The notes below the pieces were generated by a model that was given only the letters and a program-made list of their open reading frames with translations, did not search any database and had not been told where the DNA came from. The translations under genes were made by a program, and so were the position numbers. From NCBI GenBank assembly GCA_051362555.1, contig CM120641.1, forward strand, positions 26,232,401-26,296,400: a stretch of DNA of 64,000 bases, given 5' to 3'. This DNA is from Lingula anatina. Taxonomy: Eukaryota > Animalia > Brachiopoda. Positions 1 to 64,000 of the stretch are shown here, in pieces (positions within the stretch are counted from its first letter, which is position 1; every line of letters begins with the position of its first letter).

Positions 1-1531
1 TGTCGTAAAATCGCTGTTTGATGTTAAAACCGGGTGCATAAATTTGAAAACCACCTAGAACAACCTTAGACTGCCACATTAATCTAATACAATGCAAAAA
101 AGCCCTATCGAAAGTGGTCAAAGCATTCAAACCGAATGTCGTAAGTCCCCATATACAAATAGAGTAAGCTTGTGAAACAAGATTCTAGGCCTTGGCCCCC
201 TCCCCTGGCGAATCCTAGATCTACAAACCAAGATTCTGGATTTATGTTTCCGTTTCTTTTGTGGTGGCTCATTGGTCTGTGAGCAAACTGCCATGGTTGG
301 ACACCTTACTCGTTGAACCGGTCCTTGAGTAAGTATAATATTGCAGTATCGGTGGCGAATTTGCGCACATTCTGGTTTAGTTTCAGCACGTGTGGAAATG
401 TCTTGCTTACAGTGGTAGGACTGTAAACCCGGGAAAGAGGGACCGAAAAGAAAGTCTACAGACAAGTACACAAGTTGAACAAGTTTTTGTTGGCCCTGTT
501 TCAGTAAGAAGTTATACATGTTTCTAATGCATTCACATAATTTTGAAAGCATTCTATCAATAAGCAGAGAGTGCATGTACTAGTATGTAGTGGGGAATGT
601 GTTGCTTGACAGCTATTCTTAGCTCATTTGAAAATAAAGGAAAGTAGATATATTAAGGTCACATACTTGTTCTTTGATTTGTGTTTTTTATTCAAAGTCC
701 TACTTTGAAAATTGAATTGTACAAAGATACTAAAACAAAATGCTATTTTAGGAGAATCCAGACGATTCAGAAAAAGGTCACTTTTTATTAGGCAGATCAT
801 TTTAAATTGCTTGTTACTCAACAATTTTTATTTTATTTTAGTTGGAGGTCGGAATTTTTTTTCCAAAAATAATGACTTCATTTTCACTTTTAATATAATC
901 CAGCTTTTTAAACTAACAGGTCATTTATATACACATATCACCAGCTACAATTTGTCAGTTTCATGCCAGTTTATGAATAAATCAAGTTAAATAACTTGTA
1001 TGGAAAGATGAAATCTTCAGGAGTAGACAGGCACCTAAAAATAAAGTTTTCATCTGGGACTTAAACCATTTGGGTTTAACAATTTATAACCTATTGCGAG
1101 CATCTTTTTTTACTCTTATGTCTGTACATTTCACAGCTTTGCTACCTTGTTTTTAAGGCATCGCCTTTATTTGGCACCAATTTCTAACATACTTTTTACC
1201 AGCTCTTCAAAGAAAAAACAGTTTCCTTGTTATCACAGCCTGAGGAGGCTTTTTCCAAGAGCCAAAGTTAGATGACGGGTGTAATTGAAGACTTTTGGTG
1301 CGACTCAGCCGTGGAGTCTCAATGCCTCACAAATCCTTTACCATTTTTTGCTGAGATTTGAATTAAAAGTACATAAGGACTCACCATGTTTACATTAGAG
1401 AAAAAACTTAGCTACAACTGAACGATTGGGCATGCAGAAAGTTAATTGGGATGAGGTTGGCTCGTGGCAAAAACTAGCCTAAGTATTTGCATGCAGTCAC
1501 AAATAGCGATGCTTTCCAGCAAGAAAGCGCA

Positions 1532-1725
1532 GGCTGTGGTTTCACAGAAAAACATAAGTCAGGTTCCCTGGCTAAGAACTCAATTACCAAGGGTACATGT
1601 TCACATGGGCACATGGGTATCAGGAGCAGTGTAACAGCACTCTCATGGAAATCTTAGTCAACTACATTGTAGGCCAGGGAACTGACAATTTTTTTTTTTT
1701 TTTTTTTTTTGTGAAACTGGGGCCA
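1532..1725. mobile_element. MITE (about 200 bp), flanked by CAG...CAG
   Basis: Ends GTTTCACAGAAAAA ... TTTTGTGAAACTGGGGC with a degenerate left TIR. Reverse-complement homolog at 54853-55063. Confidence 0.75.
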
Positions 1726-1987
1726 GATCACAGCATGAAGAGTATTGGTGCATCCAGATGTTTATTGGGATTATGATCTTTGAAACTTTATTGTTAGATG
1801 GCTAATTTTCTAATGCATTGCATAAAGCCACAGTCCCATATACTATCTAGAAAAATATAGAAATCTTTATATGAAAAATTAAAAAGATGTTTTCTATTTA
1901 TTTCATTTTTGCTCAATCTTTTATACACTCAAACAAACACATAGATACATGCATTTACAATGATATCATGAAATATATATACACTGT

Positions 1988-2020
<33 letters not shown>

Positions 2021-2439
2021 TGTCTAGTCTTTTTGTTCTTTTGGTTTAGGCTGGAAATCGTGTTTTTGCCACACATTGCTTTGTATGCTAAGTGACAGTG
2101 AGAGAACAAGGCATGGAACAAATAACACCGTTTAACTAACCATATATCTCAGTGCTGTATATTTCACAGCACATTGGGATGAAGTGCACTATAGTTTATT
2201 AATAACTGATAGTGCACACAGGTCAATCTGTCCTAAGGCCCAAACTGCTGTTATTTCACAAGACCACCGAATAATGAAGCAGATCGAGTGGAGTCCTAGT
2301 TGGAAAATGCCTTCTCTTTTACTGCACACCCATACAAGGAATATAGAACAATTTTATACAGATGTTCTACAACTATTCTGGTGGCACTGGGGGAAATTTA
2401 AATATTTTAAATAACCCTCCTTGGCTGAAAGTTTGTGGG

Positions 2440-5400
2440 TTAATCCTCCTCCTCCTTCTCCTCTCTGATCACTGGGACTCCTAAAAAGGAATAAAACTCA
2501 TTTTAAGAAGAAAAAATTGGCAGCACCCCCCCCCCCACCTCCCCCTCAATTTATCTGCCAAATATAGGCCTCTATAACTTATCAAAACCCCTTATTAAAT
2601 TTTCACTATTTTCATATTAAATTTAACTTACCGTCCAGTTTCTTGAGTTTTAATAACTTGGCCGATACTTGGTCTCTATAATTACCAGCTGCTGTAGCTG
2701 TTTCTTCAAGGGGGTTGCCTGTGTCAAGAATAAGTTTAACATCCAGTTACTTGACAAATATTGACAGATATCTGATTTATGTTGAAAAATGATAATTAAG
2801 AGCCACACAATGCTCAGGTAACTGTTTTATGTTAAAAAATTAACTGTATCACTCTGGAAAAGTTATGGAAAATTATTTTACTAGACATAAAACAATACAA
2901 ACCCTTAAGCTCCATTTTGTTTAATATTTTCATTAAACATTTGCCATGTTAAACTTACCAACAAAAACCAAATCAACCAGAAGTGGAAGATCATTCTGTA
3001 ATAAAAATGAATATTGATTGTCAAATAAATAAAAGAAAATATACCTTAATTACTTTACACTTTACAATTATTATTACTAATGAAGATCTGAACATAGATA
3101 TATGCTTAACACACCGCTTTTTAAGTTCTACTATAATGAAGACAAATTTTTGCCTAAATGAAGATAGTGATTTGGTATTTTTACAAAATGAACGAAAAAT
3201 TACCAGCTTTTGAAATTCATCCCATGCTTTAACTGAATTATTAGACATGTACAAAATCTGAAAAAAAAAATACAGTGAATCATCAAAAAATTATTGTCAA
3301 AACAACCTGAATAGAAATGCATTGTCAATATCTATTATACTTCAACATGTAATTATTAAAAAAAGTATGTCAATTCTGTCCCACACTTAATTTATATATA
3401 AACATATTTAATATGATTATGATTTTTAAAAAAAATTCTTCTGTATTCCAAATGTCTTTTGATCCTACCTTCAGTTTTTTCAAGACATTGATTCCCTTCA
3501 ATTTTTCTATGAAGTTGTATGAGATCCATAGCTCCTCAAGTGTGTCCCCAACTGCCTCCTAATTGTTCAAGAAATTGTGGTTAAGATTTCAGTCCTACCT
3601 AACTGCTTCTTTATTATGAATATTGTAAATATGCTAAAAAAAGCACATCTTAAATTAATATATGCTTTAATAGCATTAAGCAAAAAGAAGTCTTTTTTTC
3701 CTCATCCATTTTGATAGTGCAGAAATATTGTCATGTTATGACCTAATGCTGTTGTATCAAAAATACATTGAGGCAAATTTTACAAATCCGAGTAATAATG
3801 TAACGTAACAGTTTTGGGGTAAAAAAGGTAATGCCACATTAACATTTGGCCGACACATAGGGTGTTGAATAAACCAAAAGAAAGGGGCATGGCTCTGAAA
3901 GTGTTTATTTTAATAGCCCTAATATATAAATTGGTGATCATTCAAATTAATATTTCACATAAAAGAAATGGGAGAGGGGGAGGAGTTATTTTGCCAAATA
4001 TTGGCCTTATAACATATCTAACTAATAATTTTGCCAAATATTGGCCTTATAACATATCTAACTAATAAATAAAATGATACTTTACCAGACCAGTCAAACT
4101 CTTGATGTTGTTGCGACCCAATGATAAAATTTTCAAATTTTCTGCAAAAAAAAGGGAAATGTTCTGATATATAATTGTTAATTAAGCATCCAATTTTCAA
4201 ATCTGCCTATAGATTTCAATCTTGTCTGTGACATACATTTTTTTATGTTAAAAATGGCTCTGCATCTGAACTTTATTTCAATTTCCCAACATAAATCAGT
4301 AGCCACTCCATCTTACTTACTCAACCCATTTAGATTTGCTATCTTCTCAATGTTATTTGTTGATAATGACAATTTTCTGAAAAAGAAAAAATTATCCTTT
4401 ACAACTTATTCTAATTTTTTCATTATTACATGGGTAAGAATTTACAACATAGTTAATTCAAATTAAATGGTGAAAAGTAAGATTTCAAAAGTTTCTGATT
4501 TGGATATTATTCTTAACATTAGGGTCACAAATAATGAACTTATGCACCTGCCAGTGGTAAGATAAGTAAGTAATTTCAAATGCTTTTATCTTAAGGGAAG
4601 AGCAGCAGACTTTTGAAGTCCTTCAAACATTTGTCATCTACCATCTACCAGCAAGTAACAAGATGTACCCAGATTATATGAGGCATCCCAGTTGAAAAAA
4701 AAACTGTTGTAGCATGATCTTTATAAAATTAATTAAGTAAAAATTCCATGTGCTCCAGCAGTAAGTACAGACTGCAATCAAGGTCGTTTGTCAAGAACAG
4801 TCTACGTGTACGCTACAAAAGCAAATGTAAATTCACGTGCATCTATTAAATCAACTTGTAAATGTGTTTGTTATGTTATATCCTGCAAAATTTCCTCAAC
4901 AAACCAACTATACTTACTCGCAACAGGCCAATGTGGAAAGAGATGCATCCATTTTCTCTATTGGTGGGATCTGTGCATAAAGATCGACATTAACAGCCTC
5001 TGCGGCTTTCTCCCCCTTTTTCTCTTCCTGAAAAAAAAAATTCTTTTTATGAAGACTTCTTTTCAGTTCAATATCTGATGACCTAAAATGGAACCCTCAA
5101 CTAAACCCAATGTATGGAATCCACAGAATTAGGTCTAAACCCCTTGGTTACTTCACCATGCCTGAAGAACCCTGTAATGCCAGATGTATATATAGGCTCT
5201 AAACTTGTTAAACATGAATGAGCATTTACGAAAATTCCAGCTTTGCAATGCAGACATGATGTAAACAGACTTGTTTTGATTGATGCTGGGGTCAACACTG
5301 AATTTTTTGTCCACATAAAGATATTTTGTGTTCAAGCACTGCTTACTCTGATGCTAAGACATTGTGTCAATGCCAGTGCTTGGCCAAACTGAAATTAAGT

Positions 5401-6015
5401 ACCATGAGAAAACGGCCTATCTGCATATTGACTCAGCACTACAAGTAGGGTTTTCAAGCATGCAGGATCTACCGAGGGTTAAGACTTGATTCTGTGAATT
5501 CCATACATTAGATTTACACACTAAGTTGGGAGGGGGGGCAGTGAAGTTTTGTGGTAGGGCCCAGACTTAATTTGCCAGCCAACAACTTAAAGGAATGTCT
5601 TCAGATGCATATGTACCATCTGAGATATTTGATCAGATTTCAACAGATATATTTCATATTTTAGTTGTGTTTTTTCATAATAAGAAATAGTGCACTAGGC
5701 TATAACTGCAGTAGCGAAGGCTTAGAAAATCCAGTTCCACGTTATTCAATGGAATGAACTTACAAACACAGGGCTGTCTCGTCACGGCGAACAGACTGCA
5801 GATTCTATGTCTACTCAAACGTTAACGTTGTTATATATATTTGAAATAGCTAATTTCAATACTTACAAATTTCTGAAGAGCTTCTTTTATCGTTGTTCCT
5901 TTCGACTGCAAAATAAAATAATAAAAATTACAAAACATTCATGATTGCTGTTAAAACAAATAGGTGAAGACAGTTTCAATATCTGACATATTTATCAAGT
6001 AAAATCACCCACCAT
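2440..6015 (-). CDS. DNAL1: Dynein axonemal light chain 1 (LRR protein), 10 coding exons, 190 aa
   Basis: GT-AG exons 6015-6013, 5905-5867, 5027-4918, 4376-4321, 4141-4086, 3558-3469, 3257-3204, 2995-2959, 2718-2632 and 2480-2440 join in frame. Product: [20 protein letters not shown]...[18 protein letters not shown]...[27 protein letters not shown]...[23 protein letters not shown]...GNPLEE...[18 protein letters not shown], recognisably DNAL1/LC1. Confidence 0.97.
3988..4068. repeat. Perfect 40-bp tandem duplication in a DNAL1 intron
   Basis: attttgccaaatattggccttataacatatctaactaata occurs twice in a row. Confidence 0.95.
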
Positions 6016-6024
6016 CTTGGACTG

Positions 6025-6038
6025 GTTGCTATGAATGC
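6025..6038 (-). promoter_or_regulatory. Candidate RFX X-box next to the DNAL1 start
   Basis: Minus strand reads GCATTCATAGCAAC, one mismatch from GTHNYYATRRNAAC, about 10 nt upstream of the ATG of a ciliary gene. Confidence 0.55.
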
Positions 6039-6664
6039 TAGTAATCAAGTGATTCGGCTTTTGGCATTCGGAAATCTTCGGACATTTCCGTAAGTCGCAA
6101 TATTAATGACGAATTAGTTTTAAATCGTCATTATTTTCGGTGTCATAGATTATACATATATAGATACATTATTTAGGAATTCAATGCATGGTAGCATATA
6201 ATGGTCATATCATCAAGAGGTGACATTTTCCCAAACCAGGCGCGTATGTTTCTTCTCCCTTGGATACGGAATCAGCCGACATGACCCGATTTGGATTCCA
6301 GCCAAAGGCACAAGCTTCTCGGCACTGTAATGATTGTAGGAGCTACAAATGATACAAACTCCACATTATTTGGCCCTGCTCGTCATTCTACCTCAAATTG
6401 CGAATTGATACAGCTAACGTCCAGATTATGTCATCAACAAGTGCTTTTTGAAAAAGGACGTAGCATTTAAATGACGTTAATCTTTAAATGCAAGGTTCTC
6501 ATATCATTAATTGAAACAAAACATTTTAAAAAATCCTTTTTTATTATTATACTCTAACTTAATTTTTTTTTAAACATGATTAATCTTTAATTGGTGTGAT
6601 GTTCAGGTTATACGGCACTTCCGGCCTTCCTTGTTTAGTAAGTTTGAAGCAAGAAGATTTGCAT

Positions 6665-7426
6665 ATAAAAGAAAAATGAGGTTATTTTTCTATTTTGGAT
6701 CATTTGAAATTTTTAAAATAAATTTTAGAAATAAATTTGTTCATTTGCCTTTCATTTGATTTGTTATTTTTCATATCAGGGTGAAATATTACTGCCTGGG
6801 GCCAGTTTTACATGCCCTGCTGCATTTTAGTGCTTATTTTGGCCGACTAGCGGCAGCACCTTACGGGTCACTGGAAGGCTATGCCATTATGGACCCTGAT
6901 TTTTTAATATTGTTTAGGCCTTGAGTAGAAGTATTTAAACCTGAAGTGTTGTGTTTGTTGAAGCATGGAAAGTATTTTTAATAGAATTAAACGTTACAAT
7001 AGAAGTGAATGGGATTTTTAATAGTGGTTTGTAACCTTCAAACGATAAAAGAAAAATGAGGTTATTTTTCAATTTTGGATCATTTGAAATTTTTAAAATA
7101 AATTTTAGAAATAAATTTGTTCATTTGCCTTTCATTTGATTTGTTATTTTTCATATCAGGGTGAAATATTACTGCCTGGGGCCAGTTTTACATGCCCTAC
7201 TGCATTTTAGTGCTTATTTTGGCCGACTAGCGGCAGCACCTTACGGGTCACTGGAAGGCTATGCCATTATGGACCCTGATTTTTTAATATTGTTTAGGCC
7301 TGGAGTAGAAGTATTTAAACCTGAAGTATTGTGATTGTTGAAGCATGGAAAGTATTTTTAATAGAATTAAACGTTACAATAGAAGTGAATGGGATTTTTA
7401 ATAGTGGTTTGTAACCTTCAAACGAT
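6665..7426. repeat. Near-identical 380-bp tandem duplication in the DNAL1/MRPS10 divergent promoter region
   Basis: 6665-7044 and 7045-7426 differ by only a few substitutions. Confidence 0.95.
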
Positions 7427-7467
7427 TTATTTGTGCCCTGAGTGCCCTCTAGCGGAAAACTAATAAA

Positions 7468-10400
7468 ATGGCGGCTACCATATTACCACGAGCTTGCACA
7501 AGGATTTCACGAATTTTCGGTACTGCATGGTTTGAGAAGGTATGTTTCGTCAAGTTATCTTATAGTTTCATGTGCCAGGATCAGAAAATGTGCACTTGCT
7601 TGTTTATGTTAATAATGATTTCAAAAGTAGATATCATTAAATTATAATTGAATCTGTTATTTACCCCTCTCTAATTAAATCGGTCGTCTCTAATCTTAAT
7701 TCATTTGAGCCATGTTTTGACATCTTAGACATCGTTGCCGTTCTCATCAAGAAGGACAGAAAAAGTAACTCTGGGATTTTCAAATTGAGAAGTTTGTGTG
7801 GGTTCTGCCCACAACTTTTTGGTAGCAATGCAGTGTGGAGTGGGGGAGGGGTAGCACTAGCACGAAAATTCATGCGTTAGCACTCCTATTGACGATTCTG
7901 ATATGTACTGTCTGTGCTAACGCAGGAAAGCAAAGGCCTCAAAAAGTTGGAAATGAAAACCGGTTGCCGAACCAGCTGCAGTGCGGCAGCTCTCAAATTT
8001 ATGTTTTAGATCTCATCTCCTCAACACGCACATTACTGTGAAGCCAACCAGTTTTCCCATCAACAGAGGTATCACTTTCCTTAAATTCATCTGTCTATCA
8101 ACCAGTTTGACTGTCATAAAACCATACACCCGTTATAAACAGACAAAAACCAGGTAGGGGGTAATTAACTATCGTTTAGCAACTTTAGCAGGCGTGCCTG
8201 ACATCTAAGTCACTTAAGCTGGAAGCAATTTATCGAGAAACCCCGTGGAGATGGACCGATCCTGTTAGATCGATCTAGGGATGGGAACCTGTCTATATCT
8301 TGTAATAGGGCTGAGGTAAGATCCATTGGCATTCTAGTGACACACTCTGGGTGTTTATCAATGAAGTTTCCCTTGATTAAACTTGCTACTTGATGTTAGA
8401 TCTTTTTATTTTCATAACATCATTTGATATTTATATTCAATTTATTATTTTTATTTAAAATTGCAGAGCATCTTGCAGATGTGTGCTGTAAGGATCAACC
8501 AAGTTGAACACACTCTGAAGATAAAAAGGTAGGTTATGTGATTTAAATGTTTGAATAAACAATAATAACACACTGCTGCTGAAACAAATAAAAGCATATT
8601 AACATTTTCAATTTTTGACTTATTTCAGTCTTCTTCAGTCTCAAAATTCTGACCAAAAGCAGTGTCAAATGTCACTTCTCAACTGTTTTTCCCACAAAAT
8701 TCTGTCGGTATGTGTGAGTTGCTTGCCCAGCTGCCATCAGATTTATCATCAATGGAAATTACATCAATAATCCTGTTCTAATGCATCCGCAATTATAAAT
8801 AAATGCTGGTGGTAGCAGTCTGACACATCCTCAATTTTGGCAAAAGTTTCCTGTCATGCTTATATAACAATAGTTTCTATGTACATTGTTTTATATCAGA
8901 ATTACCATTTAAATTCTGAAGTGTTAAAGTCTGAAGTGCACATTGCAAAATGCATTGTTTTTAGGTTTTCAGGTTTTCTGATTGGAAAGAATATTGAATT
9001 GTGGAAATAATCATGTATGATTCCAAAGAAATTAACAAAACTCAACATGTGATTTATTAATGCTAAAAAAAATTCTCCATCTAAACAGTTATCTTTCCTT
9101 TAGGCAGAGATTCCCGATGGTGCACCAAAGCATTTGTAGCTGTAGACATTATAGTACAGATACAACAGAGTCCAGAGATCCACCTGGAGCAGAGCCTACA
9201 TCAGAAAATAATGGCTCACAAGAGAACTCTGAGAGACATGATGGTATTTCTGATACAACCGAACCTGAACTCTCAGAAACACAACAAACAAACTTTCAAG
9301 AAGCAGCAGCACATGATCAGATGGAGAATTTAGAAACCCGAGAGTTAAAAACTGAAGCAGTTTCAGATGAAGTTAGCCAGTCTTTAGGAGAGACTGTCTG
9401 TGAAGAAATGAAACAAGAGATGGACTTTACTGCGGATACAGAAACTTTATCTATAGGTGAAGAAGACCGAGAAGAATCTTTAAAGGTAGGCAGTTTTGGC
9501 CCATGCTGTAAGCCTGACTAATATAAATTGTTATGTGTATCCTGATATTGTACTTGTCATCTTAAAGTGCCACACAGTTTCTGCATGTCAAAGTTCTCTG
9601 AAATCACAAAGTTTAATTTTTGATTGTCGAAAAATCATACATCAGTTTATGCTTCTTTGAACATATTGTTAGAAATGAACACTTTTTTTTTTCAAAGCAC
9701 AATGAACCGGATGTGTTGTACAGAAAAGTTGCTGTGGAAATCAAAGGCCATGATAAAAGGGTACTTAAAACTTATGCTGCTGTCATGAAGACTGTTGCAG
9801 AAAGACTGGATATTCAAATTCGAATGTAAGACATTAAATTATCCATTTAAAGCTTTATCCTCTTTGCTCCTGATAAATTTGAACCTACGTTACGAAGAGA
9901 AACAAATTTAAGATGCATGTGCAACTGGTGTTTGAAACATCTATCTATACAAAATTCTGAAATTGTTTCTGTAGTATTTAATGCTGTTTATTTTTCCTTT
10001 GTTTCCCCTCAAGATGCGATGTGTTTAATTATTTTATGTTCTCTTTACAGGTGGAATCCCCCAAGAGTGATTGAGAGGATGACTCTGCTGAAATCTGCAT
10101 TTGTACATAAAAAACACCGAAGACAGTATGAAATGAGGACACATTTCCATGTTGTAGAGGTAAGATGAAAGAGGAGCATTGAGCAGAGATTTATGAGGGT
10201 CATGCAGAAATTTGAAGTAGAAAAGCTGCACAACTCTTAGATTTACAAAGGCCTCACTTGCATGTGGATTAAAATAAAAGTCTATATGGGTTTTTCTAGT
10301 CCTATAAGAAATGGTAGGGCTCACTCCCAATGACACTGCCAGTCTATGTACATTGATCCAGCTTCATGGGGACTTGATGAATGCAATCAGTTTAACAGAT

Positions 10401-12842
10401 TACTGTAACACGCCTTTTCTGTTTCCAATGTACTTGTATAATCACTACTTTTCCTGTATTCTTCTCAACACCTATCTGTGACATTAACCACTGGACAGCT
10501 CCCAGTGCCTGTAACAATAGGACCGATATACGGTCAGTAACTAGCCCAACCAGTAACATGCTATAACATGTACTCCAATTCGCTTTATAAATGTTCAGAC
10601 TCAATGTTGAAGTCATTTTCTGTATAACATTTTGAAAATACCATACTTCGGTTCATATTTGTAATAGATACATAGCCTGTTTAATCTCAATGTTTTAATT
10701 TTTTTTCTCTCTCTCTTTTATTTTTTATTTTATTTATTTATTTACTTGACCAGTGAATTTTGGTTCTGGCCAGTAAATTCTCAGACTCCGGTGGCCTGGA
10801 TGGCCAGTTAGTTGAAAAGTATTTGGAACACCAGGAGGCAGCTTGTCATTCAGTTAATCTGATAGCATTCAGCAAGAGTCCCCTGGGAGTTGAACCGATT
10901 TATGTAGACTGATAGTGTCATTGGGAATGAATCCATGTCGTAACCACAACAAAATTGCTCATCTATGAACTGAGGACAAGGTCTATAACACTATGAACAA
11001 TCCTCATATCCATCACATAAAGAAAAACATGATCAGTATTTCTCAAAGCCAAGAGCACTTATTTTTCTTTTTAGTGAATATTTCTAAATACTACAGTTTG
11101 GGTGGTTCATCTAGATAATAAGGACAGAAACAGTAAGAATGTATTGAAAGTCTTAAACCGAATGGTTATCTATGTATATATATCCAGACACAACCAAGTG
11201 TGTCTGCGTATTCTAATCACATGTTGTCGCTGTCTGATACATTTGTTCACCCGATAACTGCTGAACTGTATTTTTATTTTACTTTAAATTTACCAAGTAA
11301 TTTCGATTATTAAATCAGCATATGGAAATTTATTCTCCTTCCAGCTCCAGCGTGTAACTGGAAGCACTACTGATACGTATTTAGAGTACATCCAGAGGAA
11401 TATACCAGAAGGAATTGCCATGAGGGTCACCAAGGTAAAAAAAAAAAAAAACATTCCGTAAAAAAATTGTCTCTGGGCTGATTCCCATTAGAACTATTGT
11501 TTTACGTAGATCGATCCAACTCCATGGGAACTCTCGTTTGATGCAGTCAGATGTGCACACCTACTTAGCACATGAACGAAACAGGGTGCCTCGATATGAA
11601 ACCAGACAACTTTTGTGTTTTTTATCTCCAAATACTAAAAAAAATCAATAAAGCTTGTAAATAGGCCGTCTACAAGAATCTATTATATCGTATCTTTTAT
11701 ATTGATTATTATTAAATATCACAATGATAAACGAGTCGCCTTTTGATGTACGCCCAGCTATGACCTCTATTAAAAAATATCCATTTTTACAAGATTACAA
11801 ATTGTATCGTATTGTTTGGTTTCATTGCCTCGCTTTCAAAAATTAGAACAGGCGCTCCAAAATCGTAAGACGAAGTAAAAAATTTTATATTGACCGAGTT
11901 TGCCCCCCAATAAGAATATCCTTACAGCATTATCTGCAATTAACCTTCTTACGATTTTTAATGTATTTTGCAATATAATTTTCAATCTGCCCGATGAAGA
12001 ATTTTATTAATCAAGAGTGGGGGAGGGGTGGAAAATACCCTTGGGGCCACATATAACACTGTAAATGCGAAGGGAATCCCCCTTACAATGACGGCAAAAT
12101 GAATGTTAATCAGGAAAGTCCGATGGATTTGCTTTTTAAAACATACAATCAACAAAATATTTCTAATATGATTTCTCAAAACAACACCAGAAAGCAAATT
12201 AAATCAAATAACCAGACGGTAAACACTGGCAGGCTTTATCAATTTCACCTTTTGTTTATAATTTCAAACAGAGTACTTTTCGCGCATGCGCAGTAGTTTG
12301 ATACCTGTGCTCACCTACTTATGTCCAACATACTTGTATAATGACCAGCTTCTCTGTATTGTACTTAACTTCAAAGGGAGGCCTGTTAATCTGATTGCAT
12401 TCAGCAAGTCTCCGCTGAGTTGAATCGATCTGTGTAGAATGATTGCTTCATTGGAGATGAGGCCTATGGCTCTTTAATTTTTTATGCACCTTGCAAGTGA
12501 TAACAAGTTTAACTTGGAACACTCAGTCCGACTCTCTTAAATGTCAAGAAGTTTACAAAACCAGTGGAAATAATGAAGTATATTCTTCTCCAATGATGTG
12601 TATGATTTTACTTTATATCTAAAATATACTGTTAGCCAGGAAATGGCCGCCTAAAGTAGTTCTTAAAGAACGTCTCAGTTTCATTGAATCAAGTAGTGTT
12701 TAGATGATATTAATAACATCCCCCCCCCCCTCCAAAAAATAATGAAAATTAAGAAAAGTCTCATAAAACATGTATTCTTTTTCTCTTATAGCATCAGGTG
12801 GCAAAGCTACCAGAAGAAATTTCACAGACCATGGAAAGTTGA
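7468..12842 (+). CDS. MRPS10: Mitochondrial ribosomal protein S10 (uS10m), about 322 aa, 8 exons
   Basis: Exons 7468-7539, 8467-8528, 8629-8707, 9108-9485, 9698-9825, 10051-10159, 11345-11434 and 12792-12842 join in frame. Arg-rich transit-like start [15 protein letters not shown]; S10 motifs [40 protein letters not shown] and [23 protein letters not shown]. The 5' exons are less certain. Confidence 0.93.
10314..10935. mobile_element. MITE-like element with about 80-bp imperfect terminal inverted repeats
   Basis: tcccaatgacactgccagtcta...tgaatgcaatcag (about 10325-10390) is an inverted match to ctgatagcattca...tagactgatagtgtcattggga (about 10860-10926). Related arms occur near 11475-11550 and 12385-12465. 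Confidence 0.65.
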
Positions 12843-13917
12843 TTCTTAAGGACATGTTCCGAAGCCTATTACCCAAGTTCTTACTAAAAAATGGACGTAG
12901 GTCTATGAGAAAGATCTTCTAAAAATAAAGGATAAATTTCTTTTTTTTTTTTGCATTTGGTACAGTGAAAATGTATTATACAATAGCACAGTTACATGCA
13001 TAATGACCCTCGTTTTATCAAGGTTTCAATCCTGATGATCTAATTTCTTTTCAGTTGATTCAATTTATCTTTCTACCATTTTTTGGAGGACACAAGTGAA
13101 GTATAGACATTTTCAATAAAGAAATTTATTAAAGAAATTGATACAAAATGAAATCAGTCTTCCTTGGATCTTCTTGGTCACAAGATTTTTCCTCATCAAA
13201 ATTGTTTATGGTGCATGTTACCCAGCAAAAGAAAAATCCTTCACTTTCAGGAAATGATCAGTTCAGTTGTACTACTATGCCATCAATGTGGATTGAGACT
13301 TGAAGCAAAAAGAAGCAGGACCTCTGAACTCCTTACCTCCCTCATGTCACAATTTATATTCACAGATGCAGTGATTTGTCCTTTATATACATAAAATAAA
13401 AACAAAGTTTGCAACTGTTAGGGAAAAATATAAAGTAAAAGGACTAAGTAGCAGTTCATAATACTTTTTTTTTTACACCATCCTTGATGTTACTTAATTT
13501 CTGGCACGGAATCGGTGCTCCCTACTTTGTTGCAATTTTTTTCCTTTCAACATGCTCACTGAAGTTCTTTAGCAAGACATGTCCTAACAGGAACGATTGT
13601 TGAGCTCGCAGGTAATCCAGTGTACATATTTCTCCAGTTTATAACTGAAATGGAAAGGTAAAAGTTGTCCTCAATCAAATTCTTCGTATTATTATCTCTG
13701 AAATAACAGATATAACAGTCATACATCCTCCCAGACAATTCTACATAATAAAATTTATTCAATTGTATTAAAACTCTTTTTAACTTGACAGAGTAAATAA
13801 TGTACTTAATCTAGTTCATGATAATAAATGAGAAATCCCTCTTGCTGGCCATGTATATATATAATGGCCGCACAAACTTACCAAAAACCACACTGTTATT
13901 CCCTGTCGCTGGCTTTA

Positions 13918-16900
13918 CTATCTAAGATTTATGTCTTCAAACCAGATGGGCTCTGCCCCACCCCCAGGGGCCCCTCGTCTCATTTCATTCTCTCCATATG
14001 AAACTCTGGGGTTTTGTGCAGAAGCTAAAAGAGACCTTAGGCCTGCTACCACAGCTCCTGAGGCTCCAGCCAATGGGTCTGGTTCCTGATACTGCTCTTG
14101 AAAAGGGTCGGGCTGCCTTTCTACTGGTCTGCAATCAAATTGTAAAGGCATATTTAAAGTTACATATGAAGCAAGCGTAGATTCCCTGTAAAGCATATTA
14201 ATCAATACTAGTTCTTATATGACTCTAGTAATAGTATCCAAATGTGAAAGGATAAATCAAATAAACCACATAATCAGTTTTGAAATTAAAGTTATGCTAT
14301 TTGAAAATATATGATGGGATTTGGCTGGGTTTGCCATGAAAACAAATTACATAAAAAGTAACCAGCACTATCAAACTATGTTTCACAGGGCATTTTGCAC
14401 TAATGGCTTCCCCTGTGCCTGCAAGTTGCTTAACTTTATGATTTGGCAGAATTGTTTTCACATGACAAAAATTTAAATGACAATCTACTTGTGGAACAAT
14501 CTTATATTGCTGCACAATGTAACCTTACCTCAATCTCTCAATGCCAGCTCTCACTGGAGGCCTGAAACCAGTAAAAAAAAAAATTAATTCTTACAAAGCT
14601 TTCTTTTCTTTGAAGTGAAAGAAATAACTACACAGAAAAGAGTTGTACCTATCATGCACCTGACCTTTTAATAGAAGCAGAACAAAATTTCATTTGTATT
14701 TGATCCTTTATTTGTACACAGAAAATAATTTTTTAAGGGGAGGGGGGGGGGGGGCATTGCATAAAATGTGGCTTTTTTGTTTAAAGCATTCTAAAATATG
14801 CAAAACTAGTACTCTATTAATAAGAATTGCATTAATCTAAGAATGCAGCCAGAGAAGCAAAACAAACTTAAGGACTTTTAAAGAATGTCATTTGTAAGAA
14901 TATAAACAAAACAAAAAAGACAATTAATATTCTTATCTTTGCATTTGAACACAATGATGATGAAACATAAAAAGAACATAATTCAAATGATACCCCCCCC
15001 CCCCCTTCTGCTCATTACTGTCTACATTCAGGTAAAAACAAATTTGATATAATTTTTTTATGACATTGCTTTGGGGTAAGGTTCAAAAACTTTTCAAAGA
15101 CAAAGATGATGGAATACAAGCCTTTTTGATGGCTGATAGAAATTTCAATTACTTTTCAAAGCTACAAATTGAATTCAAGATGCACTTTTCTAGGTAACAC
15201 AAAACAACAGGCATTTTAAGGGCGTTGAAGAGGGCTCTATTAAACAAATGATATCTATTGAAGTGAAGGACACCATAAGTGAAATATGGAACACCGATTA
15301 ACCAGTTACAGAAGCTACTTTTGAAAAAAAAAAAAAAAAGAAAAGAAAAATGTAGATGATATGGTTTCAGATATGAACTCACCTCCTTTCATATTCGTAG
15401 TCTGGCTCTGTTAAATATGGGGGTGGAGGTCTACAAAATCAATATACAAAATAAAGAGTATTTTTCGCCAATGTTATGTTTCCATGTATATGTTATTTTA
15501 AATGTAAGACTCAAAATATTTATCAAATGGAATTTCTCATATAACAAATATCTTAAGTCTTATTTTTTAAGTTATCACATTTATAAGAATGAAAATGTCA
15601 GACAAGCCAGTCCATAACTAGATTTATTATTAAGTTATCAGATTTTTCATTTTATATGCACATTTGCCATTTTCGCGATTAAATGACTTAAATTTTCTGA
15701 TTGAAACTTGGGGCGTTCGCTCTTTAAAACCTTCCAATTCTGTCTTAAGTGAAAGGTGTATTCTAAATACATTACCAGCCTCATGCAAAAAGAAAATGCA
15801 AAGGACGCATGCGATTGTCAAAGTTTTTTTTATACAAAGTTATGGTTTGTGATAGATTACCTTACAAGGAGTTAAATGTGTCATGTTAAATTTTTTTTTT
15901 TTTTTTTTGCTCCAGTGAGCGTGTAAAAAAATGGAAATTCAATAACATTCATGCACAGCTTGAAAGATCTAGAAAACAAGTTGGGATAATAATTGAATTG
16001 ACTGAAGTAAATATTGTATATTGTGACATTCTGTAATTTATACTTTTTTAATATCCTTAAATATCCCACATAAAATTCCATCATATAACCAGGTAGATTG
16101 TACAATATGATTAAATGAAGTTCAGTTTTACCGATAGTCTGGACAATTTGTGCTTAACTACAGCAGCACAAGCACACATGTAATAAGTCTGACTTCTCTT
16201 TCCAGTCATTCAATTACTGTGAATTACGTGATAAAATTGTGAAACTGCTTTATTAGGAATTAAAAGAACAGATTAAAAAAATTTAATTAGGTGTAAAGTT
16301 TTCCCAGATTGTTAACTTAAAGCTAATCCCCACTTTTTCATGTAACTAATTTATGTTTCCGTGTGCTGTTGACCTTGTTGTTTATCAACTGTATTTTCAC
16401 TACAGTTCTGAAGCAAGTTTGGTCTTAGCGACTTAAATTAAGTACTTTGAACAAGAGAAAATCATTTAGGACTGCATTTTATTAAGAATACAAAAAAAAA
16501 TTTAAAGTTGTATTTTTAGAATGATAATTCTTGTATTTCCAATAATGAAAGCCTAAGGAAGATTGTTGAACATGAATATTTTTTTCTAGATCCAAAGAGG
16601 ATTCTTACATTTTATATATTATAGTATGAAACTCATTTGGGAATTGATACTGTGGCATCAGGAAAAAGAATGTAGAAAAATCATTTTTAAAATCTTAGCA
16701 GAGTGCACTCAAGGGTAAGTACTTCATATTTACTATTTGTTTTAAATCAATATCACAGCTAAAAAATTAATTAGGTGCAATGATTTACAATTGGTGAAAA
16801 TCAGTAAAGTCACATTTTAGCAGAATAGCAATTTAAAATTTACAAAACAAAAACATAGATGTTGTATTTCATAGCAAACAAATTTAATTTGGCTATATCT

Positions 16901-19900
16901 ATTAAAAGAACACAACATACAAATTCCTTACTAATTTTCTAAAAGTGCTACCATCTTGATATAATACATGTCAACTACATAATCCTTTCCTTTACATTAA
17001 AAACAAAAATGTTTATTTTGTACAAGGAATTCCATGGCAACCAACACTGTTGGCATTACTTAAGTTGGATTGTAATGAGTCTGTTTAAAGTTGACAAACA
17101 ACACTTGCTGGAGTTGCGAGTCCTCACTGCAGATTCAATCCATGCACAACCGCCACTCTAAAACACATTTGTTGCCTCCAACAAGAAAAGAAAATCTCTT
17201 CAGTTTCATTTCCTTTTTCCCCCTTTTATATAAGATTCTCTGTACAAATTCCTTTAGGACCTTTACATGTTATTGTCTACTTTGAGAAATCTTGTAACAA
17301 AAGGCTCCTTGTCGCGCACACACCACGGAAGTCCATCAACTTAGTTCTGGCCGCGCTCTTCTAAAATGATGGTGGCTGTTGTCTGAGAGTGTGAGAGAGA
17401 AATACAAAATCACTTTGTGATCTTAAAGGAACAATGTGCTTAAACTTCATATCTTTTGCATTAGTTTTTACACATTCAGATCATATTAATTACGAATCTG
17501 ACAACTAAAATGCTCCATAAATTGATTTGGGTAATGGAACATCCTGGAGTCATCACAAAATCTACCCCGAAATATTTGCTCTTTTGGATGGCACAACCAA
17601 GCACGACATGTTCCGCAGTTTTCATATACTGTAGTAGTATATCGCGAGGAAATCTGTCCAGAAAATCATCCATGTTGACCGATCACCAGCATGTCCGCGA
17701 AAAATAAAACTTCCGTAAGTTTTTCCATTGTATAACACATACTCGGCACGATTGATCAGATTCGCGAAACGGCAAGTGCACACCCACTGGAGGATACAAG
17801 ATCGGGTTTGGAGATTTCAAAAAGTTGTCGTATCAAAATACATCAGACTTAGGCAGTGCTTAAAGCATTAAAACAAGTTTTAAACAAGAGAAAACCAGGA
17901 ACCGTTGTCTCTTGTTGAAACATTGTATTAATGACAAGTGCACCAATCTCCTTACCTTCTGTCATAATAAGCGTCATAATAGGGATCAGCCCTGAAAGAA
18001 CAGAAAAAAATAGATTTAGACATTAGATATATACCATATGAAATATTCCTGTTGATCTTAAGAATTATTATATTAGAAATGCATGAAATGGGATGGGTTT
18101 TATTGACCAGAAAATCCCAAAGAAAAGAATTGATGCAATCTAAATGTTGCATGTTTTTCTCCAATGCATGCACCCGTCAGAATGAATGATTGAACTTAAA
18201 CAACCAACACACAAAAATCTCTTTTAAATTATGACTTTATTGCCCTTACAACCAGCCATTAGTTTGGCTTGATTAGAGAAAGATTTTTTTATTGAGACAG
18301 AAAAAAAGTGGTGATACCTTCTCCCATAGTACTCAGGTGGGGGCCTGGCATATGGGTCTCTGTAGTAGTCTCTGGGAGGGGGAGGCAGAGGTCGTCTCCT
18401 TTCATATGGGTCATATGGTCTGTATCTGTCTCCATGTGGAGGGGGGTAATCTCTATAGTAAGGGTCTGGGTATGGGTCCCTGGGGTATGGTTCTCTGCCA
18501 TATGGTTCCCTGGCAGGGGGTCCCCCAAAACGCCTATCTCCTCCACCCCGCCCTCCTCCACGCCGACCTTGCGACCTGATAGATAATAAGAAAATTTCCT
18601 TACAGCACAACTAAACGGCCTATTTTACCTGAAAAAAAACTTTAGGAGAGGCATTTTATTGCCAGGAGATAACTACAAAATAAAAAGTTTTAACTCTTCT
18701 GCATTGGAAATTATTAGATCAATTTATACAGATATGCATTTTGCATAGGAAATAAGTTAACTACCCTCTAGGTGGCATTATGCTCTGAAATGTTTTAATT
18801 ACAAAAAATTTAACCAATACATTCTTTTTATTCAAGCATTTTTCAAATTACTCACCCTCCTCTAGGACAGTCTTTTGACCTAGAAAAACAGAAAAATACA
18901 TTTATTTCACCAATATTTTTATAATCAATAACAACCTGCACCCAAAATAATTTTGAACTGTACAACAATTAGTTTTAATCTCAAATTTCCTTTGCCAAAA
19001 GTGGCCATTCTTTTAAGCCTGCACAAACAGTACTGCACGCAGACAATCGATATTTTAATATTTCTACAAGCAACTTCTTTATGTATCAAATGAATAGTAT
19101 GGATGCTTTAAAAAAGGTGAAAGAACATGCAAAAGAACCTATGTCAATTAGAATGAGAGTGTGTCATATATTAATGAAGGGATTGTAGGAAAAAAGAAAA
19201 GAATGCAACAGTCCAATATTTAATATAATAAATGTTTACATTGCAAGCAACTGTGAATGCTGAAGAAAGTTCTCATAAGCAATTTACAACTTAACATCAT
19301 ATGACCACTCTCATTATGAAAAATAATAGTTTTAGTAAAGAAATTTCAACAAATAACAATAGCTCAACATAAGAGGATTATAACAGACTGATCAGGGTTT
19401 TTTTATGTCATCAATGTCAAAAATTCCGATCACATCTTCCAAACAGCATTCACGGACGAAGCGCCAATCACTTAAGATTTCGAATATTAATAGACTCTCG
19501 ATTCGTCCAGGTCATCAATCAAATTTCTTGACGTCAACTTTTCTAGAAAGAAATTCTTAACATTGGTGCATTCACTTAATGATGTACACAGACTTTTCTC
19601 AATGATAAAATTTATCCATTATTCAGAAAAATGGCATGTACATCACGTCCATGAAACAAATGCTATAAGAAATAAACAACGCAGTGCTTTTACGCGACCA
19701 AAGTCACGCGATTATGTAAATGGCTGCACGAGGAGTTCGGACTCCTTCAACTTACCAATGACCGTCTCGTCCGCATCTATAGCACTCGCCCTTCCCTCCC
19801 ATTCCAGGTTTCTGACGAACTTTACTGTGAGAAAGCTGAAATGCCAATCAGATCACGACATACGTTGATGCTACCAGCGAAGACTGCAATGATTCAGAGT

Positions 19901-20734
19901 CATTAATTCACGCATTAGCCTACGATGGCCACTGTTAAATGTGGACAAAACTTAGATGTCAATTAAACCACGATATGTAAGCTATAAGCGAAATGCTAGA
20001 GGCAAAATTTCAAGAGTTAACATTTATGCCCACGAAGATCATGACTCGTGCCGTTTAGATTTTTTCACACGCACGCACATCGGAAAAACACAATTTGAAT
20101 TTTTCTATATATTTTCACAACAGGAATCAAACAGAGACTCAATAACACGATTAGTCCACAATGTTGCACGAGATGACATGAAGGTTTTTACAACTAATAC
20201 TGTACAGGAATGAATTCCAGGCCCAAACCCATGTGCCAAAAACCTTATGCAGGTTCCTTTCTCAAACAGAAAATGTTGTACCTCTACTTTGATGTTGACT
20301 CCTTGGAAAGGGGTGTTATTCAAATTTTCCACAGCAGTTTTTGCTTCTTCTCCATCAGCAAAGTGCTACAAAAAGTTAAAAAATCGCCATAGGAAACATC
20401 ATTAGGAATAGAAGTTCTATATACAAGAGCCATTTCAACAGAAGCCCAATAAAAACAATATTTCTTCTAAAGAATAATGTAACTGTTTTGAAATATTTGA
20501 TAACTGATTTTGATCCTTCTTTTGCCTCTAAGCTAAAGAACTGAGAGAAAGAACAGCATGCTTCAGTTCTTCAATTTTACAATATTTTGAAAATTCTTTT
20601 CTTACCACAAACCCATAGTTCCTGATGATATCACACTCTGTGACAGTTCCAAACTTTTCAAACATGGCTTGCAGTTCTCCCCGCTTACATGTGTCTGGTA
20701 GGTTTCCCACAAATATCTTCGTAGACACAGTCAT
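13918..20734 (-). CDS. lark: RNA-binding protein lark/RBM4-like: one RRM, a CCHC zinc knuckle and an R/D/P/Y-rich tail
   Basis: Exons 20734-20606, 20365-20282, 19835-19756, 18879-18856, 18575-18318, 17991-17956, 15430-15383, 14561-14529 and 14128-13918 join in frame. Motifs TKIFVGNLP...[15 protein letters not shown] and [28 protein letters not shown] match Lark RRM2 plus the knuckle. Confidence 0.9.
17361..17382 (-). CDS. Candidate alternative terminal exon of the lark-like gene (RQQPPSF*)
   Basis: Pyrimidine-rich acceptor ctctctcacactctcag, phase-compatible with the 17956 donor, followed by a long AU-rich UTR-like stretch. Confidence 0.6.
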
Positions 20735-21564
20735 CTTTGGTTCTGAAATTGAAATAGCCAAAGTGAAGAGTCAGTCATGAACACAATCGGTTTATACAGT
20801 CTATATATAGGGTTACTAAGTCTACATATCATTATGTAGCAGGCCAATCCTTTTCCCTTGATACAAGTCCTTTGACTGGCAAACATCAATGCAGAGATTG
20901 AGAACAAATTAATCAGAAACCCTACACAAGGGCACACATGCAATAAACCCATTTATGGCCAAATCACCTGCATTAAAACCTAAAAATTGACGGAATGATA
21001 CATTTTAATAGCAAAATAGTATTTCTGATATAACCCCAAAAAGAATTCTATTTTAAGCCAAAAGACAAAGACTCAAGCTGCCATACTGATAAGACATCAC
21101 CTGTTTTACCTTAAGATGTATTGATTTTAAAACATCCTCCAAGAGGAGCACTACGCCAAAAGGCATAGGTAAACAAATGTTTGATTCAATGTAAGACGGA
21201 ACTGACTCTTGAACCTATGTCACGTACACATGCTCTAACATAACAATAGCAACATTGCCACTGCCTAGAGTGCTGGTGTTGAAACGGCGTTCGTTTACAT
21301 TATACTCCCCTTTAATCATTTTTCTCACTAAATATTTCCAGAGGTTTTAGTAAAATAATGCTACCAATATGATTACTTACAAACAAACAAACTAGACTTG
21401 TTAATCGGATACTATCAAGAAATCGTGCCACCTGAACAATGATCACTATTCACCCTGACCTCAAATGACAATAGCCGATACCAAATATTAGCAAAACAGA
21501 AGATGGTTTGATTATCAGATTCTGACTGCTGTTACTACTAATGCTATAAATCACAAAGTATTAC

Positions 21565-21660
21565 CTTGATCATATGCTCCTCTCTTTTTATCTTAGTAAT
21601 CGATTCGCGTACACCAAAGGCACCGGTCGGTTTTGCGCACCTAGCTAAAATGGCGGACCA
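21565..21660 (-). promoter_or_regulatory. Probable 5' UTR first exon of the lark-like gene, with a YY1-type motif
   Basis: CpG-richer patch, CCGCCATTTT at 21656-21647, and donor AAG|gtaata at 21565. Confidence 0.6.
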
Positions 21661-23576
21661 CGCGGCTTTGAAGGTCAAGTACGACTTACTATCAACAAAT
21701 GAATGATAAACAAAATCATCTTTAACTTTTTTCCATTATATCTGATGATATATTTTTACATTTATTACGATTTATTTTAATCTTAATTTGTAAACATAAT
21801 GCAAGGTTGACTGGCTTTACTGACACACAAATAAAAATATATTTATCAAGTAAGACCTTTCAATCTACCAGTCACGTGAATCATGAGTCATCCGGGGCCT
21901 TCGTGAAGCACTGTATAACAAAGGGTGGCGCGGTTTCTCTTTCCAGGGATTTGGGGATAGGTAAACAAACGGTGACACAGAGCATTTCCCAGTCGGTTAT
22001 ACAGACGATTTCACTTTTCAGCAGGAAAATTTTTGCAATATTTTTAGTCATGTGCCAATTGGAATAGTTATATTGTCTTTCCAACTGACTTTCACCCTCG
22101 ATAAGGCGTGCAGCCAAGACAACAGTAAAAATTAACCATGGATGCTTCGAATTATCATTAGCCTGCTGCTAAACGGATATGTGGTTGTCTAAGTTAAAAT
22201 TTGCCAAATTTTTTCCCATTATACTTTTATCCAAGAGAACGTGTAAACTGAGAATTAATAATTAAAGTGATATCACAACTCATCTCTTTGGCGGGAAACG
22301 TGCTGTAAAACGGATTTTCCTTGGGGTAAACGATCATGTTCCCATTCTAACCAATGGTTTATGAATCCGTTCTGACATTAAGAGTTAGTCGACTTCTTTT
22401 TTCTTTTTTTAAAGTGTGTTTGTTTTTATTCTTTATTACAGAGGGTAGACATCTATGAAGGCCCACGCGGTCCGATAGCAGGTAGGCCTACATATTTCAG
22501 AATAATTGCGATAACCGCTGTTTTGGTGGTAAAATGGAATTTATTATATTTTTATTATGTTGTTTACATTGTATTTCTTGTGGAATTTTGAATCTTATAT
22601 GAAGAGTTATTATCCCTAGGCCTTCATCTACAAGTAGGCCTAGGCTACGCAAATAGGCCTAAGACGCTTCTAAACCGTAACAAATGGCACTGTTAGCCCT
22701 CTAAAACACCAAAATTTGTCGTGGCCCTGCGGTGGGCTTCGAACCCCACGCCAAGGAGGGCGAGGCCGGGTTGGCTTCGTTTCCAAGGCCTTTTATTCCT
22801 AAAAAAAACGGACCCCCCCCATCAAATATTTCTGGATCCGCCCCAGTATATGTAGGCTTACACTCTTCAGAGCACTAACGTGATTCTGCTAGACACGGTA
22901 GAAACTGTAAGGTAGGCCTATATAAGCTGATGGTAGGGGCCTAGATATTGCAGATTCCTGGAGAAATAGGGAAAGGGCAGAATGGGCAATTAAAGCGTGT
23001 ATTTCCTGACAATATAGGATCCACCACGGGCCCCGAACCTCACGCCAAGAGGAGGGGGGGGGGGGGGGGGCAAAGGTTGGCTTTCATCTGCAGCATGTCA
23101 TTCCTAACCCCCCCCCCCCCCCCTTCTAATAATCCTGGATCCGCCCCTTGTCTACGATATAATTCCCTGGTCTAATTAAACATGGGTACTGGTTCATGCA
23201 CATATGTCAATAAAAAGTGATCGAATTAGTAGGCCTACTGAAACGTGAATATTTCATTAAACACCGCGAATGACGCCATTTAGGCTCTATACGTTTTGAT
23301 GTCCAAACCTATAGCCTACATATTTACCCTGAGTGTCAGTGCACAATAAAAGCTAGCTTGTTAAATATTAAAATATACCTTGTGGTGGGGTCGCTTTTAC
23401 TAGTATTGGTATTGCTGATATGGGTTATATGAAATCAAGATCGAGTTGGCAATACCGGAATCTAGAACCTAGAGTATATAGGCCCTATATTGCACGTGTC
23501 TCGAAAGTGTTATGATCAGATGTGAATGAATAGAAGTTTTAAGTTTTAAGTCTAAGAATTACATTGGAAAACACAT

Positions 23577-23879
23577 TCAGGCCTACCCAACTACCACACT
23601 CGGCACCGAATGATTCTGAATTCAACGGTAGATCGGACCACACTACCCGTTTTCAAGGTGTGCGTCAGTACTCGCTTCCAAATATCACACGCGACACTGC
23701 TCTTGCCTAGTACGCGATGTGATAGCGATGATTTTGAGCGGGGTTGGAAAGTAGTGTTCCGGGGTATGATACTGTATTTAATGCGCACTGACGCACACCT
23801 TGAAAACGGGTAGTGTGATCTGAACTACCGGAGAATTCTGGATCATTCAGTGCCGAGTCTGGTAGTTGGGTAGGCCTGA
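23577..23879. mobile_element. Foldback MITE, almost fully palindromic (about 300 bp)
   Basis: tcaggcctacccaactacca...cacactacccgttttcaaggtgtgcgtcagt pairs with actgacgcacaccttgaaaacgggtagtgtg...tggtagttgggtaggcctga. Confidence 0.88.
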
Positions 23880-25577
23880 CATTTCACTTATGGTGTCAGG
23901 CTATTCGAAAATAAATAAAAAAAAAGACGCAGAGGAGGTATGGTGTTATTGAGGAAAAACGAAGATGGTCGAATCACAGAAAGGAATCCCGAGATGGGCC
24001 AGACAAAAATTGATAAACTGACCATGGCTAACCAGAGGAGACTCTGTAGACAGGGTTGGAAGTCGATTTTTTCCCTAACATACGATGTACGGGCATAATA
24101 GCTAAATTTATTGTCGGTCGTTTTTATTTAGGGAGTGGAAATGCCAAATCGACAGTTTGAACGTTTTAAGAATATGTTTTTACTGTATTCATTTGTTAAA
24201 TTTTCACACTAAACAAACCAAAACTTTATGCATTTTTTCGAAAATAGTTGCGAAAAAAATCTGAAAAAAATCTAAAAAAATCTGATTTCCTCAAAATTAG
24301 GCGTGGTCGTGCTCTGAACCATTTTATCAATTTTGTCTGGCCTTCTCTAAAATTCAGCTTTGTTTTGATACAGTACGTTCCACCATATCTTACAATAAAG
24401 AATCGATCGAATAGGTTGACATAAAGTCACTAACAACATGTACATGTACATAGTACAATATTAACAGCAGTAGGCCTATTAAGCTTTTTCTACCATGGCG
24501 TATTTAAATCACGTTTTGTTTATGGAGCGTAGGTTGCTTTATTCTTTGAGAAACTTATCTGTTTCTCATATGAGAGTATGGAATAACTATAGATCTAAAA
24601 AAATAATTGCAATGCACAAAATCAAATTTTATTCAAATACAATACATTCAGGCTGGTATAAATGTAACTTTTGGAGTCGAATTAATTTAGGAATTTTCAA
24701 GGTCATGGTTAGGTACAAAATGTAAATAAAAGCTGTGATTAGATATATTCATCTGTGTCAAAGAAATATTGAAAATGATGATTATGCGTTATTTTTCATC
24801 GATGAAATTACTTTAAGATACAGTAGGCGAAAAATCGGCGTAAAATACTCCATTTAAACGGATTAAGATTGTATTCCCTATAGAATGTCCATTGTCATTC
24901 TTCACTCCTTCCATTTACCCCCCCCCCCCCCCCCAAAATATATCTTAGCCCGTTTCTAATGGTCAACATCTGTATTTTGGAAGGTATGAACAGGTTTCCT
25001 TGCCACTCCTAACTCATTCGAGCTTTCGCACGTGATCATGTAATTAATCAATCACAAATCTAAACAAACAGAATTTGCCTACCTTTTCCTTTAAGAGAAA
25101 CGTCTATAGGGTCTGCAAACCGGAATTTACCAAACCATGCAATACACAATATACACAAAATAAATATTTTAAAAAATGTTAACAAAAGGTTGGAAATTGT
25201 CTACAGGTAAGCAAATCTTTTGTTTTGTTTATAAACGACGGCGGTTTTTGTTATTTGCATGGAAACAATGCAATTGGAATCGCAATTACATTACATTGAG
25301 CATAATGCGCGTTTCAAATTAACACCGCTTTCTTAGTTTACATTATCTATGTCACAAATGTTATTTGAATCTGTGAGAGAAGAATATTGAAAAAGAGTGG
25401 TCTGAAACGAAAATATCCTGTTCAGGGAAGAAATCTACTTTTGTTTTCCATATTTCTTTGGAAATTCGCCGGAGGAATGCTCGCATCTCATAAAATACGT
25501 GCTTGCATCCGCTTGACTTCGAGTAGTCTGCCTTGGGTACAAATATATACAGTATCTTGACATCGTTTCTCGCAGAG

Positions 25578-25654
25578 TTAATACAAAGCATCTATATCCA
25601 CACTCGTTTGTCGCCGAACATATGTAGGGAGTCCAGGGGCCTCAGCTGGGCGAT
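25578..25654 (-). CDS. Candidate third exon of Stum paralog A (DRPAEAPGLPTYVRRQTSVDIDALY*)
   Basis: Acceptor ttctacgtatttcag is in phase with donor GCAG|gtcaga at 27279, the same intron position and phase as in paralog B. Confidence 0.6.
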
Positions 25655-27237
25655 CTGAAATACGTAGAACACATTCATTTCTGGTTGGACCCTTATAATG
25701 AAAATCTATTTTCGGTTGATATCCACACAAACAAAACACCTTCTTCCTGACCTCCACTCTGACAACTTATCTGTCGCTGTCCAGAAATAGCAAAAACGAG
25801 AACAAAATGTATGCAAAAGATGTATTTTTCTTACTGATTTGGTTGAAGCTAATTTACCTTTTAAGAAAAAGAAAACGGCTACAGGTGCATACTAGGATAA
25901 AAAACAAACATTCAATCAACAGATAATTCACATCTGCAATCGCTTCTGCCACTTAATCCCATATTCTAAATTGTACTATTAGAGAGTCACTAAACTAGCG
26001 TAGGCTACCTACTGAGGGAAAAAAAGTAAAATGCATTTAGGAGGATCCAGTGCATTTTGGTCTGGGTCGTGGCATTCCTCCAGAAATACACCAAATTCCG
26101 TATACCTCTTGATCTAAGTGCCATCTAGGAGGCTATATTACTACATTCAAAAATATTGGCAGTAAAAAACGAATCACAATTAATCGTAGCCAGCAATTTC
26201 AAAAGGGGTGTTCTTTTTTTTCTGAAAAAGTGTACCTTTTACAATGAATCCTTCGTAAACTTGGATCATATTTTACCCAGAGGGGACCTTTTCTTGGCAT
26301 AAAGGGGGGTTCTTTTGAGCCTACCATCTCCCCCCCCCCCTCCCCGGCTACGGGCCTGTATTAATTTACAGTGACTGCGCCTTGCAAAACTGGCATATAA
26401 ACAAATGTATTCAAATAAACCGCAAATCAGTTATTGTTTTTCCATCAATGATCTTGCTGCCAACTTCACAGTTATTTAGTTGTGTTGGTAGATTAATATC
26501 TATTCTACCGTAAACAGTCTTTTGAGACACATTTGGGTGCACGGTATGAGACATTCTTAGGCAAACCTACCATTGGCCATCTTTTTCTTTTCAAACGTGC
26601 ATCCCTCGACGGACTTAGGGCTATCAAGCAGTACATTCTAGGTGATTTTAGTAGTCAGTCTAGTTATAATAATGAAAGTTAAAATACGAGTATTTCTAAA
26701 AAGGTTATGCACTGGTGGGAGGTGAGAATAACAGAAGGGACGCCATGCAGGATTTAAGGGAGCGTGCGTAAAGGTGATCTAGTTGTCACAACTGCGCATG
26801 AAAAATTGCCAGTTGCAGTTAGATATTTCTTTGGAAATTCGCACATGTCGATGATATGAAAATCACCGCATGCATATGATATTAGAAGACAAGCACTTGA
26901 TCAAAAGGAACATACTTTGTATTTTAACCAGGTTTGTCATGTATGTTATCCTTTCCTTGTCAAGATTTTATAATGAAGTCTCAAACAGAACCTGACTTTA
27001 GGCTGTTTCCTCGTAACGCGTAGGTGCGTTCACTTTTTTACTAGATCTAAATAAATTATTGGCCCTTGATTGACAACTTTCTTGTCATTTATAAGGATCA
27101 GAACCAACTATTTAGAAAATTAACCCAGACTGGCATTAGAAAAAAAGACATGCACCACTCAGCGCCTACTTCAACATCTAGGTGCTGCTACTTTACCGCA
27201 TAGGCCTACTGCAAAATTTTCCTGCTCCCATGCACTG

Positions 27238-30200
27238 CTATTGAACGTCACCATACATGCGCCGGTCATTTCTCTGACCTGCAATTTGCACCATGGTCAT
27301 TCCCCACAATATGCTCCATATCCAGCCGACTATGATGATAGTGGTCGCCAGCTGGAGCAAGGCAGCCAGGAGGTTGTAGAAGAAGGCGAAAATCGGCTTG
27401 GAGGACCGGGTCTGACAGCCGCAGAAGACGGTGAAGGAAGAGATGAGAGTGCCTGGGAAAGAAACAAAACAGATGTCAGGGTGGATGGAATAGTTTGCTA
27501 CAGTGATCAATTAAAAGACCATTTGATATTTAGTGCTGCTTTTTGAAAGATTCGCTCCTCCTCAAATCAATCAATAAATGCCGTTATTCCTGCACATGCT
27601 TTACAAAAATGTTTCTTGGAGAACGAGTTTTACTCAAAAGAAAACTAATAATGCTTGGAAACATCCTAATTTTTTTTCATTTAAAGAATCTCGTTATCAT
27701 ACTTGACTTACAGCTAGGGTAAATAGTTTTTTTAGTTGCAAGCCAACTTTGATAATAGAAATAATACCCACCACTTTCTCAAAAGCCGGGGGATTTTGTT
27801 TGTATTGTTTTTGTACTGACTCAAAAATCAACCTCAAATAGAATTCTAACACAGTACTGCTACACGGATATTTATGGTATAACCAGCATTTTGCTTATTA
27901 TGATAATCCGGCTTTATGATAGCTTCTTGCTACCCACTACATGACCACAGATTGATCTTTCACTACATATTCACGAATAGGTCTCTGGTTAAATTGGCGG
28001 TCATTCTTTGTAGCCTACTCTGTTGCGTCAGAGAAAATGTCCACATAATAAAAACTGCGGCTCTGGTAGGTAATGCCGGAGTTTAGGATATCGCAATGAA
28101 AGGAGTTTGCTAACTGCTTTGACTGCCTCCTACCCCCACACCTTTTGGATCCACTTATGTTCTTATTCAGGATATTTATCATCTGATATAAATAACCTTT
28201 CTTTCATAATAACCAAGTAATAACCAGGTATTTTGCACGTTTATGTTAGTAAAAAGACACGTACGATCTCCTTTCACATTGCTTGTCCGTATCATAAAAA
28301 GGCGGGGAAGATTCCTATTAAAACGAAATGGAGAACAGTTGAAACTAGGTCTGTTTTCCTGTATCATGTGTTAGTATGGTCTTCCATGGATCATAGGGAG
28401 ACTGGTAAAGGGTGGGATACATGTGAATACCTGCATTCGACCTCGACAACATTCTACATCTTTTTTATTTATGGTTTCACTTGCTTTTCGTATTGTATTT
28501 ATGCTTACATAGATTTGTTCGACGTATGCAGCCACTCTAGTAAATCACAATGAATTATACATGGCACATGTGAGACGGAACTGCATTTATGAATACCACG
28601 TTTTAGCATCGAATGCTGTGCTTCAGCACTCCTTATATTAAGAGTCCTATATGCCAGTGCGTATACATATAGTTTTGTTTACAGTGAGGATATGTATTGC
28701 ACACATGTTGCATATACCGATATGCTAAATCTTACGTTCACTTTAATTCCTTTTGCATAACATGTAAATTTACATGTTCCTGTACCTTTACGTAGAATAT
28801 GAGTCTAACTCTAAGCAATGTTTTTTCAAGACTCACTTTATTGAAAAGAGGAACACGAGAATGGCAACATTTCAAACCTAGAACAAATACCTTACCTGTA
28901 TTTTTTTTTAAACCGAATACTTTCAGATACAAGAATGCACGTTTCTTAGAGATATTTCAACCCGTGGTATTTCCGCCTTCGTACATCAAACGAACGTCAA
29001 AACATACTTTTTTGTAGGCCCACATGTATGTAGTGAAATGGATTCATATAATCTCTGACTTAACGCTTCGGTTAATTTCTTTTATTTTAATTTTCATGTT
29101 TTGGTAGATAGTTCATGAAATATTTTATGCCGTGTACGGTTTGTGCATACTGTATGGCAGACGACAGAAAGTTTGCTTGTAAACAAATAATGTAAATTCA
29201 AACAAGCGGACACGTGCCCCTCCCTTAACATTTGAGGTATCCCCCCCTCACCCTCCCACACACACTCAAAAAGAAAGAAAGAAAAACGCATAACGAGCGA
29301 AACGGTACAGAAACCAAGCGATACCTCATCCAGACGCCCTACATAACACAGTGCAACTGTCCTCGTCTAGTTTTTATGTTTATTGATCGAGGCTAGTCTA
29401 GTTTTTTATGTGAGTGCCCCGGCTCATCCCCCCCCCCCTCCCTCTTCCCTTCAAAAATATCCTGAATCCACAAACGTTAAGGTAAACCGACAGATGATAC
29501 CAGTACCAAAAATATGTGATTTATGTTGCGATTTGGTCCCAGCATGTTATATTTTCAGGTGCTTAGAAGCAGCCGCGGATGATTGCTACAGTAAACCTGA
29601 GCGTGAAAGTAGTGGCCATTTCACTCAGTAGTAATATCCGACGAATATGATGTGGGAATGGAAAAGCAATTGCCTTGAGTGAATTCTGCATGATTATGGG
29701 CAAAGTTTAAGATAATTTTTAATGTTTACCCAACGTGATTTTATCGCCAGAAAATTGAGGCTGTACCTAAACATGTGCAAGATAAGTCACAGAAATAAAA
29801 AGCCACTTATCGACAGCTGCACCTATAATACTTAATGAAATGCACACAACTTAATGGCCTGGAAAACAGCAAATATTTATCAACGAAAGGTGATGCTGAT
29901 TAGATTTAGAGTATACTTAACCTGATTAAGAGAATTTGTGAGAGAGAAAAATTCATGCATTTGTTGATACGTGAGCAGGAATTGAGGTTCTACTCGTCGA
30001 CCGTTGGCAGAAATGCCATAAGGTGGTAGCCTAAATTATGGGAAAGGTAAATGCTTAATGTTACCCGCGAGGCAAGGTGAAACCATTATTGCAGACTGAA
30101 ATTTACGAATCGTTATTTTATATAGAAAAGCTCTGAAAGAACGGCATCAGTTCAAGTTTTAAAAATATGTCGTTATGCAAGCTAAATATATCCCACTTGT

Positions 30201-30679
30201 TGTTGTTGTTGTTGTTCCTGCTGTCGTTTAATTTTGCAATTTGGTTATACATTTCATAAGGTCAAAAACTCTGCCTAATTGAATTTGGCGTCAGCTGGCT
30301 ATGTGCAGAACCGCGTATTGCATCTACATGTATGCATCTGAAATGAAATGTACGATGCCATGTTCATGACAACGCTGTAAAGCAGTGTGCTGACTTCCAT
30401 GAATAATGGAATTTATCTGAGGCTGGTACCCATTCTGTCCAAGAAATGACGAGGAAGTTTGTTTGAGAAGTGTTGCAGTGTAAATCGGGAACAGGGAAGT
30501 TATGTGTCAACGTGTGGAAAGTCTTCACCACGATGAAGCACAAAATTCTTTCTCGGAGGTCAACTATCTATAGACAATACATGTCAATGCAGTATGGCTA
30601 CTTGGTCCACTGATATCGTATTTTGCATAGGCCTACCGTTTAATTACACAAGTGACCGCAAGTTATCTATCCCCCCTCT

Positions 30680-30721
<42 letters not shown>

Positions 30722-31216
30722 AAGTTACGCCCCTGACACCGGTTATATATTTCTTGGAAGGGCCATGTAAGTCGTTACGTAGACATCAAAATATGCTTCC
30801 TTTGCAAAAGTTAAAAGAAAAAAAAAGCAAGTCAGCTTTTCTTAAAAGTGTTAGTAAATGTGGTATATATAGAGTTACTTACCAATTCCAGGTGCCACGA
30901 CGTTTAGTATACACAGAATTATAGCTAATGGAAGAGGCATAGAAGGAATGGCACTTCTAAAAGGTCCTTGTTTTTCCTCAACTCGAAGAACTTCCAGTCT
31001 GCGCGCGTCACGTACTGGATTTGGCTGGGTTGCCTGTGCAGGAATCGACCCCCTGGAGGGCACTTGCTTTGTTTCATCACTTTTGGGGGTTTCTATGTTC
31101 ACCTTTTCCTCATCTTTTTTGACGGTTTCGGGTTCTGGTTTTGGTGAATTGTTCAACTCTGCGTTTTCATCGTCTGTTTCCGCTACTTGCACATCCAACT
31201 GGGCGACATCGGCCAT
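27238..31216 (-). CDS. Stum/SPEC3-family membrane protein, paralog A
   Basis: Exons 31216-30883 and 27452-27238 give AIPSMPLPLAIILCILNVVAPGIGTLISSF...LLQLATTIIIVGWIWSILWG, the SPEC3/Stum signature. Confidence 0.92.
30683..30717. repeat. (CA)n microsatellite
   Basis: Directly visible. Confidence 0.95.
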
Positions 31217-34007
31217 GTTTGCTCTTTAAAAATGACACACTACTAAAAGCAACTACAAGTTTTTTTTTGTGTGTGTTTTCACTCTTCCTGGAAAATCAAA
31301 ACACTCTGTTCAATTTTCGAATGGGCTGCAGCTCCAACAACTTGAATTATTGAATAAGTTGTCTTTTAAAACGAATTTGGCCAATCCGAAAGATATTCCG
31401 TATTTTGTGTTTTTAATTGAAGCAAGCCTCCGTTGTGTCGAGGTTCCAAGTCTCATTTCATATCTTTTCTCCGTTGCTTTCTCCTCTCTGAACACTGCAG
31501 TGTGAGCTTTCCCCTGGTCGTCAAGAGAGGTTCGTTAATTACCACACGATCTCTTGATCACACAACCATATCCTCACAATTCTCCTTTCTTGTTGTAAAA
31601 ACAGTGCTCTTTTCTCAAGATTTTAAACTTTTGAAAGAGTCAACTTTCCTATGACTGGCGGGTTATCAGCGATAGAGCTGCTAATCTAGCCAGGTGAGCC
31701 CAGGTAAAGCGCCGTGTGTTTCGCGTCCGCTTAACGCTTCCTTTCTCGCTGAAATCTCCCGAAATGCTGGGGAGTATAAATATGTTTGACGGCGCAAAGC
31801 CCTAATAAATCAGACTCTAGGAAATCCCAGCAGGTACGGCGGTGAGCTGAAAGATGAAAAAACACTCGATCTCTTTGAACATAAATACTGCAACTCTGAC
31901 TACATTCAAAGAATCAGTTACATTCAATTAGCTTGGACAGTATGCACTATTGACAGAACGGCGTTGTCTCTCTGTCGTTGTTTATGCTGAGCTAGTAGAC
32001 GCTAGCTTATAGTTCAAGGAATTTTGCCGAGTGCCTCGCACTAAACGATTTGCCAGGTGAGGTTTTTAAATAGATACGCTGCGGTTGCTCTAAATACCCC
32101 TAATACAGTAACGGTGTGAGTGAGGCTCAATACACCGTGCGAAGAACGCAAATATTTGCCGAAGTCCTCTTTAACGAGCTATCATCGAAAAAAAGTTTCC
32201 CAGGGGTTTGAGTAACAAGAGTTATACTTTACGGATACAATTTATTTGACATTTGAAATATTCACTGAAGATATGTAACACTGAAAATTGTATTATTTAA
32301 CTTCATTTACTCCAATTTCACCCTAGTCCCCTTCTCATCCTGTGTAGCCTGAACATCTCAAGCACCTGTGTGTGTGTGTTGAGCGTAATATTTAACTGCG
32401 GCAGACAGCTCATCCACATTAATCGAAGCCAAGATTTGGTGATTGCCTCGTGCAATACGAGAAGACTTGATCCAGGTGTAAAACGTTTCGTTGGTTGATA
32501 TGCATGCGATTCTGGTTAAGTAAATGTTTTCCGATTGGGTCATGCTATTGCAAATTTTATATTTTAAAGCTATTAATCATAAAGAGTTATTCCTAGGTTA
32601 ACGTTAAAATACATGTATGATTTTGTTTTCTTCAATTTATATATAATATCATTCCATAGAATTATTTAAGCTCATCCAAGTCTATAATAAATATATATTA
32701 GAAGGAGGGGGGGGGGGGGGGACAGATACCTTTAAATCTGAACCGAAAACCTCGTTACTCGTGAACATCCAAACATCATCAATCCGTGAAACCTAGGGCT
32801 TGTTTTGTGGGTCCTGGATGAAATGTAAGACTTAAGCCTTGGCATTTTGCCAACTACTCCGCAAACAGGGCCACGTATACTTGTCACTTGTGAAATGGCG
32901 TTAATGCTAAGTCAATTTGATTCCATAATGGTTTTTTTTCAAACAAGAACTGAAAAAAACATTACTGCCTTCCATAATTATTTTAGCTGTTGTTTGGAGA
33001 AAGTATTATTGTAACTTTGTGCGTGAAACAGCTTATGAAATTCTTTGTTGGACATTTTAATTCAATTTTCATTTTAGCTCTCGTTATTGCAATTTAAAAA
33101 AAAAAAAAACCCGTCCGTTAAACATGTATGAAGTGGAGAAGTGCGGCTGCTGTATTTTCAAATTGCGATAGGTGAGAAGAATGAACACAATAAAGAGCCA
33201 GTGGGATCGTCAAAGTACTGGGCAAAAATGATGCCTTTCCATCCGATCTGTTTGTGACTTTTCATGAAATTTTTGTTTTTGTTAAAATTTAATTGAATCA
33301 GTTAATGAAAGACGCCAATCATATTTATTTAAGTATGTTCACTATTTGACAAGCCTTTCCCTTTTTTCTGTATTTTATGAGGGTATTCAACCGTAAAAGA
33401 TTAAAAACAAAATGCTGAATACGTGGTTTTCAGTTCCACCGACCCTTTCGGTCCTTTCACTTGAAATCCCGACTCCCATATTGGCTTCTACTGCATACAA
33501 TGCACCCACTGCATGCTCAAAAGAGACTATAGTACACGTTTTACTTTCAAATTTAATAAATTTTATGCACTCTTTCAGGGTTGAGTATTTAATCAAATAT
33601 AAAGAAAAGCAGATAAAACATAATAACCCCCCCCCCAAATAAATAAATAAAAATAAAAAGAACAACTGTGCACTTGGAGTAATGCCTTTAAAATGTTTTT
33701 GAATCTTTTCGTTTGCTGCACAATAAACATGATTATTATTAGTCTCACATTATTGCAGCTAATATAAATTGAAATAAATATATGTCAGATACGCATAAAA
33801 TGAATTCTTATTTCAGTGAAATTTAAAAGTGATATCCACCCACTTTTTCGAGTATATCGGCCTTCAGCTTTGGAGTATACATGTACCTTAAATACCGATA
33901 TTTTTCATCCTCTCAGTAATGCATTGTTTTTTTTTCACAGTGCTTCACACGATTTACTGTCTGTTTATATACAGGACACAGTGACGTAAGTAGACAAATA
34001 GTTACCA

Positions 34008-37000
34008 CTACGTCATCGTGGCATTTCCATGAATAACAATCCCCTCTAGTCTTTCCGGACTGATCAAATAGTTTGAAATTTGTTCCGCGCTCTGCCCACG
34101 AAGAAGTCTTTGGTGACGAACGCTGTTTGGGTTAAAATTAGGAATAGTTCTAGTGTTTGTTTTGTCGACTGGCTGCACGATGATGGGCGCTTCTTGCAGT
34201 ACTATTATAGGTGCTGTTTGAGAACGTGGCACACCATCCGATCTGCTCCTATCTGCTGCGGGGACTGTTAGAGCTGGCAGCGCAGTGGCCTCTCTTGCTG
34301 GAGAGGCGACAGAGGGGGACAATGTTGCCTCGGGTATATTTCTTGTTTCTCCGTTTTGCAGTTCTTTTTTCTCTCCCGAATCTTTGCCCGTTTCGTCGTC
34401 AGTCGACGCATAGTAATATTCATCTAAAAAGAACAGTTTTAACTACAATTTGATTTATAATTACTTACATGACATTTTAAACATCACTACGTCATAAAAG
34501 AATCAAAATATAATAGGAAAAGAGAGGTGTAAATAACAAAGCAGAAAAAGACTTTTGAAGATTCCTTTGTCTATAGCTACTTATATTTATCTGGTCTTAC
34601 CAGCTAATGTTTCATCTGCTTGCAGAATTTTCAGAAGTCTATTACAATATCATAGCGAATGAAACTGTTTTAGAAAGGTAACCAGTTTAATTTAAATTGA
34701 TCAAACATTAGAGAAAATGATAACGAAAAAGGATGGCAAACTCCCACGTGGAGTGCCTAGTGGTGGCGTCGAGAACGATTGAAATTACTCCAAACTTTCC
34801 TGGAGGTGAAACCCTGCAAATTTGGAATGAATTTTTATAAACCCTTTTACCCAACCGTAAGGTGGGACGATATGAATTTCGGAGGTACTCGACCGTGCGG
34901 CGAGGCAGCGGGAGCGCCCATATCATAGAAGTGTGCGAGAAACGGGACACTTTCTGGACAGATCTGCCGAATCAACAGCGATCAATGTTCAGACGTGTCA
35001 CCTGGACACACGCCTCCGTGTAAACAGGCCGAATTCCGCTGTATATGTAGCATGTGTATAAATGCACGCGGTCGATATGGTTTTATAATGCAAGTGTCAG
35101 AGCATAAGGGTTATTATTTCTTTATACGGTATTTAACATGATGTCTAAATATTTTCAATATTAAAGGTATGTCAGTCTGTGCCTTAAAATAAGCCAAATA
35201 ATGTACATGATTAATGAATTTTTTATCTCTATCTTCATATCTGCATGAACACGTGCTCCAGTGTGCATGCACTGGTGCTGCCATCTGTAGCTAGATGTAA
35301 ACAGCAATGTACCGGTATATTTATATTGCACCAATGCGTGCTCGTGCTGCGGTTGTTTTAGGTAAATAAAATGAAACAAAAGCAGGCAGTTGTCAACTTA
35401 AAACATTATACATCAGCAGCACGTTTTTAAACGATTAAATTAGTCTACACATTATGCTTTTAAGGAAAAATTGATTTTGACTGTTAATTATAACGTACTG
35501 ATATGTAATTTATAATGTAAGCCTATTAAGATTATCTTTTGTTTGAGCGGTTAATAATTTTCAATCGCAAAGTAGTGATAAACGAATAAAGGACATTCAA
35601 AAGTGTGGCCTCTTAAGGACTTGGTGCGTGATGTCAAATTTCAATATATGTTCTTACTAATGAATATCGGGATATCAACGTAAAAACATGGTGTTTTGAT
35701 ACAGAATATTCGCCCCTATGCTTTGATTGATAGATCAGTCATTTCAGAACACAGTTTTTAAAAACGAAAGAAAAATACAAAACGCTATACAGGTAGGTCT
35801 ACACGCATGCATATTGCTCAGCATTTAGCATGTAAAACTAGATAGTGGTATGGATATAATGCATACTATTTTTGAACTGATACATGGATTTGGTCCTTTC
35901 AGGTTATGTTGCCAGATGTTTAAGGCGAATCTCATCATATATCACATTTGTTTGGGAATCCTAATAACCTATGCGCACAAATATATACCGAGGAACTAGA
36001 TCTAGTCTAAAAAGAAATCATTCGTGAACAGCAATTCGTAATTTAACGGGTCTGTTGATAAATAAAAAAGGTTTTGAGGGATTCATCATGGCTTGGTGAG
36101 CACAGGCATCACATTAAATCAAGAACGTGCCTTTTGCAGCATGCGTGCGCAGTGTGGATATTTTTTAAAATATCAAATTTATTTCATCTTTCATTATTTT
36201 CCAATTTTTTTTTTCAATTTTACATAATTATTTATTAATAATTATCGAAACTTACTTGAAATTGATATAAAAGCTATGCCCCATATGATGCTCCATATCC
36301 AGCCTAACAGCAGCAAGAAAGTGGTGCAGCACTGAAGCACAGCCACCCAGGTATTAATCCAGACAACTTGCAGCTTGGCGGTGCCTTCAGGTCTGGGTCG
36401 GGAGCAGCAAAGGGCAGTCAAACCCGAGATGAAAGTACCTAGATTAATAATAATAATGTAGCGTTAGGGGTCTGATGGTTCAAAGCTGGATTCAAAATTA
36501 TCCAGAAGTAAATGTTTTTTTTTATAAAGAATAGCTTACCTCAAAATGAATAAGTAAATAAAATTTAAAGAAAAAGAAGAAATTAATTCACGATAAAAAT
36601 AATTTACGACTGTTGTTTAGTAATCGATGAACATTGTCCTAAATTATAATTTGAGATTTTTGGAAAAAGTTTAATAACCGGTTGTGAGCAGAATAAAGAG
36701 GGGGGTGGGTGGGGGCATGGGGAGAGGCTTCCGGCGTCCACAATCATTGAAAAGTCTCATTCGCTATTATGTACGCACGCAGTTGCAATTCTTGGAAAAA
36801 ATAAATATTCGATTATTTGCTCTGCTTCTTCGAACACAAATTTGAATTCTCTGCATACCATCTTCACGTTTATAATACAAGTTCAGTTCAAAAGTTTTCA
36901 ATTTTTCACTGCTTCTGTCCAAAAAAAGAAAGAAAGAAACGTGATCCATACCTGCTAGGATATTAACACGGAGACTTTCAAAAGACTAGGAAACGTTGAG

Positions 37001-37585
37001 GATATAACTAGTTTAATCTAAATGGGCATTTGAATCGATCGAGTCTGAAATATGGGACAACTCCATAATATGATGAGATGTCATGCAATAGCGTGTTATC
37101 CGTATGAAATAATAATAAGTTTGAACCAAAGTCAATATCAGATACCATTTTCACTGGGGTGCTGGGGGGTGGGGGGGGGGGGGGGGGGGGCAAAGGCCTA
37201 TTTTATACTGTTCTACAATATCTAACCTACCTAGGCCGGGGGAGAGGATATTGCATATAAGACAAGCTATGGCAACTGGCCTGCTCATAGCAGGTATAGA
37301 ATCTCTCAAATTCGTCTCTGCCGATGAGCCGGTATGATGCTGCTGCTGCTGCACGGTCAAAGACCCTCGTGCAGTGGCGGGCTGGTGTGACGCTGTCGCG
37401 AAATAGCCTGGCATGACCGGGCGACTGTACCCTTTCACCGACGGCTGTGGGGAAGAAGAGGGGGAGTTGGTGCACCCGTGGTGGTGTGGCTGCGAGGAGG
37501 TTATGTGTCGTTTGGGTAACGGCGAAGGCGGGTGTGGCGGTCGACGCATTGGTGACGGCGAGGCGGCGCTATATATGGCCTGCAT
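34008..37585 (-). CDS. Stum/SPEC3-family membrane protein, paralog B, about 317 aa
   Basis: Exons 37585-37231, 36438-36256 and 34423-34008 join in frame: SIPAMSRPVAIACLICNILSPGLGTFISG...VAVLQCCTTFLLLLGWIWSIIWG, then a long low-complexity C-terminal tail. Confidence 0.9.
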
Positions 37586-39053
37586 TTTGACAGCTCACCT
37601 GGAAATAAGCATTAAAACAATCGGTTGACGTTTGTGGGCAGAGAGCTGTGTACCGTGTTTTATGCCAATGAGAATTCGACGAGGTGTGTTTATATTGATC
37701 ATAAATTCATTTTGTATTACCCAAAGAGGTAATCGCTTGATAAAAAATATCACAAGAAACAGTGCTGAGACTGAGAGCAAGAGGTGACCCCCCCCCCCCA
37801 AAAGAAATTGTTTAGCCGGACACTATTGACCTTTAAGAAATTACGTGCCCTCTACCAAGTGGCAGAACATACAGTTAACTACATTGCATGACGTGTTTCC
37901 AACTTTTCCGTGACCTTAACAGAACTCTGGCCTTCCCGAAGCTGGGTTAAACTTAACAACAAAGTAATTAAGCACCGCGGTATGCCTTATTTCTTAGGGT
38001 ATATATATGTTCTGAATTAATTTTCACCCATTAGAAAAACGTACCATAGGCTCTAGCTTAACAGGTAATAACTCCAGCAATTAGGGACTACTCCAAGATC
38101 AAACAGAAGTACAGATGTAATTATTGCTGGTGTTATCAAAATGTATGTCTTGCACACATTTATTTCAGCTCAAATAACTTGAAAGTAGTTTTTGAAGCAG
38201 TCGTCATCGATCGCGTGTTCTGGGTGATCTCCTCCTAAATTTAATATCTACAACACGCTCTATCTCTCTGTGGGTAATCTTATATATCAATCAATTACAA
38301 TTCGCATCAATATGACATTGCCAAATATTATCCACCAGAGATAGAAACAAAGACATGCCCATATCACATTCGGTCTGAATTTCGCTACAAGAAAACTAAC
38401 GTTATGAGAATATCTTCTCAAAATAAATAAATAAAATAAATAAATAAATAATAGATGAATAAAAACGTGTGTTCACACGCTATGGTGCGGCCGTTTGGAG
38501 AATGTATTCAGAGGAGTCTTTTGTCTATTTTCGCTGGCTGGAAATTAAAAATAGACCCAAATCGGTCTTGGTTAAAATTTATGTCTGAAAGTATTTTCAC
38601 AATAATGAACGTAGTGACATCTTTGGTTCTGACATGTAACGTGCAGTCATTGATTTTGATGCCAGGTTCTCTTCTCATTTCTCTACAACCATAACAGAAC
38701 GATTTGAGAATAAAAATGGAGTGTGATGTTCGCGAAAGTTGACATCAGCAAATACTTACAATTATGTTCACAACTGAACAGTGAAATATTCTGCAAAATG
38801 TTTGTCTTGTTGCAATCGTGAAAAGAGAGCAGACATTAAGTAACATAAAAACCCATGCCGTAAAGTCAAGATCATAACACAACCAGAAACCCAAAAGAAT
38901 AACAACTGTTCATTTTGGCCAAAAATGAATTTTCCTGTGATAAACGACAAATTTCCATACTTACCAATGGTTAATGAATCCATTCCTACATTCAAAGTCA
39001 GTCACTGTTTTTTTTTTCCTATTTTTGATTTCACATAGTCCAATGACAAGCAC

Positions 39054-39176
39054 AGATTTCAGAATAATTGCTATAACTGCCGTTTTGTGGTAAAATAGAA
39101 AATATTATATTTTTATGAGTTGTTTACAATGTATTTATTGTGAAATATAGATCTCATACGAAACGTTGTTATCCCT
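39054..39176. repeat. Dispersed repeat fragment, also present at about 22494-22617
   Basis: Shared atttcagaataattgc..taac..c.gtttt.gtggtaaaat.gaa...gttgtttaca.tgtattt...ttatccct. Confidence 0.75.
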
Positions 39177-41702
39177 TTAAACTTAGTATTTAGCGATGAG
39201 AGGAACATCAAAAGGACTGATTTTGGCGCGAAACATAAAGCATATAAATAAGGCGAATTTTCCGAGGGTTTCTTTTACATGCATATCATCTTTGAAATGA
39301 GTTACAAAAATGCCCCTTGAATATGCCTTTTAATACCACTTTCTAGTCATTTGGCTTTTTTCCGGGAAATTGGAAATATGCATATTTTCCTGTTTCATTA
39401 AAACTTATTTTCGCAAAAATGTAATTTTGAGCAGAAAGAATTAAGTACTATCATTGACGTCACGCGCCTTTTTAACAGATTGTCTAAAAATAAAGAAAGT
39501 TACATTTATGAAAATGATCTAGTGCATCCTTTCTATTCATATAGTTTAACGTGCCTCTAGCTCTTCCTAATATCCTGATTTTCAGAATGGAAATATTAAT
39601 ATCCTATTTACTGAAAACTTTTTTTGTTAAAGACGTCCCTTAAAGTAAATAATTTTCTTGTAAGATTACGGTAACGTTGGCGTTGTGAATGTCTTTACAA
39701 AAATCACAATGGTTACACCCCGAGTTTCAAAGAATACTTAAGACCTTCTATTTAATAGTAACTCAGTGAGCTTCCATTGTCCTATTTAACTCAGGGTGGC
39801 ACGGCTGTCCACCCCCCCCCCCCCCCCACCCCCCGTCTTACCTTGAAATGACATAAAAACCTAACAATTCACTTACGCTCGTCCTGTTCTCGTGGCATCG
39901 GCCATTGGGCGTATTCAAAGCAGACGCTCACTTCTTATACATCACGAATGTCACAAGGGATGAAACATATAATATGCTAGATTGCAAACAATTTGATATA
40001 AGGCCGTATTCTATTTATCCACTGGGACAAAGAGATGGAAATTTACAGATTCTCCGCTGATCGAAGACCTTGAGGACCGCTGTGATGCTTGACCTTGACC
40101 CCATCGAAATACCGCCCCCCCCCCCCACCTCGTCGAACCAGCATTAAAATACCATTGATCACGATATTAGAAATACATGACCATAATTATATTTACTTTT
40201 CGTACGCAAATAATCTTATGGTATCCGTGCAAGAATGGCGAAAGTCAAAGATTTAGTTTTACTCAACACACGTGTTTATAAAGAATATAAATAGATAGAA
40301 AGATAGATTATGGGCATCATTTATATAAATGAATGTCTTCATGAATTATACCAATTATTCAAACGCAGGAGGTTTTTATTTTTGGTAAATAAAAGTTCAC
40401 ACCCCTCAACATATGCTTATCTCAGCTATTCATTGTGAAAATGTGTTCACACTACTTAATACCATTTTTTAAATTTTTAAAATAATATTTTGTACAAGTA
40501 CATTTTACTATTGGATGACTTGATTAGCAATATAAAATGTAACTATACAATAACAATATTGAAATACGTTTACACAAAAAATGATAGTACTTGAATCACA
40601 ATTGAAAGTAACTGTTATAAAGATAGTTCGATCAAAATAGTGTATAGAAATGAGAGCAGTATAGCAGAGTTTATTTGCTCGGTGATTTATTACAAAACCA
40701 TACATTTATTAGCAAAATCATACTATCAGGGAGTTACAAAGTATCCAAACCATAATAAAAGGCTTGAAGAACAAAATGTTATTCAAAGTCAATTATATGA
40801 TATTCATTCTGTATAGAAAACTAAAATCCAATTCTGGTCAATATACCGACTTTTAAAAATTATCTACGAACCCACAGAAATGGTATGCGAAATTTATCTA
40901 ATATAATTTGATAGCATTAAGTCCTTAAATTGAGCTGTAGATTTAAAAGATTAATTTCATCAAGGGGAGTTCAATAAGGATAAATCTCCATGGATAAATT
41001 TACCCAGGAGAGTCTGGCTCATCTGTCGATCACCTTAAATTGTTTGCTTGCATCTTGTAATTCGTCATGAAAAACCACGTTGGGCAATATATAATTATGA
41101 GTAATCAGACCCATGCCTGGGGAGGGGGGGGGGTCAGTACTTTCTACCAGAGGCCCTTCCAACTGTGCTTGTACTGAAGACCTGCAACCGATTTTGAAGG
41201 ATTTCTGGTAGAGAGTAGAGGTTCGAAAGAACCGCTCTCACATCCGCCCTGAATCAAAATTTGATTTATGGTCTATTTCATGATTGGTCAACCACAGGGA
41301 TAAAAGGGTCCACTTTTTTAATAACGTGTTACAGTAATAACTTGCTAGAAGATGGAGAGACAGTATCAGCCGATGGAAAGTATTATTGTGCTATTTAAGT
41401 TGACTCCCAGTAAGATGTGTATTTATAGCGGAGACACAGATGCTTCTTATTTTGAAATTGTCCGGGGAACATTTTAATATCTTTTTGGTGTGTTTCGTCT
41501 CTTTGTTCTGCTCAGACAGGATCGATTTCATATAGACTGCTCCGTTTTTTATGGAAATCATAAACATCCTAGAATAGCACAACAGGCCCTTAAAATTGAC
41601 AGATAATGGACCCCGACGCTGTAAACAAAGCTGTCTCATCAGGCAATATGCAAACCAAGTCATTAATGCTGCCACCGACTGCCAAGTTGTTCTAGAATTT
41701 CT

Positions 41703-41917
41703 TAGGCTCTATTCCCATAGATTTTAGATCGATCTATCCCCGCGGGGAGTCTCACTAGATTACTTTCAGATAATCCGACTTAAATGTCCGTCCCGCCTAC
41801 TACAAGCTGTAAGGGGATAATTAACTTTCGTGTCCGCCCGGCTGACAGCTATTTAGCGTGAACCCCCAGGGAGTTAGGTCGATCTAAAGTAGGTCGATCT
41901 AATCTATGGAAATGGGG
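41703..41917. mobile_element. Short MITE-like element with imperfect inverted ends
   Basis: attcccatagattttagatcgatcta ... taggtcgatctaatctatggaaat. Similar sequence lies at about 8150-8290 and 11480-11530. Confidence 0.6.
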
Positions 41918-42941
41918 TGTTATTCTCCACTAAAACATATGTACACAGTGTTTCAGCTTTGTTTCTGAGTTTGTCATGTTTAAAGATTCCTCGCCATGCA
42001 AAGGTTGTAGCGATACAAGGGGTGAATCCAGGATTATTTGAAGGGGCGATCCGTGGATGCGAAGCCCCCCCCCCCCCCCCCACGCCCCCCCCCCCCAGGG
42101 TATTGGTATTTTAGAGGGTGAACGGTGTCATTTGGTACGGTTTACAACTATGATTCTGCTAGTCAAAATTCTAATAATTCAAGAGGGGGTCTCTTTGGTG
42201 TAGGTTTTTTTTCAGTAATCGAAGGGGGGGGTCAGGACCCCCCTGTCAACCCCCCCTTAATTCGCCACTGTAAAGATGCTTGGTTCTGCCTTGGACGAAA
42301 TTCGTCCAACATACTGCCAAGTGTCTACAATTCTAGAATTCACGTTTCGATCTTTATGTCTCTTACCAAAGTCATTTTGCGAAATCCGTTATGTTTTTCC
42401 GTTACTAAATATAAACATGGGTGGACAACATTAAAGAACGGACCAATCGAAACGAGAGACATGACAGTCAACCTAGGCCTGCTGAGAGTGGATGGCACGA
42501 AATAATGACGATGATGATGATGATGAAGAAGATAACAAAACGTTCATTTTCGAGTCAATAACCAGTTATAGCTTGTGTATTTCGTCGTATACATATTGTT
42601 CCACAACCCGAGTTCATTTTCTCTTTTCATCTCCTTTTTTTTTTTTTTTTTTTTTTTTACTGTTCAATTATTAACTTGCATATTATGTTTAATGTCATTT
42701 TATTGCCAAGTTCTGTCAGCTTTAGTTTTTCGGTCTATAGTTTTTCACCGCCAGGCGATCGATATATTAATAACCCATCTTTTATATATTTCTCACTGCG
42801 GCTTTCGTGATGCAAGGGAGATTATAGTGCAAATTAATTTGACTTTAAAATACGGAACAAGTTCGTGATCTATGCACATTGTATCTTTGAACATGGCATT
42901 TTTATCTGTCTTCATACTAGCTGCTGATAAAACAAACTCAC

Positions 42942-42978
<37 letters not shown>

Positions 42979-45900
42979 GTCTTTCATGTAACAAGGACAA
43001 TTCCCTTTCCTCATATTAAATATAAATGATCTATTGTGTAATACTAATTACTAAACTTATCGATTCACAGCTTCTATATCTAGGCGTACAAGTATATCTG
43101 ATAAATCTTAGTATAATGTAAAATGATCGCCCAGCGTGTATTGGTGCTTTAAATTTTCTTAATTACAACACAAATCTTACTTGGAGTCGTTCTGACAAGC
43201 TCTGCCTGCACTGTAGGCTTGATGAGTTATAATCGCGTGATAATTTTTCCGGTGCTAAAAGATCATATCACTGGTTCGCAGTGTCTGGATGGGGAACATG
43301 TGCGATGGAATCTTCAGTCGAGTCATGTATTCTATACTTAATCACGCATAGTAGTTCTTCCCTTAACATTTGACTTGGTTTCTACTGTTTACACCTTAAG
43401 TAATGCACTCCACGACGAAATCGGGTCCTCGCCAACAGTAATTTCCTGCACGTGATCCGAAAACACATTAAGCTCATCGACTTGTTGAAATAACACCTTC
43501 AAAGATACCAACATAGAGATTCAATTTCTTTCATGCTCAAATGAAACACAAGGGAATGCATGTATTACGTCCCATATAATTTCTATAAGAGGGGTGGTTT
43601 ATTAATTCACTTAGATTTACAGTGTACTTATTTCGAATAGATAACTTTGTGTATCCAAACCATTACGCGTTGTTCTGACATGTTCAATATTCTCTATTGC
43701 CATTATTGTTGGTAGTTTAATTCATTTAATCATGCCCAAGGGGTTTGTTTTAGAAGGCAAGAACACAGAGACATTGACGAGGAAGACAAGCCGCTCGGAG
43801 CATCCGGCAGAGTTGGAGAAAACAAAAATGTAACAATCGATCGGGCGAAACATTTCTGAGGCACTTGTACTCCTTGGGCAGCGAGGTTCAAATTTTGTTC
43901 ATCTGAAGGCAAAAGTAAAACAACGTATTTCTTTTATTTTAACGGGAATAGAGGTTTGATATGTTAAAGCAAACGAACTTACAAAATTATCAACCACTCT
44001 CCGAAGAAAAAAAAGCAAATAAAACTAGTGAGATATATGACTCCTATTCCAGATTCAAAGGTTGTGTCTTAAATCTCTACCGCTCAACCGTTTTTCTAAC
44101 TTATGAACAATAAGACTGCAACAGTTCTGTTATCCCTTAATGGCCCGGTGATAAAGTACGCTGATGTAAATAGATATAACAAGAGTGCTTCTGGGAAAAC
44201 TAAATTGAGAAAAATCACTTGGGCCGTTGTGCTAATGGTCATATGGATTAACATTAAGACTGCAAACATCTCCTTATATTGCTTCGAAACATAGTTACCG
44301 TTCTGAATTAAAACAACATCTAAATCCCGTAAAAAGATCATACATGTTCCATGTCAGGGCTGGGTCCGATGTAATCGCCGCCCGTATATGACTGAACTTA
44401 TATGCTTACTGACTCTGAGTTTGACATATCCCATTCTCTCACTAGAGAGAGAGTTAGAGAGAGAGAGAGGAGAAGGAGGAGGTTTTTTAGTTCTTATATT
44501 TCTTATATTCCCCACAAATGTTCAGCCATCAATCATTCACACAATGGATAAAAAAATCTGCAAGGAAGTCGGTTAAGGAGTCAGCCTTCATATGATTAGA
44601 AGACTGACATAGTTTGTTCATCCAAAGATTGCTATGCAGACTTTTCATATGAAACCATTATAAAGTTTAATCAAAATCAATAGACGGAAATTCACAAGTA
44701 AATTTTTTAAAAAATCTGTGGAGATTTACTACTACTAGTAATAATATTCTTAAACAAAAGTTTAACTGCTAAAATCATCACAAACCAACCCATACGCACA
44801 TTCATACATATATACACATAATACATAGGCCTACATATGCATACAATGTACATACATACATACATACATACATGCATACATACATACATACTGTCAACAT
44901 ATTTATGCATCTATTTATCAGCTTGTCTATGGATCCCGACCTCTCCTTAGTTCTGCGATTCTGGTTCATAACTACCATGATCTGCAAGATTACTGACATT
45001 TACAGCGCGATTCGATGTAAAAGCTCCCATCAATTTCTCAAAGGTTCAGATTGCCTTGGTTTGGATAAATCCCAAACCATGCGTGTCCCATGTGTATAAA
45101 AGCCTTGTGAATCCTACTTTGTTTTCTTTCGTATAAATTCTGCACCGATTGGATGAAATGCAACATGCCCGTCACTCAAATAAGTAAAATACATGTGTAG
45201 CATCATGGTGTATCATATTCAATTGTCGACATTTATGTAATTTCGGTTGGTTATAAAAACTGGTTAACTTTATATACTTAAAACGAATTGGACTTTTGCG
45301 TACCTTTGACCTCTTGATCCCAAGCTTCTCAGGGGTACCTTAAAATTTGTGCTTTCCTTGCGTCTTCAGTGGAGGTTTAAAAAGAAACACTATATCTTGC
45401 TTTTTATCGGCACGGTGTCATTGTTCTGCTTGAGAATTCAGAGGTGGTGAGCATGAACAAAACTAACGACCATATTTACAAGATCGACCTCGCTTCGGCC
45501 GGCTTCCTGCAGGATTTCCATCCGAATCCGTTCACCATTCAGCGGAGCTTGCAATGCAGTTGGCTTACTGTGCAGAAAGTAGTGCCGTTGGCAGTCTAGG
45601 GCATTGTGGTAGATGGCAGCATACGTGATTCCTCGCTGCTTTGTCGGTATCCCTTTTTTTTCAGGGATCATTCCTTGTGTTCAAAAATTGAACTGAAGTT
45701 CGCGGTATGGATCGTAGGGAAACTGGGTCTTTTGTTATGGCTCCTTTTATTGACGGTAGAGACTGGTACCTTGAATAAATGGCTCAATAATTAAAGTGCT
45801 GCCGAGCAACTGGGAAAATCAGGATGTTTTCTGGAATGCATGAATCAATATTTCTAACCTCCAGGGAAGCTGAATGTAGCTTAATCAAGGAATTATAAAG

Positions 45901-46008
45901 TATACGATGCAATCACGTAAGCTATGTGGAACCCTAATACATTTGGGACTATAGTGAGCCGCTTTCAGCAATAATTTGTGCATATTTGTCTAATAGAGCA
46001 TTTTTAAT

Positions 46009-46010
<2 letters not shown>

Positions 46011-46043
<33 letters not shown>
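46011..46043. repeat. (GT)n microsatellite
   Basis: Directly visible. Confidence 0.95.
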
Positions 46044-46045
<2 letters not shown>

Positions 46046-49000
46046 TCATCTACTTACAATGCCGCCACACAAGGGAGGTCACTTAAATTGGATTAATTGT
46101 GGCAAGATATAACGAACTATGAATGACATCACGTAAGATTCTGTCATATTCGCTCTACGCATGAATATTGTGATCATCCAACATTTTTACCGCCGGGTAA
46201 AATTATTGGTGCACCAGTTGATAAAAAATGGCTTCCAGTCCTTTGCCCATGAAATATGGATTAGCTCTCATTTGGTACAGACGTGAAATATTGCCTCTCA
46301 GGTATTTTATGTTTCTTCTGGGATGAAAGTCAATTATGTCATGTATTGTGCATTTAACAATGGAGATAAAAATGTATACAAGCGTTCCCTGTAAATTGAT
46401 GTAACTATTCCATGCGCTCACTTTGTTGATTGTCCATAGAAATTGTATACATTGTAAACTACAAACACTATTAACAATGTTTACTGACTGTTTGTTTGAT
46501 TTGTAATTACTACAAACCTGAAGGTCGGCTCATCTTTTGTTGATCCCACTGCAAACGCAATATTTACATTACTTTGAGTCGACAACTGAAAGAAATCTGT
46601 CTCTTCTCCTTGACTCTGTCATGAATTATCTATGCAATTCTATAGATAAAATCTAAAGTAAAAATCGCATTCACCGTGGATACATTGAATACAATTTCGT
46701 TTTTCCCCAAGCTTTATTTGTTCAATTACAATCACAGAACGCTATTAAAACCTCGAATATATGTTATAGAAATAAATACACATACACTTTCCAAACATTG
46801 TCCCCAGAAAATGATTTGCCAATAAGTGCCAAGACATGAAGTAATTCAATCAATCAATTGCGACAGGCCTGGACGCGTTAACTTTGCTGCAGTCAATTTT
46901 GTTTTCAAAATTGTTTTCTCGTTTCTCAAAGTAACGCACATGGCATGAACTGCTGAGGACAACAACAATGTTAAATAGCAACCACGTTTATGCTGCCGAC
47001 AAAAAAAAAACAAAACAAAAAAAAAAACTTTGAACAACCTATAAAACTATGTACAGATGTATCAGTCATGTCCATTTTTTATTTTTTTATTATCATATAT
47101 TTCATTTATTATTTTCATAGAACATGTAACGTAAGAATGAAGGTAAATGTTTATGCCGCTGCTTTCGAATAGATAAGATGAGAAATTAGGCTGTGCAGTT
47201 TCCGATAGAACTATCTTGTTATGCTTATCATATAGTCTAATAGGATATTGCTTCTTATGTATCCAGGCTCACAATTGTGATATATTTCCTCCATTATGCA
47301 ATCGTGTCAGAAAAACTTACAGTAATGAAGTGAAAAGGCATTCAGCCGAAAATGAATGGACACAACGGAAAATATATGTACCAACTAAAGCATTAAAAAT
47401 TGCGCAACAGCAACATTCATTAAGGATGCGTAAAAGGGATCAAATGTTAATAAAACTGGCTGCACTGTAGGTCTATCTGCTATGATCATCAATTTTTTTC
47501 AATTGTTGGACCACGTGCTTTAATTGAAAAAAAAAACAGTAATGACATATCGCCGATTTGGTCTCTGATAAGTATGGTTCATTTGAACTCTATCATATCG
47601 ATCCGTTTGAGGTTTGTATTTTCACGGAAGGTCATGAAAAGTCCAGAACGTTCAAAGAAATATACCGTTATCACGCATACCAAAGTAAAGAGCACTTAGC
47701 TTATTCAGGCATGAAAAATACCAGAATGTTATATAATAAGATTCTAAAAAACCCTTTCGCCAGGAAATGATTTTATCATGATAAGGTCTGTGTGTAGTAG
47801 GTAAGTTAAGTCTGGAATAAATGTTATTCTGATAATTAAAATTAGAATTGCACTTCATAAATATAAAGATAAATAGTTAAGTACGTTTTTAATATGTGTT
47901 ATTATGGCAACTTGAGTGTGAGTGTTAACTGCATCGTGTGTGTTTGTGTGATACCATGGCAAGTTGGCGACAAATGTGCACGTGTTTGTTATGATGCAAT
48001 ATGCATGTGTGCGTGTGTGCGCGCATGCGCGTGCGTGTATGATAACATGCTTAGTGCAAGTAAAAATATGAACTCAAGTGCCTTATTGATCTAAGGATTG
48101 CGTGTTAGTAAGTGAAAAGAAACAAGACAATTATTGTCTCATGCAGATTTTACGAGAGCAGCTGGAGTTTGGCAAGATGTATTCAGTGAGGAATTAAGAA
48201 TCGGGAAAGAATGAGGATCATGATGAAGAAGAAACAAATGCAATGGTGGAATTTCAGTGCATCCTCTTGGAGATAATACACCTTCATATCAACAACATTA
48301 TTACCGTTCAAAATACAAGGAATATATGCTATAAATTTGGGAAACAAAGAGGAAAAAAACGCAGAACAGATTAAGGCACTCATAACCTTCTTTGACTCTC
48401 AGGAAGGATTAATATTACTGCAAAAAATTTGTTAATACCATCAGATTATGTTACGACTTTTAACTTACAGGTTGTTGTGGATGCACAAGTAGCGTGTTCT
48501 TTGATAGGGAATCTCGACTCCTAGAAATGAACTCATAGTTTTTCGCAAGTTATTTGTAAATGTTGTTTTATTTTCAGTTAAAGTCCCTATAGATTAAGCA
48601 ACACAGACACTGTTATGTCAGCGAACGGTGTACTTACACCTGGATTATGTAGTCGAAATATGATAACTTTATAAGATTGGCTTATATATTTAGACTGAAA
48701 ATCCCTAAGAATCACATTTATTTTGATTTATCGGGGTAACAAGTAATGGAATGTTTATTTATTTTTGTGCACCTGTAATAAAGACAGCCACTTGACAAAT
48801 GTACGTGATGGTATAGGTTAATTTGAAAGGTACATGTATGCCTACGCAGCGTTTGCATCTCGTAGGCCTACCTTGTAAACTCAGGCCGTTGATCAGTTAT
48901 TTGTTGATTTATTGAAACAAAATGCCACATTTCGATGTTTTTCGCAGCTTCGATTACAAAATATTGGCTTCAGTGTATGCCTTTTCTTACTTTACGACAG

Positions 49001-52000
49001 ACAAAGAAGTTGAATGCGCGATTTGTTTTTCTGGGGGAAAAAAGGACAGGACTGAATCCTACGATAAAAATGAAGTTAATTGCAAGTCTATCATGAAACT
49101 GCATGCCAGGCGAGAGCAAATTTGCTGTATTGGAGTAAAAAGGAACGAAGAAGAAGAAGCGGCAATTAGACGTGGCTTTCTATTCAGTTGTTTATAATTG
49201 ACATGTTCACCTGAGCAACTGATGATTCATCGAAATGTTTTTATGCGATTAATGAACTTCCTGATCTTGGAGCGCTGTTCATAATTCCCATTATCACTTC
49301 CATCTACGCAGTCGGTACCTTGACGGTTAGCCTAATAGTGACAATTAACGTTCGTTTTCACCGGGGGATCGCGGAGCGGACTCCAGGTGACGTTAACCCA
49401 CATGTTAGGAGGGTTCAAATTAGAATATCGTAATGAGGAGGTATTATGTAATGTCGTATTATCAATAATAATCCCATATTAAATGTCATATTGTGCCCAT
49501 AGCCAACCCCCAGTGTTACGCGTATAGAATAAACGCGCTTTACCGATGAAGTTAACTGTAGGCCTTTCACGCCTTATGAGAACCGATTTGCATTTTACAG
49601 GAGATGAAGAAGCGGTGGTTATAAGACGCTGGTTTCTTTTCAGTCGTTTATTATAATTACCTGGTCACAAGGTATAAGCATATTCATACTGCTTGCATCA
49701 CCGTGAAATACAACAGCCGGTCTTGAGTTATGTCTAATTACATCCATAATATGGGAATCAACGTTCCTATGTTACACGGAAAAACAGTAGACCTATCGAT
49801 CGATCGCGATAAAGCGCATATCAATTATGCGTTTCTTCTCAATTCCTTGTTTTCGACACGTATAACATTTGAGCTAAACAAAGGACAACAACGAAATAAG
49901 TCTTATCCAAAATATATTTCGGCTATGTCATTTTACTGTGCGTCTTATCTTACACAATTTGATGTTTGGAATGACTGTCTTGCGCATGCGCTGTTACTGT
50001 GACAAGCCGCCTCTCACTGGTTTCGTCACTGACTATACATTATGACACATCGTGATTTCCGAGTCAGTCAGTCACGCGAGAACCATATTTCGGAACCCGG
50101 TGGTACGCTTTATTTAGTATGGACTGAGATCTATAGGAAAGCGACATGTTTTCATCAACACGTAATGCAGATTATTTCGCCAACGACGCTGGAAAAGTAA
50201 CGCACCCACAAATAATGTTGAAATTATGCTGATGCCCGTCTTCAAATAAGAGAAAAATGAAGAAACTAGCTATAAAATTGCTAGCAGATTGGTGTGTTCT
50301 CCTAACCACCATTCTCTGTATCAAAATACAAGGTAAGTCAAACGTCTCTGTGTGTATGTTTAGTGTGTTTGTGTGTGAGTGTGTCGACGTGAAGTACGAA
50401 GTCATCGAATCAAATGTGCCCTACCTATTGTTATACCATAAGTGCTATTAAAAGTGATTTTGTAGAATTTGTCATCAGTGCCCCGTCTCCGAAATGACAG
50501 AATTTGAATCAAATAATAGTCGTGAAGATACCCTTGTTGCAAAAGGCAAACAGAAGCAGAAAACCAAAGAAACAGTCAATATGGGCATGATATGAATAAA
50601 CAAAATCATTGTTTACATACGAGAAATGGAAACGTGAAATATTTCTGTTGATGTGAATGATTTTCGAAGTATTTTTGATCAATGAAGATAATTGACGCAG
50701 TTGCCTGTTCTACAATTTATTTTCTCTCTCTTTGCCCATTGATTGTGCCGAGCATGTACCGTAAATAGTGGTACGAGGTAACAGTTACCGATTCATTTTC
50801 AGTCCATCACCATCTCTTGTAATTTAACCCCTTTTGACTCTGAGTTTGATATTCTATTACACTATTATTTCTTGTTTATTTTCAATTTCTCTGTTGACAA
50901 AGACCGCTAACCATAAGGCACTATGCAGCTGTGATGGTTGGTTTGGTCCAGTTTTCGTACACACAGTCCCCCCGACTCCTATCTTGATCAGAGACTAAAG
51001 GAGGGCGAATGGGTCATTTCTATATCCACTAGATACGGTTTAGCAAAACAAGATGTTTCCAAATCACGCGTCAAAAACGTGAAGGACCAATTCATTTTGG
51101 CTTTACCGAGACTTACAATGGAACGTAAATAATTTTCCCGATTTGCTTTATAAATGACCACGCTGAACGGCAAGTAACACAATTCTTAATTGTCGACTGT
51201 TTGGTACAGAAAAGAGATTGACTTTTATACTTGAAACTTATCCTCGGTTTCTTTTCAAAATGTTTGAAAAAATGATGAAGTTCATTAAAACGTGGGGAGG
51301 TTATCGTAAGCTCACACCCTCGCATTTGAAGAATTTGTATCTAGCTGATTATACTGCTTTACACCTAACATATTCTTGTTTGTGCAAAACAGTAAAAATC
51401 GACTTCAAAACCAAAAGTTATAGGGGGGATATGAAACATGCATATATGTCAGAGATCGATGACAATGATGTATGTCAAAATTCCCTAATACGTTTTGTGT
51501 TCCGACGTGGTAAACTAAAGGGATCCCTTTATTTTTGACGGATATTTCGGAAGTAAAACGCAATGCATCAAACTTGGCTGAAGTGCTTAGGATAATATAA
51601 CTGTTTTTGTGTGGTATCTATGACAACGCAACATTACCGGTCTCTTCATTTTTCTAGTGCTTCTGCAATGACACCGTTTGAGCTCCATTTCCGCAAGCTC
51701 ATTCGCATGTTACATAAACTATTTTCGTATATTAACAAATTGGTACAGAAAGCATTGTAAAGTGATTACACAAAGTATATAATATGGTATAGTATAAGGG
51801 TGGCGTGATTTCTTACATTGTGTAAAATTACCTAATGGTATACCTTTGAAGTAGAGGTGCGAAGGGGCGTCTGTGTGCAAAAACAGGCGTTAGGATTCAA
51901 TGCTTTCTTCACCCCTAAACCTTGGCCTTTGTATTGCAAGAAAACAGCGCGGTCTCTAGGGCTGGGTAAACAGTTAAACGGATTACCTTTTGAACTCGTC

Positions 52001-53176
52001 AACCTGTTGGGGATTACCCCTTAAACTATTCTTTATGTGAAGCATCATTTTTAATTCTTTCGCAAATTAACACTTCTGTGCTAATCAATACAGTCCTCCG
52101 GGGGAAAAAAATCCAAAGTCTAGCGTCCTTCTCTTTGAAGAGCGCTTCAGTTGTGGCCGAGGTGGTAACTTAAAACTAAATTCCCTCCGTACAACTGCCA
52201 AAACAGCGTTTCGTTACCATGGTTACCGGCTCTGGATATCCATATTATGTCAATTTCATTGTCTTGTTTCCCACGACGGTGTAAAGGGTTTTGATGAATA
52301 TTTCATGATGCAGCACCTATCAACGAACTAACATTATAATGGTTGCAGTCACTTCCTGCCATCGATCGGATGGAATATACTTTTTTTTTATTTCTCTTTC
52401 CCGAAATCCCATACTGGCGAGTGCCGATACTAGTGTCATCAAATGGGATTTCGCATCTAGATTATACGGGATTCCATCTCCTTCACCTGACGTAAGTGCA
52501 CTTCTTACCGCCTCTTCGGCATGTTTCGTGGAAATGGCGTGTCGTTTTATGCAGTTACTGAAAACACTTTTTTTTTCATCACAACCAAGTTGGCGAAAAA
52601 ATGCGTGGATTCCGTTCTTGTTCATTTAAAGCTGAGTCGTTCCCTTAGCTTATATAAAATGAATAATCGTGAAATTGGTTAAAATACGCGCAGATCCTGA
52701 TGTCGAAAGAGGAAAGAGCAGATACAGACATTCAAGGCTGCTTTTTATTCATAAATATATTTTGGCTTCCTTTCTCAATACTTCAGGCCCCTTTACACGG
52801 GACGGCGTCCTTTCTCCATCCTGTAGTACAGCCCTGTTTGAGAGTGAAAAAAAAAACAATGATACTTTACGTGCCGACAACTGGCCGATCATTGAGCATT
52901 CATTTTGCATCGAAAGCGATGCTTGTGCCTCTTTTTTTTACGACCACAGCGATGCCAGTTTCATGGTATCACGAAGGACGCAGAAAGGACGCCGTCCAGT
53001 GTGAAGGGGGCTTTCCGAAGGCCTTTACAACTTGGGCACATGTCATTCTGTCAGAAAACCGTCATTTTGCATAATCGCTTTACAAGAAATTTTTTTATTA
53101 ACGGATTAATGCCCACAATCAAATCATCAACATCTAAAAATCATGTTTAAATTAAATCAATTCCAACTTAGACCTA

Positions 53177-54837
53177 CAGGGTTACCACTTAATATGGAAT
53201 ATTTTTTATCATTGTTATTTTTGAGTGCTGATTAATTTTTTTTTGGCTTGAGTCATTAAAAAAGTATGTCACTGATTGATAATAACATCCAGTCTTCTGT
53301 TGTGAGATATTTTGGTCAATAATATTAAATCTGACATAAGATGCCATTCAAAAGAAAGGAACACCCCCAGAAAACCATATCAACAGTTTGATGTCAGTAT
53401 AAACTTTAAGCTAAGATATTAAAGAAAATGATAGCCTCCGGACAGTGATATGTTACACAGTCAAAGAACTCACTACAGTAAATCATGAAAAGTCAGTAAT
53501 TGCGGGTATGACCTCCAGCAGCCGCTTGCAGCGCCTTCATCCTACATGGCATATCCTGTGGCACGTTTTTTAAGAGTTTGGGTGGAGATATCATTCCACG
53601 CAGTGATATTTGCCTGTCGCAGTTCATCACTATTTACCGGCCGAGGACCATAGCTATTAATTCTGTGAGTTACTTCCGCCCACAAATTTTCAATTGGGTT
53701 CATATCTGGAGAGTTTGCAGGCCAGGGCAGTTGCTGAACCCATTGGTTTTGAAGAAAAACGGTGATTCTGTGGCCTCGATGTGGGGTTGCGCAGTCGTCT
53801 TGGTACACAAAGTTGTTCCTGAAGATGAATCTTACCAATCGAAGCACTGTTTGCTGTAGAATGTCTCTGTAGGAATCCTGGATGAGGTTGCCTCCTAGAA
53901 AAACCAACTGGTTCTGGGTACCGACATGAAATGCTCCCCAAACAGAGACGTTACCATCCCCTCCTTTCACCCTAGGCAGTACATAATCATTGTTTTATGC
54001 TCCTCGTACACGTCGGTGGACACGGATTCGACGATCAACCCTAAAAAATCCATATCTGGCCTTATCACTGAAAACAACGTGATTCCAGTGTTTTGGCTGC
54101 AAACGCACGTGGTCCCCAACCCTTTGCAGACGTCGCTGTATATGACCTGATGTTAACAGTGGTTTCCCTACTGGCCTTCGTGCAAAATAACCGGCTTGCA
54201 GAAATATCTTGTTCACGTGGGACCTTGAAACGGGCGTTTGAATGACATTCTGCCTCTCTTTTCTGAGGACACTGGTTGTCTTTGTACGACCAGCACGGCG
54301 TCCACTAAGGAGAAAGCGATCCTGTCTTCTTGGTGTGATACGCGGACACCCTGGTCGAGGTATTGGAGTAGGTGCCCCTGTAGCAGCATTTCTTTGGAGG
54401 ACTTCACAAACGGTTCCTGATAAATGTTGAATTACCTGGCAATGGCTGTCCGTTTCTGGCCATTTTCTCTGAGAGCAAGAATCCCATAGTACGCTGCGTT
54501 GCTTTGCTGTCGTACCATATCTTCACTAAGGTACCTGTCAAGTTTCAGAGCGATCCCTTTGTTGCTTCTCTAAACACGCCCCAAAGATTGACCAAACCCA
54601 TGCGTTTTTATACAAGGGCAGAAATTGCCGAAAAGACCACCCCTCACATTTCTGACCACAGAACATGCAACTGCATGCATCAATTGTTTCGAGAGTTGTG
54701 TGGTAATTAGGTAACACATCTGGCTACACATGGAGTGACACCTCAGCTTTGGATTTAATGTACTTTGAGAGAAATTAAATATTTTGTAGAAAATTTATTC
54801 GCCAAAAAATAATATTCCATATTAAGTGGTAACCCTG
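53177..54837 (-). mobile_element. Tc1/mariner DNA transposon, 1661 bp, both ends intact
   Basis: Perfect 27-bp TIRs cagggttaccacttaatatggaatatt (53177-53203 and 54811-54837), with TA on both flanks. Confidence 0.96.
53542..54518 (-). pseudogene. Disrupted Tc1-like DDE transposase
   Basis: Motifs WNHVVFSD, VYQDDCATPH and WPANSPDMNPIENLW are split across separate ORFs. There is an in-frame TAA after MVRQQSNAAYYGILALRENGQKRTAIAR. Confidence 0.92.
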
Positions 54838-54852
54838 TATATGAAGTAGCTG

Positions 54853-54864
54853 GCCCCAGTTTCA

Positions 54865-54913
<49 letters not shown>

Positions 54914-55063
54914 CGAAGTTCCCTGGCTTAGTTGACTAGGATTTCCATGAGAGTGCTGTAACACTGCTCCTAATAGGGTAAGATGTAACCATGTGACCTT
55001 GTAACCTTGATAATTAAGTGCTTAGCCAGGGAACCTGACTAAAGTTTTTTGTGAAACTGGGGC
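54853..55063. mobile_element. MITE with TIR GCCCCAGTTTCACAAAAAA, flanked by CTG...CTG
   Basis: Perfect TIRs; the interior is homologous to 1532-1725 in reverse orientation. Confidence 0.85.
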
Positions 55064-57771
55064 CTGGATTTAGCAATTTTCATCTAGTGTCGGGGCGCAT
55101 GTTGAACATTGCAAGTGCCAGCATCGAGTGATACATGTAGCCGCATTACACTCCTTGATCAGTTTCTTAAAAACCTTTATCATCAAGCGCGATGAATTAG
55201 TTTGACGCGTGTCAAAAATATGCCCCAGTTGACTTTTTTTTCTTGAGAAGATCTAAGCAGAAATTTATTCTCGCGTATACCTCTCGCCTCTCGGTCAATC
55301 TGCATCCCCCAGCAGTATCACGCGACTGCCCTGACAACAATAGATATGATATACCCTCTACCAGGGCCGCAGATTTTATTATGTGGGGTTTTTCTCTGAC
55401 GCGAGAAATGCAGAGAAGAACCGTCAATTTAACCAGAGACATATCTGTGAATGTCTAGTGAAAAATCAATCTGTGGCCCTGATAGAGGGTAGGTAAGATA
55501 AAGGGCGATAGTTGGTTGGCGTGCCCATGGTTGGGGATTTAGAGTTCGCGTTTTCTGACCACTTCATTTTTGGACAAGGTGTGTATTTTCTTAAACCGTT
55601 ATACCCTGGTGGCGTGGCTTTTACGATCATTTACAAAGTTTGAGAAGGTTTATATCAATCCATCTTAAGTTTTAACCGTCCAAAGTCTAACATGGACGTG
55701 GCTCTACACCTAGCTGAAGGGTGACTGTTGCCTCCTTGCTGTACAAGTGTTTCATTCTTGTGTAAAGTTGAAAACGGACACTTACACAGATAGATAAGAA
55801 AAACACAACACAGAAATTGAAAAAGCATGCGCAAGTGTGGTTTCATTAAAAAAGAAAAAAGAGAGCGAAGCACGGGATTGCACCTATTCACATAGCACAA
55901 CTGAAAAATGATTTTTTTTAAACGAAGGAGACACGGTTCTTTCCATGCAATGATCTCAAGGGATGTGCTGACGTGTGTTTAGCGGTTCAACTGGCACTAA
56001 TCTCTCTTTAACGTGTTCATCTAAAGTTCCACCATATACTTTATCGATTCTGTCTTATTGAAATATCTGTCTTTGGTCTACCTGCCGCTATGTGCACCGA
56101 ACCGATTCCGACTGCATGGGTGGCTGCTTCCAGAAAACAGTTTGCCATTATGGCTTTTATAAAATCGAGGGTAAAAGTGCATGTAGCGCAGCTTCAATTG
56201 ATCAAATATTTCTGTTCTATTTAAGTTTTCTTTAAGGCGCTGACGGGAAAGTTTCCTCAAATAGTCCCATTAGACAAGCTTTTTAAGTGCTATTTTTTAC
56301 CATTTCAGAATGTAATGGAAGTTCACTTACCACTACCGAAGCCGCCGTAGAGACAACAAAATCTATAACAACTACTGTTGGCACAACGGTACGCTCTCAA
56401 TCTTACCATTTTTTAATTAGAAAATAAGCGTTACGATTGTGTCTTACAAGGTTATCCTTGTGTTCTAACCATAGTATTAAATACCTTTTTGTATTTTTCG
56501 CCTCTCGCTCTCTTTCTCACAGAGATATAAACGTACAGTAATAAAATGGCTAAAAAGACACTTTGAAACACGTTACTTTGAAACACGTTTCTTTTTTAAT
56601 TTGGTTGCTATTTTATTTTTCATAGACAACTGAGGATCCGGGGGACAGTCAAGCAATGCTAGTTGGCTTACTATCTGGCCTCGGTTTTTTTGCTGGAATA
56701 GTGACGTGCTGCTGTATAATATGGTGTATATGCTGCGGATCTCTATGCAAGGACACCAAGAGCAATAAAGTGTCACCGGCCAATTCGCCAACGGAGCTAC
56801 TGGATCGCATTGAAAGAGGACGGTGATAAACATTTTACACGCTAAAAATCATGCACGAGAAAATTCCATAACCCGAATATGTGTTATTTGAGAAGATTTT
56901 TTAAAAAGGTGGGATATATCGATTGTCCACTCTGAGGACTTAACTTTGTGCTAGTTATTTGAAACTAGCGGATTTGATTTTTTTTGTAGTTTTTACATGA
57001 CAGAATTGAAAGCGGTCGTGCAGTGATAGTACGGTATGCTATAATACAAGAGTATCTGTGATAGCCCTATATCATGACTGTGGAGAGAGAGTCTTGTGAC
57101 TTTTTCACAGCTTCCAAAGGACGGTTATTGGTCAGAGATAAGAATTTTTCTTACGAGGGAGAATGGTTTTTTGAAGAGGAATATCTATATATATTTTGTG
57201 TCAAGAACAATTTGCAAAACTGTCTTTGTTTTTTAAGGTGACTTTGCTAACTTGAGCAATACGTCAACCATAATCTGATAAAATGGTACTATGACATTCT
57301 GTGTCCCGTCCCGTTACATGTTTTCACTGATATAATATATACGCACGTTTCCATGTTAACTGATACCGCACGGGAACCCAACATTTCTGGGAACCGAGGT
57401 ATCTGACACTGTGATATGATAAACACGAAGCCATGACCGCATTTGTAAATCATCAGACGAAGAACTTCATCAAATCAGCCGTGTTCGCGGCCTGTCATGC
57501 TTTTCTGCTGCACTTTGTGATGGCCTCGCCGTATTTTCATGGTACCATGATTTCTTGTGCCGATATTTATCTTGACGACCGCCGGATCTTTCGGTAGGAA
57601 ACAGAATGCTCACTGTGGCTTACAATTAATTGTGAATACATAAATGTACAGTTACCGACAGCCGTCCCCAAGGGAAAGAACACGATCAATAGGTATATCT
57701 GGGTCAATACACCGTTAATTTAATATATGGCTTTGGCCAGAATATGGTATATACGCCATTGCAGGAGATTG

Positions 57772-57819
<48 letters not shown>

Positions 57820-59388
57820 TAAAAAAAAAACGACCAGCTGATAAGAAGAAATAGAAGTTGAATAAAATGATAGACAAGGATCTGCATTAAAGATTAAGAA
57901 GCATTTAAGGTGAACGTGGGTATGATCCGTCATTCAGGCTCAATTGACACGTTAATCACAATGTTATCGGGCACTCATTGTAAATCTTTTTAATAGTCGA
58001 TTGAATGTTGATGAAACTTGTTATCAGCCATTTGTTAAGAAGTAGGTGAAAACGGCGACATATTTGCCTACTCATAAGAATTAATACCGCAGTGTCATCA
58101 TTGAGTACATTTTTTCAGAAAGAAAAAAGAACATTTCGTATCGACCGCATTCGTCATTTATTTTCATGAATACACTAGATCGGTCTATTCAATGAAAAAC
58201 GATCCCAGTGACATACTGAGCATACGATTAGTCTTTTTATCTTTTTTCAATGAACTTTATGGTTGAATGCACTCCAGGAAACCAATGTATAGATTAAAAC
58301 GTGAAGTAAGCGGAATGCTGTCTATCCGAGCATTTAGCACGTTCTTGCTAATACTCGCAGAACTGGCACAACTCACATATCAGAATATAGTCTGGAAATA
58401 TGGATTGCGCTCCATATTCAAGTTGGTAGTCATAGAAAATGAATGTCAAGTTTACCACATGCATGCATGTGTTGAAGCAATAGGCAAACCCAAGTTCTTT
58501 TTCCGGTATTCAAGTGAAGGACTTATGCATAACGTATTTATTAAGGTGTCTAGTAGGCCTACATGAAGAGAGTTTTAGATTTTTCATTTTGAGACGTATG
58601 GAATAATAGTCTCGTGTAACAAAATCGACTTTACAAAGCTTCATACGACAGCAAATTTAGCAGTCGATTTGTGCCTGTCTAAACTGTCATGCTGATGAAT
58701 GAAACTATGTCTGAAGGATTATAAATTAACAACATTTTCTGGGGTTTTCTTTAATCGATATTCAATGAAAATATGTGTGCGAAGGACTGCACAATAACAA
58801 CATTACAACATTTTCTAGCGTCTTCTAAAGTCAATAGTCAATGGTGTACACGAAGGATTACACATGAACAATATTCTCCAGGGTTTTCGATAGTTGACAG
58901 TCAACTTATTGACGAGGAACAGTGAAGTATCTCGACCTGTTAAGCAACCAAGAGGCGTCAGTGCAAGGAAATTTTAACAATTACTAAAAATTATATATAT
59001 AGTACATGTAACTTAAATGTTGAAAAATCCGTTTGTTTAACTTTCGCTATATGTGTAAAACAAACATTCAGATTCGTTATATCATCTTTATTGAAACTAT
59101 ACTCTACGGCTAAATTAAAGATTTTATTTTCAAAAGCAAACAACAACGTATACAGATGTCCATACAATGTGGTATATAGCCTAAAACATGATTTTGACAA
59201 ATTATGCGGTTTCGTAATATCTGGTCAGTTTGCCCCAACTTTTATGTGGCTGAAGACCTTCATGTGTTCATGTTGGCTTTGAGACAGTTATGACTTTTGT
59301 ACATCTCTGTTTTTTTTTTTTTTTTTGTTTTTTTTTTTTCATTTTTTAATAAATAGGCTACCGGAGCTTTCCAGGAACTGCCGCACCG

Positions 59389-60376
59389 TTACCTAAAAAC
59401 AAGGTTTACAATCAATTACTAGATATCTACTTCCCACATATTTAAGATTACAATATTCTATAAAAAAAAAATCGGTCTCTAAAGAAATATTAAAATTAAG
59501 CTTTGTCAGTCACAAATTAACTAATGGGCAACTGCTTATTTTGTAAATAAAACGATGAGAAAGAAGAAGATAACTTTGGAACTTACTCAGAAGGAGAACC
59601 TTCGGTCTTCACGCATTGTGGACAGTTCTCCGTGCAAGGCTACAATGTTATGAAGAAGAAAAAAATAACTGAGAAAGACTTTATGATTATACACAATTCC
59701 TGTATGACCCATTTCCCATAAAAACCAGAAAACTAGGACGCCATGCAAAAGTAAAGTGAAATACTACAAACTTAACAAGACGTGCAACATGTTATATATA
59801 AACTTATACAACGAGTATGGGTTATGTACGTAGATTAAAAACAAGCACTAAAACTTGTCAACTGCTGAATTTCACTTCCTATTATTTAATGACATAATGC
59901 CTCTATTGGCTCAGTAGCTTTTGGCACATCACTGTGATCCTCTAGAACAAAGTGTCAACTTCTCTTGCCGGGATATATTCTATGTTTTTTTTTAATAAAA
60001 ATTGGCCTTGGTGAAAATTCTATTAACAGGGCTGAGCAGACCGCGAGACGAGCGAGAATATGTCCATAAATGCAGCGAATAAAAAAACATGCCACAAAGC
60101 AATCAATACATCAGATAAAAAATATTTATTTAAAAAAAAACTATAGTGCTAACAAAATACTTTGCTTTTAATCGATGCCTATACAGCATGCAGTCCATGC
60201 CTCTTACCTCCTAGTGACAGTGATGGGAGTGATGATGGTCATGTGCAGCAGTCTTTGTTGCAGAAGTAAAATAAATTTATATTTCACAAACCAGCGTCTG
60301 TTAAGGTATTTTAGTTCAAAAGTCTGTCATACTGGTTTCTAGACAGTTGTAAGGAAAAAAACTGGTGGTCACACAC

Positions 60377-60432
<56 letters not shown>

Positions 60433-61375
60433 ACAAAGGGCTCAGTCATCACCGAAGTCATGAAACCTCACCTTTCCATCCTTACAGCAGTCCTTTCCAG
60501 CGCAATTGGCACACTCTGGTTTACAGCAGCAATTAGCAGTGGTACATGAAGGGCAAGACTCCTTGCAGGCCTGGAATATCAGAGCGTACTCTCTTTGTAA
60601 AACAAACTAAATCACAGCTTTACATTTGAAGAATGAGTTTTGAATTCAAGTATTTGGCAATTATTACTGAGTTGGTTTGGTCTCTCGATTTCCCTCTGAA
60701 ACGCAAGTGAGAGTGAATGAAGAGCAGTTCAATGGGAAAGAATAAAGATAACAAAAAAAAAAAAAAAAATCGGATTATCAAATTAAGCAAAACAATAATT
60801 TAATACGAAATATGTGACCTGTAGATAATTCAGTGGGTGGGGTGGGGTGAGTGGGGTGGGATGGAGAAGAACGAACCCCATCTCCTGCCCCCCCCCCCCC
60901 GCCTTTATCTATCCGCTGCTTCTCTCTTTCTTTCTCTCTCTCTCATATAAATACTGTCTCACCTCTCCCTCGGTAGTACAGCATTCCTTGTCCTTGCATT
61001 CACAGCACTGACACTTTGGGCACTTGCAGCCCTCATCGCACGTGGCCTTCCTGAAATCAGCAAATGTGGTAGTTGAGACACGTGCACAGCTGTGGAATGA
61101 AAATTAACACAACCCAGCAGATCATTTGGGGATAGTTAATTTTTCCATCTTACTTGCAACAAGCGCTCTCTAATTTGAGCATTATGTATTGCGTAACATT
61201 TTGATTAGTTTTGAGCAGAAATAATTAAATTAGCAAAATGCAGATCTCCGATTTCTTCAAGTCAGATAGCATCTGCTGTTCACTAAAAGGTCCAACAAGC
61301 TTTTAGCTCGACAATGCAGCTCATTCACTCGACTTACGCGCCGGTGCATTTTCCACAGCATTGAACATCTGCCAT
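59389..61375 (-). CDS. Metallothionein-like Cys-rich protein (93 aa, 25 Cys, no aromatic residues)
   Basis: GT-AG exons 61375-61338, 61050-60963, 60570-60472, 59639-59587 and 59392-59389 join in frame: MADVQCCGKCTGAKATCDEGCKCPKCQCCECKDKECCTTEGEACKESCPSCTTANCCCKPECANCAGKDCCKDGKPCTENCPQCVKTEGSPSE*. Start context is AAAATGG. Confidence 0.88.
60208..60252 (-). CDS. 45-nt cassette exon encoding a His-rich tail TAAHDHHHSHHCH*
   Basis: U-rich tract then aag acceptor, strong donor GAG|gtaaga, phase 0-0, in frame with the upstream Cys-rich exon. Confidence 0.72.
60370..60435. repeat. (CT)n(CA)n compound microsatellite in a metallothionein-like gene intron
   Basis: Directly visible; reads (UG)n(AG)n in the pre-mRNA. 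Confidence 0.95.
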
Positions 61376-61521
61376 TTTGAGTCTGAAAAAAATGAGCATA
61401 CTGATAAGCATGATGTTAAGGCTACACGTTCATGACAAATAAAGCATTACTTGAAACGGACGATTAAACGGACTGTGTATAAAATTATCAATAAATTTTG
61501 TAACTAAAACTGCTACTCTTA

Positions 61522-61522
61522 A

Positions 61523-61559
<37 letters not shown>
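61522..61559. repeat. (ACT)n microsatellite
   Basis: Directly visible. Confidence 0.95.
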
Positions 61560-61589
61560 GCAAAGCCGTCTTCTGTAGGCCTCACAGTT

Positions 61590-61596
61590 TGCACGC
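61590..61596 (+). promoter_or_regulatory. Candidate metal response element core (TGCACGC)
   Basis: Matches TGCRCNC about 215 bp upstream of the ATG. A second match, TGCACAC, is at 63545-63551. Short motif, so it may be chance. Confidence 0.35.
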
Positions 61597-63628
61597 GTTT
61601 TCTTCGCCCCATCAGTGGAATACAGCCCAGTTCTTTCCTGTCCTTTCCTCAATGTTCAAGTCTGATGTTCTCTGTCTTTAAATTTGCATTGTATAGACTA
61701 CGGAGGCCAACCGTCTTCCCCCCCCCCCCCCCCTTCCTCCTCTAAACTTTTAGTTTTCTTGTTTGAAGGTTAAATTTTAATTGATAATATTAAAACAGAA
61801 ATAATATACTATGAAGTCGATTTTCAGTGAAATCAGGAATTTATCCCGTTAAGTGGTATTATATACTGGGAAGTGTCTTAACATACGTGCATGATAACAA
61901 TTAAGGACAGAACTGCAAGAAAAAAATGGCGATGAGACTACTTTTAACCTTTATCCATAACGCTCATAATGAATATTTGTCGTTTGTTTGGCAAACTAGA
62001 AAACGCACGTTCAAGAGGGCATTGGGCCACTTGCCAAAGCGCAACGTAATTTTCCATTCAAACGAGTTGAAGATTAACCCAATTGCTGCGGTTTATCGTA
62101 TGATTATTCTTTATAAATGAATGATTGTGGATTGTAACGCGTCAAATGATAGCGCTTTTTATTGGCGTAATGATAGCAGTTGATAACCTAATTGATTTTT
62201 GCAACTTTAATACTTTGTGACTAGGAAGCGCGAGCGTACGCACGTGCGGGAGTACAGCTACGTGCCAAGAGCCACATGACTGTTGTTGACTTACTCAACG
62301 TTACTGAGACTCTTTGCCGAATTTTACTCCCACTAAAGCCGTGAATTATTTTAGTGTACAATGCAGCGCCACAACACTGAGAAGGAACAGTTTTAATGCC
62401 AACCATAGAATTGGTGTAACAGTCCTGTCAACACTCGAGATCACGTCGGGGGTCTCGTGACCTCCCGACTCAGACCAAAAATCTCCCGATCTATCAGACT
62501 TTTCTTTCCTGTCGTTAGAACGGCTGGTGACATTATTAAAAACCGTGCCGTTACATTATCGTCTTCTTAGTTTCATTGATGGAGGGTAGTGATTGCAGTA
62601 AACAATAAGGAGGAAATGTAAAGACAAAACCACGTAGGGTCCATCCGGAACACTATGTATGTTAATTCTTAACACGCCTCCTCCTGACCCTATACCAGGG
62701 TCACAGTTTGATTTTTCAATAGATATTCACAGATATGTCTCTGTTTAAATGAATGGCTGATCTCTGTAATGTTTGTGGATCTTTCTTTCTTCCTTTTATT
62801 ATGATTATTTTATTTTATTTTATTTTTTTGGGGGGAGGGGGCAATTTCTATTGTGAGTGGATAGTCAACACGTGAAGTGCCAAATAAAAAAAAGAATACA
62901 ATAGCAATTTCCATGCCAAATTATCAGAAACATCTCGTAACAATTTCCTGCGTGAAAAATCAATAAAGTTTATTAATGGATCTTCAGCAGACAGCATACT
63001 GCATAAACAGGCTTACGTAGATCTGCTTCATATAGATGCACAAACATGTATCTTTCTTCGTTAAAAAGTTTTTTCGCTTTATCATATCAAGAAATATGTA
63101 ATTTTGTCTCATTTATTCTTCCCTCCTATCGTTGCTTTCTTCTCGAAGTTTGGCCGTCTTGCTACATATAATGTGCTTTCTAATGATTAAATAACGTTCC
63201 AATCTTATAAGCACGGCAGCAATAGAAACACGACCTCAAAGGAGACAGCGCTTCATCAATAATTAATACGAAAGATGGTGCAATCGTCTTTTAACGTCTA
63301 TGATAAACAACACGAGCGTGTGAATGTACAAATTTCCAATTTTCTCGTGAAAATAAGAGTTATTTTGATCTGGATAACATGAAATCTTATTCTATATTTT
63401 TTCAATTCAATACTGAATGATTGCCCTCACTTACCTTATCTCTCGTATTTCAGTGTAACTTGGAGCCTAGCTATGTAGCTGGTAGACGTGGAGGACGCTG
63501 TTAAACTCAGCAGGCTGTTGCGTTTTGTTAATTTTATACGACTTTGCACACGAGACACTGACTACCGCCCGCAAACGTCAGGCACGAGACTCGGTTTATC
63601 TAAGGAAACGGTATTTAGACAATTTTGT

Positions 63629-64000
63629 CAGGTCTGATAAAAATTAATTTGTTGTTGGAGCTTAAGTCATAATTAGCATTTTTGACCAAAAAAAAGGGGG
63701 AAAGGGGTTTTAAATATATAATTCACAATATATATAGTAGGCCTAGTAGCTGCGTTTAAATGTCCTCGCGGAACCTTAAATGTTTTTCAGTCGTTATCTT
63801 TTGATTGACCTATTTCTGATGAACTTGGCTGTTTGTCAAAATATTCCTAATCGTGTTTATGGCGTTCTTTTGCAGGTGTGATAAAATATGAACTTGTGGC
63901 TGGAACGTAAATCATAATTAGCATTTTGAAAAAGAGAGAAAGACGGTTTCAATTTAATATAACACGTATATCGTAGGCCTAGTAGCTGCTTTTTAAGTGC
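63629..64000. repeat. Diverged tandem duplication, period about 244 bp
   Basis: caggt.tgataaaa...tcataattagcatttt...gtaggcctagtagctgc occurs at 63629 and at 63873. Confidence 0.8.

Follow-up and report, generated by a model that had tools for sequence, protein, structure and literature searches.

A standing question is how metallothioneins (MTs) distinguish zinc, an essential metal, from cadmium, a toxic one, and how such selectivity evolves. Gene duplication is the route on record, as in the MTL-1/MTL-2 pair of Caenorhabditis elegans, which divides Zn homeostasis from Cd detoxification (PMC11134313, PMC4101491). The C-terminal extension of MTL-1 provides a zinc-specific His3Cys site, and Cd prefers thiolates (PMC11134313). 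The MT splicing described so far changes the number of domains or the untranslated region (UTR), according to the sources cited in the last section. A histidine tail is present in the poly-cysteine and histidine-tailed protein of Trichinella, Ts-PCHTP, which binds Fe, Ni and Zn (PMC2954182).

The gene described here lies in a stretch of 64,000 nucleotides of DNA from the brachiopod Lingula anatina, which was analysed as a whole and is referred to as the window. It is one gene with two abundant mRNAs, which encode the same core of 22 Cys followed by a tail with either three Cys or seven His. We consider it fairly probable that these mRNAs yield two metallothionein-type proteins, and that the His-bearing form, as predicted, has one or two additional sites that prefer zinc and disfavour Cd.

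Gene structure and splicing of the cassette exon

Splice signals, RNA junctions and translation define a minus-strand gene of seven exons within the window (all its exon coordinates refer to that strand). Exon 0 (63435-63510, with an approximate 5' end) belongs to the 5' UTR, and is joined to exon 1 by the joint 63435>61382 in 4/4 runs. Exon 1 (61338-61382), established from read joints and translation, contains the ATG at 61375 and three Cys codons. It is followed by two Cys-rich exons with 36% identity to each other (alignment A1): exon 2 (60963-61050; nine Cys; acceptor joint and read depth) and exon 3 (60472-60570; ten Cys, in two Cx3Cx2Cx4CC units; donor joints and motif). For the junction between exons 2 and 3, the evidence consists of splice signals, reading frame and the depth of reads, as the junction table has no rows beside repeats. 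An in-frame acceptor at 61089, which would extend exon 2 upstream by 13 residues (61089-61051, minus strand), was rejected, as no joint to it was listed in the six expressing runs.

The cassette exon (60208-60252) has 45 nt and is in phase 0. It comprises 13 codons (7 His, 1 Cys and 1 Asp among them), the stop TAG at 60213-60211 and then GAG, and its translation up to the stop is TAAHDHHHSHHCH. The acceptor, ...CAACAAAG|, is of the AAG type, YAG being the commoner acceptor, and the donor is GAG|GTAAGA. Exon 4 (59587-59639, 53 nt; junctions and motif) encodes a truncated third Cx3Cx2C unit with three Cys when the cassette is skipped, and is 3' UTR when it is included. Over its first 27 nt it agrees with the beginning of exon 3 at 16/27 positions; therefore, what the protein loses on inclusion of the cassette is an incomplete repeat. 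Exon 5 (59090-59392, with an approximate 3' end), connected by the joint 59587>59392 in 6/6 expressing runs, completes the final codon of the skip form with a single base, supplies its stop TAA, and continues as 3' UTR with AATAAA signals at 59128 and 59092 (minus strand). The 194-nt intron 59586-59393, which interrupts the final codon of the skip form, was seen in read junctions of all six expressing runs; together with the 5' UTR exon ending at 63435, also seen as a read junction, it is an addition to the original prediction.

Upstream of exon 0, a TATA box-like TATAAAA is located at 63532-63538 (minus strand), and in three of four runs the read coverage stops in the bin below. A single putative metal-response element (MRE), matching the consensus TGCRCNC, lies at 63545-63551 (plus strand), 6 nt upstream of the TATA box; one such match within 100 nt has a chance probability of ~0.06, and ~490 nt of upstream sequence fall within the window. 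Metal-inducible expression through MREs is common among MTs, although it is not universal.

Other features were observed in the window. At 62687-62752, in the first intron, many RNA reads map in both directions with diverse loose ends, the pattern of a dispersed repeat that is present in numerous transcripts. An exon of a gene for the RNA-binding protein lark/RBM4 occupies 18224-18610 (minus strand), and its part 18290-18580 is 100% identical to L. anatina lark, with 70% of the query aligned; by this match, the window belongs to L. anatina or a very close relative. At least two exons, at 30875-31225 and 37151-37594 (both minus strand), match Pfam Spec3 (PF15795) weakly (E 1e-4 and 2.5e-5, below the curated cut-off), and ORFs near 27124-27546 and 34008-34442 resemble these exons, which suggests a tandem cluster of Spec3/stum-like genes. 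Two adjacent ORFs at 53542-54522 (minus strand) read like what we take to be a broken Tc1/mariner transposase.

RNA runs were chosen by species label; eight of nine were used (X3 was left out), and 6-30% of each run's size was read. The gene was expressed in six of the eight (X4-X9). No exonic reads of it were found in X1 and X2, which come from one study and have ~12 million records each, and expression therefore appears to be restricted by tissue, stage or condition. Summed over the six expressing runs, 129 reads cross the upstream inclusion junction 60472>60252, 95 the downstream inclusion junction 60208>59639 and 87 the skip junction 60472>59639, all with GT..AG ends. In the same order, the counts are 6/5/5 in X4, 0/3/4 in X5, 15/8/1 in X6, 26/24/28 in X7, 36/21/29 in X8 and 46/34/20 in X9. 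Both isoforms were thus read in each of the six runs, with a pooled inclusion of 0.56 and a range of 0.27-0.94 depending on estimator and run, and in the stranded runs (X4-X6) nearly all first mates lie on the plus strand, as expected of minus-strand RNA. The 45-nt exon is real, abundant and alternatively spliced; a mere coincidence of splice sites is ruled out by the junction reads. The original prediction, made from the sequence alone, had placed this exon with its splice signals between the Cys-rich exons, and named the three junctions as the reads to look for. All three occur, and the exon coordinates, phases and translations stand as given.

Inclusion differs among the runs when counted at the shared donor (chi-square p=0.001, or 0.011 on distinct starts), and not significantly when counted at the shared acceptor (p=0.06, or 0.20 on distinct starts); for X6 versus X5, the corresponding values are p=0.001 and p=0.11. 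On small junction counts, in which mates may be counted twice, these differences suggest that inclusion is regulated. Upstream inclusion reads outnumber downstream ones (129 versus 95), so that in a minority of transcripts the cassette may serve as the last exon. An AATAAA is present at 60130 (minus strand), 78 nt below the cassette donor. As the main fate of the cassette, a terminal exon ending through this signal was rejected, the bin depth in X5, X6 and X7 being that of the 45-nt exon alone; the excess of depth in X4, X8 and X9 would allow such use to a minor extent.

In the inclusion form, 56 nt separate the stop codon from the exon 4-exon 5 junction downstream of it. Therefore, a possibility absent from the earlier reading has to be considered, namely that the cassette is a poison exon, whose inclusion marks the mRNA for nonsense-mediated decay and so adjusts how much of the 93-aa protein is made; the His run would then be a by-product of a cluster of splicing-regulator sites (YCAY). 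The distance just exceeds the 50-55 nt beyond which a stop upstream of a junction is expected to trigger decay, and the skip form, whose stop is downstream of intron 59586-59393, has no such junction beyond it. However, the margin is narrow and the rule was formulated for mammals (PMC3325483), and the 3' UTR grows only from ~284 to 344 nt. Isoforms with premature stops are mostly of low abundance (PMC3325483), whereas at the shared acceptor 42-89% of the steady-state reads belong to the inclusion form, which is not depleted (pooled 0.56 as above); this high share argues against efficient decay. As to the regulator sites, the six YCAY motifs within the 45 nt place the exon in the top 0.06% of 45-nt windows and amount to the cluster in or near an exon that is expected of Nova/Pasilla targets. 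Such a cluster arises automatically, however, because His-His codons create YCAY, and by itself it does not require seven of the eight CAY triplets to be in coding phase, as they are in the cassette. On these grounds, we regard the poison-exon explanation as unlikely, and think it more probable that both mRNAs are translated.

Lineages among the runs and the histidine codons

Runs X7-X9 carry fixed differences from the window, which among the variants listed affect at least 20 of the 218 3' UTR bases (~9%), and, although filed under the one species label, they seem to represent a separate Lingula lineage. Amino-acid-changing variants among the runs were observed at 61338 (Ala/Val, at the exon 1-2 junction), 59630-59632, 59605 and 60506, several of them in exon 4; none of the variants listed alters a Cys of the core.

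The lineage-fixed variants of X7-X9 include 60475 and 60478, beside the exon 3 donor, and 59630 and 59631, beside the exon 4 acceptor. They are present in all reads of both isoforms, and therefore no distinguishable paralogue explains the two forms. One could still imagine that one allele, or a near-identical copy, always includes the exon while another always skips it, so that the difference would be allelic or paralogous and splicing not regulated. An inclusion near 0.5 in X4, X7 and X8 is what such an arrangement would give. Against it, both forms occur in all six expressing runs and in two lineages, inclusion reaches 0.67 in X9 and 0.92 in X6, and in X7-X9 no variant listed at either junction separates the isoforms. 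It is hard to reconcile these data with two fixed alleles or copies, and we attach very little weight to this alternative; both mRNAs are products of a single gene.

A run of His codons with usable splice sites is rare in this DNA. Among 125 pseudo-exons of 30-80 nt flanked by AG and GTRAG in the window, only the cassette encodes more than three His, and stretches with at least six His in ten codons occur at only two places in the six frames of the 64 kb. In the lineage of X7-X9, a single one of the 45 cassette nucleotides differs among the variants listed, compared with 20 of 218 in the 3' UTR. This change replaces the tail Cys with Ser, so that the Cys of the tail is not kept, while all seven His codons are; X4 has one synonymous His change in the cassette. 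Exons 1-3, with 7 changes in 225 positions in the divergent lineage, are close to the cassette in this respect, and exon 4 has 4 in 53. The conservation of the cassette is not significant (Fisher p=0.09), and the absence of any change in the 21 His-codon bases has a chance probability of 0.13; it is compatible with selection on His, and suggestive of it. The original prediction was to be given up if no reads included the exon and if the His frame were not conserved in relatives. Reads do include it, and on the second point the persistence of the His frame in a Lingula lineage ~9% divergent in its 3' UTR is suggestive evidence in its favour.

The same data bear on a near-neutral origin, by which the cassette is an exonised (CAY)n microsatellite that just truncates a dispensable partial repeat, both products acting as the same MT and the His tail being unselected. 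The cassette is indeed a degenerate CAT/CAC run (7/10 triplets), another (CAT)n run, intronic or intergenic, exists at 42534, and a trinucleotide run falls in the His frame one time in three. Exon 4 is a repeat that is truncated and changes faster, and the conservation of the cassette reaches only the p value given above. Nevertheless, with about one such run per 64 kb, its presence in frame and with a strong donor in a gene of metal-binding type is unlikely a priori, and we put this at ~0.002 before splice sites are considered. In addition, about half inclusion is found in both lineages, whose UTRs differ by 9%, and no change of run length was listed in any of the runs. An unselected microsatellite seems to us an improbable explanation, and in what follows the His tail is treated as a potential ligand set of its own.

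The encoded proteins and their predicted metal binding

The two proteins share a core of 75 aa with 22 Cys. The skip form has 93 aa with 25 Cys and no His, its tail adding three Cys; the inclusion form has 88 aa with 23 Cys and 7 His, its tail adding all seven His, within the last ten residues, and one Cys. These translations agree with those of the original prediction, which had presented the cassette as swapping the Cys tail of an MT for a poly-His tail, and had proposed that a splicing switch could change metal-ligand chemistry within one gene. The switch exists and changes the set of potential ligands at the C-terminus, but the swap is smaller than announced: 22 of the 25 Cys are shared, and only a truncated repeat with three Cys is exchanged.

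In MTs, aromatic residues are absent or rare, and His is typically rare. Both Lingula proteins lack Phe, Trp and Tyr, as well as Leu and Ile, and the skip form, which has no His, conforms to the usual rule, to which the seven His of the inclusion form are an exception. The Cys content is 26.9% and 26.1% in the skip and inclusion forms, respectively, arranged in the CC, CxC and CxxC motifs of MTs, and the masses of 9.7 and 9.3 kDa are within the limit of about 10 kDa by which MTs are defined as small proteins (PMC1808422). As in the cytosolic MTs, there is no hydrophobic leader: among the first 30 aa, no 11-residue stretch exceeds a hydropathy of 0.31 (by a simple scan, not a signal-peptide predictor). 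A secreted disulphide peptide was rejected for want of a leader.

None of ten published Cys-spacing motifs matches the protein (mollusc alpha, beta1-3, gamma and delta, vertebrate alpha, echinoderm alpha, cephalochordate 9C and appendicularian 12C). Pfam returned no family for pieces of 29-42 aa taken from exons 2 and 3, and the PDB no match for single exons. No homologue was found with exon 3 plus 7 intron-encoded residues among proteins of 71-2000 aa, with phmmer and exon 3 among 1.84 billion representatives (0 at E<=0.001), or with alignment A1 among proteins of 22-74 aa. These blanks are weak, because the queries were Cys-rich single exons of 29-42 aa and not the spliced protein. The MT label therefore rests on composition. 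Composition and size, together with the TATA box and one MRE consensus, fit a metallothionein, and the gene is likely metallothionein-like.

It could be objected that the missing matches in Pfam and among the ten MT domain motifs point to some other small Cys-rich protein, structural or disulphide-bonded, with a His tail used for metal cross-linking or mineral binding. Yet MT families lack mutual homology (bioRxiv 10.1101/2025.01.04.631296), and the database blanks concern pieces of 29-42 aa only; moreover, the protein is of MT size, has no leader or aromatic residues and carries CC, CxC and CxxC motifs accompanied by Lys, and its gene has an MRE beside the TATA box. We therefore think a non-MT function very unlikely. 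As an MT, the gene would be a brachiopod one with a Cys pattern unlike those ten published motifs.

If the proteins are of metallothionein type, the core would be expected, from its composition, to form thiolate clusters; other MTs are reported to use 2.5-3 Cys per ion (bioRxiv 10.1101/2025.01.04.631296), and at this ratio the core would take up ~7-9 divalent ions. By analogy with MTL-1 of C. elegans, the His tail probably adds one or two looser and more selective N-donor sites preferring Zn (Cu and Ni are also plausible), at the cost of two to three thiolates. The inclusion form would then be a housekeeping or exchange form, and the skip form an all-thiolate storage or detoxification form. 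His does not bind automatically, however: neither His of amphioxus BfMT1 binds Zn (PMC3419175), and in MTL-1 the His at the terminus stays free (PMC11134313).

Because the His-His codons make a cluster of six YCAY in the exon, a Nova/Pasilla-type protein might regulate the ratio of the two forms, which is the weakest step of this proposal; Nova/Pasilla sites within exons accompany skipping (PMC3165201). Tentatively, one may go further and picture a regulated switch, in which a brachiopod gene with its own type of Cys domain toggles between an all-thiolate sink for Cd and Cu and a natural His-tag form that sorts Zn or passes it on, with tissue or metal status setting the ratio and the His codons doubling as a YCAY control element; this possibility we hold with clear reserve. 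The two natural isoforms have an identical 22-Cys core and differ only in the tail, so that they offer a controlled comparison of His with Cys ligands that needs no engineering. When metals are applied, the response can be followed simply by measuring the ratio of exon inclusion.

Comparison with described systems

The original prediction knew of no described example of such a switch. MT alternative splicing as such is described, in amphioxus MT2, Tetrahymena MTT5 and rice OsMT1a2, and to that extent the event has precedents. A splice-controlled exchange of a Cys tail for a His tail was not found in the literature searched, nor was a dedicated paper on a Lingula or brachiopod MT (subscription journals and supplements were outside the scope of the search); three 8-residue motifs gave no match in a literature text search.

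Like the Lingula gene, MTT5 (PMC1808422) and OsMT1a2 (PMC3491035) give alternatively spliced MT transcripts. However, the MTT5 event is the retention of an intron in the 3' UTR and is non-coding, and the passages cited mention a His tail for neither gene. In amphioxus MT2-L/MT2-S, a cassette exon is spliced within the MT coding region, an event that is conserved among species (PMC8476144, PMC3419175). There, skipping of exon 2 alters the number of 9-Cys domains, and hence capacity, and not the type of ligand as in Lingula; the amphioxus 9-Cys motif has no match in the Lingula protein.

Ts-PCHTP resembles the inclusion form in combining Cys-rich domains with a natural C-terminal tail of seven His (PMC2954182). 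However, it is a secreted protein of 48 kDa with a signal peptide, its tail is constitutive and encoded in the last exon, and it is not an MT (PMC2954182). The Lingula protein has neither the signal peptide nor the two long poly-cysteine domains that characterize the PCHTP family.

The likeness to MTL-1 and MTL-2 is one of design: these also consist of a Cys core with or without a short His-bearing extension at the C-terminus (PMC11134313, PMC4101491). MTL-1 and MTL-2 are two paralogous genes, whereas the Lingula forms come from one spliced gene; and MTL-1 gains two His and one Cys, whereas in Lingula seven His and one Cys replace three Cys.

What the first reader, a model, noticed from the sequence alone, without database searches (positions are those of the whole stretch)
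59389..61375. Small-exon metallothionein-like gene with an atypical repeated Cys module, missed by the ORF track
Seen: 25 Cys in 93 aa, no aromatics, with CC doublets and one CCC triplet. An internal repeat, CKDKECCTTEGE|ACKESCPSC versus CAGKDCCKDGK|PCTENCPQC, has a phase-0 intron at the same point in each copy, suggesting exon duplication. Known: common mollusc metallothionein alpha/beta domains are built mainly from CxC motifs. Inference: this spacing may be an undescribed domain type.
Basis: partly seen in the sequence, partly recalled or inferred. Interest (0 to 1): 0.75.

Follow-up and report, generated by a model that had tools for sequence, protein, structure and literature searches.

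The report
Brachiopod metallothionein with switchable histidine tail
A lamp-shell (brachiopod) gene that likely encodes a metal-binding metallothionein is spliced two ways in about equal amounts, and the extra exon would swap the protein's last three cysteines for a short histidine-rich tail, likely changing how it holds metals.

Summary
The gene is real. The host is a brachiopod (a neighbouring gene is 100% identical to a Lingula anatina protein), not a mollusc. The Cys spacing fully matches none of 21 published metallothionein domain or submodule patterns, but shares pieces with Tetrahymena 7a, spider D3 and amphioxus patterns, so 'new domain type' is plausible, not shown. Metal binding, metal induction and translation of the His form are untested; its stop lies 56 nt before the last junction, so a decay-coupled exon is a live rival. 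No homologue was found from single exons. The scan had not noted this on other DNA.

The parts
63545..63552 (+). Metal-response element core (TGCRCNCS match) 7 nt upstream of the TATA box of the minus-strand gene
   Evidence: 17 such 8-mers in the window (10.3 expected), chance of a 7-mer within a given 60 nt about 0.03; function inferred
63532..63538 (-). TATA box (TATAAAA)
   Evidence: lies about 50 nt upstream of the place where 5 molecules of X7 begin (63488)
63435..63510 (-). Exon 0, non-coding, no ATG; upper end approximate
   Evidence: joint 61382-63435 in X4 13, X7 61, X5 7 reads; no ATG in 63520-63435 plus the 7 nt before the start
61590..61597 (+). Second MRE core, in intron 1
   Evidence: function not tested
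61338..61382 (-). Exon 1, start codon at 61375, 3 Cys, ends in phase 2
60963..61050 (-). Exon 2, 9 Cys, holds the CKCxxCxCC motif, ends in phase 0
60472..60570 (-). Exon 3, 10 Cys including CCC, phase 0/0
60208..60252 (-). Cassette exon, 45 nt, phase 0/0; in frame gives 13 residues with 7 His and 1 Cys, then TAG at 60213-60211, 3 nt before its donor
   Evidence: joints 60252-60472 (129 reads) and 59639-60208 (95 reads) against skip joint 59639-60472 (87 reads)
59587..59639 (-). Exon 4, 3 Cys (Cx3Cx2C); coding when the cassette is skipped, 3' UTR when it is included
59087..59392 (-). Exon 5: last base of codon 93, stop 59391-59389, 3' UTR with AATAAA at 59128 and 59092; reads of X4 and X5 reach further down, to about 58700

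Best explanation
This is a transcribed, spliced brachiopod gene that likely encodes a cytosolic metallothionein, and it makes two mRNAs in roughly equal amounts: one codes for a 93-residue all-cysteine form, the other would end in a 7-histidine tail that likely adds a weaker, zinc-preferring binding site in place of the last three thiolates. Shown: gene structure, both splice forms, coding constraint, MRE and TATA motifs. Inferred: MTF-1 binds the MRE and induces the gene on metal load; the 25 Cys form two thiolate clusters (exons 1+2, 12 Cys; exons 3+4, 13 Cys) holding about 8-10 divalent ions at 2.5-3 Cys per ion; the cassette leaves the second cluster with 10-11 Cys plus 7 imidazoles, shifting it from tight Cd/Zn sequestration towards exchangeable Zn (or Cu/Ni) buffering. 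One gene would thus do by splicing what C. elegans does with two genes (His-bearing CeMT-1, His-poor CeMT-2). I put 0.8 on metallothionein and about 0.65 on a translated, functional His form given that.
For: 27% Cys, no aromatics, 12 Lys, like the sipunculan PeMT (105 aa, 28 Cys, 12 Lys, no aromatics; passages of PMC11242308). No hydrophobic stretch (best 9-residue mean 0.68) and no upstream ATG, so thiols are likely cytosolic and reduced. MRE 8-mer 7 nt from the TATA box (consensus from PMC2234263). Tetrahymena 7a MT motif CKCxxCxCC at residues 21-29 (P=0.006 in residue shuffles, uncorrected). 14 of 23 listed coding variants synonymous (P 1e-5 to 1e-3) and 1 of 23 alters a Cys, in 4 of 93 reads of one run. 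Cassette included in 6 of 6 expressing runs from two studies whose alleles differ at about 5% of sites, inclusion 0.42-0.89, total 95 of 182. It has a consensus-like donor and a pyrimidine-rich acceptor, its length is a multiple of 3, and the His frame is the frame the splice uses (1 of 3 frames). Both cassette variants listed keep all 7 His (one His-synonymous, one Cys to Ser). Of 60,381 stop-free 13-codon windows, those with 6 or more His fall in 7 clusters: 5 at CA microsatellites, this exon, and one other.
Against: No metal binding, induction or peptide evidence. No sequence relative: single-exon searches of Pfam, PDB (35, 36), 1.84 billion representatives (30) and the 5.8 billion set (33, 54) were blank and the Atlas gave only 0.77/0.75 unnamed hits (51); these queries were 29-64 aa and had no positive control. 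The cassette stop is 56 nt before the last junction, at the edge of the 50-55 nt decay rule (recalled). The cassette is not significantly more conserved than the nearby 3' UTR (1 of 45 vs 4 of 44 fixed differences, P=0.20), and its one Cys is lost in one population. MRE cores are not rare (37 7-mers in the window, 29 expected). His residues in amphioxus BfMT1 do not bind Zn (PMC3419175 passage), nor stably in a simulation of C. elegans MTL-1 (PMC12779199 passage). Cassette conservation outside this species label could not be tested.
Confidence: 0.55

Rival explanations
1. It is a metallothionein, but the cassette is a stop-carrying regulatory (poison) exon or a recently exonised intron piece; its His content is incidental and the included mRNA is decayed or gives a merely truncated protein.
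For: In-frame TAG 56 nt upstream of the last junction; no significant extra conservation; the exon is rich in CAT/CAC triplets, a low-complexity pattern; TAG sits 3 nt before the donor of an otherwise frame-keeping exon.
Against: Included form is 52% of steady-state junction reads in six runs, three of them labelled oligo-dT, unlike a decayed form; 3' UTR is only 60 nt longer; 7 His in 13 residues in the spliced frame of a metal-binding gene; both listed variants keep the His.
Confidence: 0.25
2. It is not a metallothionein but a cytosolic Cys-rich structural protein (keratin-associated or sperm-tail type, names recalled) cross-linked by disulfides, with the His tail serving metal cross-linking in a hard tissue.
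For: CC/CCC doublets and Cx3Cx2C repeats instead of CxC (3 CxC, 6 CC, 5 Cx2C, 4 Cx3C); expression in 6 of 8 runs and none in the two runs of study P1; no MT family hit.
Against: No signal peptide; MRE beside TATA; CKCxxCxCC MT motif; single copy in the window with small exons; only 6 Pro.
Confidence: 0.12
3. The cassette is meant as an in-frame 15-residue His insert and its TAG is read through (or is a recent change), giving a long form with both the His segment and the last Cys motif.
For: Exon is 45 nt, phase 0/0, and the frame continues into exon 4 to the normal stop (second stop at codon 109).
Against: No variant at 60213-60211 among the rows shown (36 rows were not shown); TAG followed by G is a poor read-through context (recalled).
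Confidence: 0.08

Closest known systems
Amphioxus MT2 (BfMT2/BlaMT2, long and short forms; PMC3419175, PMC8476144)
   Same: Animal MT gene with small exons, MREs and cassette-exon splicing; its 9-Cys pattern is the best whole-domain fit (6 of 8 gaps, P=0.01-0.02 uncorrected, 0.2 after correction).
   Different: There the cassette adds or removes a whole Cys domain; here it swaps ligand chemistry (3 Cys for 7 His + 1 Cys) and both forms are about equally abundant.
Tetrahymena subfamily 7a Cd-metallothioneins (PMC1808422)
   Same: Modular, CC and CCC clusters, elementary motif CKCxxCxCC present once, CCx6C present once.
   Different: Neither complete submodule (C3X6C2X6, C2X6CXCXXCXCC) is present; ciliate genes are intronless; likely convergent.
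Spider MT3, D3 repeat Cx3[CxC]x2[CxCC]x4C (PMC13168519)
   Same: First five Cys gaps of exon 2 equal the first five of D3 (P=0.004-0.013 uncorrected, 0.08-0.25 corrected); protein made of imperfect repeats.
   Different: One partial copy only; exon 3 does not follow D3; MT3 is reported only from spiders.
Sipunculan Phascolosoma esculenta PeMT (PMC11242308)
   Same: Lophotrochozoan, similar size and make-up (105 aa, 28 Cys, 12 Lys, CC/CxC/Cx2C/Cx3C).
His-bearing MTs: C. elegans CeMT-1 and Pseudomonas PflQ2 MT (PMC4101491, PMC7387436)
   Same: Histidines, in Pseudomonas with a disordered C-terminal tail, on a Cys cluster protein.
   Different: His are constitutive there (4 in CeMT-1); here 7 His sit on one optional exon. 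His are described as exceptional in animal MTs (PMC10612145).
Mollusc alpha, beta1-3, gamma, delta domains (PMC7826182)
   Same: Small Cys-rich modules; gamma and delta also use CC doublets.
   Different: Best fits 4/8 to 8/13 gaps, none above shuffled order (P 0.14-0.98).

Membership tests
Metallothionein superfamily | Under about 100 aa, 15-30% Cys, few or no aromatics | tested here: met
   93 aa, 25 Cys (27%), 0 aromatics; criteria from PMC8476144
Metallothionein superfamily | Cys in CxC, CC, CCC motifs | tested here: met
   3 CxC, 6 CC steps including one CCC
Metallothionein superfamily | Intracellular (no signal peptide) | tested here: met
   no hydrophobic stretch, no upstream ATG in the spliced 5' UTR
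Metallothionein superfamily | MRE in the proximal promoter | tested here: met
   TGCRCNCS match at 63545-63552 next to TATA at 63538; one proximal copy only
Metallothionein superfamily | Binds d10 metals in thiolate clusters | not testable with these tools
   needs recombinant protein and ESI-MS/ICP
Metallothionein superfamily | Induced by metals | not testable with these tools
   runs are coded, treatments unknown
Pfam metallothionein families | Profile match | tested here: inconclusive
   no family at E<=10 for single exons of 29-64 aa; the spliced protein was not scanned
Mollusc MT domains alpha/beta1-3/gamma/delta | Published Cys spacing | tested here: not met
   patterns from Table 1 of PMC7826182 and PMC8476144
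Echinoderm, vertebrate, tunicate, insect, chelicerate D1/D2 domains | Published Cys spacing | tested here: not met
   (all P>0.13)
Amphioxus 9-Cys domain | CCx2Cx2Cx3Cx[CxC]xCC | tested here: not met
   6 of 8 gaps, longest exact run 2
Spider MT3 | 3-5 repeats of D3 | tested here: not met
   one partial copy, 5 of 6 gaps
Tetrahymena MT 7a | Modules ending in CXCCK built of type 1 and type 2 submodules | tested here: not met
   elementary motif present once, no complete submodule
Annelid (earthworm, polychaete, sipunculan) MTs | Alignable Cys pattern | not tested
   sequences were not in the paper texts seen and no search returned them

The most novel reading that the evidence does not exclude
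A first brachiopod metallothionein, built from its own exon-sized Cys module, in which one cassette exon acts as a ligand switch: the cell chooses by splicing between an all-thiolate detoxifying form and a His-tailed zinc-buffering form, possibly under metal control.
Probability: 0.4. Interest if true: 0.78.

Novelty: new variant of a known kind. Interest (0 to 1): 0.6.

Why it matters
How metallothioneins gain preference for Zn, Cd or Cu is a standing question, usually studied by comparing paralogues that differ at many sites. Two natural forms that share 75 residues and differ only in a Cys versus His ending give a clean test of what histidines do in an animal MT. It would also fill a phylum gap (no brachiopod MT paper was found) and bear on how often MT domains arise anew. 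The gene appears to be absent from the protein collection searched although its neighbour is there.

Tried and rejected
No whole genome is held, so paralogues elsewhere could not be sought; no paralogous exon in the window. Single-exon homology searches were blank; Atlas for exon 3 gave only low unnamed hits (51); an Atlas look at exon 2 did not complete. Candidate alternative acceptor at 61088 and candidate micro-exon near 61170 (seen): no joints or 37 (X8 has 5 reads over 61060-61064, unexplained intron-side cover); rejected. Idea that the cassette is a frame-shifted copy of a Cys exon (another frame reads Cx3CC across its acceptor): 13 of 16 nt match to exon 2, not above window background; rejected. 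Differences in inclusion between runs: not significant (P=0.06-0.07). No structure or complex prediction was run: metal-free models of 33-residue Cys-rich exons would not be meaningful. Viral and prokaryotic collections were not searched (animal gene).

Full report
Observation. Introns after exons 2 and 3 are phase 0 and fall one residue before a Cx3Cx2C motif in both repeat copies. The repeat scores above chance as protein (P=0.0008; 0.014 with Cys fixed) but not as DNA (P=0.43), so a duplication, if real, is old.

Host. A neighbouring frame (30878-31225) is 100% identical over 97% of its length to a protein named 'protein stum homolog isoform X3 [Lingula anatina]'. The window is therefore from a brachiopod, not a mollusc. 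No whole genome was available.

Expression and true structure. Eight of nine listed RNA runs were laid, 6-30% of each read. Six express the gene (X4-X9, studies P2 and P3); X1 and X2 (study P1) do not. In the P2 runs first mates lie almost only on the plus strand, which fits a minus-strand RNA. Joints confirm E1-E2, E3-E4 and E4-E5; E2-E3 is backed by 13 loose-end reads and empty intron depth, since the tool dropped rows next to repeats. Two exons are new. A non-coding exon ends at 63435 (81 junction reads); upstream lie TATAAAA at 63538 and an MRE 8-mer at 63545-63552, with a second MRE in intron 1 (consensus from passages of PMC2234263). MRE cores are not rare in the window (37 seen, 29 expected); the position beside the TATA box is the evidence (about 0.03 by chance for a 60-nt stretch).

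The cassette. A 45-nt exon at 60252-60208 lies between exons 3 and 4. Cassette-to-exon-4 against exon-3-to-exon-4 junction reads: X4 5/5, X5 3/4, X6 8/1, X7 24/28, X8 21/29, X9 34/20; total 95 of 182, 52%. The upstream joint has 129 reads in five of six runs. In the spliced frame it codes x3-H-x-HHH-x-HH-C-H and then TAG, giving an 88-residue form with 23 Cys and 7 His (one search took the exon one base short, corrected, with no effect on the protein). The other two frames hold 1 and 0 His. The stop lies 56 nt before the last junction, which by the recalled 50-55 nt rule could invite decay, but the form is half of the steady-state mRNA.

Selection. Among 23 coding variants listed for the all-Cys form, 14 are synonymous against 19-29% expected (P 1e-5 to 1e-3) and one, in 4 of 93 reads of X8, alters a Cys. 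The tables hid 35 and 1 further rows, one variant (61338) came from the joint table, and variants are not independent. In the cassette, one variant is His-synonymous (X4) and one turns the Cys to Ser (X7-X9); its divergence (1 of 45) is not significantly below the 3' UTR's (4 of 44; P=0.20).

Mechanism. Shown: structure, two splice forms, coding constraint, promoter motifs, no signal peptide. Inferred: a cytosolic metal-thiolate protein under MTF-1 control, with 12 Cys in exons 1+2 and 13 in exons 3+4, about 8-10 divalent ions at the 2.5-3 Cys per ion reported for chelicerate MTs (passage of PMC13168519). Inclusion of the cassette would trade three thiolates for seven imidazoles, which by general coordination chemistry (recalled) favours Zn, Cu or Ni over Cd and binds more weakly. 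Against this, His residues do not always bind in MTs (amphioxus BfMT1; a simulation of C. elegans MTL-1).

Comparison. Eighteen published domain patterns, spider D3 and two Tetrahymena submodules were tested; none matches fully. Partial matches: amphioxus 9-Cys (6 of 8 gaps), spider D3 (5 of 6), and the Tetrahymena motif CKCxxCxCC; the first two do not survive correction for 19 tests, the third (P=0.006) is uncorrected. Annelid MTs, the likeliest kin, could not be aligned. Single-exon searches found no relative; they are weak for short Cys-rich queries and had no positive control. Alternative splicing of an MT is known in amphioxus MT2, where it changes the number of Cys domains; His-rich MTs are known in C. 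elegans and Pseudomonas. I found no paper on a brachiopod MT (searches: all 15 and 7 listings seen; 72: 15 of 5,953) and none on an MT exon that swaps Cys for His (searches: top 20 of 169, 25 of 323, 25 of 2,907 listings); the library is open-access only. Searches gave background papers only.

What I saw of each paper: PMC5412396 first 2 of 8 parts plus passages; PMC13168519 sections 5 and 12 plus passages; passages only of PMC7826182, PMC8476144, PMC12783039, 10.1101/2025.01.04.631296, PMC12779199, PMC11242308, PMC10612145, PMC4101491, PMC2234263, PMC1808422, PMC7387436, PMC3419175. No supplement was opened; the sequence tables and figures of PMC7826182, PMC8476144 and PMC13168519 (its Fig. 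S6) could hold a brachiopod MT and bear on novelty. Earlier scan notes held nothing on this gene.

Verdict. A real, expressed, apparently unannotated brachiopod metallothionein-like gene with an unusual though not unprecedented Cys vocabulary; its notable feature is a major splice form with a His tail. New variant of a known kind; interest 0.6.

Noticed in passing
window 30878-31225 and 37154-37594 (-): Two Spec3/stum-like exons about 6 kb apart (Pfam PF15795 below its cut-off); tandem paralogues or alternative exons of the stum homolog.
   Followed up: partly
window 53542-54522 (-): Tc1/mariner-type transposase remnant (DDE_3, E 3e-8), broken by a stop.
   Followed up: partly
window 56062-56826 (+): Likely exons of a small single-pass membrane protein (Cys-rich piece, Thr-rich stalk, hydrophobic helix followed by CCC) facing the 3' end of this gene.
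   Followed up: no
window 62687-62752: Short dispersed repeat inside intron 1 that draws reads with many different flanks in all four runs.
   Followed up: no
runs X7-X9 on window 59115-61361: Study P3 reads differ from the window at about 5% of exon sites and more in UTR and intron, though filed under the same species label; possibly a distinct population or cryptic species.
   Followed up: partly
window 18224-18610 (-): Pro/Tyr/Arg/Asp-rich low-complexity exon of the kind found at the end of RNA-binding proteins (recalled); no Pfam hit.
   Followed up: no
window 6665-7426: Tandem duplication of 380 bp, 98% identical.
   Followed up: no
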